This document shows positions 1 through 64,000 of a DNA stretch of 64,000 bases, in pieces (the stretch's first letter is position 1; every line of letters starts with the position of its first letter). The translations under genes were made by a program, and so were the position numbers. The stretch is from the sequence record KT919973.1. The stretch is one strand, 5' to 3'. Below the pieces are notes generated by a model, which saw only the letters and a list, made by a program, of their open reading frames with translations, made no database searches and was not told where the DNA came from.

Positions 1-23
1 CTTTTTTTGTATCTGAAACATGA

Positions 24-50
24 CATAAGTACTCATAACAGTATATGAGT
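24..50 (+). promoter_or_regulatory. Late-promoter variant CATAAGTA (24-31) followed by hairpin ACTCATA/TATGAGT (31-37/44-50) overlapping the RBS
   Basis: 2 mismatches to T4 late consensus TATAAATA; the same 8-mer precedes the gene at 32744; 7-bp inverted repeat read directly. Confidence 0.4.
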
Positions 51-60
51 GAGACTTATC

Positions 61-612
61 ATGGCATTTATGAAAAAAGAGAAAGACACAAAAGACATTA
101 CAGAAGCAGATGTACAGTACGCAATTGCCGTACAAAGCGTATGGATTCACAAGAGATACACAGCGGTTATACCAAACTGTTACACCAAGTTCGATAATGA
201 AGCTGATTTATTTGGTATTCGACCAAGTGGTTTATGTGATGAGATTGAAATCAAAGTATCTAAAGCAGATTATCGAGTTGACGAGCAGAAAACTGTTCTA
301 ATCGAAAATGAGTCTTACGATCACTGGCGTGACAAGTATACCAAAACACCAAAACGTGATGCATTGCAAGATGGTAAAATGAGCAATTACTTCTGGTATG
401 CATTCCCGAAAGGTCTTGTCGACCATGCTGATGTACCTGAGTGGGCTGGTATAATCGAAGTAGATGGTTTTCTCAATGCAAGAGAAGTAAGAATGCCAAA
501 ACGTCTACATGGTGGAAAGATGACAATCGAAGAGCAGTTAAAGCAAATCAAGAAATTGGGCTTTCGATTCTGGAATCTGGTTAAAAAGAACAAGAAGAGC
601 GAAGCGAAATAA
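61..612 (+). CDS. PD-(D/E)XK nuclease-like protein (MmcB-like)
   Basis: EADLFGIRPSG...DEIEIKVSKADY fits the D...E-x-K catalytic pattern; start set to ATG 61 after GAGTGAG. Confidence 0.6.
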   Translation: MAFMKKEKDTKDITEADVQYAIAVQSVWIHKRYTAVIPNCYTKFDNEADLFGIRPSGLCDEIEIKVSKADYRVDEQKTVLIENESYDHWRDKYTKTPKRDALQDGKMSNYFWYAFPKGLVDHADVPEWAGIIEVDGFLNAREVRMPKRLHGGKMTIEEQLKQIKKLGFRFWNLVKKNKKSEAK

Positions 613-617
613 CCAAC

Positions 618-697
618 TGAGGCCCAAAAATTGGGCATCATCTTAGTAGTATTAGTAGTTTTAGTGAAGTTAGAGATATTAGTAATATTAGGGGATT
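618..697. repeat. Hairpin (loop AAAAATT) + TCATCT + six tandem 9-mers each starting TAG
   Basis: TAGTAGTAT TAGTAGTTT TAGTGAAGT TAGAGATAT TAGTAATAT TAGGGGATT (644-697); second copy at 56685-56761. Confidence 0.9.
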
Positions 698-718
698 GAA
701 AATAACTTGAGAAAGTTG

Positions 719-747
719 TTGACAGTCCCCTTTTTTGATCGTACTAT
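719..747 (+). promoter_or_regulatory. sigma70-type early promoter
   Basis: TTGACA-17bp-TACTAT. Confidence 0.8.
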
Positions 748-781
748 ACAGTCCTTGAAACAATTTATGTGAGTGAAGACT

Positions 782-1306
782 ATGAACTTGAGTGAACGTG
801 AAGAAGAGCTAAGATCGTTATCGATTGAGCATGTGGACGATGAAGTTGCTGTTACTGTCTCATGTGCTGGCATGCTGAATTACTACACTGTTTGCCCGTC
901 AGAGTTCAAAGACTTTTTGGACAACCATGAGGGAACAGCTTATGTAGCATTTGAATGGCACAACATGCCATGTGATTTACAAGACGAAGAATTAGACTTC
1001 GACGGTCTACTTGCTTGGTTTAATCTCGATGAACAAGAACGTGAAATCTGCGAAGCATTGTATAATAACAACGTTTGTATGTCATTCGAAGATGCAGCCG
1101 AGAAAATCAGTGACTGTTGGGTGTTCGAAGGCACAAGCGAAGACTATGCAAGACATGTAACGTCTGAGCTAATGGGTATTCGCTTAGAAGATATGCCTGT
1201 CATTGTAAGCAGCAACATCAACTGGCGTGATGTATTCATCGACCTTGACGCAGAAGGTAATATCTACGAAATTGGTCGCGACAAATACTTAACAGTACAC
1301 GGTTAA
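782..1306 (+). CDS. ArdA-like antirestriction (DNA mimic) protein
   Basis: Very acidic; C-terminal pattern EGTSEDYARH...MPVIVSSNINWRDVFIDL..EG resembles ArdA (xDYAxE...P..L..YIDYE...RDL). Confidence 0.6.
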   Translation: MNLSEREEELRSLSIEHVDDEVAVTVSCAGMLNYYTVCPSEFKDFLDNHEGTAYVAFEWHNMPCDLQDEELDFDGLLAWFNLDEQEREICEALYNNNVCMSFEDAAEKISDCWVFEGTSEDYARHVTSELMGIRLEDMPVIVSSNINWRDVFIDLDAEGNIYEIGRDKYLTVHG

Positions 1307-1307
1307 A

Positions 1308-1886
1308 ATGAGTAGCACAAAAGGTAAAGTCAACAAAGACGATTACTACGCTACGCCAGACTGGATTGTTGAAGAGTTTCTACTAGAGTTTGAAACTCGC
1401 ATTCAGCATGAGCACGAGAAGAGCATGGCAGGTATGTACGTGCTCGACCCATCATGTGGTGGTTGTTCAGAACACAAAGCAGCATATCCCGTAGCATACA
1501 AGAGTTTGTATCATGTTGATATTGACACAATGGACATTCGCGAAGACAGTCACGCGCAAATTATCGCGAACTATCTTGAAGCTGATGTTCAAGTGAATTA
1601 CTACGATATGATCATGACTAACCCACCGTTCAGCTTATCAGTTGATTTTGCAGAGAAAGCACTGAGCGAAGTCAAGAATGGTGGTTATGTTGTCATGCTA
1701 CAACGTCTTAACTGGCTAGGTAGTATCAAACGAAAGCCTTTCTGGGATGAAGCACCCCTGAGAGCAGTGATGGTTCATCATCGAAGACCATCATTTCACG
1801 GTACAAAAGGCACAGACTCGATTGAGTATGCGCACTTTGTATTTCAAAAAGGTTACGCAGGTAAAGCAGAGATTATAGTAATATGA
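1308..1886 (+). CDS. DNA amino-methyltransferase (probably N6-adenine)
   Basis: Motif I VLDPSCGG and motif IV TNPPF. Confidence 0.85.
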   Translation: MSSTKGKVNKDDYYATPDWIVEEFLLEFETRIQHEHEKSMAGMYVLDPSCGGCSEHKAAYPVAYKSLYHVDIDTMDIREDSHAQIIANYLEADVQVNYYDMIMTNPPFSLSVDFAEKALSEVKNGGYVVMLQRLNWLGSIKRKPFWDEAPLRAVMVHHRRPSFHGTKGTDSIEYAHFVFQKGYAGKAEIIVI

Positions 1887-3027
1887 TTACTTCAGTTGAA
1901 ACTTATGAAGGTCTACTAGACACATTCGACAAACCACAACAAATGAAAATCGTAGATGGTGATGTTCATTATTCACTATTCGGCACTCAGTTGTTTAGTC
2001 GCAAAAGCGAACTATTGCTAGAGACCTACTTGGTTTCAACTGAATCTACGCTCGGTGATGTTTACATGTGGAGAGTGGCATGTCGTTTACGAAAATGAGA
2101 AAAATAAGGGAATCTATGTCCAATTTTAAAGCAAATCTAGCAAGTCGTAGTACGATTAAGATCAATGGTACTGAGTATCACGGTACAAGCGTGACAGTTA
2201 AGAACGGCAAAGTCGTTGTTGACGGTCGTTTGCAAGGTGATATTGATGACCGCGTGGTAAACGTGTACATTGATGGTGACTGTACTCTTGTTCAAAACGA
2301 GAACGGCAATATTGCATGTCGTAACGTACAAGGTGACGTGACAACGACTAATGGCGATATTGAATGTGACGATGTTGATGGTTCAGTATCATCAACAAAC
2401 GGTGATATCAAATGTGGTGATGTTGCTGGTAATGTAAGCACAAACAACGGGGATATTATTCGAAAATGGTAGATAAAACTCGAATCAAAGAAGTAATTGA
2501 CCTCGCGATTGAAAAAATTGAAGCAGGTTCAAATATTGCACACAGCGTGCAAGAGTTTACTCCGTTTGATATTGTCAACTACTTACAAGAAATTGGCTAC
2601 GAAGCTCATGATCTTGAGACAAACGGTTGGCAAGTAGACTTCTGGCAAGATTTCACCAAAGACGGCTGCAAGAAACTTACATTTGCAGGTAGCTGGTATT
2701 TCGGTCAATCAACACTGAGTGAGGCATGTGATGACTAGACAAACAGATTTTTTCGGTCGAGAAATTAAAGACGGTGACTTTGTATTGCGTGCAAAGAACT
2801 CAGGTCGTTCTTACTCAATGAACGTACTGCTCGTTGTTGACTTGCCTGATGGTCGTCGTAAATACCTAGAACTCAGATCTTACGGTGGTGTTAGCAACAA
2901 TGCCAAATTACCTGTCGGTAGTTCAGCGACGATTGTCGAACCTGAAATCGTCGAGCAAAAGTACCCAGATGCTTATCGCGCTGCGTTAGTAGAAGCTGCA
3001 AATCTTCGCACGGTAATCCCTCGATAG
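1883..3027 (+). other. Four hypothetical CDSs: 1883-2098, 2116-2472 (NGDI beta-repeat, DUF4097-like), 2466-2738, 2719-3027
   Basis: Overlapping stop/start junctions and RBSs; repeated NGDI/NGNI motifs in the second ORF. Confidence 0.7.
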
Positions 3028-3030
3028 TTG

Positions 3031-3058
3031 TTGACGTGAGTTGTCAATTGTGTATAAT
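3031..3058 (+). promoter_or_regulatory. Early promoter for the rII cluster
   Basis: TTGACG-16bp-TATAAT with TTGAC/GTCAA inverted repeat. Confidence 0.7.
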
Positions 3059-3083
3059 GCTCTTAAATTGAAGGAGAACTACT

Positions 3084-3221
3084 ATGATTGACAACATGAT
3101 ACGCGACATGATTGAGTCTGAATATGAATTCGATGACATCATTCATTGTCTTGAAAAGCAATACAAGATGCCTCATATAGAAGCAGTGGACGCTCTAAAC
3201 GAGGTAATTAACGATATGTGA
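3084..3221 (+). CDS. 45-aa acidic hypothetical protein upstream of rIIA (below ORF-track cutoff)
   Basis: AAGGAG RBS; MIDNMIRDMIESEYEFDDII... Confidence 0.65.
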   Translation: MIDNMIRDMIESEYEFDDIIHCLEKQYKMPHIEAVDALNEVINDM

Positions 3222-3228
3222 GAAATAC

Positions 3229-5298
3229 ATGATTATTCATACCCCTGAAAGTAAAGTCCAAACATCTGGTAAGATGCGAACGGCTGGCTTTAATATGAAA
3301 GCAAGTGCAAAAGGCTTTCGTATTATTTCGACTACACTATACAAAGACCCTATTCTAGCTATTGTACGTGAATTGACATGTAACGGCTGGGATGCTCATC
3401 AAATGAACAAAAATATCGATAAAGCAATCGAAGTACACTTGCCGAATCAGTTTGAACCATGGTTTGCAGTGAAAGATTTCGGTTGTGGTATGAGCGATGA
3501 CGAGATCTTTGGCGTGTACACGACTGTTTTTGATTCGACGAAAGACGACTCGAACGACGTGATTGGTGCAATGGGTCTTGGTTCTAAGACACCGTTTAGC
3601 TATAACAACGGTCAATCGTTCACTGTTAAGTCAACAAAGAACGGTCTTAAAGCGGTTTACTCTGCTTATCTTGATAATGGCGAACCTGCAATCACTTGTA
3701 TGTCAGAGCCTGCACCAACTGATGAGCCTGATGGTGTTGAAGTAATCGTACCAGTACGTAAAGAAGACTTCAATCGCTTCAAAGAAGCTGCAAACAAAGT
3801 AATGCCGTACTTCAAAGCACCTGCTGTTGAGACGAATATCACTCTTTCTGAGCGTAATTTCACTCATATGGACGGTTACTTCACTGAAAACAAGAAGAAT
3901 TCATGGCGTTCTGGTGATGTTTACGCAGTAATGGGCAATGTTTGTTACCCACTAAGTGAATATCACATTCAAGATATTCATCTAGTTCGAAACTACTTCA
4001 AGAACTCTGATCTATACATTGAATTCCCGATTGGTGAACTCGATGTCAGTGCGTCTCGTGAAGAGCTTCACTATGATGACTATACGATTGACAATATCAA
4101 TAAGCGTGTGAATGAAATCAATTCTAAGTTTCTAGCTGAAGCACAGAAATGGGTTGATGATCAAAACTTTGATTATATCGGTGATGCATATCGCGCTTGT
4201 GACAATCGTTTCAATGACGTTGTGCTGAAGAAGCTGAAGTTTAATGACGAGCTTGTGGCGACTTATGCAAGTCGTATGCTTAAAGATTTCCCGATTATGG
4301 GTAAAACTGTACGTATGCGACCTGAGTGCAGCAATAAAGAAGGTGTTCAACGCAATACCCGTGCTGCGCGTCCGTACGACTTGGTCAACCCGCGTAATGA
4401 TTACTCTAAAAAACCGATTACGGTCATTGTTGACGATTTGAAGTCTGGTGGTGTTGCAATCACAAAAGAATATATTCGTCAAGAAAACGTGAGTATTTTC
4501 TATCATCATGACGATAAGCCGTCTACGACTGCACCGTTGGCATTCTTCAAAGAACGTCTTCGTGATTGTGAGTATCGCGTGTTGAAAACGTCTGATTTGA
4601 AAGCGAATTACACGCCTCAGAAGAAGAGCGTCAAGAAAAAACCAGTGTCAGCTACAATTCGTTTGTATGAAATGCGAATTAATGAAGACGGCGAGCGTAC
4701 AGTTAAAGCATCTGACGTTAAACGCGAAGTATTAAAGAGCGGTTCGTTTCATTACGTAAGTCTGTTCCGTGATTACATTGAGAAAGTACCAGAGTGTGGT
4801 CATGGTCTTGATTACCATCGTTCGTTGGGTATGATCGAGACGATTATGCGTATTAAAGGCATTGATGTTGTTTACATCGCTCGACGTCCTGAGTACGTTC
4901 ACATCAAAGGTAATGAAAATGCTGTAAATATCTTTGATATTAAGTTTAACAAGCGTGAATTGCGTAGTAAAATTGATTGGAAATCATACACAGTTGATAA
5001 CAATCTGTACGGGTATCGCAGTGCGCTTGTGATGACGTGGAATAATGATGCTGTTCGTAATCATTTCGGTTACGCTCGTTCTTATCACACGTGTAATCAG
5101 ACGATTGATCGACTGTGCGACCACTTCTCTGCTATTCGCGACGTTCGAACACAAGAGCAAGAAAAGCACTTAGAGAAGTTGAAAAAGATTCAAAATGAAT
5201 CGAAATATGAATTGCTATTCAAACTTGTTGGTTCTAACACGTGTGAAGAATCAACTACAAAACTAATTAAACTCTTGAGAGGAAAACGCAATGGTTAA
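3229..5298 (+). CDS. rIIA: RIIA protector from prophage-induced early lysis
   Basis: GHKL-type N-terminus (LYKDPILAIVRELTCNGWDAH, VKDFGCGMS, GAMGLGSKTPF); 689 aa; precedes rIIB. Confidence 0.95.
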   Translation: MIIHTPESKVQTSGKMRTAGFNMKASAKGFRIISTTLYKDPILAIVRELTCNGWDAHQMNKNIDKAIEVHLPNQFEPWFAVKDFGCGMSDDEIFGVYTTVFDSTKDDSNDVIGAMGLGSKTPFSYNNGQSFTVKSTKNGLKAVYSAYLDNGEPAITCMSEPAPTDEPDGVEVIVPVRKEDFNRFKEAANKVMPYFKAPAVETNITLSERNFTHMDGYFTENKKNSWRSGDVYAVMGNVCYPLSEYHIQDIHLVRNYFKNSDLYIEFPIGELDVSASREELHYDDYTIDNINKRVNEINSKFLAEAQKWVDDQNFDYIGDAYRACDNRFNDVVLKKLKFNDELVATYASRMLKDFPIMGKTVRMRPECSNKEGVQRNTRAARPYDLVNPRNDYSKKPITVIVDDLKSGGVAITKEYIRQENVSIFYHHDDKPSTTAPLAFFKERLRDCEYRVLKTSDLKANYTPQKKSVKKKPVSATIRLYEMRINEDGERTVKASDVKREVLKSGSFHYVSLFRDYIEKVPECGHGLDYHRSLGMIETIMRIKGIDVVYIARRPEYVHIKGNENAVNIFDIKFNKRELRSKIDWKSYTVDNNLYGYRSALVMTWNNDAVRNHFGYARSYHTCNQTIDRLCDHFSAIRDVRTQEQEKHLEKLKKIQNESKYELLFKLVGSNTCEESTTKLIKLLRGKRNG

Positions 5299-6330
5299 CT
5301 TGCCACTCGAAACAAAACAGTCTATCGTTAAAGCATCTGCTAATGGTATGACACAGAAAGACAACGCGGCGAAGCATGGGACTTCGCCAACCACTCTACG
5401 CCGTGTTCTTGCTGAACATCGTGATGGTAAATTCAGCTTGAATACTGCAAAGCAAGTTGTCAAACGCCCGCGCCGTAAACAACATTGTCAAGACGTATTC
5501 AAAGAAAACCTAGAGAAGTTGCTAGACACTACTGGTACTAAAGAGCCAACGCCTAAGACGAAAGCACCTGAGCCTGAAAAGACTCTTGATCAAAAGCTTG
5601 ACGAGGCGATTGAAGAATTCGCTTATGTAATCACGCCAGTTAACGTGTCTTTTACTGTTGACGGTCAAGCTTATTCTGCCGATATCACAGCACCGAACTA
5701 CAGCAAGATCGTTGAAGCATTGCTAGACAATGACGGTGCTACCGCAGTTGAACTTCTAGATGTAGCAAAAGGCATTGAAGAGTTTATGCTTGGTAATGTC
5801 AAAGTGAAAGGTGGCGTTGTTAAGTACAAAGACCTTGATATCGATGGTGGTATGACTGGTCGCATTCTTGAAGCTATGGAAGATGGTGACAAGACTCAAG
5901 TGACTAAACTCGTGAAGTTCTTCGAGAATCTAATCGAGAACCCATCGCGTCGCGCTGTCGAAGAGCTTTACGGCTTCTTAGAAGCTGCTGATATCGAACT
6001 AACCGATGATGGTCACTTCTTAGCGTACAAAAAGATTCGCGACAACTACAAAGACATTCACAGTAACAAAATGTGCAATAAGCCAGGTACACGTGTATGG
6101 ATGTTGCGTCACCAAGTGAACGACAACAAAGATCAAACTTGTTCGCTGGTCTACACGTGTGCTCTAAGGGTTATTTACCACACTTCGGTGGAGCTGCGGG
6201 TAATCGTATTGTACTGTGTAAAGTCAACCCACGTGATGTTGTGTCAGTACCCTCTGATTATAACAACACAAAATTAAGATGTAGCGAGTATCTAGTTCTG
6301 AAAGAGCTAGACCGTAACACACTAAAATGA
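5291..6330 (+). pseudogene. rIIB: rIIB with an apparent 1-nt deletion between 6144 and 6145 (or a sequencing error)
   Basis: Conserved rIIB text ...NDNKDQTCS continues as AGLHVCS...KVNPRDVVSVPSDYNNTKLRCSEY only in the frame of ORF 6097-6330. Confidence 0.85.
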
Positions 6331-6482
6331 TTAGTCTAGAACTGATTAAAGTCATTATGTTTATGCGCGAGAACGATAGTCATCGCGCTAATTATCATGA
6401 TGACGAGACTGGTGAGTTTCATGTAGTAACCCGTCGAGAAGACGGGTTCTATATTGAAGGGACTAAGATATGTGAACTATGA
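6327..6482 (+). CDS. 51-aa hypothetical protein
   Basis: ATGA overlap with the rIIB stop; open to TGA 6480-6482. Confidence 0.5.
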   Translation: MISLELIKVIMFMRENDSHRANYHDDETGEFHVVTRREDGFYIEGTKICEL

Positions 6483-7172
6483 TTTGTGTTTGCAATTGTC
6501 AAAATGCCAGCGTTTCGATGCTGGCAATGTCGTTTCTTTACCACAATGTGGGCATACTACTTTGATGTTGTTCGGGTTATTCTTCTTCATGCGTTCACTC
6601 TTCTTTTCACGTTCTTCAGTTGACATATTTTCTGCACGCTTTCTACTTGCCTCTGAAATCTTGCGACGCGCTTCATCGCTATGAGACTTACCGAACATAC
6701 CATGATTCTCGCCCGAGTTTGCTTCAGATAGTTTTGATTTAGTTTCATCTGACATCGAACCTCTTTTCTTACCTCTCTTTGCTTCTGACATTTTGCGTCT
6801 AGATTCGATTGATGCTTTCTTACCTTTATTGTGCGGGGTTTTGCCTTTCTTAGCCTCTGACATTTTTCTCTTTGATTCATCGGTGTGTTTATAGCCAGTG
6901 ATACGCCCAATACCACCCGGGACTATATTGTAATTGCTCTCTGAAAGTATATACTCGTCAGTTACAATTGATGATTCAAGTTCGTACATTTCGTCTTCAG
7001 TACCAGACGCGATCACCTGCATATCGTCAAATGTGATACCATACTTGCGTATTGCTTGACCGATTGCATAATCTTTACGAGCGTGTTCGTTGAATCTACG
7101 CTTTAAGTCAATGGTTACCCCGATGTACTCTTTTCCATTAACAGGGTTTGTGATTTTGTAGAGATAAGCCAT
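6477..7172 (-). mobile_element. Free-standing GIY-YIG (Seg-like) homing endonuclease with NUMOD3 repeats
   Basis: YLYKITN...EYIGVT...RFNEH; repeats HTDESKRKMSEAKKG and HSDEARRKISEA; antisense to its neighbours. Confidence 0.9.
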
Positions 7173-7203
7173 GTTATTTTCCTTTTCAATGCTTTATACC
7201 ATG

Positions 7204-7211
7204 TATTTATA
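7204..7211 (-). promoter_or_regulatory. T4-type late promoter for the Seg-like endonuclease
   Basis: Exact TATAAATA on the minus strand, about 30 bp upstream of the ATG; AAGGA RBS. Confidence 0.8.
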
Positions 7212-7255
7212 ATAAGACGACGTGTGTTTGCATAATAAAACCAAAATAATTTTAA

Positions 7256-7330
7256 AAAAGGGTTGACTTCGGTCAACCCTTTTGTGTATTATACAACTAC
7301 TGAAACGAAACAACGAAAGAGAACATTATG
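7256..7330 (+). promoter_or_regulatory. Terminator/early-promoter/RBS cassette (PeSL-like)
   Basis: AAAAGGGTTGAC-TTCG-GTCAACCCTTTT hairpin containing -35 TTGACT; -10 TATTAT; ACTGAAACG at +1; GAGAACATTATG. Confidence 0.9.
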
Positions 7331-7942
7331 ACTGCACAACAAATTATCGCTTCACTAGAATCAACATATGACATCGACTATGCTTGTACAACTACTGATG
7401 GTGAAGTTCACACAATCACTGAGTATCGTGAAATCATCGGCTGTCTTGTAGTTTCACCGCGTCGAGGTAGTATTGGTGTTGGTTATGTTCATGATGACGA
7501 CACAGATGAAGTTCAACCGTATGATATTACGTGGTTCTCGTCTGATGACCTAAATTCTATCGAAGTTCACATTGATTGCTTATAAGAGGAAAACATTATG
7601 AAAACTATGAACGCTACTGACTTACGCGCTGTTGAAACACTAGTTGAACAAAATGATGCAGCGGTCGTCGATAAAGAAAAATACCGCAGTGCTCTTGCTT
7701 TCGCATATGGTTGCATGAACGGGATTCAACGAGAAGTATATCGCGATTATCACATGAATGTGTTGGTCGAGCGTTATGACATTGAGTACTGCAACGATGC
7801 GCAAGTGATCTTGCCTTACGGTGAATTGAAGTCAACTATCAAATTCATCAAAGAAACTCTAAGTGCTTCTGACTATGCAGAACTTAAAGAATACTTTCAA
7901 TTCACGATTGCACTGGCGGTGAACGACAATGAAACGATTTAA
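7328..7942 (+). other. Two hypothetical CDSs: 7328-7585, 7598-7942
   Basis: ORF track and RBSs. Confidence 0.75.
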
Positions 7943-8612
7943 GAAACATATTCGAAAATACGATGAGCACGGGGTTGCTCAGTATAATATGCTGATGATA
8001 TTCGGTTTGATGATAGTAATCGCTCTATCAATAGCACTTACTGCGGCAAATATACTATTTTCATTCGAAATACAAAACCCTGACGCGAACATCACAACAC
8101 CGGGTGATTCGTTCTGGACAGTATGGATGGCAATGAGTACAATCGGTTTTGGTGACAAGTACCCTGTCACTACGGGTGGTCGATATGTCATCGGGTGTAT
8201 GTTTGTTGTTGGTACATCGTTACTTGGTTTGACTATTGGTATTATCAACTCATGGGTTGTGTCTAAGTTTGATAAAAGCATTCAGAATCGCGTGTTGAAG
8301 AGTCAGAACGATGCATTATTGCACAAACTAGACCGTCTTGAGACGCATTTAGGCATCGATCAAGAAGTTCGATTTGATAAAGACGCACATGGTATAGATA
8401 CAATAATTGACCAGTATTTTGACAGCAACGAGAAAGCCGATAGATTTGTTACACTTGGTCAAGATGATAGCGGTCGATATGTCGTAGCAATAAATCAGCT
8501 AATGGTCGAAACGCAACATACATCAATGAAGTGGCATACTTTCATCAATGAAAAAGATGCTGTTAAATTCTTTGAAGAAACTAGTGAATTATTTCACACG
8601 GAGCTATTATGA
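7929..8612 (+). CDS. Two-TM potassium channel (KcsA-like) with C-terminal coiled coil and extra domain
   Basis: TM1, pore helix GDSFWTVWMAM, filter STIGFGDKYP, TM2, then LKSQNDALLHKLDRLE. Confidence 0.9.
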   Translation: MKRFKKHIRKYDEHGVAQYNMLMIFGLMIVIALSIALTAANILFSFEIQNPDANITTPGDSFWTVWMAMSTIGFGDKYPVTTGGRYVIGCMFVVGTSLLGLTIGIINSWVVSKFDKSIQNRVLKSQNDALLHKLDRLETHLGIDQEVRFDKDAHGIDTIIDQYFDSNEKADRFVTLGQDDSGRYVVAINQLMVETQHTSMKWHTFINEKDAVKFFEETSELFHTELL

Positions 8613-9100
8613 TTCGTAAAATTACACTCGTTGCACTAGCAACACTGGCACTTGCCGCATGTGACAACAAACCTGCGACGCTTGATACTAACGCTTACTA
8701 TGCTGAACAAGAAGATGAACAGCTACTAGTTGACGCACCAACCACTGAAAAGTTTGACGTGACGCTGCCTGTTGTTGAAGAACAACCGCAACAACCACAG
8801 ACGGTCGTTGTACAGCAAGATGACGGGTTTGATTTAGGTGATGCAGCGATTGGTTTTGTTGCTGCTGAGTTAATCGACGAAGTAGGTGATTCTTTTGAGT
8901 CGAAGAAGACGCACGTTAAGCAAGTTGTAATCAAGCAGCCTGTAAAGAAAGCGCCAGTGATTAAACGTGTTGAACCTAAAAAGGTAGAAGCGAAGAAGAT
9001 AACAAAGACTGTAGTCAAGAAGAAACAGAAAAAAGAAAGCTTTTTAAATCGAGCAGTCAAAAAAGTGAAAAAATCGAAGTTTAAAAAACGTCGCAGATAA
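8609..9100 (+). CDS. Lipoprotein with a very basic C-terminal tail
   Basis: Lipobox LAAC; acidic middle; Lys/Arg-rich last 60 or so aa. Confidence 0.8.
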   Translation: MIRKITLVALATLALAACDNKPATLDTNAYYAEQEDEQLLVDAPTTEKFDVTLPVVEEQPQQPQTVVVQQDDGFDLGDAAIGFVAAELIDEVGDSFESKKTHVKQVVIKQPVKKAPVIKRVEPKKVEAKKITKTVVKKKQKKESFLNRAVKKVKKSKFKKRRR

Positions 9101-9130
9101 AAAAAGGGAGCAATTAGCTCCCTTTTTTTT
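9099..9130. terminator. Bidirectional intrinsic terminator
   Basis: A7-GGGAGC-AATTA-GCTCCC-T8 between convergent genes. Confidence 0.9.
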
Positions 9131-9131
9131 G

Positions 9132-9689
9132 TTATTTTGACTTCTTAGCGGCTTTTTTAGCACGTTTAGTAGCCTTTTCAATCTTTATCAGCTCTGCTTC
9201 CATCTTCTCAAGACCTTGAAGATATTGATCAGATTGCTTGATGTCGCTACGAAATACGCCTTTCGCTGTTGCAATATCAATGTCACTGTTGAGACTTGTG
9301 CGAAGCTTACGAACTAAGAACAACGAACGCTCTAAGTCTTTTTCAAATGCTGCTACTTTCTTCTCAGTGATATCGTCTTGTTTCAGTGAGCGATACTTCT
9401 CGATTTTCTTCATAGTCTTTTTGAGTTCGCTGTAGTCTTTGCGTGCTTGACCGCCTGCAAATAACGCACCACCAATAAGACCATGAATACCGAGACTAAT
9501 TGCACCCCATGTTGCAAGTGGTACAGCGACTGCCAAACCACCTGTTGCTGTCGCACCCGCTGCTGCGGTCATAAAGCCAAATGCAGCACCGAGAGATGCA
9601 CCAGCTAATGCAGAACGACCAGCCCATTGCTTTATTGTAGCTTCTTTAAGCTCTGTTTCTTTATATTCATCAAATGTTTTAAGTTCCAT
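9132..9689 (-). CDS. Putative late internal-head/injected protein with a Gly/Ala hydrophobic hairpin
   Basis: N-terminus MELKTFDEYKETELKEA resembles the T4 capsid-targeting sequence; long G/A-rich hydrophobic stretch; AAAGGA RBS. Confidence 0.6.
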   Translation of the reverse strand: MELKTFDEYKETELKEATIKQWAGRSALAGASLGAAFGFMTAAAGATATGGLAVAVPLATWGAISLGIHGLIGGALFAGGQARKDYSELKKTMKKIEKYRSLKQDDITEKKVAAFEKDLERSLFLVRKLRTSLNSDIDIATAKGVFRSDIKQSDQYLQGLEKMEAELIKIEKATKRAKKAAKKSK

Positions 9690-9715
9690 CACGGTATTCC
9701 TTTGTTGTCAGTAAT

Positions 9716-9812
9716 AAAAAACGAGGGAAGCGACTATAGTTGGAACCAATACTCGCAGTGACCAATGCGATACATAGTCACGACCCTCGAAACTGAATAA
9801 AATATTGTGTAT
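9716..9812 (-). ncRNA. Candidate structured RNA or leader (multi-stem, ends in U6)
   Basis: Stems CGAGGG/CCCTCG, GACTAT/ATAGTC and TCGCA/TGCGA nested within 9722-9789; no ORF; upstream late-like promoter. Confidence 0.5.
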
Positions 9813-9816
9813 GATA

Positions 9817-9824
9817 TATTTAGT
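9817..9824 (-). promoter_or_regulatory. Late-promoter variant ACTAAATA
   Basis: Keeps the TAAATA core of TATAAATA; points toward the structured leader and the minus-strand gene. Confidence 0.45.
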
Positions 9825-9876
9825 GCTACAACACTACTTGATTTACAATTTTCTCATAAAAAAGACAAAATAATTG

Positions 9877-9905
9877 TTGACTAAAGTGTAAAAAATGCTT
9901 ATCAT
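9877..9905 (+). promoter_or_regulatory. Early promoter
   Basis: TTGACT-17bp-TATCAT with A-rich upstream element. Confidence 0.75.
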
Positions 9906-9957
9906 AAGGCATATTCTGATTAAACGTTCAATAATCCAACAAAAAGAGATTTATATT

Positions 9958-10422
9958 ATGACACCAAAAGACATTCTACGCGCTGCGAACACTACTGTTT
10001 CTAAGCTGAGTATTTTAAATGGCGAGTACAGCACAGTTGTTCTAGGCTCACCTGCAAGTGGTAAAAACACTATGCTATTGGGTATGATGATGCAACGTGG
10101 CATCGACAACTGTACAATGATCGTTACAGAAACACATCCCGCTAATATGGCTAATAAAATTGGTGTTGGTGCATTGGTTGTATGTGGTGGACTGAATCTT
10201 GAAAAACTCATTGAGGCAGTTTCATTTGCATGTACTCAAGATCGTGAACATATCTTCATCGAGCACGTGCAGCCTATGTTAGGTCACGACATCGTTGAAA
10301 TTCTAGAGTCAATCGTGAAACCATTCAACAAGCGCATCTACATCGGTATTCAAGCTGCACGCAGTAGCGGTCTAGGTGATAACTATAAAACACAAATGAT
10401 GAATACATTGACACTGGGGTAA
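9958..10422 (+). CDS. Small P-loop NTPase-like protein
   Basis: Walker A-like GSPASGKNT; hydrophobic strand plus E (HIFIEH). Confidence 0.55.
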   Translation: MTPKDILRAANTTVSKLSILNGEYSTVVLGSPASGKNTMLLGMMMQRGIDNCTMIVTETHPANMANKIGVGALVVCGGLNLEKLIEAVSFACTQDREHIFIEHVQPMLGHDIVEILESIVKPFNKRIYIGIQAARSSGLGDNYKTQMMNTLTLG

Positions 10423-10424
10423 TT

Positions 10425-10700
10425 ATGAACTTCTTTCAAATAAGCATGAATTTAGCTATTGACCCATCAATTGAACCAGACGAAGAGTGGGCTGATAAGC
10501 AATTGATCATTGCTTCTAGTCACGAAATGGCTAGAAAACTTGCTGATGCACGCAAGAAAGGTCGTCATGGTTGGTTCGACCCTAATGTGTGCTCTATCGA
10601 CTATCTCTATGAGTTGCGCGATAAAGCACTTGAAGATAATGATCACGTGAGTGTAATGAACTACACCGCAATGATCGCTATGCGGGAGAGTGTACAATGA
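10425..10700 (+). CDS. Conserved phage hypothetical protein (KL...KGRxGW motif)
   Basis: KLADARKKGRHGW...CS...L...VSVMNY pattern. Confidence 0.6.
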   Translation: MNFFQISMNLAIDPSIEPDEEWADKQLIIASSHEMARKLADARKKGRHGWFDPNVCSIDYLYELRDKALEDNDHVSVMNYTAMIAMRESVQ

Positions 10701-11710
10701 ATGTACTATTCACGAGTCTATTCGGCTCGAAACTCTATGGCACAGACACGCCAGAGTCAGATACAGACTACAAAGCTGTCTTTCAACCTGAAATACGTAA
10801 ACTGTTGCGCGGTGTTGCAATAAAGAACTCAGTACACACGACTGGCAAATCGTTTGAGAAGAACGGTGCAGACGATGAAGACTTTGAATATATACCAGTT
10901 CAAGTGTTCATGCGTGACTTTCTTGCAGGTCAGTCGTATGCAATTGAATTGGCATTTAATGCACTACAGAACCCAGATGACTGCAACCCTGCATTCTCTG
11001 CTATGTGTCGTGAGTTAACAAGTACGTATTTGACATCAAACGTTAAAGCAATGACTGGTTACGCGCTCAATCAAGCACAGAAGTACGGCATCAAAGGTAC
11101 GCGACTAAACAGCCTTATGCAATTCGCCCGTGCTGTAGAGACGCACAACGTCGATTCTAAAGCGAAGTTGGGTTCAAGCCCTGAGTTGTGCAAACAACTA
11201 TGGGAACTGTGTGCAGAAGACGCTCACGTGCGTTTTCAGTGGTATCATGGGCCTAAAACTAAAGACGCGAGCGATTTGAAAGACCCTGCATTCAGTGTGC
11301 TTGAGAAAGTATTCGGTCTTGAGATAACGTTTGAAGAAGCTGCGGGTCGTCTTGAGAAGATGATGAGCAAATATGGTGCTCGTGCATATCAAGCGCGTGC
11401 TGCAAGTGGTTCAGATTGGAAAGCGATATCACATGCCATGCGTGTAATCGATCAAGCAATCGATATACTAACAGTAGGTAAGTTGGAATTCCCTTTGAAG
11501 AACGCAGCGTTCTATCGTGACGTGAAACAAGGTAAGTACAAGTGGGAATATGTGTCTGAAGTGCTGCAAGAACGTCTTGAAGTGCTAGAAAATGCAAAAG
11601 ATACAACGTCACTTCCGAATCACACACCTGAATTGGTTAATGATTTCTACGAGTGGTATGATGACTGGCTTGACGAATTCTACTTCCCTTCAGTGGTCTC
11701 ATATGCGTAA
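10697..11710 (+). CDS. Pol-beta superfamily nucleotidyltransferase (T4 NrdC.11-like)
   Basis: FGSKLYGTDTPESDTDY (GS...DxD) motif. Confidence 0.85.
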   Translation: MNVLFTSLFGSKLYGTDTPESDTDYKAVFQPEIRKLLRGVAIKNSVHTTGKSFEKNGADDEDFEYIPVQVFMRDFLAGQSYAIELAFNALQNPDDCNPAFSAMCRELTSTYLTSNVKAMTGYALNQAQKYGIKGTRLNSLMQFARAVETHNVDSKAKLGSSPELCKQLWELCAEDAHVRFQWYHGPKTKDASDLKDPAFSVLEKVFGLEITFEEAAGRLEKMMSKYGARAYQARAASGSDWKAISHAMRVIDQAIDILTVGKLEFPLKNAAFYRDVKQGKYKWEYVSEVLQERLEVLENAKDTTSLPNHTPELVNDFYEWYDDWLDEFYFPSVVSYA

Positions 11711-12305
11711 ATTAGTATACGGTGTTGGTATAAATGACGTACCTAGGGTTACCGTTGATGAGCGTAAGTTATACGTAACATGGACTTCCATGTTACAGCG
11801 TGCATATGATCCTGAGTATAAAAGACGATTTCACACGTACGATAGTGTAAGTGTTTGTCAAGAATGGCATACACTATCAGTCTTTAGAGAATGGTTTAAT
11901 AAGAATTACGTGCCGACATGGCAGCTAGATAAGGACTTGATTTGCATCGACAATGATATATACAGTCCATCTATGTGTGCGTTCGTCCCTCGTTATCTTA
12001 ACAACCTCGAAAACGATTCAGGTGCATCGCGTGGAGATCTCCCTATTGGTGTGTGTTATAACAAGCAGCACGGTAAATTCCAGTCTAATGTGTCTAATAG
12101 CGGTAAGTTAAAGTTTCTAGGTTACTTTGACACCCCTGAAGAAGCGTCTTTAGCTCATGATAATGCTAAACGTGCATATGTATTATATGAAATCATACCA
12201 CGAGCCATTGAAGACGATGTTGACGGGCGTGTGATTGAATCGCTGAAGCGTAGATATAAATACAATAAAACAAATATTGGAGATAAAAATGAAGTCATTC
12301 AATGA
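11703..12305 (+). mobile_element. HNH-type homing endonuclease with AP2 DNA-binding domain
   Basis: WTSMLQRAY...VCQEWH...F.EW...QLDKD...YSPSMCAFVP; AP2-like GDLPIGV...KFLGYFDTPEEA. Confidence 0.8.
12255..12262 (+). promoter_or_regulatory. T4-type late promoter
   Basis: Exact TATAAATA, 27 bp before ATG 12289. Confidence 0.8.
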
Positions 12306-12540
12306 TTTTCACTCTAAAGGTGAAGTCAAACTGCAAGAAACTGAACAAGAGTTTCACGAGCGTGTTGTCAAGCATCGTAAAGTAGATGATAGCCGTTACC
12401 CAGACTTGTCTAATTCAGGTCTAGAGGGTCCATATACTGACCTGAATGGTAAAGTTTATTACTACGATGCACGTGAGGGTATGTACTACGACCCTGACAC
12501 AGACATCTACATCACTGCAAAAGACTTACGTTTACCGTAA
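12289..12540 (+). CDS. Putative internal head protein (late)
   Basis: MKSFNDF N-terminus resembles the capsid-targeting sequence; late promoter; own terminator. Confidence 0.6.
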   Translation: MKSFNDFHSKGEVKLQETEQEFHERVVKHRKVDDSRYPDLSNSGLEGPYTDLNGKVYYYDAREGMYYDPDTDIYITAKDLRLP

Positions 12541-12545
12541 AACAC

Positions 12546-12568
12546 AAAGCGCCTACGGGCGCTTTTTT
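12546..12568 (+). terminator. Intrinsic terminator
   Basis: AAAGCGCC-TACG-GGCGCTTTTTT. Confidence 0.9.
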
Positions 12569-12582
12569 ATTGAGAGAAATAT

Positions 12583-13038
12583 ATGATTACACTAATTCAA
12601 GACCAAAACTCCCTTCAATTCATGTTCAATGATGACCTTTTGCTATCTGCAACATGGGAATCATACATCGATCAAAACTACAACTGTGAAATGTACAAGA
12701 CAGCTATGGTTGAAATCCCTTCAATTGGCTGCACTGTCGTACGCGAAAAATACGACGCTCGTAATATAATCGAAACACTGCTTAAAACACGCGAACTAGA
12801 ACCAGACGAGTTCGAGTTAATCACAGACCTATTCCCTCACGTCGATGTGACTCAAGAAGAACATCACTGGCATTGTGAATGCTGCGGTGGGGTTCATGAT
12901 ACCACAACAAACATATTCAACCAAGAGACTGGTAAAGAACTTGAGTTTCATTTCGACGGACATTTTGGTGATAGCACATCGCTCATGCCTCATCAATTGC
13001 TTGAGTTCTGTCTATATGGTTGGTTAATTGACCAATGA
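12583..13038 (+). CDS. Hypothetical protein with HCECC motif
   Basis: ORF with GAGAG RBS. Confidence 0.7.
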   Translation: MITLIQDQNSLQFMFNDDLLLSATWESYIDQNYNCEMYKTAMVEIPSIGCTVVREKYDARNIIETLLKTRELEPDEFELITDLFPHVDVTQEEHHWHCECCGGVHDTTTNIFNQETGKELEFHFDGHFGDSTSLMPHQLLEFCLYGWLIDQ

Positions 13039-13409
13039 TGTCACCGAGAGTACTCGTCTGTGGTGGTCGTAAGTTCAGGGATAGAAAACTTGTTTATGCT
13101 GCGTTAGATAAGCTATACAATAGCTTCTATATAGGGCGAATGACTATTATAGAAGGCGGCGCACTTGGTGCTGATCGACTTGCGCAAGATTGGGCGAATC
13201 AAGCGCACATCGATGTTGATTTAATCACGTGCGAAGCTGAGTGGGACAAATATGGCGATTCTGCGGGTTTTAAACGCAACTCCGACATGGCTGATCTCAA
13301 GCCAGACATATGTTTGGCATTCAAAGGCGGTCGCGGCACTCAGAACATGATTGACATTTGTCGAGAGCGTTCAATCAAAGTGCATACGATCAATTGGAAA
13401 TATAGATGA
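13035..13409 (+). CDS. SLOG-family protein (DUF2493/YspA-like)
   Basis: RVLVCGGRKF...IIEGGALGADRLAQDWA...RNSDM...AFKGGRGT. Confidence 0.85.
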   Translation: MMSPRVLVCGGRKFRDRKLVYAALDKLYNSFYIGRMTIIEGGALGADRLAQDWANQAHIDVDLITCEAEWDKYGDSAGFKRNSDMADLKPDICLAFKGGRGTQNMIDICRERSIKVHTINWKYR

Positions 13410-13419
13410 GGAAAAGATA

Positions 13420-14685
13420 GTGGGTTTAACTAATTGCCAACAAGGTGCAATGAATGCGTTTCTCGACTCTGATGGGCATATGACTATTTCTGGTCCCGCG
13501 GGTTCTGGTAAGACATTCTTAATGAAGTCTATTCTCGCGGCACTTGACGCAAAAGGCAAGAACGTAGCAATGGTAGCACCAACTCACCAAGCAAAGAACG
13601 TGCTACACAAAATGACAGGTCGTGATGTATCAACGATTCACAGTCTACTGAAAATTCACCCAGACACGTATGAAGATCAGAAGCACTTCAAGCAAGCTGG
13701 TGATGTTGAAGGTCTAGACGAAATTGATGTGCTTGTGGTCGAAGAAGCAAGTATGATCGACAATGAGCTATACGACATCATGGGTAAAACAATGCCACGC
13801 AAGTGTCGCATTCTAGGTGTTGGTGATAAGTATCAGCTTCAACCAGTGAAACATGAGCCTGGTATTATCTCACCGATGTTCACTAAGTTCAACACTTATG
13901 AAATGACTGAAGTTGTACGACAAGCAAAAGACAACCCGTTGATTCAAGTCGCAACTGAAGTACGTCAAGGTGAATGGCTACGCACTAACTGGTCAAAAGA
14001 GCTGCGTCAAGGCGTTTTGCACGTTCCGAACGTGAATAAAATGCTAGACACTTACTTGAGTAAAATCAACACACCTGAAGACTTGCTTGACTATCGTATT
14101 CTTGCTTACACAAACGATTGTGTTGATACGTTCAATGGTATTATTCGTGAGCACATTTACAACACGAGCGAACCATTTATCCCGAATGAGTATCTTGTAA
14201 CACAAATGCCAGTTATGCAGTCAAACGGGAAGTACCCTGTTTGTGTCATTGACAATGGTGAAATCGTTAAGATTCTTGATGTTCGTCAGAAAACAATCGA
14301 TGGTATGTTACCAAAAGTAGACAACGAATCGTTTGATGTTGCTGTGCTAACTGTTGAGAAAGACGATGGTAATGTGTATGAGTTCACTGTTCTGTGGGAT
14401 GACCTACAGAAAGAACGCTTTGCGCGTTACTTGATGGTTGCTGCTGGTACTTACAAGTCGATGCGTGGTAATACTAAACGCTACTGGCGTGCTTTCTGGG
14501 GCTTGAAAGAGCAGATGATTGAAACTAAGTCTCTTGGTGCATCAACAACTCACAAGTCACAAGGTACGACTGTTAAAGGTGTGTGTATCTACACTCAAGA
14601 CATGGGATACGCCGAGCCAGAGATTGTTCAGCAACTTGCTTATGTTGCACTAACTCGACCAACAGATTGGGCATTGTACAATTAA
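13420..14685 (+). CDS. dda: Dda DNA helicase (SF1B)
   Basis: ISGPAGSGKT, VAPTHQAK, VVEEASMID, GDKYQLQPV, THKSQGTT, YVALTR; GTG start after GAGGA. Confidence 0.95.
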   Translation: MGLTNCQQGAMNAFLDSDGHMTISGPAGSGKTFLMKSILAALDAKGKNVAMVAPTHQAKNVLHKMTGRDVSTIHSLLKIHPDTYEDQKHFKQAGDVEGLDEIDVLVVEEASMIDNELYDIMGKTMPRKCRILGVGDKYQLQPVKHEPGIISPMFTKFNTYEMTEVVRQAKDNPLIQVATEVRQGEWLRTNWSKELRQGVLHVPNVNKMLDTYLSKINTPEDLLDYRILAYTNDCVDTFNGIIREHIYNTSEPFIPNEYLVTQMPVMQSNGKYPVCVIDNGEIVKILDVRQKTIDGMLPKVDNESFDVAVLTVEKDDGNVYEFTVLWDDLQKERFARYLMVAAGTYKSMRGNTKRYWRAFWGLKEQMIETKSLGASTTHKSQGTTVKGVCIYTQDMGYAEPEIVQQLAYVALTRPTDWALYN

Positions 14686-14698
14686 TTTCAAAAAGTAG

Positions 14699-14740
14699 TT
14701 GACAAAACGTGTGAGTGGCAGTAATATGTCACTCAACGCC
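14699..14740 (+). promoter_or_regulatory. Early promoter with an inverted repeat bracketing the -10
   Basis: TTGACA-17bp-TAATAT; TGAGTG-N12-CACTCA; near-identical to 62649-62687. Confidence 0.85.
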
Positions 14741-14763
14741 TAACGAAACAAGAGAACAAAATC

Positions 14764-16602
14764 ATGAAATTCAAAATGCCGAAAATGCCTAACTGGCTTG
14801 ACAACACTGTGATTCTCGCTCAAGAAGCTAAATCACACCCTCGTATCACTGCTGCTGTTCTTGTAGCTGTATTAGCACTTGGTTATGTCAGTTATACTCG
14901 TGTACCTGCAATTGCATCGTGTACATGGACTGCTGTAATCGATCAATCTGTACCATGGGATTTGTGGCGTCACAACATGTGGAACAATAACTGTCAATAC
15001 TACAATGGCACTCGTTGGATTGCATTAGAGAAAGTCATGGACGTTGGCGCAGGTTCTGCTGAAGAACTAGAGGAATTGGCTCTATGATCTTAGCAACTGC
15101 TGAAGAAGTTCAAGAATACTTAGACAAAGCGCGTGCATGGTTATGCACGCCGTCTGGTAGGATGTTCAACGATTGTAAGTCTGTTGCTCGTACGGCATAT
15201 GCAGAAGCATTAGCAAACGTAGACGGTAAAACAATCTACAATTTGAAACAAAAGCGAGATTAATAGCAAATTCATATGAAATCATGTGAATAATGTGTTA
15301 AATTCCAATAAATAAGAGTGATATATTATGAGTATTGCAACTACATCTGGGCATCGCTTCGGCATGCTTGTTAAATCAATCACAACTGGCATCGAAGGTA
15401 CGGTAATCGGTATCACACAGTGCATCGCAGGGTGTGAATTGCTTGAAGTTCGAGCAAAAGACGCTAAAAATGAAGTGAAAACTCATGTTTTTAGCTCGAA
15501 ATTAGTCGAAATCGTCAATTCTAATCGAGTTGAAGAGTATGAAGCTATCTTCGCAGAGACAAATACTACAATGCCAATTCGTCTTGGTGATGAAGTTGAA
15601 GACACAGTTTCAGAAGCGAAAGGTATCGTAACTGAAATTCAATACTCAGTGAACGCAGCACCTAATGTGCTTTTGATTAAGCCATACGCAGAGCATGAAA
15701 CGAATATTTATGCATCTGCGCGGGTCATTAGCTGTAAGCAAACAGGTCACTCGATTCACGATAAGATCATCAACAATCGTCAAAAGCGTGAGCGTGATGA
15801 GCTTAAAGTGGAATTGCTGCAAAAAGCTCGATGCATGGCAACTGGCGCAACTGGCTTAGTCACTGCCATTTTCAATCAAGCAAACGGGACAATCTCGGTT
15901 GGTATTCAACCCGTGAGTAAAGAAGGTCGACTACTCGATACTCATTATACCGATATTGAATTAGTCGAAATCATCACTGAAGAAGCAAAGAAAATCGTTC
16001 AACCTAAAGAGACAAAGCTCAAGAAAAGTGGCTCACTGCGCTCCCATGAACTGTCTTCATTGCGACGCAGTGGTATGCATACAGTGTAAAACTAACAGCG
16101 CCATATTTGCACGTGTGCAACAAGCACAAGGAAGCACAATATGAAGTTCGCATTGTTAAGCTTGGCAATAATGCCATTGATTGCGAACGCACACGTACAC
16201 GATGATTGGATGACTGTTCATCGTGTTGATGTTCGCACACATGAGCCAATACACACTGCAAGCACGAACTCAGTCAATCGTCTTGCTGTGCTCACAATTG
16301 ACTGTGATAAAGCAATCACGTTGTATGAAACGAGAGCATACCTGACCGCTGCAAAACCGGACGAAATCTGGTATTCACTAGATGGGAACCCATACGTGCG
16401 AGTCGAGAGTAATCAGTTACAACAACAATCATCTGTCACGACTTATCTTGGTAATAGTGATGATGTTATCGATACGCTCAAAACAGGAAATATGCTCGAA
16501 TATGTTGTAAACAACGGGCACGGTGTGTCATACTCGTATCATTTTAGTCTACACGGCATGAATGATGCATATGACGCACTCGGTGAATTATGCAAGTGGT
16601 AA
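14764..16602 (+). other. Hypothetical CDSs: 14764-15087 (TM anchor), 15084-15263, 15328-16089 (three tandem SH3/KOW-like repeats), 16141-16602 (signal peptide)
   Basis: ORF track plus manual reading; internal repeats G.V....TG..G.V..I. Confidence 0.7.
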
Positions 16603-16606
16603 CAAA

Positions 16607-17122
16607 ATGAAAGTTATATTCTTGGACATAGACGGCGTTCTGAACAACGCTTTAGAAGTCGATGAGCACATGGACGTGCTATTGAATGGCGAGTATCAAG
16701 GGATTTATTCGCCTCGATGTGTCGACCGTTTAAATGATCTCATTAAAAGAACTGACGCACGCATTGTGCTTACAAGTGTGTGGCGGTGTGGTCTTAGTAT
16801 CGATGAGATCAATACAGTGCTTAATGATATGGGTGTTAATGGTGAATGTATCGGCAAAACAGATATGCTCGACCATCAATACTCATGGGCTTTTCGTGGT
16901 AATGAGATTCTTAAATGGATTCAAGACAACGAAGAGTTGCTTGGTAAGCGATACGACTTTCGAAGCTATGTCATCTTAGATGATGACACTGATATGTTGT
17001 TATGGCAACGTCATAACTATGTAAACTGCGACCCAGAGATCGGCTTAACTGATCGCGTAGTCGCAAAAGCTGCTGCAATACTTAATAACGCAATTTGTTC
17101 TGATGCAGGTCAAGAGTTTTAA
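16607..17122 (+). CDS. HAD-superfamily protein (Swiss-army-knife RNA-repair-like)
   Basis: VIFLDIDGVLN, IVLTSVWR, YVILDDD. Confidence 0.85.
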   Translation: MKVIFLDIDGVLNNALEVDEHMDVLLNGEYQGIYSPRCVDRLNDLIKRTDARIVLTSVWRCGLSIDEINTVLNDMGVNGECIGKTDMLDHQYSWAFRGNEILKWIQDNEELLGKRYDFRSYVILDDDTDMLLWQRHNYVNCDPEIGLTDRVVAKAAAILNNAICSDAGQEF

Positions 17123-17191
17123 AGTATTTGACACAAACAATAATAGATGTAATAATCTAATCTCAATCAATGACAAAATGGGGAGCCCAAT

Positions 17192-18217
17192 ATGTCACAC
17201 GCAATCTTTATCGGACGCTTTCGTCCATTCCACAACGGTCATCTATCTGCAATCACCCAAGCGTTCGAATCGCTTAATCTAGACAAGATGACTATCTTAA
17301 TCGGTAGCTCTAATCGACATCGTTCAGTTAAAAACCCTTTCACGTTCGAAGAAGTACGCGATATGATGGGTGTTGCTTTACCTGACGATATTCGAAGCAA
17401 AGTTCGCTTTGTACCACTAGGTGATTACGCGAAAGACGACGTTTGGCAGTCAAATGTTCGTTCTCATACAAAAGGTGCCACTCACATCGTTGGTTACGAC
17501 AAAGACGAAAGCAGCTACTATCTCAAGCTATTCCCTGAGCTAAAACTATTTCAACCAGAACCAGTGAAGATGTATAACAGAGTTATCTCTGCAACTGACT
17601 TCAGAGAATTGTACTTCAGCGAGATTCTACTGAACCACCCTGTTATGTCTGGTCTGATTCCCAAGCAAACAATGATGTTTCTTGACGATTGGAGCAAAAC
17701 AGAGCATTTCACTGAAATGAAAGCTGAATACGATAGCTCAGTGCGCGAAATCGAGAAGTTTAAAGACTATCCCTACCAAGGTCACTTGAATATCGCGTGT
17801 GCTGACAGCGTTGTGATGTGTGCAGGTCACGTTCTTCTTGTCGAGCGTAAGTTCAACCCAGGCAAAGGCTGTTTAGCATTACCTGGCGGTCATAAGCACG
17901 AGAAAGAAACATTCTTGTCTGCTGCGATTCGTGAACTGCAAGAAGAAACTAACATCAAAATCCCAGAGAAAGTCTTGCGTGGCTCTCTCAAAGGTGAGAA
18001 GATGTTCGATAACCCTAATCGATCTTACCCTCACACTCGTATCACTATGGCATATCACTTCAAAGTGCAGCCAAACCCTGACAACACTTTCCCGAAAGTG
18101 AAACCAGCCGATGATGCTGTGTCTGCAAAATGGTATTCGTTGAGCGAAGTAATGGAAATGCAAGAACGTTTGTATGACGATCATTATCAAATCATTCAGT
18201 ACTTCACTGGCATCTAA
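17192..18217 (+). CDS. natV: Bifunctional NMN adenylyltransferase / Nudix ADP-ribose pyrophosphatase (NadM-Nudix)
   Basis: IGRFRPFHNGH (HxGH), KNPFTFEE, SATDFR; Nudix box GGHKHEKETFLSAAIRELQEET. Confidence 0.95.
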   Translation: MSHAIFIGRFRPFHNGHLSAITQAFESLNLDKMTILIGSSNRHRSVKNPFTFEEVRDMMGVALPDDIRSKVRFVPLGDYAKDDVWQSNVRSHTKGATHIVGYDKDESSYYLKLFPELKLFQPEPVKMYNRVISATDFRELYFSEILLNHPVMSGLIPKQTMMFLDDWSKTEHFTEMKAEYDSSVREIEKFKDYPYQGHLNIACADSVVMCAGHVLLVERKFNPGKGCLALPGGHKHEKETFLSAAIRELQEETNIKIPEKVLRGSLKGEKMFDNPNRSYPHTRITMAYHFKVQPNPDNTFPKVKPADDAVSAKWYSLSEVMEMQERLYDDHYQIIQYFTGI

Positions 18218-18222
18218 CTAAC

Positions 18223-18241
18223 GGGGCAGTAATGCCCCTTT
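18223..18241 (+). terminator. Intrinsic terminator
   Basis: GGGGCA-GTAA-TGCCCC-TTT. Confidence 0.7.
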
Positions 18242-18253
18242 GAGGAAATTAAT

Positions 18254-18873
18254 ATGAGCATTAAACAATTAGCAAAAACTGAAGTAAACAATTACAACAC
18301 TGCATACGTAGATGTATACAAAATTCGTGAAGATATGATTGCAAAGTACTCTGCTGCTCGTGCATGTGTTGAACGCGGCGATGGTACTATGAAAAACTGT
18401 ACATTACGTCGTGAAATCTGTCGCGCTCTTGATAATTCTAGTGATTGGAATAAAGTTGCTAAGACTGATTCTGGTCGTCTATTGTATCAACGAGTGAAAA
18501 GCAATTCACTAGAGAACTTTGTATGAACGCATACCGAATCAACACATCAATCGAAGAACTAGCAATAGTAAAAGGCGATTTGTTTGTTCAAAGTCCATTC
18601 AATGAACATGAATATAAAATGGCTCGTCAACCTCAACGACCACCAATGCACATCGACTTGATTACTCAGTTTCATCATCTTTATAATGAAACGACTGCTA
18701 CTGATGACGAAATCGCTGAATTGGTTCTAGAATGGAAGAATCAATTCAAAACACGAACCGAAGCATTGAATATGTTTCGCCAATCACTAATCGAACAGCG
18801 CCAATCGATTGATGAACAAATCAAACAAACTACATCTACCATTGAACAATTACGTGAAAAGTTCGGAGAGTAA
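18254..18873 (+). other. Two hypothetical CDSs: 18254-18526, 18523-18873
   Basis: ORF track; overlapping junctions. Confidence 0.7.
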
Positions 18874-18874
18874 T

Positions 18875-19501
18875 ATGCACGCATATGACTTAGTAAGAAA
18901 AATGCAAAAGGTTGTTGAGTCTTGCGAGACAATTGAACAACTACGCAATGCAAGAAAGTACCTCATGCGCTGTCAAGACTATGCACTAGATGGCGGCAAT
19001 GATAGCTACATCACTACTATCATGGTAGAAGTGCAAGACTTAGACGAACGCATCACCGATAAGATTGTTGAGTTGTCTGATACTCGTGGCATGAACGCTA
19101 TCGAAACTGGCGTTATCAAAGTCGGCATCGATATTCATGGCGTAATTGATCAATCACCAGAGTTCTTCGCGCTGTTAAGCAAACTACCAGTTGAAGTGCA
19201 TATCATCACTGGCATTAAAGAAGAACTCGATACTGATGTACCAGATGACTTAGAGTATGACCACTGGTTTAGCATTCATCAATCATGTGAAGACGACGGC
19301 GTTGAAATCTTGTACGACGAGAAAGGTCGCCCATGGGTCGATGACGAAATCTGGAACAACAAGAAAGCTGAATACTGCCGTGAGAATCAAATCAATATCA
19401 TGATCGATGACTCACCAACGTATGCTAGATCCTTCGAAGGTCTTGATACTTTCTATCTACAACTAACAAATACTGTTCGTGATGAATGGAGACGCAAATG
19501 A
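18875..19501 (+). CDS. HAD-like phosphatase/nucleotidase with N-terminal helical extension
   Basis: VGIDIHGVID, IITG, KKAEYC, IMIDDSP. Confidence 0.7.
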   Translation: MHAYDLVRKMQKVVESCETIEQLRNARKYLMRCQDYALDGGNDSYITTIMVEVQDLDERITDKIVELSDTRGMNAIETGVIKVGIDIHGVIDQSPEFFALLSKLPVEVHIITGIKEELDTDVPDDLEYDHWFSIHQSCEDDGVEILYDEKGRPWVDDEIWNNKKAEYCRENQINIMIDDSPTYARSFEGLDTFYLQLTNTVRDEWRRK

Positions 19502-20609
19502 GAAATTACGGCATTATAGACCGAGAAGGCAGATATCTACTTGTGCTAGACATTGACAATGAGATAAAAGTCATGGCAATCTTTTCTGAAATCGAAGATG
19601 CAAATCGTGTGCTGTACAAATATGATTTCGACAAACAAGGCTTTCGTGTAATTGAACTACAACCATTGGAAAAGAAACTATGAACGTATCAAATGTAATG
19701 TCACAACACGCTGAAATTCAAGATGCACTTATTGCCATGCTTGACGATGAGTTCAACGGCAAAGGTCATATCGAATATGCAGATTACTTCGATGACGAAC
19801 AACTATGGGAAGTGCAATACTTCGATGGTGAAACAGTACAAGAAGTCATTGTAACTACAGTCGCGCTCGAAAAATGGATGCATAATAACAAATGATACAT
19901 GACATTATCATCGAACATCGTCGCATCATGAACATAGTCACTGAGTTATGCCAACTCAAATCATATGAATTCATTGATGACATCGAGTACGATGAAGACA
20001 AACAAATATTCTATGTCACCATCGCTGAAGAAACTCAAAACGGCACTGAATACATAGAATGTAAAATCACTCTGCAACTAGTAGAAAACTACTATAAGGC
20101 TTGACAATGAAATTACCAGAATACTTACAACACATCAAAGTAAACGAAAACGTAATTACAGTAGACTCAGCACGCGATAAAGCATTAGTCATCGATTACC
20201 TACAATCAATCAAAGCACGATTCCATACTGTACAAAAGACAGTTAGCCGCTGCGAAATTCACGTCAAGAGAGCTTAATCATGAAAGAACTACTTAAAACA
20301 ATGAAAGAAACTGAAGAAGCCATCGCAGCGAAGTTTGGTCTCGACCATCTATGGCACGGACTAGTAGACTGCACCGATAGCGTATTCGCTGCTGATGAAC
20401 AAGACCTACTAAAAGCACACGAATTCCAATACGGCGATTGTGAAAAGGCAATCACAGAAGGCAACTGTTATGGCGTTGAAGTGTACGGCACAAGCGTGTG
20501 GCTATCAGATGATAAACAATACCTACTGATTGTAGCTGATGATGGAAGTGGCAATCGAGACTTCTATATCTTCGATATGTCTAAACACTCAGATTGCGAA
20601 ATGTACTAA
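19486..20609 (+). other. Small hypothetical CDSs: 19486-19683, 19680-19895, 19892-20104, 20107-20277, 20280-20609
   Basis: Tight packing; strongly C/A-rich + strand. Confidence 0.65.
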
Positions 20610-20611
20610 AG

Positions 20612-20682
20612 AAAAGGGTTGACAACTGTCAGCCCTTTCGCGTATCATACACATATCAAATCAAGAAAGGAAAAACATTATG
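20612..20682 (+). promoter_or_regulatory. Terminator/promoter cassette
   Basis: AAAGGGTTGAC-AACT-GTCAGCCCTTT; TTGACA-18bp-TATCAT; AAAGGAAAAACATTATG. Confidence 0.85.
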
Positions 20683-21516
20683 ATTGGACTATCTATTATC
20701 ATCGCAGTATTCAGCGTCGTGCTAATGATAGACTCACACGAGCAAATCATGTCTAAAGAATACAGAAACTTTGTCTTGATATTCAATGCCATTTGCTGTA
20801 TAGTCAATCTAGCTAACATGATTGTGATTCACAAATACGGAGTAACACTATGAGCTTGACAATACTACTAATGACACTTCTATGCTGTGCAATACTCACT
20901 GGCATGAGTATCTTCAGCTTCATTAACAAACCTAGCTTCGTGAAACTAGTAATCACTGCTGTTCTAGGCTTTGTCTCATATGTTCTACTACACGTAACGG
21001 CAGGCGCAATATGAATCAAACTATCAAAGCAATATGCATAGACAATACTTCAACTCGTATCGATAAACCCGAACCACCAAGCGGCATTACTCTCGGCAAA
21101 GAATATGTCGTTCACATGTATAACGTAAACGAACATACAAACAAACCACCTATGATTCGTATTACTAATGACAACAACCAACGAGCAAGCTATGTCGCTG
21201 CACGATTTAATCTAACAGTAGGATAAACTCATGTTCGCACTATCAATCTTAATTCTGATTCTCACTACATATCTGTTTGTAACCGATAAATCAAAACGAA
21301 CAGTTCCATTCGTGGCTCTGCTAATAACAACTGCGTTTAACTGTATCATTCAGTATTACCTAATTGATATTCTATCATTGAGCTTTAGTCTGAAGTAACA
21401 TGCAAACATTAATCGATTTACTAAACGATATACCCATCGGCTACATTATGCTTGTTCTATGTGCTCTAGCAGCTATAGCCGGATGGTGCTTGAGCGATAT
21501 GTCAAACAATGACTAA
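20680..21516 (+). other. Operon of small membrane peptides (20680-20853, 20850-21014, 21231-21398, 21400-21516) plus soluble 21011-21226
   Basis: Manual translation: 57, 54, 55 and 38 aa, each with 1-2 hydrophobic segments; coupled junctions. Confidence 0.65.
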
Positions 21517-21547
21517 AAACGCTTAGAATCGCTCTCACAGCGTCTCA

Positions 21548-21594
21548 GAGCATGGTACATATAGTATTGTTTTTAATATATCGCACCATGCCTC
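21548..21594. other. AT-rich element in an inverted repeat (candidate DNA-unwinding element)
   Basis: GAG-CATGGT...ACCATG-C-CTC enclosing a stretch with only 3 G/C in 25 bp (21557-21581). Confidence 0.5.
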
Positions 21595-21607
21595 GTTTAA
21601 ATGCACA

Positions 21608-21716
21608 TGTGTATAAATCTGTGGATAATATGTGTATGAGATTGTGCATAAGTGTCTGAAATCTGTGTATAAAAACATGATTTAGCTGTGCATAAGTCTG
21701 TGGATAATGTGGATAA
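21608..21716. repeat. Array of eight co-oriented DnaA-box-like 9-mers in noncoding DNA (candidate origin)
   Basis: TGTGTATAA 21608, TGTGGATAA 21620, TGTGTATGA 21631, TGTGCATAA 21643, TGTGTATAA 21664, TGTGCATAA 21687, TGTGGATAA 21699, TGTGGATAA 21708; 7 match TTWTNCACA exactly on the minus strand. Confidence 0.9.
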
Positions 21717-21886
21717 CTTTTTAGTGAAAAATTGGTGAAAGTCTCATCGGCTCCTGTGTGGTACGCGGCAGTCTAAAACCTTACACCATTTGTAAAAATC
21801 TAATCCGCTTCGCATCTTTTTGCTTGACACTCAATGCCGTCCTGTGAGAGGATGAGAAGACAACTGAACACCTTGGGAGGGGTGAT

Positions 21887-22033
21887 ATGATAACATTAGC
21901 TTTGTTTTATATGAGTCGCGACATGCAATACAGTGAGCGACCAAGTGACTTGTACCTTGGTACATGTATTTTAGACTTTGCATTAATCGCCACGATGTTC
22001 TGTGGTGTAATGATGTTCACTGGTAATTGGTAA
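21887..22033 (+). CDS. 48-aa membrane peptide
   Basis: Strong GGGAGGGG RBS; hydrophobic C-terminal half; TAATG coupling to the next gene. Confidence 0.6.
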   Translation: MITLALFYMSRDMQYSERPSDLYLGTCILDFALIATMFCGVMMFTGNW

Positions 22034-22356
22034 TGTTGTTTAAGAATTACAAAGTGAATCGCCATGTACGTGCTCGTGCTCTAGAGTTATTGAATTGTGG
22101 TGAGTTGCATCGCGTGTACACCTGTTTAGAGCTACAGCGTGGTGTGAATTCAGAAATGGTTAGCTTGATTAAGCTTAAACTAAAGCATTTGCAGCGTATG
22201 TATGTTCGCCAGAGTGATATGCCGAATGAGTTAGAAGATTGTTATTCTTTTATCTGTGCGCATCATCCGCCCTGTGAGCGTCGTAAGTTGCGTGCATATG
22301 AGCGCAAGAGCTGGTTGAAATACATTATAGAGAACATTAATAAGGTTAAGATATGA
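22033..22356 (+). CDS. Hypothetical protein, RKxWLK paralog family (copy 1)
   Basis: A.ELL...YTC and ERKSWLKYI motifs. Confidence 0.7.
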   Translation: MLFKNYKVNRHVRARALELLNCGELHRVYTCLELQRGVNSEMVSLIKLKLKHLQRMYVRQSDMPNELEDCYSFICAHHPPCERRKLRAYERKSWLKYIIENINKVKI

Positions 22357-22427
22357 ACGTAGTCTGCCGTTACTGGCAGATGATTATAAGCGTTGCAGTG
22401 ATGTAGAATTTTTCTAAGGGGTATTAG

Positions 22428-23039
22428 ATGAAACGAGTAGAAAGAAACAAAAAGGTAGTAGAGAAGCAAGCGGTCATGCCTAGTGGTAGTTTATCGCGAG
22501 TTGAGACGTACTACAACACATTGTCTGGTTATTTGAATTTCATTGATTCGGGTGATGGTATTCGTGGTGTAGAGCAGCCGACATATATGCTTGTATGTGA
22601 TGACGGTTCGTTTTATTCAGTAGAAGAAGAGCGCGTGAATGGTAATGTGCAGCGAGAGACTAAGATTAATGGTCAAAAAGTCTCTGTACATGCACGCCTG
22701 AAGCTATCAGCGAAAGATTGGGATTGGTATCCTTGTAAGTGGAAGAGCGGGCGTCTTGTTTACACGTATAAAGAAACTGATTTTGTCGATGAAGAGCATG
22801 AGCTAGTGGTTGGTGAGATACTAGACATTTATGCCGCAAGCGATAGTGTATTGGCATATGCACATGACGCGACAGTTGTCGTATCTCGTCCGACACAAAT
22901 TGCCGTTGAGACGTATGGTAAACTAGTTGTGTTTACAGTTGGTGATTCTAGTGTTGATGAACTAGTATCTGATTGTGGTGATTATCGTATTGATGGTCGT
23001 TATCTTGCTAGTCAGTACGATGAAGAGCTTCATTCGTAA
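22428..23039 (+). CDS. Hypothetical protein
   Basis: 203-aa ORF; G/T-rich codon usage. Confidence 0.7.
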   Translation: MKRVERNKKVVEKQAVMPSGSLSRVETYYNTLSGYLNFIDSGDGIRGVEQPTYMLVCDDGSFYSVEEERVNGNVQRETKINGQKVSVHARLKLSAKDWDWYPCKWKSGRLVYTYKETDFVDEEHELVVGEILDIYAASDSVLAYAHDATVVVSRPTQIAVETYGKLVVFTVGDSSVDELVSDCGDYRIDGRYLASQYDEELHS

Positions 23040-23048
23040 AAGTTAAAG

Positions 23049-23111
23049 AAAAGGGTTGCGCTATGCAGCCCTTTTTTGTATTATAATGACTTTGATTTGG
23101 AGAATATTATG
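23049..23111 (+). promoter_or_regulatory. Terminator/promoter cassette (left flank of endonuclease)
   Basis: AAAAGGGTTGC-GCTAT-GCAGCCCTTTT; TTGCGC-17bp-TATTAT; GAGAATATTATG. Confidence 0.85.
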
Positions 23112-23858
23112 GCTAGAATTAAATGGACACTTGAACGTCTTAAAGAAGATGCGTTGAAATACAAGACACGTACTGAATGGTGTAAAAACTCACAAGGTGC
23201 TTACTGTGCTGCGTCAAAACGTGGGTTACTTGATGAGTGCTGTTCTCATATGCATTCATCAATTAAAAACGCATTTTCTCGGTGTATATATCGAATATAT
23301 GCAGATAATGAGATTTACATTGGGTTGACTTACGATACTAAGCAACGCTTTAGTTCTCATCGAAAGCAAACACCTCAGATTATTGACCTAATCGAACGTC
23401 ATGGCATTGAAAACGTCAAGTTCGAGCAATTGACTGATTATATGAATCAAGAACTGGCGCAGTTGTCCGAGAAAGAACACATCAAACAGTACAGAAATGA
23501 CGGATGGGTTATTTTAAATCGTTCTAAGGCTGGTGCATTAGGGTGTTCAACATTAAAATGGACACTAGAACGTCTCAAAGAAGATGCATTGAAGTACAAG
23601 ACACGTACTGAATGGAAGAAAATGTCGAGCGGTGCTTATATGTCTGCTTATAGACGAGGATTGGTTGATGAGTGCTGTGCTCATATGTCATTGATGAAAG
23701 GTTATTGGACACTAGAACGTCTTAAAGAAGATGCATTGAAATACAAAACTCGCAACGAATGGCAGAAGATGTCGAGCGGTGCTTATTCTACTGCTAAGAA
23801 AAAAGGCTTACTAGATGAGTGTTGTGAACATATGCCGAAAAGAGCCAAACGAAAATAA
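23109..23858 (+). mobile_element. GIY-YIG endonuclease with three ~44-aa WTLERLKEDALKYKTR...DECCxHM repeats
   Basis: CIYRIY...IYIGLT...RFSSH catalytic module between repeats 1 and 2. Confidence 0.8.
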
Positions 23859-23864
23859 TTTAAT

Positions 23865-23939
23865 AAAAGGGTTGCGCTATGCAGCCTTTTTTTGTATTAT
23901 AGCTTTATCGAAACGACAACGACTAGAGAGAATATTATG
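23865..23939 (+). promoter_or_regulatory. Terminator/promoter cassette (right flank), near-identical to 23049-23084
   Basis: One mismatch over about 36 bp; ATCGAAACG at +1 (23907). Confidence 0.9.
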
Positions 23940-24254
23940 CAAATCATCAACGAAACTAAGTCATTTACTGTTTCACGTCACCCGCGTGGTGGTATGCGCC
24001 ATGAGCTTGATAAAAGCATGTACGCGAAGAACGGTAATGCTTTGTCTTCAGTTCGCATTTATCTAGCTGCTGAATACGGTATGATTGAAGGTCAAGACTA
24101 CACAATTGACAGTGGTATGACTTATACTCTGCTACGTATTGAGCGCATTAACGATATTAATGCCAAGAATAATTTCTTTCAAGTCGGCGAATACTACGAT
24201 TTAGACATCGATTTTGCTTCTAACACTGTACGTATGTACCAAGATAAGGGATAA
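23937..24254 (+). CDS. Hypothetical protein
   Basis: Follows the cassette RBS. Confidence 0.75.
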   Translation: MQIINETKSFTVSRHPRGGMRHELDKSMYAKNGNALSSVRIYLAAEYGMIEGQDYTIDSGMTYTLLRIERINDINAKNNFFQVGEYYDLDIDFASNTVRMYQDKG

Positions 24255-24258
24255 AACT

Positions 24259-24666
24259 ATGAAAATTCTACCAGATTTCCTTGATAACACTGAAATTCGC
24301 CGTGTAATTAGCGAAAAAGCACTTGAATTACGTCAAAATACCGCGATTTTAAGCGATGAAGACGCTTACACGTGTCATATTTTAGATGACCACGTCGAAA
24401 TCAAGCTTGGCGTTCTTGCTCAACAAAAAGCTATGCGTATCATTAAAGATAAAGGCGAAGCTTTCTGTGACCATTTACAAGCTAATCCTGTAGCTGTATT
24501 TGGTCGTGAATTGACTTCAACTGAAGCTGAATATCTCAACGAGATTTTTCAAAACAAGCTTAGTGCATTTGTACATAGCGTATCGCGTGTATTTGAAGAT
24601 GCCGATGATATTGATTTTGTATTTGTGCGTAAAGCATGGTTAAAATTCTTGATTAATTCACTATAA
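24259..24666 (+). CDS. RKxWLK paralog family (copy 2)
   Basis: EKALEL...DAYTCHI; FVRKAWLKFL. Confidence 0.75.
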   Translation: MKILPDFLDNTEIRRVISEKALELRQNTAILSDEDAYTCHILDDHVEIKLGVLAQQKAMRIIKDKGEAFCDHLQANPVAVFGRELTSTEAEYLNEIFQNKLSAFVHSVSRVFEDADDIDFVFVRKAWLKFLINSL

Positions 24667-24681
24667 AAGCAAAAAAAGTAC

Positions 24682-24990
24682 AAAAAGTGGTTGCGTGCCG
24701 TAGCCACTTACTGTATTATTCTCTTATCGAAACGAGATACAGAGAGAACATTATGACTTACGCAAACGCTACTAAAATCGACGCAATTGAACTTGTTATG
24801 TCAATGACAGAAGATCAGTTCTACGACCTTATTGCTGAATCAAATGCAAATGATGATTACGCGTTTTCTGCAAAAGTCATGAAAGCTCAATCTGACTTAC
24901 GTCGCGCTGGTAAAATTAACTACTAAGTGCTTGACACTTCCACTAGCAATAGCCGATAATAGCTTTATTGAAACGAGAGAGAACATTATG
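24682..24990 (+). promoter_or_regulatory. Two early-promoter cassettes (24682-24755, 24931-24990) driving 24753-24926 and 24988-25239
   Basis: TTGCGT-17-TATTAT with GTGGTTGC/GTAGCCAC hairpin; TTGACA-18-GATAAT; ATCGAAACG and ATTGAAACG leaders; GAGAACATTATG. Confidence 0.85.
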
Positions 24991-25242
24991 AACTTAATCA
25001 CACGCAGCAAAATCAATCACGATTCACTTTGGCTTAAAATCTTGACTGCTGATAAGAGCGAAGTAAAGCTATTCATCGGTCGTACTGGTGTTAAAATCAG
25101 TCACAAAACGACTGCTGCTTCAGCTAATATTATGCGTGAAGTCGCGAACAACGTAAACAAAATGTTCAATGAGCTATACAAGAGTGGTTTGCCTTACGGT
25201 CAAATCATTGAGAAAATCGAAGCAGCTTACAAGGGATAAGAT

Positions 25243-25677
25243 ATGAGAGCAATTGAGAAATCAGAAATCATCAAAGAAATTCGCGCAATGGCTACTGAAA
25301 TGTCTAATGACAATGCTTTGCTTGCAGATTCTTACGAGTATAGCTGTTGTACTGTCGTGAATCGTGTTTCAGATTTGTTTGAAGCTCGATATGACTTGTC
25401 GAAAAGAGAAAAAGCAAGACTTTATGCACCATGTAATGAACATGTAGAAGAAGCAGGTCTTGAGTTTGTTAAAACTGTCATTGCAGACTCTTACGGTGTA
25501 CTTGGTTTTATTCTACCAGAAGATACAATCGATGAACTACAAGACGATTTTGATTGGGGTCTAGCAGGTGCTTTTGTACACGCGATTGCTCGTGCATACG
25601 GGCCGTTGAATAAAGAACATTTCGTAGCAGCACGTAAAGCATGGTTGAAATTCTTGTCACAGTACGAGGGAAAATAA
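25243..25677 (+). CDS. RKxWLK paralog family (copy 3)
   Basis: AMATEM...YSCCTV; ARKAWLKFL. Confidence 0.75.
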   Translation: MRAIEKSEIIKEIRAMATEMSNDNALLADSYEYSCCTVVNRVSDLFEARYDLSKREKARLYAPCNEHVEEAGLEFVKTVIADSYGVLGFILPEDTIDELQDDFDWGLAGAFVHAIARAYGPLNKEHFVAARKAWLKFLSQYEGK

Positions 25678-25678
25678 A

Positions 25679-26056
25679 ATGAATCTACATGATCTCATTC
25701 GCCAAGCCGCGACTGAATTACTTGAAGATGACATCACTTCAAACATCAATAGCTATACGTGCAATCGCATTGCCGATGATATTTCATCTAGTAGCATTTA
25801 CACTCATTGCGAGGTTAAAGCAGTTATTCGTGAACTCGCTGAGTCGTTCTTATATGCTGTATTGCGTAAGCCAGTCGAAACACTTGGTTTTGAACTAGAA
25901 GAGGCATCGCGTTCTGAACTAAAGTCTATCGTAGCTGATAAATTCTATTCGTCTGCTTTCATTCACGTGATTGCTATGCGCGATAAAGACGTTGACTCAG
26001 AGTGGTTTGCAACAACTCGTAAAGCATGGCTGAAACATATCGTGGAGAATGTGTAA
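25679..26056 (+). CDS. RKxWLK paralog family (copy 4)
   Basis: AATELL...SYTCNRI; TRKAWLKHI. Confidence 0.75.
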   Translation: MNLHDLIRQAATELLEDDITSNINSYTCNRIADDISSSSIYTHCEVKAVIRELAESFLYAVLRKPVETLGFELEEASRSELKSIVADKFYSSAFIHVIAMRDKDVDSEWFATTRKAWLKHIVENV

Positions 26057-26478
26057 TGAAACATCTGGGTGAAATCAAAGTAGCTGCTGCTGAACTACTA
26101 AAAGATGGTGATATTTTAACTGACATGTATGGTTATACGTGTAATGAAATTGCGTTTCTTGTACGTTCTACCAAAAATCCATTTGAAAAATATTCGTCTT
26201 ACGTTGACGTGAAAACTACGTTATCTGAGATTGCAGCGCCTTTTGTTAAACGAGTTTATGACAATGCATTACAAGGCAAAATCGACTTGTCTGAAGCAGC
26301 AATGTCTAAGCTCAAAGCATGTCTAAACGTCGATTATTACCGCGGTACGTTTATTCACGATATTGCTATTCAAGACAATGGCAAAGTAGATTTAGAGCTA
26401 TTTACTGAATATCGTCGTCAATGGCTAGAGTTTATCTTGACTCAGCCGAGTGAACATGAAAATCAAAGAAAGGTATAA
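26056..26478 (+). CDS. RKxWLK paralog family (copy 5)
   Basis: AAAELL...GYTCNEI; YRRQWLEFI. Confidence 0.75.
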   Translation: MKHLGEIKVAAAELLKDGDILTDMYGYTCNEIAFLVRSTKNPFEKYSSYVDVKTTLSEIAAPFVKRVYDNALQGKIDLSEAAMSKLKACLNVDYYRGTFIHDIAIQDNGKVDLELFTEYRRQWLEFILTQPSEHENQRKV

Positions 26479-26480
26479 TC

Positions 26481-29400
26481 ATGACTTTAGCTGAACTAGC
26501 AGTAGATCATCCGTATTACTGTGCCGATTGTAATTACTATAGTAACGAGTCGGGTGGCGTACTTGAAACAATGACAGAGTTTTTAGACGAGTTTGAAGGC
26601 GCTGACATTGACATGAACTTGGTATTCCGTTGGGATGTGAAGCCGAACTTGTCTGAAGAAGATGAAACACCGCTTGATACGTACTACGCCGAGATCTTTA
26701 TGATGCATCAACGTAAAGGTATTTTCGCTCCGTTCTTCATTCGTTCTATTACTGAAGACGAAGTACCACGCTTTGTCGAGTACTTGAAAGAACATCATCA
26801 AACACTACAACAACTATGGCAGCCACTATGATCATTAATATTATAGCGTTTTATCTACTCGTTGCACTTGGTGCTTATCTGTATATTGCTGGTGGTGATT
26901 ATGCGATGTACAAGCTCAAAGGCAAGTTAGACAACAAGTTCCCGATTACATCAATCGAAACGCATAAGTGCATTGCTTTCTTTAGTTTAATCTGGTTCGC
27001 ACTTGTGCTATTCTTTATCAGAGACCGTATGCTTGATATGGTCAACTATTTTACGAGAAATAAAAAATGAAAGATTTAATTGTAGGTATTGCGACTGTTT
27101 TCGTAGTCGTGTTTATGGCGATTGTTGGGGTTATCTGGTCGATAATTGAATTCCTCGTCGGGCTGGTGGTACTATTAGGTGCTGTCATTATCGGTATTGT
27201 TGCGACTGTACTCGGGGCGTTTCTCGCAGCAATTACATGGCCATTTGTAGAAGCTCATAAAGCTTACAAACGTAAGAAAAATGATTAATCTAAGATCATT
27301 GCTTGCTAGAGTCAAACAAGAGCGTGATGGTCCTGTATTAGATGAATGTCGCTGTACTGTATGTCATAAAGACTTTGCAGTTGCAGATTGTATTCATGAT
27401 TACGGTCATCACGACGGTTGGGAAATGCCGCCTTATACTGAAATTCAATGCCCTGAGTGTGAGTGTGGTGGTTGTATTGAAGATTTCTGGTCGAGTGAAA
27501 AAGCAATTATTGAACATGGTGAATATCTACGCGAACATAAACCATGTCAATTTGAAGAATACAAGACGTACTTCCCAGACGTGTATTGCAAAACGCTAAC
27601 GGTAGTAAAGAGCCGTGTCGAGTCAGAACCACGCGAGTTAGTTCACCTTGATTATGAAATAGATGAGCCCGTGGCACTTCACGCCATTGATGTTGAAGAA
27701 GAGCTTACACGCATTCTAGAGGTTAGAAATGGAACTCAAAAAGGGTAGTGTTTTAGAAGAGACTTTGCTTGGTGATGCGTTCAACTATGAAATTGTCTCG
27801 CCAGTAACGGTTCGGAAAGACAAGTATTCATTTGTAATGCAAGTTATAAGTGTAGCTGGTAAGAAAATCGTTAATGGTTATCGTGCAAACATGACCATTA
27901 ACAAAACGTCTAGTCGATTTAAAGTAATAAAGTGAGAAGCAAATGTATAATGGTAATATGAACACTCCCGCGGGAATAGACTTAGACAAGCGTTCAGAAT
28001 CGTACGAGGATTTCCTACTGAAGAGTAATGACAACTCTGAATATTCCCGTCGTGTAAAGCGCGCCATTAAAGCGAAACGAGCAAAGCGAGGTTATTAACA
28101 TGATTTACCGTTTCTGGCAAACATCAAATGATATCTGTCTTATTGAAATGACAGACGACCATGCCAACGAAGGCAAACGAGCGTATATGACTGACATGAA
28201 TGATCTATACAAAGAAGAACATGGTCGTTATATTCTGCTCGGTCATATTCATGCTTGGGGTACTATTGACTTTAGTACTTACGATATTCGCGAGTTACGT
28301 TGTCTCGGTTCTATTGAAACACAAGATCTTACTTTATCAGCTCAAGATAAATCTATCTTACAGCGTTGTATTGATAAAGAGGGGTTTGATTACGCCATGT
28401 TCCATTACAGTGATTATCACACAGTCGAGCGCAATCGAGTTCACTCTAAAGATTTTCATGCACTGAGAAACAATCTAGTCTCTGCTAAACGTGAGCTTGA
28501 AACATGGTTATCTATGCAAGGGGTTGAGTTATGAAAGTAGGTGACGTTGTTAAAGTCTCTGCTGCGCCAGCTAGTCGTTATCACAATATCGACGGTCAAC
28601 CAGTGACTATAATTGCTATTACTGAACATGATAACAAGCCGTTATACGTGTTCTTTCATGGCGGTCAGAACGGTACTGGTTATGGGGCAATGTTAGAGCA
28701 CGGGTTTAAATCATGAACAAGATGTATGCCATTCGTTCTTCTCTATACGGGTTGTTATGGAAAGTCGTTATATTCTCAGACAACTACGACCGAAGAACTG
28801 TTTCATATCATTTCACTTACAACGGGGCTTATGAGTTATGTCGTAAGCTAAACGAGGAAAGACAATGATACAGGTACAACAAGTTTCACTAGATATTGAC
28901 CAATGGCTTGAGTATTCTTTGCAGAAATTCGAAGACGCGAAATCGCAATATCTCAAAGCCGTTGCTACAGCGAATGCATTCTCATGGAAGAAAGAAGAGC
29001 CAGTTCTGGTGAAAACGTTCTTCATGGAATACGGTGGTGAAAGTGATCCTCGTTATCTGCTTGAGTTCTGGTCTGAAGTCAATGCATATATTGACGAGCA
29101 CACGAGCGACGACTGGCAGTTTTGTTGTATTGAAGAAAACGAGTATGACGCCAACGATGACCCGTATGAAGATTACGAAATGCTATCGACTTCTATTGCA
29201 GTATATGCAACGGTCAAAGGCGATGATTACACGCAGTCTGAAGAATATCGAGCGTTGAAAGATGACGTTGATCGTTGTCTAGATCATCTATTAGAATGCA
29301 AGGAAAATTTCAAGCGGGAGTTTAACAAATGAGCCAAATGGAATATAATAAAGGCGTATTGCACCCCACTAGCAAGTCGATTGAAGAACTAGCTGAAGAA

Positions 29401-29649
29401 CTCGTGACAGATTTACCAAGCTATTACGATTCTAAAGTCGAATACCTCTTGGATAATCATGTCGATTATGGGCTAGTTTTGGTTTGTGACAAACCTTACA
29501 CTGTCACTTTTGAAGCCGAGCGCGAAGACCTATATCATATTGCACGCGCTGACGTGCAAGAAAACGGTGATATTCATTTCGAGACGTATCACTATAACGG
29601 TGGTGCTCACTGGACTGAAGTAGTAGAAGGTGCATTGCGTGAAAGTTGA
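26481..29649 (+). other. Run of hypothetical CDSs: 26481-26831, 26816-27070, 27067-27288, 27281-27748 (Zn ribbon), 27729-27935, 28100-28534, 28531-28716, 28865-29332, 29329-29649
   Basis: ORF track; overlapping junctions; CxxC pairs in 27281. Confidence 0.7.
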
Positions 29650-30553
29650 TTCAGTAGACAAGATTGCCATGTACATGTCGATGGTGAGTAAAACCCCTTT
29701 TCGATACAAGGGTAATCTATATGTCCCTAAGACCATGCGCATTCAAGAGAACATACGCAAGGGATTTTTATGTCCAGCGTCGTGTGGTTCATGTTGTGGT
29801 CGTTGGAGTTTGGATTATCTACCAAATGACTATCTCGATGAACATGACACGTATGGTGTAGAGACACGCGCTCCGTTAGAAGCTCAATCTGACTTATACG
29901 AAAAGCGTGTAATCAATGTCAACGGGAAAGACGTAGTTTTACTTTCTGACACTCAAGAAAAAGATTACACGAATCGAACCTTAAAGCCGAATGCATGTCG
30001 TAATGTCAGTATGACAGGTCGTTGTGATATTCACAATTTCGTATTACAAGGTGATTATGGTCAACCGTTCTCATGTGATTTCGAAATCATACGTTTCATC
30101 TCACCTGCTGGTCATGCTCAAGGTCATGTAACAGAGAAGCAATTCAAAGAGGGTATTAGATACTCGATTGGTCGTATTACAACTGATCTGTATGCCAATG
30201 ATCGTCATATGCGCGACGTACATGGTAAATGGCGTGAAATGAAGAGCTTGTCACACCCTGATTTCATCGATGTTAAACATGTTGATTTACCTGGCCCTAA
30301 GTGTAAGCTAACTGACGTAGATGAAGACAGCGTTGCCGATGCGATTCGTAAGTTTCGTCGTCTACAAGTATGGAGTGATTACTTCGGTATTGAGACGTGG
30401 TTAGATGAGATCATCGACTGGCTTGAAACAAAGAAATTCGGTTCGTTTGTTGTTAATGCACAGCCACAGACGAAATACAAAGAATCAGATACTGGTTATA
30501 CGAATATGAAGCCGTATAACCTAAGTGATTACGAGAAGAATGAAGATAATTGA
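29630..30553 (+). CDS. Cys-cluster protein (YkgJ/FliB-like zinc- or iron-chelating domain)
   Basis: CPASCGSCC...CRN...GRCDIH...PFSCDFE. Confidence 0.6.
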   Translation: MHCVKVDSVDKIAMYMSMVSKTPFRYKGNLYVPKTMRIQENIRKGFLCPASCGSCCGRWSLDYLPNDYLDEHDTYGVETRAPLEAQSDLYEKRVINVNGKDVVLLSDTQEKDYTNRTLKPNACRNVSMTGRCDIHNFVLQGDYGQPFSCDFEIIRFISPAGHAQGHVTEKQFKEGIRYSIGRITTDLYANDRHMRDVHGKWREMKSLSHPDFIDVKHVDLPGPKCKLTDVDEDSVADAIRKFRRLQVWSDYFGIETWLDEIIDWLETKKFGSFVVNAQPQTKYKESDTGYTNMKPYNLSDYEKNEDN

Positions 30554-30882
30554 TGGTTGTCAATGGTGATTATCTAATGAGAATAGTTGAATTAGAAGCG
30601 CAAATGAAAGCTCTTCAGAAAGAGATTGACGAAGAGCGTGATAAATGTCGTCATACAAGAGTCACTTATACGAATGATTCAGATGGCGGTATGAATTGGC
30701 GTGATGTTCGCTGTATTGACTGTAAGACTGTACATCGTTTTTATTCACATGTTGATATATTGAACTATCATATGCAAAATGAAATTGGTAGTGATTTGAG
30801 TATTGAAGAAGAGAAGTACAAAATCTACTTGCAAGTTAAAGCAGCGATTGACGGTGAGCCAGTTCCACCATATCCATATTAA
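30553..30882 (+). CDS. Coiled-coil/Zn-ribbon hypothetical protein, paralog of 31461-31763
   Basis: ELEAQ...ERDKCRHTRV...VRCIDC. Confidence 0.75.
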   Translation: MVVNGDYLMRIVELEAQMKALQKEIDEERDKCRHTRVTYTNDSDGGMNWRDVRCIDCKTVHRFYSHVDILNYHMQNEIGSDLSIEEEKYKIYLQVKAAIDGEPVPPYPY

Positions 30883-30890
30883 GGACTAAC

Positions 30891-31460
30891 ATGGCAAAAC
30901 TTTACTACAATTATTCCGCTATGAACGCGGGCAAATCTGCACAGTTGTTACAAGCTGCTCATAACTATGAACAGACTGGTTCTACTGTGTGGTATTTTAA
31001 CTACTATCAAGACAATCGTTTTGGTGGAACTGGTAAGATCTCAAGTCGTATTGGGCTTGAGCATGATGCAGTATTGTACTCTGAGGACTTCGACTTCATT
31101 GACTATGCGTTATTTGAACTAGTTCCTGCTGCGATTTTCGTTGACGAATGTCAGTTTCTAACTGAGAAACAAGTACTTCAGCTTGCTACTCTGGTTGATC
31201 AGTACAACATACCAGTGCTTTGTTATGGCATACGTAATGATTACATGGGTAATTTATTCGACGGTTCTGCTGCGTTGATGTGTCATGCCGATGAGATTCG
31301 CGAAATCAAAGCAATGTGTTCAGTTGATGGTTGTCATAAGAAAGCAACACATATCGGCTTGTTCATCGATGGTGAGCGCGTAACAGAAGGCGAGCAGACA
31401 CATATCGGTGATACTGATTACCGTAGTATGTGTCGTAAGCATTTTCTAAAGGGGATTTAG
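30891..31460 (+). CDS. tk: Thymidine kinase
   Basis: YSAMNAGKSAQLL, IFVDECQFL, VLCYGIRNDY, C-terminal Zn site and YRSMCRKHF. Confidence 0.95.
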   Translation: MAKLYYNYSAMNAGKSAQLLQAAHNYEQTGSTVWYFNYYQDNRFGGTGKISSRIGLEHDAVLYSEDFDFIDYALFELVPAAIFVDECQFLTEKQVLQLATLVDQYNIPVLCYGIRNDYMGNLFDGSAALMCHADEIREIKAMCSVDGCHKKATHIGLFIDGERVTEGEQTHIGDTDYRSMCRKHFLKGI

Positions 31461-31763
31461 ATGGACAGCGTATTTGAATTAGAAGCGCAGATTGCCGAGC
31501 TTCAGCATAAGTTAGAACAAGAGCGCAGTCGTTGCCAACATACTCGTGTGGCTTATGAACTCAAGTCTAACACGGGCAATTACGACCCGACGTGTGATTG
31601 TTATTGGAATGAAGTGAAATGCATTGACTGTGGTACTCGTATGCATTTTGATTCAGACGATGACAATATAAATTATCGTCTTAAAGGTGTAATCGGTTCT
31701 GAAGCGCAAATTCAGAAGACCGATTACGAAACATATTTGAAAGTGAAAAGGGTGTTGGGATGA
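31461..31763 (+). CDS. Coiled-coil/Zn-ribbon hypothetical protein, paralog of 30553-30882
   Basis: ELEAQ...ERSRCQHTRV...VKCIDC. Confidence 0.75.
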   Translation: MDSVFELEAQIAELQHKLEQERSRCQHTRVAYELKSNTGNYDPTCDCYWNEVKCIDCGTRMHFDSDDDNINYRLKGVIGSEAQIQKTDYETYLKVKRVLG

Positions 31764-32711
31764 AATACGTACGTTATACAGAATATAACGATCACGAAGG
31801 TGAAACATGGCATCGTTTTATACCGATGACAGACCCGTGTTTAGACAAGTTTCTAGATGTAATGAAGCTAGTTGAAGATGATCCCGAAGAATCGTATTCG
31901 ATTGAAGTCGATGCCGACGGTAAAGTTGTTCAATACGACGAATCATACGTGAAAGTTCTTGAAGAAGAAAGTACGTATATGAGCGGTTACATGGACGTGT
32001 ATGCCGTATGTAATATTAACGAAAAGCTATTCGAATGGGTTGCCGATGTCGAAAATGACGTTGAAGCAACTTGCGAACTACTATACAAAATGGGGTGGGC
32101 AAAATGAGCCAAGCACTATATGACGCAGTAAAAGCGTACAACGACGAACATGGTTATTCAAACGAGCCAGATTCGATGTATGAAACATTTGTAGAATGTT
32201 TGAGCAAGCGAGTCGTCCAAGAAGAAACCGATTCTGAGCATCGTTGGTATGACGTTCGTTCTGTCGTACATGCTGTTGACATCGACGGCGTAGAGCGTTA
32301 CTTCCAGACATTCGATTATCACATTACTGGTGATAACTGTGCCAGTGACATGGATTTAGACATGCCGACACTTGATGATGTAGCAGAAGTACACCCGCAT
32401 CAAGTGACAATGACTGTTTACAAGTAATGGACAAATGTACATTAACTGCATTATGTGAACGAGCAGCGTTGTTGTCTGTTCACTTACCAGTTGAGAAGCG
32501 CGACCGATGTTTGTCTATGATTGATGTGCTTCTAGCTAATTCACATTGGCCCGATCTCAAGATTGGTGGTTGGTTAGAACACATTATCACAGTGTGTATT
32601 GAAAACGATATAACGACGATAGATGCCGAGCGCGATTTCAGTCGACCGATTAAACATGCGTATTATAGAAGTCTAGGTATTGAACCGCCAGTGACAATTG
32701 ATCTATCATAA
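31760..32711 (+). other. Hypothetical CDSs: 31760-32107, 32104-32427, 32427-32711
   Basis: ORF track; coupled junctions. Confidence 0.7.
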
Positions 32712-32743
32712 GTAATACGTAAGTCATCAAATAAGGAACAACA

Positions 32744-33037
32744 ATGAAAAGCTTTAAAGAATTCAACGAGTCGGTCATGCGCGTATCGAAAAATTTCATA
32801 TACAACACGCCGAATCGAAACATCGATCTAGTTGTGTTAGATGTAACTGATGATTCTGGTAATTGGAATGTATCAGGTGATACAGTTCATTATGTTGAGT
32901 ATACAGGTGTGAGTGTAAGTGAAGTGAAAACAGCAAGCGTAGCGCAGTTTACTTCTCTTGTAACTAAACGCGGTTCTCGATTAGATCGTGGTCAGATTGA
33001 AAAGATAAAAAGCGGTGAAGATTTAATTAGCCGTTAA
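32744..33037 (+). CDS. Putative internal head protein
   Basis: MKSFKEFNES capsid-targeting-like N-terminus; CATAAGTA at 32707-32714; own terminator. Confidence 0.55.
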   Translation: MKSFKEFNESVMRVSKNFIYNTPNRNIDLVVLDVTDDSGNWNVSGDTVHYVEYTGVSVSEVKTASVAQFTSLVTKRGSRLDRGQIEKIKSGEDLISR

Positions 33038-33038
33038 T

Positions 33039-33203
33039 AAAAGCCCCTTAATTGGGGCTTTTTTAGGTCTGAAGAAAAATAAAAGAAAAAAAGTTTAAGT
33101 TTTTTGCAAAAAGTGGTTGCGTGGTGAATGGTGATTTAGTATTATATCTACATCGAAACGAGATACACAATCTTAAACGACTTAACTAAGAGAGAACATT
33201 ATG
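33039..33203 (+). promoter_or_regulatory. Terminator GCCCC-TTAATT-GGGGC + GGTCTGAAGAAAA + A-tract + early promoter + leader
   Basis: TTGCGT-17-TATTAT (33117-33145); ATCGAAACG at 33152; GAGAACATTATG. Confidence 0.9.
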
Positions 33204-36200
33204 CCAAGCAATCTAAACAACATCAAAATCAAAGACATTCGCGAATTCGGTATCAGCACTATTTTATACAAAGATTTCACTATCTTTGCTACTGAAGAAG
33301 CAGATGAGATTGTACTACGCGCTGCTGTATGTTACGACGAAAACTCAGACGCACACGTATCAGTGACTGAAGTATGCGGTGACACACTTAAAGAAGCGAA
33401 AGCTTACTTGCAAGCTGAGTTGAATGATGTTCAGCACACTGCGGGTCAAATTGCTGAAATGGCGATTGCACAAAATGACTTCGTTGGTCAATACGAAGAG
33501 CTAGTTGCGAAAGTCACTGCGCCAAAAGTTGAGAAAGCAGTTGAGCCGAAAGCGAAGGCAGTTGAGAAAACTGAAGCGCCAAAGAAAACTAACGTACGTG
33601 GTCAAGCAGCACGTGATTTAGTAGCTGAGAAAGCAACAGAGATTCTTGGTATGACTGACATCACATTTGAGCAGCGTGGCAAGTACAAAGATTGGTACAT
33701 CATGAGCAACGACGCTGAAGGCAATGCATTTGAGCAACGTCTAGACGTATTCAAGAAGAAACTAGTAGTAATGGGAGCACTGTAATGCAAAAGATTTATG
33801 TTGTACGCTATCAAACTGACATGACTGAAGGTCGCGGTATGATGAAACCAACCGCGTATTTCACAAACGAAGATGATGCATGGGCTTGTACTAAAGGTAA
33901 GACTGGTGTCATGGGTCGCAAGCCTGCAAAAGGCGACTGGCGAAATGAAGCGTATCCTGATTGGGATGTTAAAGAAATCACAGTGTACGAATCACTTGAC
34001 GAAAGCACAGCCGCGCATAGAGAGAGTCTAAAGCAAGCTGCGTTAGCGAAACTGAGCAAAGAAGAGCGATGGGCGTTGGGACTATGACAAGACAACAAGA
34101 GCGTATTCTAGAAGGTCTACGCAACGGCACGATGATTGCATACGCTTACACTAGCAATAACAAGCTATGCTTTCATGAGCAGCAAAACAGACCGTGTGTA
34201 TTGCCGATGACGATTACGTGTCGTGCTTTACTCAAGAAAGGTTTAATTTCGCTTGCAGATCATACGAGCGTATCATTAGAGCATTATCAAGGTGAGGCAC
34301 AGCATGTTAGCGTTAATTAAATCGCGAGTTGTATACGACAGAATCCCTATTAACACTGCTGAAGAACTTCGCGATAACATTACTGATGTTCGCATGTTCA
34401 ATGACGAATTAGACTTGTTCTACCCGTGCGGTAAGCCGGGTATGGTTAAGCGTCTGTGTTTTGTCAAAGCGGCAGATGTTGATTTCGACGGTGAGACATA
34501 CGATGATGCACTGACGCACTTTCAAGAGAATTACAAGAAGTATTGGGAGGTGATAAATGTCTGATATTACAGCTATCGTATACTTCGGTTCGTACTTCGG
34601 TGTTATGTTGTTGATTATCGCGTATTACATTTACTACGAAGTTAAAAACAACAAAGAGAAGACAACGAGTGATTTTGCTCAACGTGTTCTAGTGATTGGT
34701 ATGTTATGGCCCTTTATTTCAATCTTTATAATTGTGATTGGGTCGGCAATTGCTGTAGAAAAGTTATTCATAATGGTTGTAAACAAGCTAAAAGGCAGAT
34801 AAAATGGTAAATCAAATCAGACGCATTAACGGTGAAGATTTCATTGTGAAATCTCATCGAGATAACAAGTGTGAAGTACAAAAGCTTTCACATGCTGAAT
34901 TAGTTCTTGACACGTACGAAGTTCATGAGCTAGAATCTTTCGAACTGATTACAACACTATCTGATACATTTTAAGGACATATTATGAAATTTCAAAAAGG
35001 TCAAATCGTAGTTTCAACGGCAAATTCCCATCGTTCAGTTGCTAAGAAGGGCGAGTACGGGTTGGTTATGCACGCTAATAACACTCTAGCAATCGTATAT
35101 TGGCCAAACGCAGGTCGTTGTGCAAAGCAATTTTTTACAAATCCGACTATTGAATTACGACCGTCTAGAACTACGTTTGATACCAATATCAATATCGATA
35201 AAGCCGAAGCTGCATACGCACAATACAAAAACGATACTAAACCGGGAAAACGCAAACAAGAGCAAGTAAGTGAAGATAATCAACCGTCATTGAATACAGC
35301 GATGGGATTTGCAGTTGCGTTGATGCGCAATGACTTATCGGCTCGCGAACTACTATCAATGCATGACGGTCTTGCTTCTTCCGAGCAAATGTATTTGAAA
35401 CACGTCGAGAACGTTACAGGTGAACCGAGAGGTTCGGCAACAATTTTCAATGCAAAACGATTGTTAAAAACGACTCTACGTTCACAAGAAATCTCAGAAA
35501 TCAATGCAGAGATTCAACGTCTTGAACAACTAAAAGCACAACTTGCGAACAAATAAAACTTTATACCAAACTTGAGAGAAAAACATTATGAACAAATCAG
35601 TACAACTAGTAATCGCATTCGCTGGAACTTACATGCCAACTGCATACGAACTTGGTCAGAATTTCTACGACGAAAGTAAAAGCAATACTTATATTGACTC
35701 AGTGCGTCGTCAATGTGCTAAAGAGCTTGAAGAAGGCGTGAAAGCGGGATTACTAACTCGTGTTAAAGGTAAGAAATACGCAGGTTCAACTAAGTTTGCA
35801 CACCGTTACACATGTCGTAAGTACGCTGACAAGATTGGTCTAAAGAACGTACCTTACCGTAACGGTCGTAATGCTCCACCACGCACTGGTATTATTGCAC
35901 TGATTGAAAAATGTGTTGCTGAAATGATTGTAGACAAAACGTACCGTCATAAGAAGTTCACTTCAAATGAAGTTGGTATCGAGACTATTATTCAATACAT
36001 TCGAGAAGGCAAAACACCTGCTGCACGCAAGATCTTGAGCCGTCACGCGAACACATATGAAAAGAACGTGAAATACGTTGTTCGCAACCATCGTGGTGTC
36101 CTTGATGACAACGGGCTTAACTTACGCGACTTAGTGAAAGCATAATGCAACCAATAGACGTAAGAGAAAGATTGCCGCGTGAAAGCGGCACTTATCTCTG

Positions 36201-37773
36201 TATCAGATACGGTATGCCGTATAAACCAGAGCCAATTGAATTCGATGCGGGTGATGATCAACTAGATGAAGAGCCAAGATGGTTTGATTCTCTAAGTCAC
36301 ATGCATGGTGGTGGCGGTGGTGTTAAACGTTACTGTGAGCTGACTAACGCAGAGAAATACTGGCGAACCAACTTCGGTAAAGTGATTTACTGGTTCGAAG
36401 CACCTGAGAATCACATGAGCGGTCATGATTTCAAAGATTACATGATTGCAGAACTTAGCAGTCGCGGTATTGACCCTGATGAAATCACTGGCGATTGGGA
36501 AAAGATTGAACACGGAGATATCAAATGCATCAAATGACAGTACACGTATGCGACTACTGCGATTTTCAAAGCATATTGCAAGGCGAAGTTGCAGCTCATG
36601 AAAAGCGTTGCGCACAGCACGACACGTTTTTAAAAGTCAAAGCAATTCAGCAAGCACAAGCAAGCGCATATCTTGATACGATTCGTTTACGTGCAGCTTC
36701 GTTCAAACACTTGTTTGAAATCATTCAAGATGAAGAAGACATGATCATCGAAGCGGTTCACGTGTTACACTACTACGGCGATGCACGCAAGACGCCGCGA
36801 ATGATGAATGTTAGATGGGAATATTGTCTTTTCAGTACTCAACACAAGCCATTTATCGAAGCGCGTATGACACACAGTGCGCCAGTTGGTGAGAAGACTT
36901 GCTCGATGTGGTCAGAAAACAACGAAGATATTAAGCGCGGTCTAGCTTGCAATATTCGTTGTCATTGGGAACAGCAAGGTAGTAGAAAATCGTTTGATTT
37001 GTACCGCAAGTATCTGGGACACATACCAGGTGTTAACTGTGGTTCGGGCGGTGGGGTTGGACAATGCAATTCTTATCTAACACTATGGAAAGATGACTTT
37101 CCATTAATTCGAGGTTAACATGAAATACGTATTGAAAGAAGAAGGTCGCAACTCAAGTGTCATCCCAACTGGTGACATTGGTTTACTCGCACACGAGGAT
37201 GAAGAAAATTACGTCTACGTGTATTGGTTTAGTGCTGATGAGTTGCATCATTATCATAAGTCAGATAATGCAATTTCAATTCAAACCAACAACTGCCCTG
37301 ACAAGAAAGCCATTGCGCGTGCTAAACATCTACTTGAAATGGGCCAGACAACTGACGAAGAACGCGAAGAAACGATGACGTTCTTCCAGAATAAAGTTCA
37401 AAATGTTCTTCACAACGCGACTGAGTTTGCAAATCGCATCAAATACAATTTGTCGGAATTTGAACAATTCGACTGCTCTGAATTCACGCTGACAAGCGTA
37501 GTGTTAGACGAAGATGGTGATGTCTGTATTCGCTTTGATGAAATGTATGCGGGTGGTGATGAGGGTGTAATTACGTACTCTCATAACATTCAAGACTTCT
37601 GGGACGCTGAAAGCACTGTAAAAACGATTCAAGGTTACATTGACGAGGCGAAGCAACGAGACAAGAAAATGAAACTTGAACAAGAGCGCGAACAGAAAGA
37701 AAACGAAACTCAAGAGAAAAAAGAGCTTAAACGTCTCATGCAGAAATACATTTTCAGTGAATTACAAATTTAA
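33201..37773 (+). other. Run of hypothetical CDSs: 33201-33785, 33785-34087, 34069-34320, 34292-34564, 34557-34802, 34984-35556, 35588-36145, 36145-36537 (DUF551-like start), 36525-37118, 37120-37773
   Basis: ORF track, RBSs and coupled junctions. Confidence 0.7.
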
Positions 37774-37775
37774 CT

Positions 37776-37849
37776 AAAAAAGGGTTGCTTCGGCGACCCT
37801 TTTTGCGTATTATAGCTACATCGAAACGAGATACAGAGAGAACATTATG
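37776..37849 (+). promoter_or_regulatory. Terminator/promoter cassette
   Basis: AAAAAGGGTTGC-TTCG-GCGACCCTTTTT; TTGCTT-17-TATTAT; ATCGAAACG at 37820. Confidence 0.9.
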
Positions 37850-38686
37850 AACTACACAACTGAAACAATCACAGCTTGCATGAATCTAGTTGCTACATTG
37901 AAATCAGACAAGATTACAAAAGGTAATGTCGAGAAGCTTCGCGCTGCATATCGCGCACAGCAAGATCAAGAAGTGTCTATTGCTATGTCTTCTATCTGTT
38001 CGATTGCAGAGCGTCATTTAGACCGCAAAGCAGCGAATCGTCCTGCAATGAGTAAGTGTGCTGAATCTTACTTGAACTTTGATTGGCGTACAATCCCGGG
38101 TTGTGTTGGTTTTTCACGTGAAGTACTAGAGGTGTAACATGGTTAGTCTTTTAAAAGCAGTTAATAGTGAGTTCACGAGCTATACAGATCGCGTACTGCC
38201 TTCTGAAATCGCAGAGAAAGTCGCTCGTGCGTGTGAGCAAGAATATTGGGCAACGTTTTACACACACGATTGCAAGTCACTTGACACCGCTGATCGTGAT
38301 GTCGTATTCGATCTAATTGCAAACGAGCTTGGTCTTGAAAATGGGTGGCCTATGTATGGTTCTTCTGACGAGTACAAGCAACAGTTCAAACAAGAACTTG
38401 AGAAATTGGAGAAAGCATGAAACTACTAGCTAAAATCAAAGAATTTCTTTTCCCGACGATTACACCACCTGAAATCGGTGAAAGATATCTTCAAATTGGC
38501 AAAGATTGGGTTGACACGAGCGTTGGAGCGAATATAATCGAAGTCGTGAATGTATCGAAAGACGGTAAGCATATACAATATGATTGGGTGTGCATCGAGG
38601 GCAAAGAGATGTCGATATCGGCTAGAACTACATACGAAATGTCAACACACCACCTTTATAACTATTTCGAGAAACATGATGACTAG
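37847..38686 (+). other. Hypothetical CDSs: 37847-38137, 38139-38420, 38417-38686
   Basis: ORF track. Confidence 0.7.
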
Positions 38687-39101
38687 AATCAATTGTATGC
38701 CGGTTGAAACGCTCTCAGACAAGCATTTACTTGCAGAGTACAAAGAGATAACTCGTCCATTTAACAAGGTGGAGAAGCGCATACAAGCGCATACAATGAG
38801 TAATGTGGTCATTCCTTGTCATTATGTGCTTGGTGCAGGTCATGAAACGTTCTTTTTTGATAAGTTGCATTATCTTTATGTTCGTTATCGTGACCTTTGC
38901 GAAGAGTTATTACATCGTGGTGTGAATATCAACGTTGAACAGTTCGATGATATATGCGAATGGATTGAACGTACGTTCGTTGACACGCCGTATTGGAATT
39001 ATTGGACACCGCGACCAGAAGACATGTATTTGAATATGGCGCGATTAGTCAAGCGCAGCAACTTTGACGCCGCGAAATCTGAAGCATTAACATTAAACTG
39101 A
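38679..39101 (+). CDS. denV: Pyrimidine-dimer DNA glycosylase (endonuclease V)
   Basis: MTRINCMPVETLSDKHLLAEYKEITRPF...YVLGAGHETFFFDKL matches the T4 DenV pattern. Confidence 0.9.
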   Translation: MTRINCMPVETLSDKHLLAEYKEITRPFNKVEKRIQAHTMSNVVIPCHYVLGAGHETFFFDKLHYLYVRYRDLCEELLHRGVNINVEQFDDICEWIERTFVDTPYWNYWTPRPEDMYLNMARLVKRSNFDAAKSEALTLN

Positions 39102-39111
39102 GGAAAGTATC

Positions 39112-41396
39112 ATGACAATAGCACAGTTTCAACAAGATGAATTATACGAGCGTTCTGATTTTAAAGTGCCAGAAAAGCCACCGATTCGTAAGACACGCTG
39201 TAAAGTAACTGAAGAAAAAGAAGATAAGAAAATACTCAAAATCATTATGATTTGGTTCTTCGTGACTATAGCAGGTATCGCATTGTCAGCTTGCTTCGGG
39301 CTACTGTCAAACAAGATTGAAATCGGTGACCGTTATTATCTTCTAAACGATGTGGGATGGGAGCGAAGTCAGAGTGTTGATTTTGGCATTGTTGTAACTG
39401 ACGTGAATTACAATGCTGAGAGAATACGTTACAAGTACATTGGATTGGATGCGCTACCTGAGAAAGAAATGTCGTTTACGGCGCTAGAGTATTCTTATGT
39501 CCATGAAGACAGCGTTGACATCAATACTACAACGGAGAAAACAAAATGACCGCCCCGAGATTCGTAGGTTTAATTGTAACTACATGGATTGCCATTATTG
39601 TTTTCTTCATGATCCACATGACGGGATATTCGATATTCAAACCTGATATTAAAGTCGGTGATGTTTATCAAACTGTCAAGGTATCAGAATTCGCAAGCGA
39701 CCCCGACGAAGTGACGCAAATCGAAATCACTGAAATCAGCAAAGACGGCGAAGATGTTCGTTACATTTACAAAATGATAGACAATAAGGAGTATAACGAC
39801 GACCAGCAATATCAGTGGAAAATGAAAAAGCGTCACATATATCGCAACTACGAGAAAATTAATCATGAAAGCAACAGACAAGCAGATCGAACTATGTAAC
39901 TTGCTTATTGACAACGGCGCGCCGTTTGAACTCAAGCACCCGCATGAAGACAGCATTGAAGCTGCCGATCAGTTCATCAAAACGAATCGTCATTATCTAC
40001 AGCGTGGTATCGTCAAGCACGAGAACTATTACCACAAAGCAGTTGAGAACGGATTGATGCCTGAAGATATTGGTGTGTGGAATATGTAAAAAGTGGTTGC
40101 ATTGTCAAAACAGATACGTATAATGAACTCATCAACTGAAGAGAGAATCATTATGAAAAACACAAGCATCGACAAAGATTTGAAATGGGTTTTGAATTTA
40201 TTAATTGCAGCGTGCGTAATCGGGATTGCATTTATCGCGTGTCTGACTTACTCTTCGTTATCGAAGTCTGACACAGTTCTAAGAACGCTGACTACTGATT
40301 ACGGTAAAGTCGTGTCAGTATCATCATGTGATAGTCGAAAGAATTCAATAGATTGTTTAGTTAGAACTGACAAATACAATCTTGGTAGAATTCGCGTGAC
40401 AGATTACCCAGGTGATGATATGATATACGTCGGCGACAAAATCTTTCTAGAGCGTCGCGTATACGAAGATCGTGTTGAAACACGCAAAGGTCGTAACGGT
40501 TATACTGTAAGGTCTTCTGTATGTTACTCATGGATGCCATGTTTTGACAAATATGATAACAATTAATCGAGGGAATATATATGAGCTTTAAAACACGAGT
40601 GCAAATCTGGCGAGTTTCACGTTCAATCGTGATGTTCACTTACAATCTATTAGTTGCGGTCTCGCGTAGCTTCTAGAAAACGAGGGATGGTATGCAGTTC
40701 ACGCTATCCCTTAACGACTTATCACCAATGGGATTCGACGAGTTTAGTAAAACAGTCGATAAAGTCAGGGAAGAATTAGAGGAAGAGAATTATGAAAGTA
40801 GTGTACGAAAATGCGACAAAACACGAGAAAGGTTTATTAGTTTACTTGCATTTCAATGAAGAAACTGAATATCGTGTTGGTAAGAACGGTTCTGTTCAGC
40901 GTGGCAAGTCGTTTCACGGCAAAGTGAAGCGCGGTGAAAAGGTATACGCAAACGAACATGTAGTTGGTCACAAAAGCAACACAGTTGAAGAAGCGAACAA
41001 GCGAGTATTCAAATGAACGATAACGAACTAAAAGGCTTGCCTACGGACATCGATTTGCTAGAAACAGCAATTCAGTTACTCAAAGCAAAACCGTATGATC
41101 AGCGCCGTTTAGAACATTTAGCAAATGTTATGACTCGCGTTCAGCCTCAAGTGCTCAAGCGAAAAGCTGAACTTGACTGTTGGGCAGTGAAGCCATTCAC
41201 CAGAATGGACATGAAAAAGCTACAAATCGTACCAACGAATGGCGTGTTTTATCAAGATCAGTTGATTCACACGTACGACAAAGACGCTCAAGCGTTTCAT
41301 ATGCTTGATTATTTCAAAGAGAACGACATCAAATCATACGGTGAGTTTCTTGACCATCTTAGCGAATTGGAGAATAAAGTATGCACGCAGGTGTAA
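39112..41396 (+). other. Hypothetical CDSs: 39112-39549, 39546-39899, 39865-40089, 40153-40566 (own promoter at 40097-40124), 40792-41016, 41013-41396
   Basis: ORF track; TM anchors in several. Confidence 0.7.
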
Positions 41397-42361
41397 TTGG
41401 TAAATTTAACAACTACCATCAAGGTCATTTCAAGCTGATTAAGTTCGCGCTATCGCTTGCAGACAAAGTAACTGTTTTGCTTTGCACTGAAAACACAGAC
41501 CCGATTGATGTCGAAACACGCATGAAATGGATGCATCAAGATTTCGGTAATCGTATCTGCATCAAAGTGATCTGCCCGAGCGATGAAGGTCTATCTAATA
41601 AATCTGAATCAGATCGCGAAGTATCAAAGCAATGGGCTGAGTACATCGACGAGCATTTCCCAGAGATTGATGCATTCGTTGGTTCTGAGCAATACATCAA
41701 TTACTGTGCTGAGTACGGTAACTTCGATGGAATCATCTACGATGAAGCGCGTGAAATCACACCTTGCTCAAGTACTTCGGTTCGCGAGAACGATTCACAC
41801 GAGTTCTACAGCCCGAGCGCACAGCAAGATCGTGTAAAGAGAATTGCATTCATCGGTCCCGAGTCTTGTGGTAAGTCTTGGAACGCAGCATCAATCGCAG
41901 CCGCTAACGGTTATGAACTTGTACTTGAAGCAGCACGCGATATCATGAGTGACAATCACTACACTGAACACGACGTACTAGAGTTCGCGATTGCACAAAC
42001 TGCACGAATTGAAGCGACTGGTAAAGAAAGTGACACTGTAATCGTTGATTCTTCAGCCGTTACATCGGCTGTTTACAGTCAGTTTCAATTCAATCAATCA
42101 TCGGTTCTTCTTAATGCATTAGCTGCATTTGAAAGCATTGATGCTTACGTACTGTTTCGACCAAACTGCGAATTTGTTCAAGACGGGACTCGTACACAGT
42201 CACAAGAAGATCGCGAACGTTGGTTTGAACTTGCTAAATCTATGCTTCTTCGATTGAACAAACCATTCTTGATTGTTCAGAAAGGTAACAATTGGGAAGA
42301 ACGTTTACACGAAACAGCAAGTCATGTTTCATTACTGAGAGATAAAGTAAAATGGGTATAA
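41381..42361 (+). CDS. nadR: NadR-like NMN adenylyltransferase / nicotinamide riboside kinase (no HTH)
   Basis: GKFNNYHQGH (HxGH), SSTSVR; kinase P-loop IGPESCGKS; FVQDGTR. Confidence 0.85.
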   Translation: MHAGVIGKFNNYHQGHFKLIKFALSLADKVTVLLCTENTDPIDVETRMKWMHQDFGNRICIKVICPSDEGLSNKSESDREVSKQWAEYIDEHFPEIDAFVGSEQYINYCAEYGNFDGIIYDEAREITPCSSTSVRENDSHEFYSPSAQQDRVKRIAFIGPESCGKSWNAASIAAANGYELVLEAARDIMSDNHYTEHDVLEFAIAQTARIEATGKESDTVIVDSSAVTSAVYSQFQFNQSSVLLNALAAFESIDAYVLFRPNCEFVQDGTRTQSQEDRERWFELAKSMLLRLNKPFLIVQKGNNWEERLHETASHVSLLRDKVKWV

Positions 42362-43288
42362 TCTGGATTTCTAATATCGCTATTGTTGTTGCAACTTTGT
42401 TAGTTACAATAATCATGAAGTGTGTGTTTATGATGGACATCGAGTTTAATCGATATCTTGATAAGCTGCAACTTTTCAAATATCGTCACATATTCACCAA
42501 TAAAATGATGCATGAAATTACTAAAGATAAAGACGATATGGCGTTCTGGGCGTTTACATTCATGGTGTTTGACGTTGTTATATTGGGCTTGTTATGGTTA
42601 CTGAGCGTTGCGTTTCCTGTAATCGCATTTATCATACTCATTCTGATTCTAATTCGAATCATCGTTATTAAGGTGAAAAAATGTTAATAAAAACGGTCGG
42701 CGCAATACTGATCCTGATGTGGCTGATTAACTTAGCCACCCCTATTGTACTTTCTGTGGGCGGGACATTGATAAACTACATGTTTCGCAGTGAAATTCCG
42801 TTCGTAGATTGGGCTAGAGCTTATCAAGAATTCAAGTATGAATGGGCCACAAATGGGTTTATGCACAATGATGATCACGTCGTCGCGTACTTAATGTTTG
42901 ACTTGATTGTGGGATTCATAGTAACATTAATCAGCTTGTGGCTGTTAGAGCAAAGCGCCGTCATATGGTTTATGATTGCCATCCCATTCATTGTCCGATT
43001 TATTACAGGGTTTATTAAAAAATGAGTTTAACAGATTACAGCGAGAACGAACTGCGTGAAGAACTGCAACGTCGCGAAGCTGAACGAGAACTACGTGATA
43101 GTATTCAAGTAGTTCTTGGCAATACACCAGTTCAAGATGTAGAAGCACGACTTACTAGCCTAGCTCAATCTTACCTCGAAGATGAATTAAAAGATCGAGA
43201 AATAGACATGCAATGGGCGTATGAAGAAATAATGCAGCTCGTGTTTGGGCAAGATATCTTCAGCAAAATAAATCGCCTACGTCGCTAA
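42352..43288 (+). other. Two multi-TM hypothetical CDSs (42352-42687, 42681-43025) and 43022-43288
   Basis: Hydrophobic segments; coupled junctions. Confidence 0.7.
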
Positions 43289-43312
43289 CAACTACTTTGA
43301 GAGAAATATATT

Positions 43313-43987
43313 ATGTTTGATTTATTGTTTAACATTAACCACACTGTGTTTTCTATCGGTGATTATGCAGTGTCTGGTCTAGAACTATGGGCGACACTTA
43401 CAGGTTTAATCTGTGTTATCATGGCGAGAATGAACATGAAGCACAACTTCACAGTCGGTATTGTCAACTGCATCGGGTTTGCAATTCTGTTCTTCCAGAT
43501 TCAGTTGTATAGCGACGTGCTCTTACAAGGATTCTTCATTGCGATGTCGATTTTCGGCTTCTATCAGTGGAATAAGCAAGGTGAGAGCGAAGTCAAGATC
43601 AGATATTTAAAAATGCGCAAGTTCGTTGCTTCGATTGTCGCGACATTAGTCGGTACTGCTGCACTAGCTTACTTCATCGACCCGATTATGTACTTCAGTG
43701 GTTCACTACTCGTTACCGATTACGTACATATTCCTGCTGAACTTGCGGTACAAGACGCTTTCACGACAGTAGCAAGTATCATGGCGTTCATGTTAATGAT
43801 TCAGCGTAAAGTCGAAGCATGGTGGTACTGGGTTGCAGTTAACGTGGTATGCATTGTGAACTACAGCACACAAGGTGTAATTGTAGTTGCCGCTGAGTAC
43901 TGCATTTTCTTGGCAAACGCTGCGTATGCTATCGCAATCTGGCATAAAGAAGGCATGAAAAACGAATACATTGAGGTGAATTCATGA
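43313..43987 (+). CDS. pnuC: Nicotinamide riboside transporter PnuC
   Basis: Multi-TM; LYSDVLLQGFFIAMSIFGFYQW, DAFTTVASI, KVEAWWYWVAVN. Confidence 0.9.
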   Translation: MFDLLFNINHTVFSIGDYAVSGLELWATLTGLICVIMARMNMKHNFTVGIVNCIGFAILFFQIQLYSDVLLQGFFIAMSIFGFYQWNKQGESEVKIRYLKMRKFVASIVATLVGTAALAYFIDPIMYFSGSLLVTDYVHIPAELAVQDAFTTVASIMAFMLMIQRKVEAWWYWVAVNVVCIVNYSTQGVIVVAAEYCIFLANAAYAIAIWHKEGMKNEYIEVNS

Positions 43988-45891
43988 GACAAATCATATT
44001 CAACGGCTACAACGGCAAAGAAGTTGAAGAATTTCACAACGGGCTTGAATATATCCCACAAGAAGGTGAAATCAAATTCAACGGCAAGTACTACAAAGCA
44101 AATACCACGTTCTTGGTTGATGCAGATAATTGCCTTGGTGTTATCGACGATAGCACATGGGACGAAGTGAAAGACGCTGTAAACGGCGTTTTTAAGGCAA
44201 CTGGTGAATTCACGAAGCGTTTTCCAGACACTGACGTTGTAGCAGTTGTCTTTGATAACGCACTACCGCAAGCATTAGACAAAGCGTTGCAGCTTGCATT
44301 CATTCACAATCTCGACCGTAACAGCGTTGATTGTCAAGTCATGCTAAACGGTTACGAGCAACTAAAAACAAAAGGTTGGATTGGCGATGGTTGTTAAAGG
44401 GTTACCAGTTTATCTAGTTGGCTCACCGTGCATCATGATCGATGCGCAAACTAAAGCTCCACTAAATGGCACTGTTCAAGAAGATGTCGAAAAGCAAGTA
44501 TTGGAAATGCGAAGCTTCTTGAGCAAACCGAATTTGTGGCTTGAGAAAGTACTTGAAGAACTAGCGGACGGCGCGATTCAAGAAGGTGCAACTGCACTAT
44601 ACTTGTACGACGTTGACCATTATGCAGAAATCCCGAACACGGGTACCATTTACAAGATTCGAGGGGCGTGGGCATGACATATCGAAAGTTCGACTTACGT
44701 GAGAACTTCGAGCACTGCACTGACGAGCAAATGACGAATTTGCATTTCGTATTTGAGAAAGTCGAACCTTATTGGCGTGATTGCAAGATGCTAAGCGAAG
44801 AACAGCGTTATCGGTTAGCTCAGTGTCATACAATGGCGGTTGTTCAGACGTTAAGAAACATTATCATTGATCGTGAACGACATCAAATCATGGAACGATT
44901 ACGTCAAGAAGAAGCTGATCGGCTTTACGACGGTGATGTATCGAAGTTATATTTGTACTACCCACACCATCTTGTAGATGACGAATACAAAGTCAAAGCA
45001 CTATGGTGGGTTGAGTATTGTGATGAAGATATCGAAAATATCGAAGCTGCTCTTGTGAAAAGTAGCTATAGTGAAGGTCGCTTTATGACCCGTGATCGTT
45101 ATCACCTCGAAACGATGATGAATGTTTTTGATGTAGTACGTGAAAAACTTGAAAGAAGATACTTGATGTAGTGTTTTGATTCGTGTATACTCTTAAAAAA
45201 GGAGTATCACATGAACCAAGTACCAGATTTAATCTTCCATCTAATGAACGACAATGAAATCATCACAATGTGTTTCATTGTTGCTCTAACACTCGTGATA
45301 ATGCACGCAATTACGTTTAGAAATTGCGTTGTGTTATTCTTTTCATCATTTATTCACGGCATCATGACGTTTGTTGCCTTATTCTATACGCCTATGGGAG
45401 GCTAATATGAGCGCACCTAGTACTGCACATTTCTTCGCTGTTCATGAAGACGGCGAGCGAGAACATTTAGGTTATATTTTCTGCAACTGTGGTTGGGTCT
45501 TCCATGAAGAACACTTCTTGGCTGATCTTGCAGACGACATCGAACACAGCGCGATTCTAAACGGCACTATGAAGAAAGGTGTTGAGTGGGATTATGTCGA
45601 GGCATATGGCATGGTATGGTCAAAAGAAACTGTAATGAGCCATTTACCAGATCTCGCACCAATGAGAGGTGAGTGATGTTAGATGCGATTCACTTCACGA
45701 TCATCAAGTCACCGATCTTGTTCACTGTGATAGAAGCGTTTCTTCTTCTATTCACAGCGGGAGCAATGGAGTGGATACCAGAAACAGACGATTCAGAAAT
45801 CGGAATAGCTGTATGTTTGTTTTTGTTCTTTATGTCATTAATGGTATTCATTGCATACATGTGGGTTTTCTACGAACCATCATACTTCTAA
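43984..45891 (+). other. Hypothetical CDSs: 43984-44397, 44381-44677, 44668-45171, 45211-45405 (promoter TTGATG-17-TATACT at 45163-45191), 45371-45676, 45673-45891
   Basis: ORF track. Confidence 0.65.
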
Positions 45892-46010
45892 GACGCTTCG
45901 GCGTCTTTTTTTTTCGGGTTGAAGAAAATAATTGCAAAAAGTGGTTGCATGAAACAACGAATAGACCTAATATAGCTACATCGAAACGAAACACGAAAGA
46001 GAACATTATG
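45890..46010 (+). promoter_or_regulatory. Terminator AAGACGC-TTCG-GCGTCTT + early promoter cassette
   Basis: TTGCAT-17-TAATAT; ATCGAAACG at 45980; GAGAACATTATG. Confidence 0.9.
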
Positions 46011-49000
46011 AAAACTCATCTACGCGACAACGCAGTAACAAGCACAACTCACATCGAACTTGAAATCACAACTGAAGTACTAGGTTGGTTCAATAATGAA
46101 TTCAATCAAGCTGACGGCTGGGTGATTGTTGCACTAGATGAGTTCGAAAAAGCGTTTCTTGAAAATGCATCAATCGACCACTCAAATGTGTATCGCGTTA
46201 TGAACGATGATCGCACTAGCTTGTGTCGAATCGACGTTGAAAATGAAACATATGCGTTTCTCGACAACGGTGAGTTAATGGAAACTGGCATGTACAAATT
46301 CGAGCGACCTGCTAAGTATCGTTCACTGTACATTGACAGCAAAAATGAACTATTCAATCAAGGGAAATAATATGTTGAAACTAACTGTGTTTGATATTGA
46401 ACAAGTCGTTCAAGTAGGCATGCCGATTCGCGTACAGAACATTCGCACTGAAGAAGTCTTTACAACTCATGTCGGTTTGATTCGCGGTCACTACGTTGCA
46501 GTGTATGACGATGACAGCATTTACACGTTTACTGACGGGACTCGATTAGATGACTCTGAGCTGTTTCGTCTAGCAGACAACGCAACACTAACACACATTT
46601 AAAGGAAAACATCATGTTTGGTTTTGTAGAAGATATTTTCGATAGCGCAGTTAACACAGTTGATGATTTCATCAACGACCCGATTGGTCAGACTGTGCAT
46701 CACGCAACGTCACCGATTCGCGACGCAGTTGAGATCATCGACGGTCTAACTGAAGGCGAAATCAGAGGTATGGCTGTTGCTCGTCTAGGCGCAGATGTTG
46801 CGGCTGGCATGGCAATTTCAGAAATCATCGAAGAACTTGAGCTTGGAGAATAGTAGTGACAGTACAAAAAGAAATTGTCTGGAAACGTCACGTATATTTA
46901 ACGTACTATCATGCGTTTATAATCACGTTCAATGTATTCATTGCATCGTCAATGTATGAACATGCAGTACCGACAATCATCGGGTTGCTACCTGGGATGG
47001 CGATTGGTGTCAGTTCATGGCTAATTTTTGACATGTGGTTCGATAATAGAAAAACATTCGTTAAAGATGTGCAGGCTCCCGTAAAACATCTAGTCACTTA
47101 CCTTATTGAAAAGATGAGTAAGAAAAATGCCTAAAGCAATCTTCACACTATTTCGAATAGTAGCAATATATGCAGTTGGTGTAATGACACCTTCTTTATA
47201 CGCACACAGCCCAATGATGCTCATCGCACCTGCGATGGTTGTAATCGGGTTCGGTGTTTCACTAATGACGGATATAGTATCAAATGAAAAAAACTAAAAT
47301 CGACGCAAGAATCGGGATGTCGTCTCTTTGTGGTGTATCAGGTTCATTCCCGTTCGCACACGGCAATTACTGTAGCAACTCACAAGGTTATTACTTTGTC
47401 AACTTATGGGCAGAGAATCTTAAACATCTAGTAGCTAACGATTACTTGCCTGACGGGCAAATCGAAGTGCTGTTGTTTAGAGACAATATGCAACAGAACT
47501 ACGTTTATGCCTACGTTATTGACGAGCGTGTGCCGAAAGAAGCAATTCACGCGCCGTACTTCTGCGGTATTGCGACCTCAGTTGAGATTATGCGCTATCA
47601 TCATCAAACACCAGACGATAAATGTCTATGCCATTCTGAAGACCACAGATTGCTTAGTGTTCGTTCGCAAGACTTCAAAGGTCGTACAGTACGGCATTGC
47701 CCTGAGTGCGACACTCGCTACACTATTCAGATGCCAAGGCGCGACGCTATCTTCCGTGTTCAGACGTTTACCGAAGACGGCTGGGGTAAGTGGAAGCTAC
47801 TGTATCACAAGAACGGTGTTTTCTACACGATCCCTGAAAATGAGCCGGTAGCTGCCGAAGACATCATCAAGGTTGACGTGAAACCGGTGAATGAATTCGG
47901 TACTGGCGACGATCAGCAAGCGGCAATCTCGCTTGAGCAATTTAACTTCAGTGGCGTTGTTGAGAAAGCAATCCCACAAGAAGTAGACGGCAAGATTGAA
48001 TATATTGTACAAAAATAGTACAAAAATCGGCGTTCCTGCGGAGCTGAGTGTCTGGCGACACTGTTTCAGCTCCTTGGTTTATTGAGGTACTTATGGTATT
48101 CACTGAAGAGCAGCTTGATCAAGTCGAGCACAACTACTCGCATATTGATACTGTCAATCTTGCAGATAGAAAGGGCGTGCCACAAGCGAAGTATGTCATA
48201 GAGATACGACAAGGCACGTATACTAAATTCAAAACATCTTGGTTAAGTCAAGATTCATGCGAAGAGCGAGATATTGACCCAGAACTAGTCGGTTATTGGA
48301 TCTTATCAGACGCAATCGACCCTTATTGGTACTCAGTTCAAGAATGCTTAGAGAAGTACGAATGGGAACCAGCACACGAAGTAACAATCACAACATGGGA
48401 AGCAATTTAATGAGCACAAATTCAAGCATTAGCATTACACAAGAAAACGGTCAAGTTCGTTCAATCTACTGTCACTGGGATGGTGGTTTATGGGATGGTG
48501 GTGTTGCTGACAATCTACTTCAGTTCTACCGAACAGAAAACGAAATCAATGCACTTATCGATCAAGGTGAATGTAGCTCACTTAGTGGTACAATCGAAGA
48601 TAGCGTTTTCTACGCTCGTGATCGTGGTGAAGACCTTACGATCTACATCGACAACATCCCCGAGCAAGAATACAACTACATGTTTAAAGACGGTAAATGG
48701 TTTGTATGTTGTCCTGAAACAAATTGGGAAGATGTCGTTCTAACAAACGAGCTTCGAATTGAACTTGAAAACTGTGAAGACTAATCATGTCAAATTATCA
48801 ACCCGAAGAAATAATCAAAGACGCTTCTGGTAACGAATATCAGATCGGCGCGTATTATAAAGTCACTGAGACTGAACCCAATTGGGGATTTCGAGAATCT
48901 AGAATCGTACAGATGGTTCCTAATTTCGATTTTGCATATCATACAGTCGAAGAAGTTCACGGTGTATTCGGTACAATTCGCAAGCCGCCTCCGAAATTAA

Positions 49001-49600
49001 TCGAAGGCAAAGCATATATGTTCTGCATGTGTGATTCTAACGAGCGTAGCGTAGGCATATGGGGCGGAATAGACAAAGGCTTTGTATGCGGTCCCGTTCA
49101 ACTTAAAATGTCTCAAATCGACGCACAGACGCTATCAGAGGTATAGATGAAAACTACGTTCTTTAATGCATCGGGAAATGAAATGAGCTATCAATGGTTT
49201 CACGTACCGTTTGCTTATACAAAAGTGAATCTCGGTAACAAGCAATTGGTGATTGCTGAGATTTCACGTAATGTAAAACGCATCGCGTATGCATTACGAA
49301 ACAACGATACAGGTCGTATTGGTATTGTTCGCTTTAAACCGATTCATGAAGATCGTAAGCGCGGAAAATACTTCGAATACAAAGGTAATAAAGTTTTCTT
49401 GAAAGATGTCGGAGTTGTTCTATGAAGTGTGAAATCTGCGGACACCCTGACGGGTACAGTGATGGTGTTGGTATGATTCTGTGCAATGACTGCTACAGTT
49501 TAGCACGCAGACCATTTATTGCCTACACTGAAGAAGAAAAGCCAGTTATCGTGCCTCCGTCACTTATAGACAAAATCAAAAAACTTTTCGAAAAGGGTTG
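46008..49600 (+). other. Hypothetical CDSs: 46008-46370, 46333-46602, 46614-46853, 46856-47134, 47284-48018, 48048-48410, 48410-48784 (IYCHWDG motif), 48787-49146, 49147-49425, and a small Zn-finger ORF ending at 49600
   Basis: ORF track plus manual reading. Confidence 0.65.
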
Positions 49601-49666
49601 ACAGATGTCAGCCCTTTTTTGTATTATAGCTACATCGAAACGACAACGACTAAAGAGAACATTATG
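49591..49666 (+). promoter_or_regulatory. Terminator/promoter cassette
   Basis: AAAAGGGTTGAC-AGAT-GTCAGCCCTTTT; TTGACA-18-TATTAT; ATCGAAACG at 49634. Confidence 0.9.
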
Positions 49667-50982
49667 ATTACACTATCTACAAACAAAGAACAACTAGCTA
49701 TCTTCTGCGTACTTGATTCAGCACTAAGTGCTCCAATCATGAACTTTGTTAAAACAAAGACAGTTCTCGACTCTACCGTGTATGAACTTGAGTTGTTGTA
49801 CCATCTTGAGTTGTCACGCGAAGATGTTCTTGCATTAGCAAAAGCAGTTCAAGCAAGTGACTTCGATCACGTCGATGAAATCGGTCTTATCTTCAACGAA
49901 TCAATGTCAGAAATGCTTTTTGAAATCTACGAAGAAAACGACACAGAATCTGTTCACGGTATCGCACTATAAGGAGCGCATTATGATTTACTCATTATCA
50001 CCTGTACTTTGGTCTTTTCAAGATGTTGAGCGACAAACCGGTCTTCGAATTTGGGAAGAAATGATCTCTAACGTCGAAGGCACTGGCATTCGTTTGTTTG
50101 CTGCGAAGTACAATCAATTTGTTTTTGATGCAGTTCACCCTAGCATACCGCTATGTGATCACTTTAATGTACTCGAACCGCTAGATGCGACAATCAACTT
50201 TCATAAAAACAGCTACACGATTGTTATCATTACAGAAGATTCATTTGATGTGCTTTTCTCAGAGCGTGCAAGCGAACGTACAATCGCTGACGTTGAAGAT
50301 CTTATCAACAATTGTGCTGAAAGATGGAATGAAGATCGTCTATGCACGCACGAGCAGCGTTACATAATCGAGTGGTGCAGTGCTAGTCAAGACTACATCA
50401 TCAACACAGTGACATTTGACCGTAAGTGGGGTTAATCATGGAATGGCTTATTTTCTCGGGAGTATGTGCTTGTATTGCCATATATCTGACTTGCAAAAAA
50501 GACTGCAAGCATGACTGGATGATCGTCAAAGACGAAACAACGAAATCAAGTGGTGAAGTATACGGCGAAATGACAGGCAACGTCCCAACACCTCGTAACT
50601 CATATCACATGCAAGAACTCACGTCACGCAAGCGTATTATCATTATGACGTGCGTGAAATGTGGTAAGATAGACAAAACAGTGGAGACTATCTAATGCAG
50701 TACACGTTAGAATTACTAAATGAAAAGCTCGAATCTCTGAAGAAAAAACAATTCGGGTGGGTTGTAGCATTGCCTCACAAACAAGGTGGTGAAATTGCAG
50801 TTGTTCAGAAAATCATTTCTGACATTGCAGTACAGATTACATCAATCGAGCACGATATTAAACTTATCGAAGCTTCACGCGGGTTAAACGCAACGACTGT
50901 TAAGCAATTAGTTGATGAGCACTACCGTGTACATCACGGACTTGATGAAAACGACAACTTTATTACACGAGCGGCAGACTAA
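49664..50982 (+). other. Hypothetical CDSs: 49664-49972, 49857-50435, 50426-50695, 50695-50982
   Basis: ORF track. Confidence 0.7.
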
Positions 50983-51806
50983 TGGAAATTGAAATCGAAC
51001 GTAAATGGCTAGTTACTGGCGAACAATATCGCGAATTTGTAAACTGGCTGAGCTATCGTGACAGCGACACCACGGGGATGAACATATATCAACGTTATTT
51101 CAAGAAAAATGAAATCGCTTTTATTGATGGTTCGTTTTACATCAACAGTCGAGTGAAAGCACATCGCGGTTATCTAATCAAAGCACCGAAAGATTGCCCT
51201 GACTTAACTGCCGTGAATCTACGTAAGCTCGGTGCCCGTATGCGTCGAACTGTGCATGAAGATTCATCTGAAAGTCTTGAATTCACTATCAAGTTACCTC
51301 ACGGTGACGGAATTTCAAAGCGTGAAATCAACATTCCACTAGAGTCTGGTTATACAGATTTGATCGTTGATGCGATTGAGAAAGATGACAAGCTCAATCA
51401 CAATACAACTGAAGTGACACCAACTGGTTTGATTAAAAAAGTTCGTTGGTCTGGTGAAGTTGATGACGTGCATTATGACGCTGATCGATTCACCAATCGC
51501 CCGTTTTACATCATCGAAGCTGAATTCAATAACGAAGAAGATGCAGATGCATTCGTCGCGCCTTTTGAGTTCATTCGAGAAGTAACCGAAGATAAACGTT
51601 TCAGCAACAAGCGCATGGCATGGAATCACGATGTCGCAGATGGGTTGGTTAATAACATTCGCATGTACATCGAGCAGCTTGAGAAAGAAGCGAATGCATT
51701 GCGAGGTGACACGCTTGTTTCAATGCGCGAAAGCGTAACGAACGAAATCATGGCAGAACGTTACGAGAAAATTGCTCGTGACTTAAAACACATTGTAGGT
51801 GCGTAA
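50982..51806 (+). CDS. CYTH / triphosphate tunnel metalloenzyme
   Basis: EIERKWLV (ExExK), RMRR...FTIK, KREINIPL, KKVR, IIEAEF, EVTEDKRFSNKRMA. Confidence 0.85.
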   Translation: MEIEIERKWLVTGEQYREFVNWLSYRDSDTTGMNIYQRYFKKNEIAFIDGSFYINSRVKAHRGYLIKAPKDCPDLTAVNLRKLGARMRRTVHEDSSESLEFTIKLPHGDGISKREINIPLESGYTDLIVDAIEKDDKLNHNTTEVTPTGLIKKVRWSGEVDDVHYDADRFTNRPFYIIEAEFNNEEDADAFVAPFEFIREVTEDKRFSNKRMAWNHDVADGLVNNIRMYIEQLEKEANALRGDTLVSMRESVTNEIMAERYEKIARDLKHIVGA

Positions 51807-53404
51807 TGAAAGTATATGCAATTCACATTAACAATTTAACAACTGGTATGATGTGCGGTTCATCAATCGCACAAGGTAGTTTCAATCTAATCGTCGACCG
51901 TCTTCCAGCCGAAGCAGTGTATGAACGCCACGGTCGTTTTCTGATCAGTAACACAGACGGTGTTTGGCGTCACTTTACAATCGGCGAGCAAGGTGGGTTT
52001 GCGGGGCGCACATTCAAGCTCCGAATGAAAGGTGGTACTGTATTCAAGAACAAAGGTTATCACTATGAAGAATTCAAAGGTAATCTTTGGGATACCGCTG
52101 CGGGTTTACAAAAGTGCATGGAACTTGCAGGTGGGCCGTTGATGAGCGTTTCACTACGACCAGATCATGAAAACGGCTGTTTCATTGGCGGGTATTACTT
52201 TAGTCAAGAGGAAATCTTACTGAAGTTCAGCCACTTGATTCGTTTCGCATCGCCGACACAAAACAAAGCAATTACATTTGGTGAGTAAATGAATAGTCAT
52301 AGAGCAGAAATCATCGCGTTGAAAAGGCGAGTATCCAAGCTTGAAGATCTAGTGAAAACTCTCATGCAACGTGACGTTACACCCCGTAACGTTTCAGAAC
52401 TAGACGAAGATGAAGAGTTTATTTCTCTTCATCCCGTCGATGACATGTTCGATATGTTCCGAATCAAACGCGAGTTGTTGCAAAAGATGACACAGCCATC
52501 AGAGCGTTATCTAAAAATCACATTTGATAACTACCCTGACGTAGCGAGACACAAAGTGTATCAGAATCATCTAATGGTAGATGTTGGTATGTCATACGCG
52601 GAACGTAAGAAACTTGCAAAGACTCGTTACATGATTGCCGATGAAATGTCAATTGGTGATGAGTTTGAATGCCCTGGGTGTGGTGAGAAAGTCATCAAGA
52701 AAACTTACCAACATCGTTTCTGTGGCGTGAAGAAACGCGGTCAGAGCAATTGCAAAGACTTTATCAACAATTGGTTTAACCCGAAGCGTTTAGAACGCAC
52801 GCTAAAATGGTTGGAGTCATGATGAAAATCAGATTTATTGAATTAGAAGACGGTTATGGGCAAAAGACATATCGAATTCAAGCAAGAACTTGGTATTGGC
52901 CATTCTGGTCAACCGTGACTAAACCGAATGGTTACGGTGGAGATGCCCCTGTAGAGAGAAATAGCCCCGAAGAACTTGTTGAATTTCTACAACAGGAAGA
53001 GCGAAAAGAACGCAGAAAAGCGAGAAAGTTTAGAAAAGTAGTCGGTGAATATGATGGTTAAATTTATAAAGAGACTTGTTAGCAAGAAGAAATGGCACGT
53101 CGTAGGTCGTTCTGAAAACATCGATCTATGGACAGTGACAGATCGCAAACCACAAGTGAAGTGTCGCTTGCTATTAAAAGAAGATCAATTTGGTAATCGA
53201 GATTACGAGCTAGACATGCTCGACGATTCGAAATTGAATTATAATTCACATACTCGCTACTTAATGATCGAACAAATCATTCCGCGTGAGTATGTTCAAA
53301 AGTTCTTGAAAGGTTGGTCAGTTGATAAAGTAAACCGCATTTACGGCAAGAATGTATTCACAATCGAAAAGACACCATACGAGTCTTTCAAAGACTGGCG
53401 TTAA
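51806..53404 (+). other. Hypothetical CDSs: 51806-52288, 52289-52822 (CPGC...HRFC Zn finger), 52807-53061, 53045-53404
   Basis: ORF track. Confidence 0.7.
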
Positions 53405-53529
53405 AAAAAGCCCCTTAATCGGGGCTTTTTTTAGGTCTGAAGAAAATTAATCAAAAAAGTTCTTGACGAGTGTTTAGAATTTACTTATTATGTGTCTATC
53501 GAAACGAAACACAGAAAGAGAAAATTATG
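53403..53529 (+). promoter_or_regulatory. Terminator GCCCC-TTAATC-GGGGC + GGTCTGAAGAAAAT + early promoter
   Basis: TTGACG-17-TATTAT; ATCGAAACG at 53498. Confidence 0.9.
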
Positions 53530-55589
53530 ACAAAAATTATTATGACAAGCGATATTCACTTCGGTCACGCTTCTGTATCATCAAATGATTTAGTGACTAA
53601 GCTGTTCAAAGAAGTACTGCGTAGTAACAACGTTGGTTATGGCAAGCTTTACCGCGAGAAACGCACGTCAACGCATCGTAGCAACATTTCTGGTAAGAGC
53701 GTACGATTTGTCGGGATACGTCTTTCTGTCCCTGAGAAGACGATACAGAAGGTTCTACGCGAGTTTAACGACATGCTTCCAAATGACTATGTTGCCGAGT
53801 ACAACAAGCCGTGGTGTCGCTTCGCATCTTCATCATTTCAAATTTTTAAGAAGTAGATTATGATTAAAAAAGACGTTAGTCGCCTTACTGTAGGCGACAT
53901 TACAGACGATACATTCTGGAATAGAACTGAATGTCTTAAAGAAGGCAAGTACTCACTAACTGGCGTTCAGAAAAACGGTGAAAAATTACCCGAATACGAG
54001 CACGACGATCTAGAACATATTGTCGCAGTCGTCGAACAGTCGATTTTAGATCGAAGCAGTGGTTCTTACATGCGCCAGTTCAATCGTCACATTGTGATTG
54101 AGTCATCTGAAAATGTATTGCACGTTCGTCTCGGTTACGGTTCAAAAGATAATCGTTCACCAGGTAATTATCTTCACGAAATTAAAATAGAGGTTAAAAA
54201 TGACTAAAGGTTGGTCTGATTACGAGCTTGAAGGTCGCTCGAAGCCAAAAGACCCTGAGCGTCACAAAATGCAAGACTCAGTTGATGAAATGTGTCGTAT
54301 AATGAAAGACGAACATGAACGTTTTTCAGTTTCAACGCACACGGTCGATTTCGATAACGGTATCGAATTGTGGCGCAGTGATATGAAACGTATCTGGGCA
54401 GGTCGTTCTTCGCAGATTGTATTTACTGAATCGCAAGCACGACAATTACGTGATGCGTTTGTAATCGGCATGAAAACGAAAAAAACACAAGCACAAGAAG
54501 AGATTGAACGTCGATTTTTGCATCGCGAACCTGAAGAAGATTCACTTCGTTCTGAAGAAGATTCACTTCGTTCACAAAAAGAGCGTGATCGCGGTATCGG
54601 TGTAGTAGTTCTCGGTGAAACTAAGAAAAAAGACAAGAAATGGTGGGAGTTTTGGAAATGAAATCACAAGATGAAATGACACGACAAGCTATGCGTGTAA
54701 GAGCCGCAGTCGGCTTATTCGATACTGAAATTCGCTTTCAAGATGCGTTAAACGATGATTTATCTTATCGTGGACAGCGTGTGATGTCTGCGTTGCCAGA
54801 AAACATTCAATTCATGTGGCAGAAACGCGACGAATTGAACGACAAAATCCTAGCTGAGGTCAGTCGTGTTGAAAAACAAATTGACAAGACGCTATGCGAA
54901 ATCAACGATCCGTTACATGCAATCGGGAAATATGTAGCGAAGAAATCAGGCAAGCCGTTTAAAGGCGGCGAAGATATTGTCAAAGTGACTGGTATTACAA
55001 AGCATCCGTACACTGAAGGTTATGCGTTTACTTACAACTACTCTGAAGACAACGGTCAACTTGCACAATCATACATTCACACGGCGATGGTAATCATCAA
55101 CTATTCAAATTTAAACCTATGATTATTTACGAAAACGGTCTACCAGTTAATAAATCAGAACCCAAACAAGAGAGTAAAACAATGTTAGAAAAAGTAAATG
55201 AATTTGTAAAAGCAAAGCCACTTGTATCACTTTTAATCGCAGTTGCACTAGGTGTAGTCGGTACTAAAGTGATTCAGTCAGACCCGTTAGCTGAAAAGCC
55301 GCTACTAAAATACCGCGTTGTATACGAATACAACAAAGACTACGGTCGCGATTGTGGTGAATTAGGTAATGGTTACTACTGGTACACTCAAGAACTCAAC
55401 GAAGGTATTATCTTCGATCACTGGGAGCCAAGTGGTTGGTGTGATGAAACAGAATCAGGTGCACGCGCTTTAGCTGAATCAGCTATCAAAAATCGCATCG
55501 AAACAGAGAACTCAAAGAAACGAGTTTATCAAGCATGGGCAACTAAGGAAGACTCGGTACGATTCGAGCCTCTAAAGGTGATTGAATGA
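53527..55589 (+). other. Hypothetical CDSs: 53527-53856, 53860-54207, 54200-54661, 54658-55122, 55119-55589
   Basis: ORF track. Confidence 0.7.
54531..54573 (+). repeat. Perfect 21-bp in-frame tandem duplication (EEDSLRS x2)
   Basis: CTGAAGAAGATTCACTTCGTT twice. Confidence 0.95.
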
Positions 55590-55915
55590 TCTCATTAACA
55601 ACTTTACTTGCACTGTTCGCAGTGCATTTCATTGCTGATTTCTTCGTACAGACAGAACATCAAGCGTTAAACAAAAGCAAAAACATGTGGCCATTAGCAA
55701 GACACTGTATCACGTATGCAATCTGCTTCTTGCCATTCGGTATCGTGTTTGCAATATTAACTGGTATGTTGCACATGGTCGTTGACTATGCGACTTCGAG
55801 AATGACAAGCTCACTTTGGGCGAAAGGTGAAACTCGTAAGTTCTTCCAAGTCATTGGCTTTGACCAGTTCTTACATGCAGCTAGTTTGGTAACGATGTAC
55901 GTTATTTTAAATTAA
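55586..55915 (+). CDS. DUF3307-like membrane protein
   Basis: HFIADFFVQT...RH...HMVVDY...GFDQFLH. Confidence 0.75.
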   Translation: MISLTTLLALFAVHFIADFFVQTEHQALNKSKNMWPLARHCITYAICFLPFGIVFAILTGMLHMVVDYATSRMTSSLWAKGETRKFFQVIGFDQFLHAASLVTMYVILN

Positions 55916-55920
55916 TTGAA

Positions 55921-56001
55921 AAAAGTGGTTGCGCTATGCAGCCACTTTTATTATTATAGTCACAACAGCTAACGAGTTAAACAAAAAGAGAGAACATTAT
56001 G
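55921..56001 (+). promoter_or_regulatory. Terminator/promoter cassette
   Basis: AAAAGTGGTTGC-GCTAT-GCAGCCACTTTT; TTGCGC-17-TATTAT; GAGAACATTATG. Confidence 0.85.
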
Positions 56002-56685
56002 AAAATCAATCTTCGCAAACTTCTAATGTGGTGGGACGAGAACGAGAAAGCAGCAGACGAGTTCACAAACTTCGTTCTTGAGTATGCAATGAAAGCAGGT
56101 AGCGATAACTTCATTTCAGATTACGCAACATACTTACGTGATTCTGGCAAGTACACTGTCCCAAATCTAGCAGACTTAGAATCTCTTCTTCGCCATGCAG
56201 GTTTGCAAGCTGAATTCGACGGTCGTCACACTCGCATCGTTCTATAAGAGGTCAACATGTTAAAGAAACTTTTCAAAAAAATATTCCCAGACCGTGAATG
56301 GAAAGTAGCAGCTTACACAGAACAGAAATCATTCGATGTGTCTAGTTCATTTACATTTAAAGGAACGATCAAGTGTCGTGCAGTTATTCTAGTAGACAAG
56401 CATGATCGCCGACAAGTTAGAGTCGTATTCGATGAGTACGATTATGGTCGAGATATCTCAGAGTACAACGAGAATTTGATTAGCAAGATTTTAAAGAACA
56501 GCAGCCTTGAATTGATTCGAAGCTCTATTAGTACTCGCAAGCTGAATAGCTATGAAGGGTTTGATTTGTGCGAACATCACGAAGCATTCTATGATTGGGA
56601 AACATTCAAAAACGACTTTATCTATGGTGAAGTTGACTTAGAAGGTAATCTAATCGAGAAGAGCGAAGCGACAGAAACCGATTAG
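55999..56685 (+). other. Hypothetical CDSs: 55999-56247, 56257-56685
   Basis: ORF track. Confidence 0.7.
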
Positions 56686-56761
56686 GCGGAAAAATTCCGT
56701 CTCATCTTAGTAGTATTAGTGGTTTTAGTGATATTAGAAGTATTAGAGGGATTAGAGTGAA
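56685..56761. repeat. Hairpin (loop AAAAATT) + TCATCT + six tandem 9-mers (second copy)
   Basis: GGCGG/CCGTC stem; TAGTAGTAT TAGTGGTTT TAGTGATAT TAGAAGTAT TAGAGGGAT TAGAGTGAA. Confidence 0.9.
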
Positions 56762-57458
56762 AAAATCAATTCTCGTGGCGGTTACAGTCGCAGTACTTGC
56801 AGGTTGTGGTGAAAGACCACAACTCGAAACGAAGAAAGATAAAAAATTCACTACGGTAAATGCAGTTGTGAATAAAAAAGAGCGTGAAATGATCAACTAC
56901 TGGCTGGCAGATGCTGACGCTAGTAACTATTTGTATAACCCATTGTGGACTGCTCTTGCCACTCGTAACAAATACGGTACTAATGCAGTGCGACGTTCAG
57001 ACGATGAAATCCCTTTCTGTGATGTGATTGCATCACTTGTCGAAGCCGAAGACGACATTCGCAGTACATACGAACGCACGATGAGTAACCAGTGGCGAAC
57101 GCAGTATGGTATTAGTTTGAGTGAGCAATGTAATTACGATGCTCCTGAATCTCTAGAAGAGAAAGCACAGCGCGTTGAAAAACTTGAAATGCAAGCTGAG
57201 TTAAATCAGCGTGAACAAAACGCATTGTCTGGTAATATCAACAATATGGATGATGTTCAAGACGCGACAATCGAGCTGTTAGACCCGCATGAGTATGACT
57301 ATCTCATTGAATCTGCACGCGACTGCAATCGAGCTAAAACAAAGTTACTTGAGCTAACACAAGCAGGTAAACCATTAACACAAGCTGACGGGTCTGAAGC
57401 GCGTAAGTTGATAATCGAATGCAAAATGCATAAACTTGAAGTTGAATTGAATAAGTGA
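56757..57458 (+). CDS. Lipoprotein, paralog of 62981-63700
   Basis: Lipobox LAGC; shared PFCDVI, SNQW..YGI.L.EQCN and DCNRAK motifs. Confidence 0.8.
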   Translation: MKKSILVAVTVAVLAGCGERPQLETKKDKKFTTVNAVVNKKEREMINYWLADADASNYLYNPLWTALATRNKYGTNAVRRSDDEIPFCDVIASLVEAEDDIRSTYERTMSNQWRTQYGISLSEQCNYDAPESLEEKAQRVEKLEMQAELNQREQNALSGNINNMDDVQDATIELLDPHEYDYLIESARDCNRAKTKLLELTQAGKPLTQADGSEARKLIIECKMHKLEVELNK

Positions 57459-57465
57459 GAAAAAC

Positions 57466-58236
57466 ATGTTAAGAACGAATATCGCAATTGAAGATCTAAA
57501 GATCAAAATGCACCCATTCGACCGAGTGGCAAATTCAGCGAATGATGAAAGTTCAGTTCGTGAATGGCGTCAATGCCCTGAAGTTATGAACGAAAATATC
57601 TTGAAGAACTCAGTACTACCGTCATGGGTTATTCGTGAATTTCACTGGCGTGATTATGCATTCAATCAACCGTCAATTAGCAATCTACCAGTCGAATATA
57701 AAACTGAAAGTGGTGAAGTTGGTCGATGTCAATCACACTATCTCGGCGAGCTTGATTCGTGTAAGTCATGGCGCCCTGATCTATCTTCGTTAAACGCTCA
57801 GTACATTGACGCAACAGACGTAGATAAAGCATTGTGCGAGTTACAAGCCATTGATGTATTTTCACCGTCTGAGGGGTTTGAAGAAGGTCGAACTGAACCT
57901 ATTAACAACACTCATCATGGCATTACCGATCTTGAGCTTGAAGAAGCACTTGTCGAAGCTGAACTAGAATCAGCCATTGAAACAAGTCAGCAAATTTCTG
58001 ACGTAGAACATGTTTATTACATGGACGAAAAGTATTATATTATAGGTGATGATCCGTTCGATGATGATTACTGTTATGCATTGTCTAATAGTAAGCATCC
58101 GCAGAGAATTGCAAAATCACAGATTGTAACAGCAGAACAGTACAAAGAAGCTGAAGTGTTGTCACATCAATTCCCTAGAATGTTTAAACCACAAGACTAC
58201 GCCAAGCTTGTAAAATACATTCGTGAAAACGGTTAA
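57466..58236 (+). CDS. Hypothetical acidic protein
   Basis: 256-aa ORF. Confidence 0.7.
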   Translation: MLRTNIAIEDLKIKMHPFDRVANSANDESSVREWRQCPEVMNENILKNSVLPSWVIREFHWRDYAFNQPSISNLPVEYKTESGEVGRCQSHYLGELDSCKSWRPDLSSLNAQYIDATDVDKALCELQAIDVFSPSEGFEEGRTEPINNTHHGITDLELEEALVEAELESAIETSQQISDVEHVYYMDEKYYIIGDDPFDDDYCYALSNSKHPQRIAKSQIVTAEQYKEAEVLSHQFPRMFKPQDYAKLVKYIRENG

Positions 58237-58241
58237 TCATG

Positions 58242-58249
58242 TATAAATA
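58242..58249 (+). promoter_or_regulatory. T4-type late promoter
   Basis: Exact TATAAATA, 35 bp before ATG 58277; AAAGGA RBS. Confidence 0.85.
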
Positions 58250-58276
58250 CGATTTTAACATGAAAGGAATAACATA

Positions 58277-58810
58277 ATGGGATTACCATCAACTGGTCCA
58301 ATATCACTTAATGATGTTCGAATCGAGTTGGACAGACCTAGCGGGGCTATCTCGCTAGGTGATGCAGATGTGCGCGACCTAGCAGAGAGACCTAGCGGGT
58401 CGATATCAATGGGAGATCTTAGAGGTAAATCTGCATTCTCGCATACTATAGTTCGAGGGTTGTTATATCGTTTTGGTGAACCTCGTTCTTCTGGTTGGGG
58501 TTATGCGAAAAATAGTCCGAACTTCGAAAACGCAGGTTCGTTGACTCCTACTACTATTGGTGGTAGAAGTGTAACTGACATAGCATATAGCGAAGACCAA
58601 ATATCGACTGAATCGTTCATTGCATTGTCTTCTGATCTGACACAATCAACACTACGAGTTACAACTGAAAGTGGTACTGTGTTTATATTCAGTCATCGCT
58701 CGCCGTCAAAGCGTTTTTACGAGTTGACATCTAACAATGAATCACAATGGAAGAGTTTCTTATCGACTGCGGTAGGGTCTTCGGCTAAAATTAACATCGA
58801 ATATTATTAA
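58277..58810 (+). CDS. Late virion protein with tail-fibre-adhesin-like N-terminal attachment motif
   Basis: MGLPSTGPISLNDVRIEL...ISLGDADVRDLA..PSGSISMGDLRGKS. Confidence 0.55.
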   Translation: MGLPSTGPISLNDVRIELDRPSGAISLGDADVRDLAERPSGSISMGDLRGKSAFSHTIVRGLLYRFGEPRSSGWGYAKNSPNFENAGSLTPTTIGGRSVTDIAYSEDQISTESFIALSSDLTQSTLRVTTESGTVFIFSHRSPSKRFYELTSNNESQWKSFLSTAVGSSAKINIEYY

Positions 58811-58817
58811 AAAAAGC

Positions 58818-58846
58818 TTGCAATGTGAGAAAAAGAATAATATAAT
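58818..58846 (+). promoter_or_regulatory. Early promoter
   Basis: TTGCAA-17-TATAAT. Confidence 0.8.
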
Positions 58847-58873
58847 GTATTCATTCAATAAGAGGAAGACATT

Positions 58874-59377
58874 ATGAAAAAACTTACTGCACTATCACTA
58901 TTGCTTTTATCTAGCGTTGCAAGCGCAAATGCATCTACTAACGAACAGACTACGTTCATTGACGATGTTCAGGTTCGATTAGGTGGATGGTCTTATCACC
59001 TTTCAGGTGACGGATATTGTCCTGATTTAGCAGATAAATGTAAAACGTCTGTTTTTAAAGAGTACAATGAAACAAACAATGCAATTGGTGTTAGATATAA
59101 AAATTGGGAAGTTATGACTTTAGAAAACAGCTTCTATGAGCGTAGTTTTGTTGCAGGTTATCACTTCACATACACACCAAGTAAAGAAATTGACTATGAT
59201 TTATTTCTTGGTCTAGCGACTGGTTATACTGAAGTTTATGATCTCGGTATTCTACCTGCGATTCAGCCATCAGTTACTTATTGGGCTACTGATAACTTAG
59301 GTGCAGAGCTTGGGTTGTTGATGGGTTCTGATATCTGGGTGCCAGTCGTAACTATGTCATTTAAAGCTCGTTTTTAA
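58874..59377 (+). CDS. Outer-membrane beta-barrel, PagP-like
   Basis: Signal peptide; WSYH...YNETNNAIG...ENSF...GLATGY; alternating strands; C-terminal Phe (VTMSFKARF). Confidence 0.65.
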   Translation: MKKLTALSLLLLSSVASANASTNEQTTFIDDVQVRLGGWSYHLSGDGYCPDLADKCKTSVFKEYNETNNAIGVRYKNWEVMTLENSFYERSFVAGYHFTYTPSKEIDYDLFLGLATGYTEVYDLGILPAIQPSVTYWATDNLGAELGLLMGSDIWVPVVTMSFKARF

Positions 59378-59434
59378 TGGCACTTACACTCGAACATTCG
59401 AGAAACTTTAACAGCATAAAATGGGAGCCATACA

Positions 59435-60928
59435 ATGCTTAATCTTAATCAAAATATCGCAATCGCAACAGACAGCTACAAAGTTTCACACTGGTCTCAA
59501 TTCCCTCGTGGTTTAGAGTACAGTCAATATTACGTTGAAAGCCGGGGCGGCAAGTTCGACAAAATTATGATCGATGGTATGGCATACATGTGTCGTATTC
59601 TCGAAAAAGGTGTTGCAATGAACGATGTCAAGCGTGCGAAACGTCTGTTCAAAAAGCACTTCGGTTCTGAAGTCTTCAATGACAAGGGTTGGGAAATCAT
59701 CGTTAACGAACTGAACGGCAAACTGCCTATTAAGATTCGTGCGGTAAAAGAAGGTACTGTAGTACCAGTTAAGCACCCTATCTTGACGATTGAGAACACA
59801 GATCCACGTTTCGGTTGGCTACCTGGTTATCTTGAAACGTTTATCTTACGTGCGATTTGGTACCCGACAACTGTAGCAACGATCTCGTTCGAAGTGAAGA
59901 AAATCATTCGTGAATTCATGAAGAAAACGGTTGATGATGAACGCATTGCAGAACAAGAGCCGTTTAAACTTCACGACTTCGGTTCTCGTGGTGTGTCAAG
60001 TGGCGAATCAGCAGCTATTGGCGGCGCAGCTCACTTGAAAAACTTCTTGGGAACTGACAATGTAGAAGCACTTGTTGCAGTTGAAGAGCTTTACGCTGAA
60101 GATGTTGAAGACTTCATTGCGGGATTCTCTATCCCTGCACGTGAACATTCAACAACTACAATCTACAAAGAATTTGGCGAAGATCAAGCATTCTTGAACT
60201 CTATCGAGCAATGGGGCGCAGCTCTATACGCTTGTGTAATGGACAGCTACGACTACGAAGCAGCAATGAATCGTGTCTCAACTGGTCGTTTCAAAGAGCT
60301 AATCATCAGTAAAGGCGGTACGTTTGTTGCTCGTCCTGACTCTGGTGTACCAGTAGATGTAGTAATGAAAGGTCTTGAGATTCTTGGTAAGAACGTTGGT
60401 TACACAATCAACAGCAAGGGTTACAAAGTTCTACACCCTAGTTACCGTATCATTCAAGGCGACGGCGTGAACATCGAAGAAATTCGTCGAATTCTATCTT
60501 ACATGGAAAGTAAAGGTTGGTCGGCAGAAAACATTGCATTCGGTATGGGTGGTGGTTTGCTTCAGCAACTTGACCGTGATACTCAACGTTTTGCAATGAA
60601 AATGTCAGCGGCGATCATCAACGGCGAATACGTTAGTGTGTTCAAAATGCCGAAGACTGACCCAACAAAAGCATCAAAAGCAGGTTTCTTAGATTTGATT
60701 GCAGTCGATGCAGAAAATCCGAACCCAGCAGCTCGTGGTTACGTGACGTTCTCTACTGAAGATTACGACACTCGCGTACACCCGAAAAGCGTGATGCAGA
60801 CAATCTTCGAAGACGGTGTAACAGTTGCTGACTTCTCACTTGAAGAAGCTCGTAAACTGTCTGACGTGCAAGCTGATTTTATCAACGAAGGTGAATGGAA
60901 AATCGCCAAGAAGATTCGAACAGCGTAA
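59435..60928 (+). CDS. nadV: Nicotinamide phosphoribosyltransferase
   Basis: ATDSYKVSH, LHDFGSRG, SIPAREHS, VARPDSG, IIQGDG, AFGMGGGLLQ, RDTQRFAMK. Confidence 0.97.
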   Translation: MLNLNQNIAIATDSYKVSHWSQFPRGLEYSQYYVESRGGKFDKIMIDGMAYMCRILEKGVAMNDVKRAKRLFKKHFGSEVFNDKGWEIIVNELNGKLPIKIRAVKEGTVVPVKHPILTIENTDPRFGWLPGYLETFILRAIWYPTTVATISFEVKKIIREFMKKTVDDERIAEQEPFKLHDFGSRGVSSGESAAIGGAAHLKNFLGTDNVEALVAVEELYAEDVEDFIAGFSIPAREHSTTTIYKEFGEDQAFLNSIEQWGAALYACVMDSYDYEAAMNRVSTGRFKELIISKGGTFVARPDSGVPVDVVMKGLEILGKNVGYTINSKGYKVLHPSYRIIQGDGVNIEEIRRILSYMESKGWSAENIAFGMGGGLLQQLDRDTQRFAMKMSAAIINGEYVSVFKMPKTDPTKASKAGFLDLIAVDAENPNPAARGYVTFSTEDYDTRVHPKSVMQTIFEDGVTVADFSLEEARKLSDVQADFINEGEWKIAKKIRTA

Positions 60929-60930
60929 AA

Positions 60931-60946
60931 CGTGACATTGATCACT
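60931..60946. promoter_or_regulatory. Near-consensus CRP site
   Basis: CGTGA-CATTGA-TCACT flanked by A-tracts; centre about -62.5 from predicted +1 (61001). Confidence 0.55.
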
Positions 60947-60962
60947 AAAAATCGTAAATTTA

Positions 60963-61038
60963 GGGTTGCTTCGGCAACCCTTTTTTTGTATTATATCTAC
61001 ATCGAAACGGGATACGAAAACAAAGAGAGAACATTATG
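60963..61038 (+). promoter_or_regulatory. Terminator/promoter cassette
   Basis: GGGTTGC-TTCG-GCAACCC-T7; TTGCTT-17-TATTAT; ATCGAAACG at 61001. Confidence 0.9.
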
Positions 61039-62644
61039 CAACTAACTACTAACATGACTAAAGCTCAAAAAACTAAAGTTGTTGAAGGTTTCAACTTCGA
61101 GCGCGAAACAAATCAAGGTCAATATAAGTTTCGTAACGGTTCTTATGCTATGGAAGGTTCAGATGTCGCTCGTCGATTCAATCTAATTTCAACTATCGTG
61201 ACTGGTAAGCCAGCTATTATCGCTGAAGCGACAGTTGCTGATTTCGACCGCATTATTCTTATGCAAACAATGACAGATCAATTCTTAACAATGAGTGCAG
61301 GTGCTGCTTCTCTTGAAGAATCTAACGAATTTGGTAAAAAGGTGCTTGCACACTTCGCTTAATTCAATTAGAATACTTACATCAACTTAAAATCGCTCAA
61401 ATGGAGACAACATAATGGGTTCATTCAACACAACTTGCGCAATCTCACGTACACCTATTCTAGAAGGTCAGAAAGCGCGTGTGTTCTTCTTAGTCATGGA
61501 CACGTTTGATCAGCATTACAACTTACGCTCGAAATCGCTCTACAGCAATGTTCTAATGGGAAGTAAATGTTACCCGTGGGATACGTTTAAAGTCATTGGT
61601 TACCCGCTTCTAGCTAAGTATGCTGACTACAACAATTATGAATTCGAAGACGCTGATATGGAATCGTTGACGCTCAAGGCGATTAACAACATTTATATGC
61701 CGAATCGTGTTCCAGAAGGGAAGTCGCTTGACGACTACAACGAATATCACGATTACATGGAAATTGATGAAATCGAAGATATGAATCAACTTCAAGACAT
61801 GGAACATAGCGGTGCGTTGCGTGTGAAAACGTGTCACGGCGTTAGTCTGATTGCGAAAATGGCAATTCACGAAGAGATTTATCAGCAAATGATTCTCGAT
61901 GGTACGTATACTACGGGTTGGGGTGAAGACGCGAATACATACACGTTTACAGAAGAAGTTGACGAATTTGTAGCGAAATATTCAAAATCTACATCTGATC
62001 TTGAAATGATTTCAGCTCGTGGTAGACTTCAAATCGAACGTGCGCGTATTGAACTTGAAAAAGACGATACGAAAACAGAAGATGAGAAGAAAGAAATCAT
62101 TGATAGTTTAATCGAACTGCAAGTTGACATGGTTAAATTTGATACGCAGTTCGAACGCTCAGAATGGTTGACTGAAACTCACCCGATTGTTGACATGAAA
62201 GAAAACGATTTCGGTCAAAAGATTGCTGAAGCATATATCGGTGGTAAATGGACGTCTCGCTTCTTCTTGGCGAATAACCTTGAATTTATGCCTGCTATGA
62301 CTTCTGGTCAATGTCACGACATGTGCGCGGACGCTGAACGTCTTCGTAAAATGGCAGACATCATCGAAGATCTACAACCAGATTGGTATTTTGAAGAATC
62401 AGTTCAACTCAAAGTCGAGCGTACAACTCGTCTGACTCTACGCCGCGAAGACCTGCACGAGAAGTTCAGCGAATGGTATGACGAAGATGACCAAGAATAT
62501 CAAGATTATCTTGCTGCCGTTGAATACATGAATGAACAAAGCAGCTTCACAGTCGGTGATAAGAACTGTAAAATGGCTCAATTCATCGAAGAATACGATG
62601 TGCTACGTGATGTAGACGACGGTCAAGTAATTAATTTCAACTAA
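61036..62644 (+). other. Hypothetical CDSs: 61036-61362, 61415-62644 (MGSFNTTCAIS conserved-looking start)
   Basis: ORF track and RBSs. Confidence 0.75.
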
Positions 62645-62648
62645 ATAG

Positions 62649-62687
62649 TTGACAACAACGTTGAGTGGCTGTAATATGTCACTCAAC
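62649..62687 (+). promoter_or_regulatory. Early promoter with an inverted repeat bracketing the -10
   Basis: TTGACA-17-TAATAT; GTTGAGTG-N12-CACTCAAC. Confidence 0.85.
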
Positions 62688-62708
62688 AACTAACGAGAGA
62701 ACAATATC

Positions 62709-62969
62709 ATGAAAGATGAAGTAACTCTTCACATTAAAAATCATTGGCTACATCGACGCGCATATGTAGTGCTTCACCAAAAGCCAATGAAATTCAGAAA
62801 GAAAGCATTAGCAGAGTGGGAAGAAAAACGCAGTGAATTCTGGTACGTTGTTCAGCGTCTTAACCCTGAATTTTTTGCTCAGTGTCCCGAAGGTATGCAA
62901 CCGTACTTGACTTGCGTGCCACGAGGAACTAATGGCCCACAATACTTCTACATCAAATTTGACAAATAA
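62709..62969 (+). CDS. Hypothetical protein
   Basis: ORF track and RBS. Confidence 0.7.
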   Translation: MKDEVTLHIKNHWLHRRAYVVLHQKPMKFRKKALAEWEEKRSEFWYVVQRLNPEFFAQCPEGMQPYLTCVPRGTNGPQYFYIKFDK

Positions 62970-62980
62970 GAGAGAACATC

Positions 62981-63700
62981 ATGAAAAAATTAATCGCAAT
63001 CGTAGCACTAGCAGCATCAGTAGCAATGACTGGTTGTACTGACACGATTGACACTGCATCAACAGATCGTTTAGACGCGGCAAAACCCGTGCTATCTCAA
63101 ACTGAAAAAGACATGCTGAACGTGTTTGCTGCGCCGAGTTTTCTAAGTCGTTATGATAACGTGTACGTTGAAATCGTTAAGAATCGAGTACATTTCGGTC
63201 AAGATCCAACGCCTCGTTCAGATGCTGAAGTACCGTTCTGTGATGTCATTGACTCTGTAATTGCAGCAGAGCGTGAGCATGGTATGCTCGAACGAGACTA
63301 CACGTTGAGCAATCAATGGAAACTGAAGTACGGCATCCCGTTGGTTGAGCAATGTAATAAATCTGACCGCGCTCGAATTGCAATGCAAATCAAACTTGCG
63401 AAAGAAGAAGCCGAAGAAATCAAAGATCGCGTCGTAATCGAAGAACAAGAATTCAGCAAGAAAGAAATCAAAGCTGAAAAAGTAATTGAAGAGTCTGTAG
63501 TGATTAATGACGATGTGCTTCTATCACCTGAGCTTGTTCGTGACCTACGTGGTTCAGTTAAAGACTGTAATCGAGCTAAGGTGAAACTAATGAGCGTAGT
63601 CGATGCTGGTGAACCACTAACAACCAAGCACTATGATGAAGTCAAAGGTCTAGTTCTACAGTGTGAAATGCTCAAGTTAGAAGTTGAAATCAACAAATAA
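62981..63700 (+). CDS. Lipoprotein, paralog of 56757-57458
   Basis: Lipobox-like MTGC; shared Cys motifs. Confidence 0.8.
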   Translation: MKKLIAIVALAASVAMTGCTDTIDTASTDRLDAAKPVLSQTEKDMLNVFAAPSFLSRYDNVYVEIVKNRVHFGQDPTPRSDAEVPFCDVIDSVIAAEREHGMLERDYTLSNQWKLKYGIPLVEQCNKSDRARIAMQIKLAKEEAEEIKDRVVIEEQEFSKKEIKAEKVIEESVVINDDVLLSPELVRDLRGSVKDCNRAKVKLMSVVDAGEPLTTKHYDEVKGLVLQCEMLKLEVEINK

Positions 63701-63716
63701 TGTGACTTGAATCACA
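63701..63716. promoter_or_regulatory. Perfect CRP consensus site
   Basis: TGTGA-CTTGAA-TCACA; centre -81.5 from predicted +1 (63790). Confidence 0.65.
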
Positions 63717-63832
63717 AAAAGCCCCTTAATTGGGGCTTTTTTTCGTTTTAGTGGTTGCATGACAATCAATAAAACCCTATTATTACTACATCGAAACGAG
63801 ATTACATTTTAATAATTGGAGATTATATTATG
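63716..63832 (+). promoter_or_regulatory. Terminator GCCCC-TTAATT-GGGGC + early promoter cassette
   Basis: TTGCAT-17-TATTAT; ATCGAAACG at 63790. Confidence 0.9.
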
Positions 63833-64000
63833 TTTTACAAATTTACTAACGAAAAGAAAGTAGTCACTAAAACTCGCCCACTACGTGTAAATGATAAAGT
63901 TTCAATCGTTTTTGAATCAGGTCGTGTAGACGAAAATATGATTAAAGTTCATAGTGACTCAACTTTAAATTCAGCCACGTTTGTCTCGACAGATACAGGT
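63830..64000 (+). CDS. Hypothetical protein, truncated by the window end
   Basis: GGAG RBS; open to 64000. Confidence 0.6.
   Translation, partial: MFYKFTNEKKVVTKTRPLRVNDKVSIVFESGRVDENMIKVHSDSTLNSATFVSTDTG

What the first reader, a model, noticed from the sequence alone, without database searches (positions are those of the whole stretch)
58818..59377. Phage-encoded PagP-like outer-membrane beta-barrel
Seen: early promoter, signal peptide, amphipathic strands, terminal Phe (BAM signal), and W-S-Y-H...YNE.N..IG...E-N-S. Known: PagP has H33 and D76-S77 in the same arrangement (WH...YNE.PWG.G...DS) and acylates lipid A; here Asp is replaced by Asn. Inference: the phage may remodel host LPS or the outer membrane (superinfection exclusion, envelope stabilisation, altered immunogenicity), or the barrel is a non-catalytic plug.
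Basis: partly seen in the sequence, partly recalled or inferred. Interest (0 to 1): 0.7.

Follow-up and report, generated by a model that had tools for sequence, protein, structure and literature searches.

The report
Phage outer-membrane barrel distantly PagP-like
A Vibrio phage carries a small secreted outer-membrane barrel protein that is a distant, altered relative of the bacterial lipid A-modifying enzyme PagP; the label already exists in databases, and its activity has never been shown.

Summary
The window is Vibrio phage phi-ST2, bases 1-64000. The finding is a real gene, 58874..59377 (+), 167 aa. It has a promoter-like site, a ribosome-binding site, a Sec signal peptide and a C-terminal Phe. 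With a 121-sequence alignment AlphaFold gives a confident 8-stranded barrel (pLDDT 88.5). Its best natural match in the PDB by TM-score is PagP (TM 0.54/0.57).

No curated model (Pfam, NCBIfam) and no PDB sequence matches the protein. Homology to PagP is remote:
- PagP is the only Pfam family hit repeatedly by relatives, 5 of 121, best 19.8 bits against a cut-off of 24.
- hhalign gives E = 0.002.
- These alignments place PagP's His33 and Ser77 on invariant H42 and S86. Asp76 falls on an Asn found in 120 of 121 relatives.
- PagP's N-terminal helix is missing.

The family is large: 1435 cluster representatives. It is mostly phage-borne, with a few chromosomal Vibrio copies. KVP40 lacks the gene.

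RefSeq and PHROG 3600 already call this protein PagP, so the idea is not new. I think it is most likely an outer-leaflet lipid acyl enzyme. Its substrate and its role in infection are inferred only.

The parts
58818..58846 (+). Sigma-70-like promoter-like site (TTGCAA, 17 nt, TATAAT)
   Evidence: 10 of 12 matches, one of the two best sites in 57300-61200. The upstream spacer is identical in ValKK3 and phi-Grn1. Function and timing are not shown.
58860..58868 (+). Ribosome-binding site (purine-rich, GAGG at 58862-58865, 8 nt before the ATG)
   Evidence: Read from the sequence.
58874..59377 (+). Coding sequence of the PagP-like barrel, 167 aa plus stop (phiST2_0131)
   Evidence: PHROG 3600 at E = 4.6e-50. 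98-100% identical protein in 11 phage records.
58874..58933 (+). Sec signal peptide, residues 1-20, predicted cleavage after A-N-A
   Evidence: Read. Modelled as a helix at 2-16, followed by a low-confidence linker.
58934..59374 (+). Mature protein: short disordered N-terminus (residues 21-31), then an 8-stranded barrel (strands 32-42, 67-75, 78-84, 90-100, 106-116, 126-137, 142-150, 158-166)
   Evidence: pLDDT 88.5, pTM 0.76. Foldseek matches to 8-stranded outer-membrane barrels.
58982..58999 (+). Motif G37-G38-W39-S40-Y41-H42 at the extracellular end of strand 1. H42 aligns with PagP His33.
   Evidence: alignments. H 121/121, S 113 plus T 8, G37 116/121.
59006..59059 (+). Loop 1 insertion specific to this clade, with a cysteine pair (C49, C56)
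   Evidence: Alignment. Lower model confidence here. A disulfide is inferred only.
59066..59071 (+). N65-E66 before strand 2. Aligns with the invariant Asn-Glu of PagP.
   Evidence: N 120/121, E 87/121; invariant in PagP.
59126..59131 (+). N85-S86 at the top of strand 3. Aligns with PagP Asp76-Ser77.
   Evidence: N 120/121 and never Asp; S 116 plus T 5.
59222..59227 (+). G117-Y118 at the top of strand 5. Invariant in the family and not shared with PagP.
   Evidence: 121/121 for each..
59435..60928 (+). nadV (nicotinamide phosphoribosyltransferase), next gene on the same strand, probably co-transcribed
   Evidence: No terminator-like site lies between the two genes.
60962..60981 (+). Terminator-like hairpin (8 pairs, 5 G-C) followed by a T run, the likely end of the transcription unit

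Best explanation
The gene encodes a small enzyme-like outer-membrane protein of the PagP superfamily that the phage makes in the infected Vibrio cell. Shown by computation: the gene is intact and conserved; it has a signal peptide and a C-terminal aromatic residue; it folds as an 8-stranded barrel; and its invariant polar residues (S40, H42, N65, N85, S86, Y118) all lie at strand ends on the extracellular side. Inferred: the gene is transcribed from its own sigma-70-like promoter together with nadV. The protein is exported by Sec, cleaved after residue 20 and inserted into the outer membrane by BAM. There its conserved residues face the LPS leaflet and carry out acyl chemistry on outer-leaflet lipids. 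By analogy with PagP, that would mean taking an acyl chain from a phospholipid that has strayed into the outer leaflet and passing it to lipid A or another acceptor. The Asn in place of PagP's Asp and the extra invariant residues suggest altered chemistry or a different substrate. The likely benefit is remodelling the surface of the infected or lysogenic cell. That could reseal a perturbed outer membrane until lysis, or make the cell and its debris poorer targets for further phage. My estimates: outer-membrane barrel about 0.95; true PagP relative about 0.7; active lipid enzyme about 0.55; lipid A palmitoylation specifically about 0.25.
For: Confident 8-strand model. Among natural proteins PagP 3gp6 gives the best TM-score, 0.54/0.57, at E = 9.4e-4. 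PagP is the only Pfam family hit by more than one of 121 relatives: 5 hits, best 19.8 and 18.4 bits, collinear over about 70-95 residues. One of 11 phage homologues also hits it. hhalign of the family against a PagP alignment gives E = 0.002. The family HMM scores PagP proteins at up to 17 bits. All of these alignments put His on His, Ser on Ser, Asn-Glu on Asn-Glu and Asn on Asp. These residues are invariant across 121 relatives that share only 21-41% identity with the window protein, which points to a catalytic site rather than a passive barrel. Residues of strands 2 and 8 on the inward-facing parity are small or hydrophobic in the outer half and charged or polar in the inner half, with parity set from PagP's terminal Phe facing lipid (PMC5519381). 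This resembles PagP's interior pocket but is inferred from sequence pattern only. PHROG 3600 and RefSeq carry the same label.
Against: No curated PagP model reaches its cut-off for this protein or any relative. The family profile finds no PagP chain in the PDB at E <= 10. hhalign probability is only 13.9% (53), and my column-shuffle control did not separate the real score from noise. The Asp that PagP needs is never present. The N-terminal amphipathic helix is absent. The residue aligned with PagP's pocket-floor Gly88 is not Gly. TM-scores near 0.55 are also reached by designed 8-strand barrels, so the fold alone does not single out PagP. No activity, localisation or expression data exist.
Confidence: 0.55

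Rival explanations
1. It is a lipid hydrolase rather than an acyltransferase. A Ser-His pair on one strand (S40-x-H42) together with an invariant Asn (N65 or N85) would form an OMPLA- or PagL-style Ser-His-Asn site on a PagP-like scaffold. It would cleave acyl chains from outer-leaflet phospholipid or lipid A, for surface remodelling or to weaken the outer membrane late in infection.
For: S/T40 and H42 are two residues apart on strand 1, so their side chains point the same way, and both are invariant. Asn, never Asp, is invariant at two positions. From my own knowledge, OMPLA uses a Ser-His-Asn triad with His and Ser on one strand, and PagP itself has a slow phospholipase activity. In two lambdoid-type contexts the gene lies between the NinG or antiterminator region and the terminase genes, where lysis genes often sit.
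Against: No relative matches a PagL or phospholipase A1 Pfam model (top 25 families by recurrence), and neither fold is in the top 50 structural matches. The neighbouring genes in those contexts match no lysis family. In this phage the gene sits in a block of small same-strand genes behind a sigma-70-like promoter, not among late genes. PagP also has a Thr two residues before its His, so the S-x-H pair may simply be inherited.
Confidence: 0.2
2. It is a non-catalytic outer-membrane barrel, a structural or blocking protein in the manner of lambda Lom or the Ail/OmpX family. It would act by occupying or masking the surface, for example by interfering with a receptor such as OmpK to exclude other phages.
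For: Phage-encoded 8-stranded barrels without enzymatic activity are known (lambda Lom; my own knowledge). Ail and OmpA barrels are among the structural matches. PagP's Asp and helix are missing. The gene is accessory: it is present in the phi-ST2/VH7D/ValKK3 clade and absent from KVP40.
Against: Seven polar or Gly/Tyr positions are invariant across relatives that are otherwise only about 30% identical, and they sit at strand ends rather than in the long loops that binding proteins use. The extracellular loops are short and variable in most members. No Ail/Lom or OmpX model is matched. Ail TM-scores (0.37-0.45) are lower than PagP's.
Confidence: 0.15
3. It is a small channel or uptake barrel (OmpW- or AlkL-like) for a hydrophobic or metabolic substrate, linked to the neighbouring NAD-salvage gene.
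For: It is adjacent to, and probably co-transcribed with, nadV. In an unrelated 137-kb Vibrio phage a family member lies within 2.5 kb of PRPP synthetase and a nicotinate phosphoribosyltransferase-family gene. AlkL is among the structural matches at TM 0.46.
Against: In most other contexts no NAD gene is nearby. Eight-stranded barrels of this size have no open pore. OmpW-type models are not matched.
Confidence: 0.05

Closest known systems
PagP, the lipid A palmitoyltransferase of Enterobacterales (Pfam PF07017; PDB 1THQ, 3GP6)
   Same: Sec-exported 8-stranded outer-membrane barrel ending in Phe. Best natural structural match by TM-score. Collinear motifs: a hydroxyl residue, one residue, then His on strand 1; Asn-Glu before strand 2; Phe/Lys, then Asp or Asn, then Ser and an aromatic at the top of strand 3; Gly-Tyr in strand 4; prolines in strand 6. 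The conserved residues lie on the extracellular side.
   Different: Below the Pfam cut-off. Invariant Asn where PagP has the essential Asp76. No N-terminal amphipathic helix. About 40 residues shorter in typical members. Gly-Gly where PagP has Pro28. No Gly at the Gly88 position. Its own invariant Gly-Tyr (117-118) and a mostly His position 68 that PagP lacks. Carried mainly by phages.
PHROG 3600 and the RefSeq 'PagP' proteins of Vibrio phages VH7D, ValKK3 and pVco-5
   Same: This is the same family. The VH7D protein is 100% identical and the ValKK3 protein 99.4% identical to the window protein. PHROG 3600 matches at E = 4.6e-50.
   Different: Nothing differs in sequence. The name is an annotation carried over from weak similarity, not a tested function. 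The GenBank record of phi-ST2 itself says 'hypothetical protein'.
PagP-like morons noted in other phages (Burkholderia phage CSP3 orf72; V. coralliilyticus temperate phages Satoshi, Kolob and Ushijima)
   Same: Phage-borne genes annotated as PagP-like and discussed as possible modifiers of host lipid A.
   Different: Those phages are temperate, and the gene is discussed there as a lysogenic-conversion factor. Here the carrier is a large T4-like phage (Straboviridae, Schizotequatrovirus). I did not compare those sequences with this one.
Lambda Lom and the Ail/OmpX family
   Same: Phage-encoded or related small 8-stranded outer-membrane barrels. Ail appears among the structural matches.
   Different: No sequence-model match. 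Lower TM-scores (0.37-0.45). Those proteins act through long extracellular loops and have no conserved catalytic-type residues.
The divergent Pseudomonas aeruginosa PagP (PA1343; Thaipisuttikul et al. 2014, cited in PMC7916210)
   Same: By its title and citing papers, a lipid A palmitoyltransferase that diverges from enterobacterial PagP. It is a precedent for active PagP-type enzymes that standard models miss.
   Different: Not compared. I could not fetch its sequence or the paper, so I do not know whether this family is closer to it than to E. coli PagP.

Membership tests
PagP (PF07017 and the NCBIfam PagP models) | Match to the curated family model above its cut-off | tested here: not met
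   The window protein has no Pfam hit at E <= 1 and no NCBIfam hit at E <= 10. The best relatives score 19.8 and 18.4 bits against a cut-off of 24.
PagP | Eight-stranded antiparallel beta-barrel of the outer membrane | tested here: met
   Eight strands, pLDDT 88.5, pTM 0.76. Foldseek match to PagP 3gp6: TM 0.54/0.57, rmsd 4.8 A over 151 columns.
PagP | Sec signal peptide and C-terminal aromatic beta-signal | tested here: met
   Residues 1-20 have the shape of a signal peptide. Terminal Phe; Phe in 76 of 121 relatives, otherwise L/I/Y/W; alternating hydrophobic residues in strand 8. No dedicated predictor was run.
PagP | Catalytic His33 (precursor H58) | tested here: met
   Aligned to H42 by hhalign and by hmmsearch. 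H42 is present in 121 of 121 relatives. A plain MAFFT alignment shifts this by two residues.
PagP | Catalytic Asp76 (precursor D101) | tested here: not met
   The aligned residue is N85: Asn in 120 of 121 relatives, Thr in one, never Asp.
PagP | Catalytic Ser77 (precursor S102) | tested here: met
   Aligned to S86: Ser in 116 and Thr in 5 of 121 relatives.
PagP | N-terminal amphipathic helix before strand 1 | tested here: not met
   Residues 21-31 are non-helical and low-confidence in the model. In most relatives the strand 1 motif begins 2-8 residues after the signal peptide.
PagP | Interior acyl-chain pocket ('hydrocarbon ruler') with Gly88 at its floor | tested here: inconclusive
   The residue aligned with Gly88 is H97, and N/D/S/K in relatives, so the Gly is not kept. 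The inward-facing pattern of strands 2 and 8 is apolar in the outer half. The pocket itself cannot be judged without model coordinates.
PagP | Proline-interrupted strands that give lipids lateral access (strands A/B and F/G) | tested here: inconclusive
   P128 (88/121) and P132 (95/121) in strand 6 align with PagP's proline-rich strand. The Pro28 position holds Gly37-Gly38. A strand 7 proline is common in relatives (89/121) but is Ala in the window protein.
PagP | Transfer of palmitate from phospholipid to lipid A | not testable with these tools
   No biochemical data were found for any family member.
PHROG 3600 (phage proteins labelled PagP) | Match to the PHROG profile | tested here: met
   E = 4.6e-50, 171.5 bits, residues 1-167 on profile positions 158-309 of 315.
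OMPLA / PagL type outer-membrane lipid hydrolases | Sequence or fold match, and a Ser-His-(Asn/Glu) site with His and Ser on one strand | tested here: not met
   Neither model is among the 25 families most often matched by 121 relatives, and neither fold is in the top 50 PDB matches. An S-x-H pair and invariant Asn residues are present, but their geometry could not be checked.
Ail / Lom / OmpX barrels | Match to the family model; function carried by long extracellular loops | tested here: not met
   No Pfam match. TM 0.37-0.45 to Ail. Loops are short in most relatives.

The most novel reading that the evidence does not exclude
This is not a PagP orthologue. It is the founding example of a separate, large, mainly phage-borne class of outer-membrane lipid enzymes, with 1435 sequence clusters. 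The class is built on the PagP scaffold but has its own invariant residues: Ser/Thr-x-His, two Asn, Ser and Gly-Tyr. Lytic and temperate phages of marine bacteria would use it to edit outer-leaflet lipids during infection. That would be a lipid-level counterpart to O-antigen-modifying conversion genes, serving superinfection exclusion, protection of progeny from cell debris and vesicles, or control of outer-membrane integrity before lysis.
Probability: 0.2. Interest if true: 0.7.

Novelty: new variant of a known kind. Interest (0 to 1): 0.4.

Why it matters
If the protein is active, phages of several families that infect Vibrio would be rewriting the lipid layer of the host surface during infection. 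Fold matches suggest the same for phages of Aeromonas and other marine bacteria. The outer membrane is where phage adsorption, antimicrobial peptides and host immunity act, and little is known about how lytic phages alter its lipids. The invariant Asn at the place of PagP's essential Asp also bears on PagP's still unclear catalytic mechanism. For annotation, the point is practical: the name 'antimicrobial peptide resistance and lipid A acylation protein PagP' is now spreading through Vibrio phage records, and into discussions of virulence, on similarity that falls below every curated threshold. It should read 'PagP-like' until it is tested.

Tried and rejected
- Direct sequence searches with the window protein found nothing: Pfam, NCBIfam, PDB and PADLOC. 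PDB profile searches with 11 and 121 relatives found no PagP.
- The word-indexed protein search with the single sequence found only one near-identical protein.
- The first structure model, from an 18-sequence alignment, was poor (pLDDT 65). Its Foldseek matches were not usable, so I replaced it with the 121-sequence model.
- My column-shuffle control for hhalign gave erratic scores (mean 15, sd 12, one at 133) and is uninformative. The reversed-profile control scored 16.5 against 27.2 for the real alignment.
A narrow one worked.
- I considered a lysis-cassette role because of the gene's position in two lambdoid contexts. The neighbouring genes match no lysis family.
- I looked for signs of recent foreign origin. 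The gene's GC content is 37.3% against 40.7% for the window, which is unremarkable.
- Purifying selection could not be measured within the clade because there are too few differences: 6 and 10 nucleotide changes.
- Papers on PagP's catalytic residues and on the Pseudomonas PagP could not be retrieved. The roles of His33, Asp76, Ser77, Gly88 and the prolines therefore rest on my own knowledge of Hwang et al. 2002 and Ahn et al. 2004.
I also recalled a T4 middle-promoter box while reasoning. The result (3 matches, 3.2 expected by chance) is given no weight in any conclusion.

Full report
**What the window is.** Bases 58277-60928 are 100% identical, at the same coordinates, to Vibrio phage phi-ST2 (KT919973.1). 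This is a 250-kb T4-like phage of Vibrio alginolyticus (Straboviridae, Schizotequatrovirus). The finding covers one annotated gene, phiST2_0131, 'hypothetical protein', at 58874..59377 on the + strand, plus 56 bases upstream of it.

**Checking the observation.**
- The finding's first base, 58818, begins the best sigma-70-like site in the region: TTGCAA, 17 nt, TATAAT, 10 of 12 matches. Such sites are no more frequent here than in shuffled sequence (11 found, 8.7 expected), so timing is not established. The 63-nt spacer that carries the site is identical in ValKK3 and phi-Grn1.
- A GAGG ribosome-binding site lies 8 nt before the ATG.
- Residues 1-20 have the shape of a Sec signal peptide, with A-N-A before S21.
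- The protein ends in Phe.
- H42 and N85-S86 are there.
- No terminator-like site separates the gene from nadV. A strong hairpin follows nadV at 60962-60981, so the two genes probably form one transcription unit.

**Is the gene real and conserved?** Eleven phage records of the phi-ST2/VH7D/ValKK3/phi-Grn1 clade encode a protein 98-100% identical to it. KVP40 and its closest relatives do not. Their similarity to phi-ST2 begins 22 nt before the nadV start codon, and the sequence upstream of that point is unrelated. The gene is therefore accessory within this phage genus.

tblastn finds weaker homologues (29-37% identity) in 134 further Vibrio phage records of quite different genome sizes, 40 to 200 kb. 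In these the gene usually sits among small genes of unknown function.

An exhaustive profile search of 1.84 billion cluster representatives found 1435 proteins at E <= 0.001 and 324 at E <= 1e-10. Nearly all of the 150 listed are 120-200 aa long. Most begin with a signal peptide followed at once by a Gly-Gly-Trp-Ser-x-His type motif, and most end in an aromatic or aliphatic residue.

Of the five contexts I looked up by exact protein sequence:
- three are phage or prophage;
- one is an element carrying an integrase and ParB genes;
- one is a Hahella region of unclear nature.

A genome scan added copies in Vibrio mediterranei and V. barjaei. These lie in ordinary chromosomal surroundings: a TetR regulator, dehydrogenases and an amino-acid ABC transporter. 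They are 37% identical to the window protein. The family is thus mainly, but not only, phage-borne.

Structure matches in the viral library extend it to phages of Aeromonas, Cellulophaga and Salinibacter.

**Fold.** A shallow 18-sequence alignment gave a poor model (pLDDT 65). With 121 diverse relatives the model is confident: pLDDT 88.5, pTM 0.76. It shows eight strands at 32-42, 67-75, 78-84, 90-100, 106-116, 126-137, 142-150 and 158-166.

Foldseek against the PDB returns outer-membrane barrels. By TM-score the best natural protein is PagP (3gp6; 0.54/0.57; E = 9.4e-4). Next come the OprF N-terminal barrel (0.47/0.56) and Ail (up to 0.45). OmpA has a slightly lower E-value but a poor TM-score. 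Designed 8-strand barrels reach 0.58/0.78. The fold is established. On its own it does not prove PagP ancestry.

**Relation to PagP.**

Negative results:
- The window protein matches no Pfam, NCBIfam or PDB sequence.
- The family profile does not find PagP among PDB sequences at E <= 10.

Positive results:
- When 121 relatives are scanned one by one against all 24,736 Pfam models, PagP is the only family matched more than once. There are five matches. The best are 19.8 and 18.4 bits against a cut-off of 24, and they are collinear over most of the barrel.
- I fetched E. coli K-12 pagP from NC_000913.3, an accession shown by papers. I then aligned 25 enterobacterial PagP proteins. hhalign of family against PagP gives E = 0.002 at 13.9% probability.
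- A family HMM scores PagP proteins at up to 17 bits, and a PagP HMM scores family members at up to 14 bits.

What makes these weak scores persuasive is that hhalign and both hmmsearch directions give the same residue correspondences:

| PagP (mature numbering) | PagP (precursor numbering) | Window protein |
|---|---|---|
| His33 | H58 | H42 |
| Asp76-Ser77 | D101-S102 | N85-S86 |
| Asn-Glu, invariant in PagP | N72-E73 | N65-E66 |
| Gly-Tyr | G111-Y112 | G95-Y96 |
| proline-rich sixth strand | - | P128 and P132 |

A plain MAFFT alignment shifts the His by two residues, so this one correspondence is not beyond doubt.

The matched family positions are essentially invariant across 121 relatives that share only 21-41% identity with the window protein:
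- H42: 121/121
- N65: 120/121
- N85: 120/121, never Asp
- S86: Ser 116, Thr 5
- S40: Ser 113, Thr 8
- G117 and Y118: 121/121 each

By the strand topology of the model, all of them lie at the extracellular ends of strands. That is the side where PagP's active site faces the LPS leaflet (my own knowledge of Hwang et al. 2002 and Ahn et al. 2004; I could not retrieve these papers).

**Differences from PagP.**
- The Asp is replaced by Asn throughout the family.
- There is no N-terminal amphipathic helix.
- Typical members are about 40 residues shorter than PagP.
- The position of PagP's Pro28 holds Gly-Gly.
- The position of the pocket-floor Gly88 holds polar residues.
- The family has its own invariant Gly-Tyr at 117-118, and a mostly His position 68, which is Asn in the window's clade.
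- The window's clade also carries a loop 1 insertion with two cysteines.

It is not a family feature.

**How it most likely works.** Shown: the gene, its conservation, the fold, the placement of the invariant residues and the remote PagP signal.

Inferred: transcription with nadV from the sigma-70-like site; Sec export and cleavage after residue 20; BAM insertion; and acyl chemistry on outer-leaflet lipids at the extracellular rim.

The terminal Phe of PagP faces lipid (PMC5519381). Taking this as the parity reference, the inward-facing residues of strands 8 and 2 are small or apolar in the outer half and charged or polar in the inner half. This resembles PagP's interior acyl pocket. I could not verify it in three dimensions because model coordinates are not exposed.

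I rate the options as follows:
- PagP-like lipid acyl enzyme: 0.55
- hydrolase using a Ser-His-Asn arrangement: 0.2
- non-catalytic barrel: 0.15
- transport role linked to NAD salvage: 0.05

The biological purpose is inference only. The candidates are resealing a perturbed outer membrane, masking the surface against further phage, or conversion of lysogens in the temperate carriers.

**What is already known.** RefSeq names the identical VH7D protein, and the ValKK3 and pVco-5 homologues, 'antimicrobial peptide resistance and lipid A acylation protein PagP'. PHROG 3600 carries the same label. A 2026 preprint discusses such genes in V. coralliilyticus temperate phages as candidate virulence factors, and it says explicitly that activity is unproven. 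A Burkholderia phage paper lists a PagP-like moron. I found no experimental test of any phage PagP-like protein.

The finding is therefore a correct reading of an existing but weakly founded annotation. What this analysis adds:
- the family is large;
- it falls below all curated PagP thresholds;
- it keeps the His and Ser positions but has an invariant Asn;
- it lacks the helix.

Noticed in passing
window 58277-58810 (+): The upstream gene (177 aa, phrog_26817, function unknown) opens with three tandem copies of a roughly 16-residue motif of the form Pro-Ser-Gly-x-Ile-Ser-Leu/Met-x-Asp. Its first 53 residues also match the start of another PHROG of unknown function, phrog_26746. In phi-Grn1 this gene is annotated with a later start.
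   Followed up: no
window 59413 (breakpoint), compared with L012 (KVP40 134692-143207): Similarity between phi-ST2 and KVP40 starts 22 nt before nadV. Upstream of that point KVP40 has a different small gene, gene 30.2 and radical-SAM genes on the other strand. phi-ST2 instead has a long run of small same-strand genes. This is a rearrangement or replacement boundary inside the genus.
   Followed up: partly
L021 5872-6339 and L022 (Vibrio mediterranei, V. barjaei chromosomes): Chromosomal family members lie outside any recognisable prophage, next to an amino-acid ABC transporter operon. They have Thr instead of Ser before the His, and a charged N-terminal extension of about 20 residues that might be a helix. 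The Hahella copy also lies about 600 bp from a family-3 solute-binding protein gene.
   Followed up: partly
L001 (MT135025.1, Vibrio phage V07, 349 kb, 'UNVERIFIED_ORG'): The V07 homologue sits in a gene order almost identical to that of the 50-kb phage vB_ValC_WD615 (L002). This suggests the 349-kb record joins a KVP40-like genome to an unrelated smaller phage.
   Followed up: no
L008 (Vibrio phage 496E54-1) 2426-5330: In a 137-kb phage a family member lies just after rIIA and rIIB-like genes. It is within 2.5 kb of a ribose-phosphate diphosphokinase and a nicotinate phosphoribosyltransferase-family gene, echoing the nadV neighbourhood in phi-ST2.
   Followed up: no
L020 2062-3501 (phi-Grn1): The nadV orthologue of phi-Grn1 is annotated as 'bifunctional NMN adenylyltransferase/nudix hydrolase'. 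The 98%-identical region in the other records is called nicotinamide phosphoribosyltransferase, so this is probably a mislabel.
   Followed up: no
family alignment A5, column of window residue 127: A cysteine directly before the conserved strand 6 proline is present in 49 of 121 relatives (Leu in the window protein). An unpaired Cys is unusual for an outer-membrane barrel.
   Followed up: no
window 59408-59436 (+): A second 10-of-12 promoter-like site overlaps the nadV start codon. It is therefore unlikely to serve nadV.
   Followed up: no

Follow-up and report, generated by a model that had tools for sequence, protein, structure and literature searches.

A conserved CRP-type palindrome at the upstream edge of two early promoter cassettes of Vibrio phage phi-ST2

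T4-type phages are usually described as having very strong, unregulated early promoters and regulatory factors of their own. A palindrome in Vibrio phage phi-ST2 that matches the core of the CRP binding site exactly raises the question of whether such a phage also uses a binding site for a host regulator. Phi-ST2 (KT919973.1, 250,485 bp) is a Schizotequatrovirus, a KVP40-like T4-type myovirus whose host is Vibrio alginolyticus, and the window analyzed here is the whole of bases 1-64000 of its genome. The original prediction had placed a perfect CRP core, TGTGA-CTTGAA-TCACA, between a stop codon and a terminator and upstream of a cassette promoter. We confirmed this observation (Table 1). The sequence and coordinates of the core were borne out, the stop codon ends at 63700 and the terminator stem begins at 63716, and the promoter belongs to a genuine, repeated type of early-promoter cassette. 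The predicted position of -81.5 was also reproduced, since the center of the palindrome (63708.5) lies 81.5 bp upstream of the predicted start at 63790; here and throughout, distances run from the motif center to a predicted, unmapped start. The interpretation placed on the observation was partly supported by the comparisons described below.

The palindromes and their promoter cassettes

The palindrome downstream of phiST2_0136 is referred to here as site 2. The extended terminator stem (63716-63741) starts with the final A of this palindrome. Relative to the next promoter, the T-run of the terminator spans about -51 to -41, the position for an UP element. Searches against Pfam and PHROGs assigned no function to the eight neighboring genes; phiST2_0136 matched no Pfam family and fell into a PHROG of unknown function, and only two relatives of it were found in IMG/VR. 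An Rfam match to the ribosomal S15 leader at 63803-63931 on the plus strand, which overlaps the 5' leader and the start of phiST2_0137, fell short of the gathering score of 39.5, at 28.4 bits (E = 0.0008), and is probably spurious.

A sister palindrome, site 1, lies downstream of nadV, with its center at -62.5 from the equivalent predicted start at 61001. The site 1 core is imperfect in phi-ST2 and perfect in the relatives D483, D482, and nt-1. The two palindromes flank a block of ORFans next to nadV, and each stands at the upstream edge of an early cassette. A query of metagenomes with NadV found no relatives. The two sites had been proposed to lie two helical turns apart, on roughly the same face of the DNA. 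Their positions differ by 19 bp rather than 21, or about 1.8 helical turns, so this phasing is only approximate and the claim was unsupported; in two relatives, site 2 is centered at -52.5.

Table 1. Features of the site 1 and site 2 cassettes in the window
Feature	Position	Strand	Remarks
nadV (nicotinamide phosphoribosyltransferase), gene upstream of site 1	59435-60928	+	
Site 1, CGTGA-CATTGA-TCACT (CGTGACATTGATCACT)	60931-60946	.	Two mismatches to core, both at outer positions
Site 1 terminator stem-loop	60962-60981	+	Contains -35 TTGCTT (60966-60971)
Site 1 cassette -10 hexamer, TATTAT	60989-60994	+	
phiST2_0136, gene upstream of site 2	62981-63700	+	239 aa; stop codon TAA (63698-63700) abuts palindrome
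Site 2, TGTGA-CTTGAA-TCACA (TGTGACTTGAATCACA)	63701-63716	.	Exact match to CRP core
Intrinsic terminator after site 2	63716-63743	+	Stem AAAAAGCCCC / GGGGCTTTTT, loop TTAATT, then T-run
Site 2 cassette -35 hexamer, TTGCAT	63755-63760	+	17-bp spacer to -10
Site 2 cassette -10 hexamer, TATTAT	63778-63783	+	Layout common to all cassettes
Predicted transcription start (A at 63790) and initial transcribed sequence ATCGAAACG	63790-63798	+	
phiST2_0137, gene downstream of site 2 cassette promoter	63830-64000	+	168 aa; ends at 64336, outside the window

The terminator-promoter modules of phi-ST2 correspond to the PeSL cassettes of phages RB49 and phi1. As in those phages, they are compact modules that run from a stop codon to the next ATG, combine a strong sigma-70-like early promoter with a G/C stem-loop terminator, are repeated around ORFans, and mark break-points of insertion, deletion, and replacement between related phages (PMC2839356). 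In our comparisons, gene content changes at the cassettes in KVP40, QD01, VS2, nt-1, D483, D482, and VH1_2019. The -35 hexamer lies within the stem at site 1 and downstream of the stem at site 2, and both arrangements are described as PeSL subclasses (PMC2839356). The promoter and its initial transcribed sequence recur in at least 10 intergenic regions of the window; TACATCGAAACG was matched 16 times, six of them exactly, against 8.6 expected matches, and starts with ATCGAAACG were located at 23907, 24726, 33152, 37820, 45980, 49634, 53498, 61001, and 63790. Besides the -35 and -10 hexamers, the early cassettes have in common a conserved stretch of first transcribed bases, (TAC)ATCGAAACGA, and a 5' leader with AGAGAGAACATTATG at its end; the pattern TAWTATWNCTNYATCGAAACR matched 107 stretches in IMG/VR, including contigs of 233,234, 235,229, and 222,006 bp.

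The phi-ST2 cassettes differ from the published PeSL elements in two respects. They share the conserved initial transcribed sequence, and two of them carry an additional conserved palindrome at the 5' edge, whereas the published elements have an A/T-rich upstream region and no transcription-factor operator (PMC2839356). Gene insertions bounded by cassettes were observed in relatives. In nt-1, a PagP-like lipid A acylation gene lies between the site 1 cassette and the phiST2_0133 orthologue, and in nt-1, CZ01, and D483, an extra small gene whose stop codon overlaps the palindrome lies between the phiST2_0136 orthologue and site 2.

Frequency of the motif and its conservation in related phages

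The original prediction held that two intergenic, phased sites within 3 kb made chance less likely. We evaluated the motif by mismatch counts and spacing controls. The exact core was expected 0.20 times per window and occurred at least once in 18 of 100 dinucleotide shuffles. Allowing one mismatch gave 8 matches in the window against 4.6 expected, and allowing two gave 49 against 55.8. The reduced motif GTGA-N6-TCAC occurred 7 times in the window (1.7 expected). Over the whole genome it occurred 16 times, where the half-site counts predict about 6, and this was the highest count among 21 spacings; in the window, the form with a 3-bp spacer, GTGA-N3-TCAC, was just as frequent. Fourteen of the 16 genomic copies lie within genes, leaving the sites at 60931 and 63701 as the only intergenic copies in 250 kb. 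The proposed check, enrichment of intergenic sites over shuffled sequence, was therefore negative, and the site cannot be called non-random on the phi-ST2 genome alone. The remaining copies in the window are at 4058, 8584, 41187, 45092, and 49857, that at 8584 (AGTGAATTATTTCACA) being about 10 nt upstream of an ATG at 8609; those beyond the window fall between genome positions 66157 and 245076, and the motif is over-represented in coding sequence.

It had further been suggested that the phage appears to recruit host global regulators, possibly sensing nutrient state. As a genome-wide claim, this was unsupported for CRP, given the absence of intergenic enrichment, and any nutrient response is putative. 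The motif was missing from the other promoters of the cassette type in T4-like phages: in the upstream 100 bp of 113 distinct IMG/VR promoters, GTGA-Nk-TCAC was found only at k = 6 and only at the slots of sites 1 and 2. A scan of IMG/VR for the motif together with the stem returned only KVP40, VH7D, and an unrelated coincidence. With two intergenic sites in 250 kb and none at these other promoters, a general CRP regulon of the phage was rejected. The suggestion had also drawn on DnaA boxes, which are probably the seven DnaA-box-like 9-mers (TTWTNCACA) that we located on the minus strand within 110 bp at 21608-21716, three of them perfect (TTATCCACA). They sit in a non-coding gap at about 21400-21890. 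Since such 9-mers are not enriched in the window as a whole (13 against 11.3 expected), the signal lies in their clustering, and the segment looks like an origin-like or DnaA-controlled region. The cluster is another host-factor motif present in the phi-ST2 genome.

The case that sites 1 and 2 represent more than chance rests instead on their conservation in relatives. Orthologous intergenic regions were compared across KVP40, VH7D, XZ1, R10Z, VS2, QD01, F86, D483, D482, nt-1, CZ01, VH1_2019, V07, V05, TCU-VP03, and 1.081.O (Table 2). At both slots, the number of distinct phages that keep the arms GTGA and TCAC is seven to ten. Their DNA identity goes as low as about 70%, and their lineages include Schizotequatrovirus, Mylasvirus nt-1 and CZ01, and the F86 and D483 lineages. 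The arms are near-invariant, and free variation is seen in the 6-bp spacer, at the outer positions, and in the linker that leads to the terminator. The spacers found were CTTGAA, CATAAG, CGCAAG, TGCGAA, ACTAAA, CACGAA, CACAAA, and CTTGAG at site 2 and CATTGA, CATAGA, CGTAGA, and TGAAAA at site 1. Invariant columns made up 15 of 16 in the core compared with 9 of 48 in the spacer, outer positions, linker, and promoter spacer (Fisher P = 1e-7, with columns and lineages that are not fully independent). In alignments from stop codon to start codon, the arms were conserved like the terminator stem, the -10 hexamer, the ATCGAAACG block, and the ribosome-binding region. Over the 16 copies from both slots, G7 was kept in all; T6, A8, T15, A17, and C18 in 15; C16 in 14; and G5 in 12, with the outer positions T4 and A19 kept in 7 and 10, respectively.

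Table 2. Site 1 and site 2 alleles in phi-ST2 and related phages
Slot	Phage(s)	Sequence	Remarks
Site 2	phi-ST2, VH7D, XZ1	TGTGACTTGAATCACA	
Site 2	R10Z	TATGACATAAGTCACA	
Site 2	KVP40	CATGACTTGAATCACA	
Site 2	VS2	TGTGATGCGAATCACA	
Site 2	QD01	TGTGACGCAAGTCACG	
Site 2	F86	CGTGAACTAAATCACA	
Site 2	nt-1	AGTGACACGAATCACA	
Site 2	CZ01	AGTGACACAAATCACA	
Site 2	D483	AGTGACTTGAGTCACA	
Site 2, promoter-less	VH1_2019	CATGACTTGAATAACA	Decayed
Site 2, promoter-less	V07, V05	CATGACTTGAATAAAA	Two bases lost
Site 2, promoter-less	TCU-VP03	CAGGTCTTGAAAAGAA	Decayed
Site 2, promoter-less	D482		Motif absent
Site 1	phi-ST2	CGTGACATTGATCACT	
Site 1	KVP40	TGTGACATTGATCACT	
Site 1	QD01, VS2	CGTGACATAGATCACT	
Site 1	D483, D482	TGTGACGTAGATCACA	
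Site 1	F86	TGTGACGTAGATCACG	
Site 1	nt-1	TGTGATGAAAATCACA	

Perfect cores with different spacers were found in the separate lineages of VS2, D483, and nt-1. VS2 and QD01 keep the motif even though a different terminator-promoter lies 3' of it, and the genes downstream of the motif differ among phages. The left arm of KVP40 and R10Z is ATGA, which lacks a key G. The motif was absent from both slots of 1.081.O, the most divergent relative, in which the cassettes are present, indicating that the motif is a feature of a sub-clade and not of the promoter type. Judged by these alignments, sites 1 and 2 are under purifying selection in the related phages.

The R10Z allele TATGACATAAGTCACA differs by four substitutions in 16 bp (63702-63711), with the flanking coding DNA almost unchanged. 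It is carried by phages 97-99% identical to phi-ST2 and was also seen in a public DNA run of an R10Z-like phage. This distribution suggests patch-wise replacement at the cassette, by gene conversion or recombination, rather than drift by point mutation.

Relation to RNA structure and to the downstream promoter

An inverted repeat that is transcribed could act in RNA rather than in DNA. The arms of the two phi-ST2 sites could form a stem of 4-5 bp with a 6-nt loop, with predicted folding energies of -3.8 and -2.8 kcal/mol. However, the pairing that a structured RNA preserves by compensatory change was not preserved in the palindrome. No genuine compensatory change occurred in 16 copies, and the covariation score was no better than that of shuffled alignments; the outer pair was unpaired in 9 of the 16 copies, and the second pair was broken in 4. 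In the same sequences, the neighboring terminator stem showed one compensatory change (C-G to U-A), one wobble change, and no broken pair. An Rfam scan returned no family at the gathering threshold. Two half-sites conserved in their sequence and lying 6 bp apart on a palindrome are instead the signature of a dimeric DNA-binding protein.

The position of the motif relative to the downstream promoter was compared across the relatives. At site 2, the center lies at -81.5 in phi-ST2, XZ1, and KVP40 and at -80.5 in five relatives; in VS2 and QD01, an intact site is centered at -52.5. At site 1, the center lies at -62.5 in six phages and at -60.5 in nt-1. When the phi-ST2 and D483 types are compared, 9 of the 16 nt in the site 1 linker have changed, and the distance is the same.

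Site 2 alleles from phages that have lost the promoter provided a further comparison. Four allele states were found. They arose when the downstream promoter and gene were deleted, at least twice independently, and all retain a terminator, which is then followed by a convergent radical-SAM gene; in each state the motif is gone or has decayed, and the decay took different forms. All 9 distinct promoter-bearing alleles had an intact TCAC, compared with none of the 4 promoter-less alleles (P = 0.0014, not corrected for phylogeny), a correlation that rests on about two independent deletion events. These data favor a function tied to the downstream promoter rather than to the terminator or to the end of the mRNA from upstream. 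In relatives, the motif is kept where the downstream promoter survives, and the phage therefore probably uses the CRP-type site.

Candidate binding proteins and alternative roles

The features of the palindrome were compared with those of CRP sites. Site 2 contains the 16-bp core TGTGA-N6-TCACA with its 6-bp spacer exactly, and the phage copies show the conservation profile of CRP sites, in which the inner GTGA/TCAC is kept more strongly than the outer T/A and the outer T/A more strongly than the spacer. The 5' flank, TAA or AAA, fits the 22-bp consensus (AAA...TTT), and the 3' flank is AAA, not TTT, which counts against CRP; CRP flank preferences are weak. ChIP-seq of Vibrio cholerae CRP recovers this palindrome, with bound sites that include TGTGATATGATTCACA and CATGACACAGGTCACA, and CRP of that species binds in vivo to sites of equal or poorer quality than the phage copies (PMC6050953). 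The second of these (CATGA...TCACA) resembles the KVP40 allele. A tblastn search of the phage genome with Escherichia coli CRP gave only noise. A phage-encoded CRP was rejected on this basis, and any binder of the CRP family would be that of the host.

The predicted centers of the sites also lie close to class I positions. Class I promoters have the CRP site near -61.5, -71.5, -82.5, or -92.5, on one face of the helix. The positions -61.5 and -82.5 are classical; activation is strongest at -71.5 and -82.5, and an UP element downstream of the site loosens the demands on spacing (PMC4132738). The phi-ST2 centers at -62.5 and -81.5 differ from the nearest classical position by no more than 1 bp. 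The phage cassettes resemble E. coli class I promoters, such as lac P1 (-61.5) and the synthetic CC(-71.5) and CC(-82.5), in having a canonical site upstream of a sigma-70 promoter whose hexamers are imperfect and an A/T-rich tract between the site and the -35 hexamer. They differ in that the promoter belongs to a lytic T4-type cassette, at which CRP dependence is putative, and that the -35 hexamer is either contained in a terminator hairpin or separated by one from the site. The phage sites are also out of helical register, with relatives at -80.5 or -52.5. A position of -52.5 is not a classical activating position for CRP. This geometry, which is not uniform among sites and relatives, would argue against CRP.

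A further difference from the E. coli promoters is that the phage has Alt, which in T4 disables the relevant determinant of the RNA polymerase alpha C-terminal domain (alpha-CTD). In phi-ST2, Alt is phiST2_0305 (genome 200334-201932), an AsiA-like anti-sigma factor is encoded by phiST2_0161 (genome 78533-78832), and no MotA is annotated. ADP-ribosylation of alpha Arg265 in T4 abolishes interactions with both CRP and UP elements (PMC2988021). By analogy, Alt of phi-ST2 may interfere with the alpha-CTD contact used by CRP, and the presence of Alt and AsiA counts against CRP action. KVP40-like phages have an AsiA orthologue and no recognizable MotA (PMC2988021, PMC1524935). The T4 MotA/AsiA middle promoters resemble the phi-ST2 cassettes in carrying an extra element beside the sigma-70 hexamers that is bound by an activator, the latter being putative in phi-ST2. 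However, the MotA box, (a/t)(a/t)(a/t)TGCTTtA, is non-palindromic and replaces the -35 hexamer at -30, whereas the phage motif is palindromic, lies 50-80 bp upstream, and leaves the -35 sequence TTGCNT in place. The motif thus does not have the layout of a MotA middle promoter, and with only two copies, it cannot be a general middle-mode signal.

Modification of the phage DNA was also considered. Genes resembling FolE, QueC, QueD, QueE, and QueF at genome positions 239663-246345 and 72544-73428 point to a 7-deazaguanine pathway of the preQ0 or archaeosine type, which, like Alt and AsiA without an annotated MotA, is relevant to the ways in which host transcription factors could work on the phage DNA. 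In the relative nt-1, only about 0.1-0.2% of G is 7-deazaguanine (PMC6884629). We therefore rejected heavy modification as a block to binding; at the level found in nt-1, modification should not prevent it.

These observations lead us to propose, tentatively and at slightly less than an even chance, that the site is a selectively maintained operator through which host cAMP-CRP modulates two early promoters. The palindrome, which stands at the upstream edge of a PeSL-type cassette, would be an operator to which a protein binds in double-stranded DNA. At high cAMP, the host cAMP-CRP dimer would bind sites 2 and 1 and would modulate, most probably activate, the sigma-70 promoters for phiST2_0137 and phiST2_0133-0136. 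Activation would proceed from upstream through the alpha-CTD in a class-I-like manner, and the terminator T-tract may act as an UP-like element. We infer CRP as the binder, activation as the effect, and host carbon status as the readout.

It is unlikely that the operator instead serves a different dimeric protein, of phage or host, whose specificity for GTGA-N6-TCAC coincides with that of CRP. The evidence from footprint, spacing, and promoter coupling applies equally to CRP and to other proteins and does not give the identity of the protein. Of the 16 copies, 13 have C at position 9 (GTGAC), where the E. coli CRP consensus has T; this would favor another binder, as would the intact -52.5 site of VS2 and QD01, which fits the class I rules poorly; the presence of AsiA without a recognizable MotA in KVP40-like phages (PMC2988021, PMC1524935) makes a phage-encoded activator conceivable. 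Nevertheless, none of the neighboring genes is consistently linked to the sites, the genes downstream vary from phage to phage, the neighboring proteins have no DNA-binding or other Pfam domain, and the genome holds just two intergenic sites. An exact match to a well-known host consensus is more economically read as a site for CRP. We consider it quite unlikely that CRP or another protein acts here as a repressor, or as a roadblock or insulator upstream of the terminator that shields the promoter from read-through. Such roles would be consistent with the constant placement of the site, abutting a stop codon and 5-16 nt upstream of the terminator hairpin, and with the documented repression of phage T1 promoters by CRP (PMC6737242). 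A roadblock would tolerate start distances varying from -52.5 to -81.5 and would be dispensable after promoter loss, which fits the pattern of decay. However, the start distance of site 1 is held exactly across a diverged linker, which argues for a function in register with the promoter, and the terminators are strong alone, their predicted folding energies being about -16 to -19 kcal/mol. We know of no precedent for CRP-assisted termination.

Two further readings dispense with a DNA-bound protein. A role in RNA is improbable; here the upstream mRNA would end in a small hairpin recognized by its sequence, for example as a stability or processing signal. In all of the phages, the repeat lies in a transcribed 3' untranslated region, immediately behind the stop codon and shortly ahead of the terminator, where its predicted fold would stand next to the terminator hairpin. 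Yet that fold is weak and, unlike the adjacent terminator stem, has no compensatory changes; no Rfam family reached threshold, and the motif decays where the terminator stays and the promoter is lost. That the motif has no function, being a chance variant inherited with the intergenic slots whose conservation reflects limited sampling and shared ancestry, is rather unlikely. The exact core in 18% of shuffled windows, the absence of enrichment at one or two mismatches, the equally frequent GTGA-N3-TCAC, the relatedness and non-independence of the compared sequences and columns, and the loss in 1.081.O all fit this account. They are countered by the contrast between invariant arms (15 of 16 columns, against 9 of 48) and linkers that differ at more than half of their positions, by the recurrence of the pattern at two separate slots, by independent decay after promoter loss, and by the perfect cores with different spacers in VS2, D483, and nt-1.

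Action of host CRP on phage promoters, as proposed here for sites 1 and 2, is already known in principle. In phage T1, cAMP-CRP directly represses promoters of pir, dam, and recE (PMC6737242). If CRP binds in phi-ST2, the two systems would share the action of host CRP on phage promoters and a link to host carbon status. They differ in that the T1 effect is repression tied to a lysis-lysogeny-like switch, whereas phi-ST2 is a strictly lytic T4-type myovirus in which CRP action is predicted from sequence at only two promoters. It is highly improbable that host cAMP-CRP goes as far as to stand in for the missing MotA, with the cassettes firing after remodeling of RNA polymerase and the ORFans near nadV being expressed conditionally upon carbon starvation.

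Any effect would be local, confined to two promoters and to genes without an assigned function. If the proposal is correct, a strictly lytic jumbo T4-like phage would read the metabolic state of its host at specific promoters, and a regulatory input would have been added to the mobile PeSL cassettes that shuffle ORFans. This would be relevant to candidates for phage therapy in aquaculture, the performance of which may depend on the physiology of the host.
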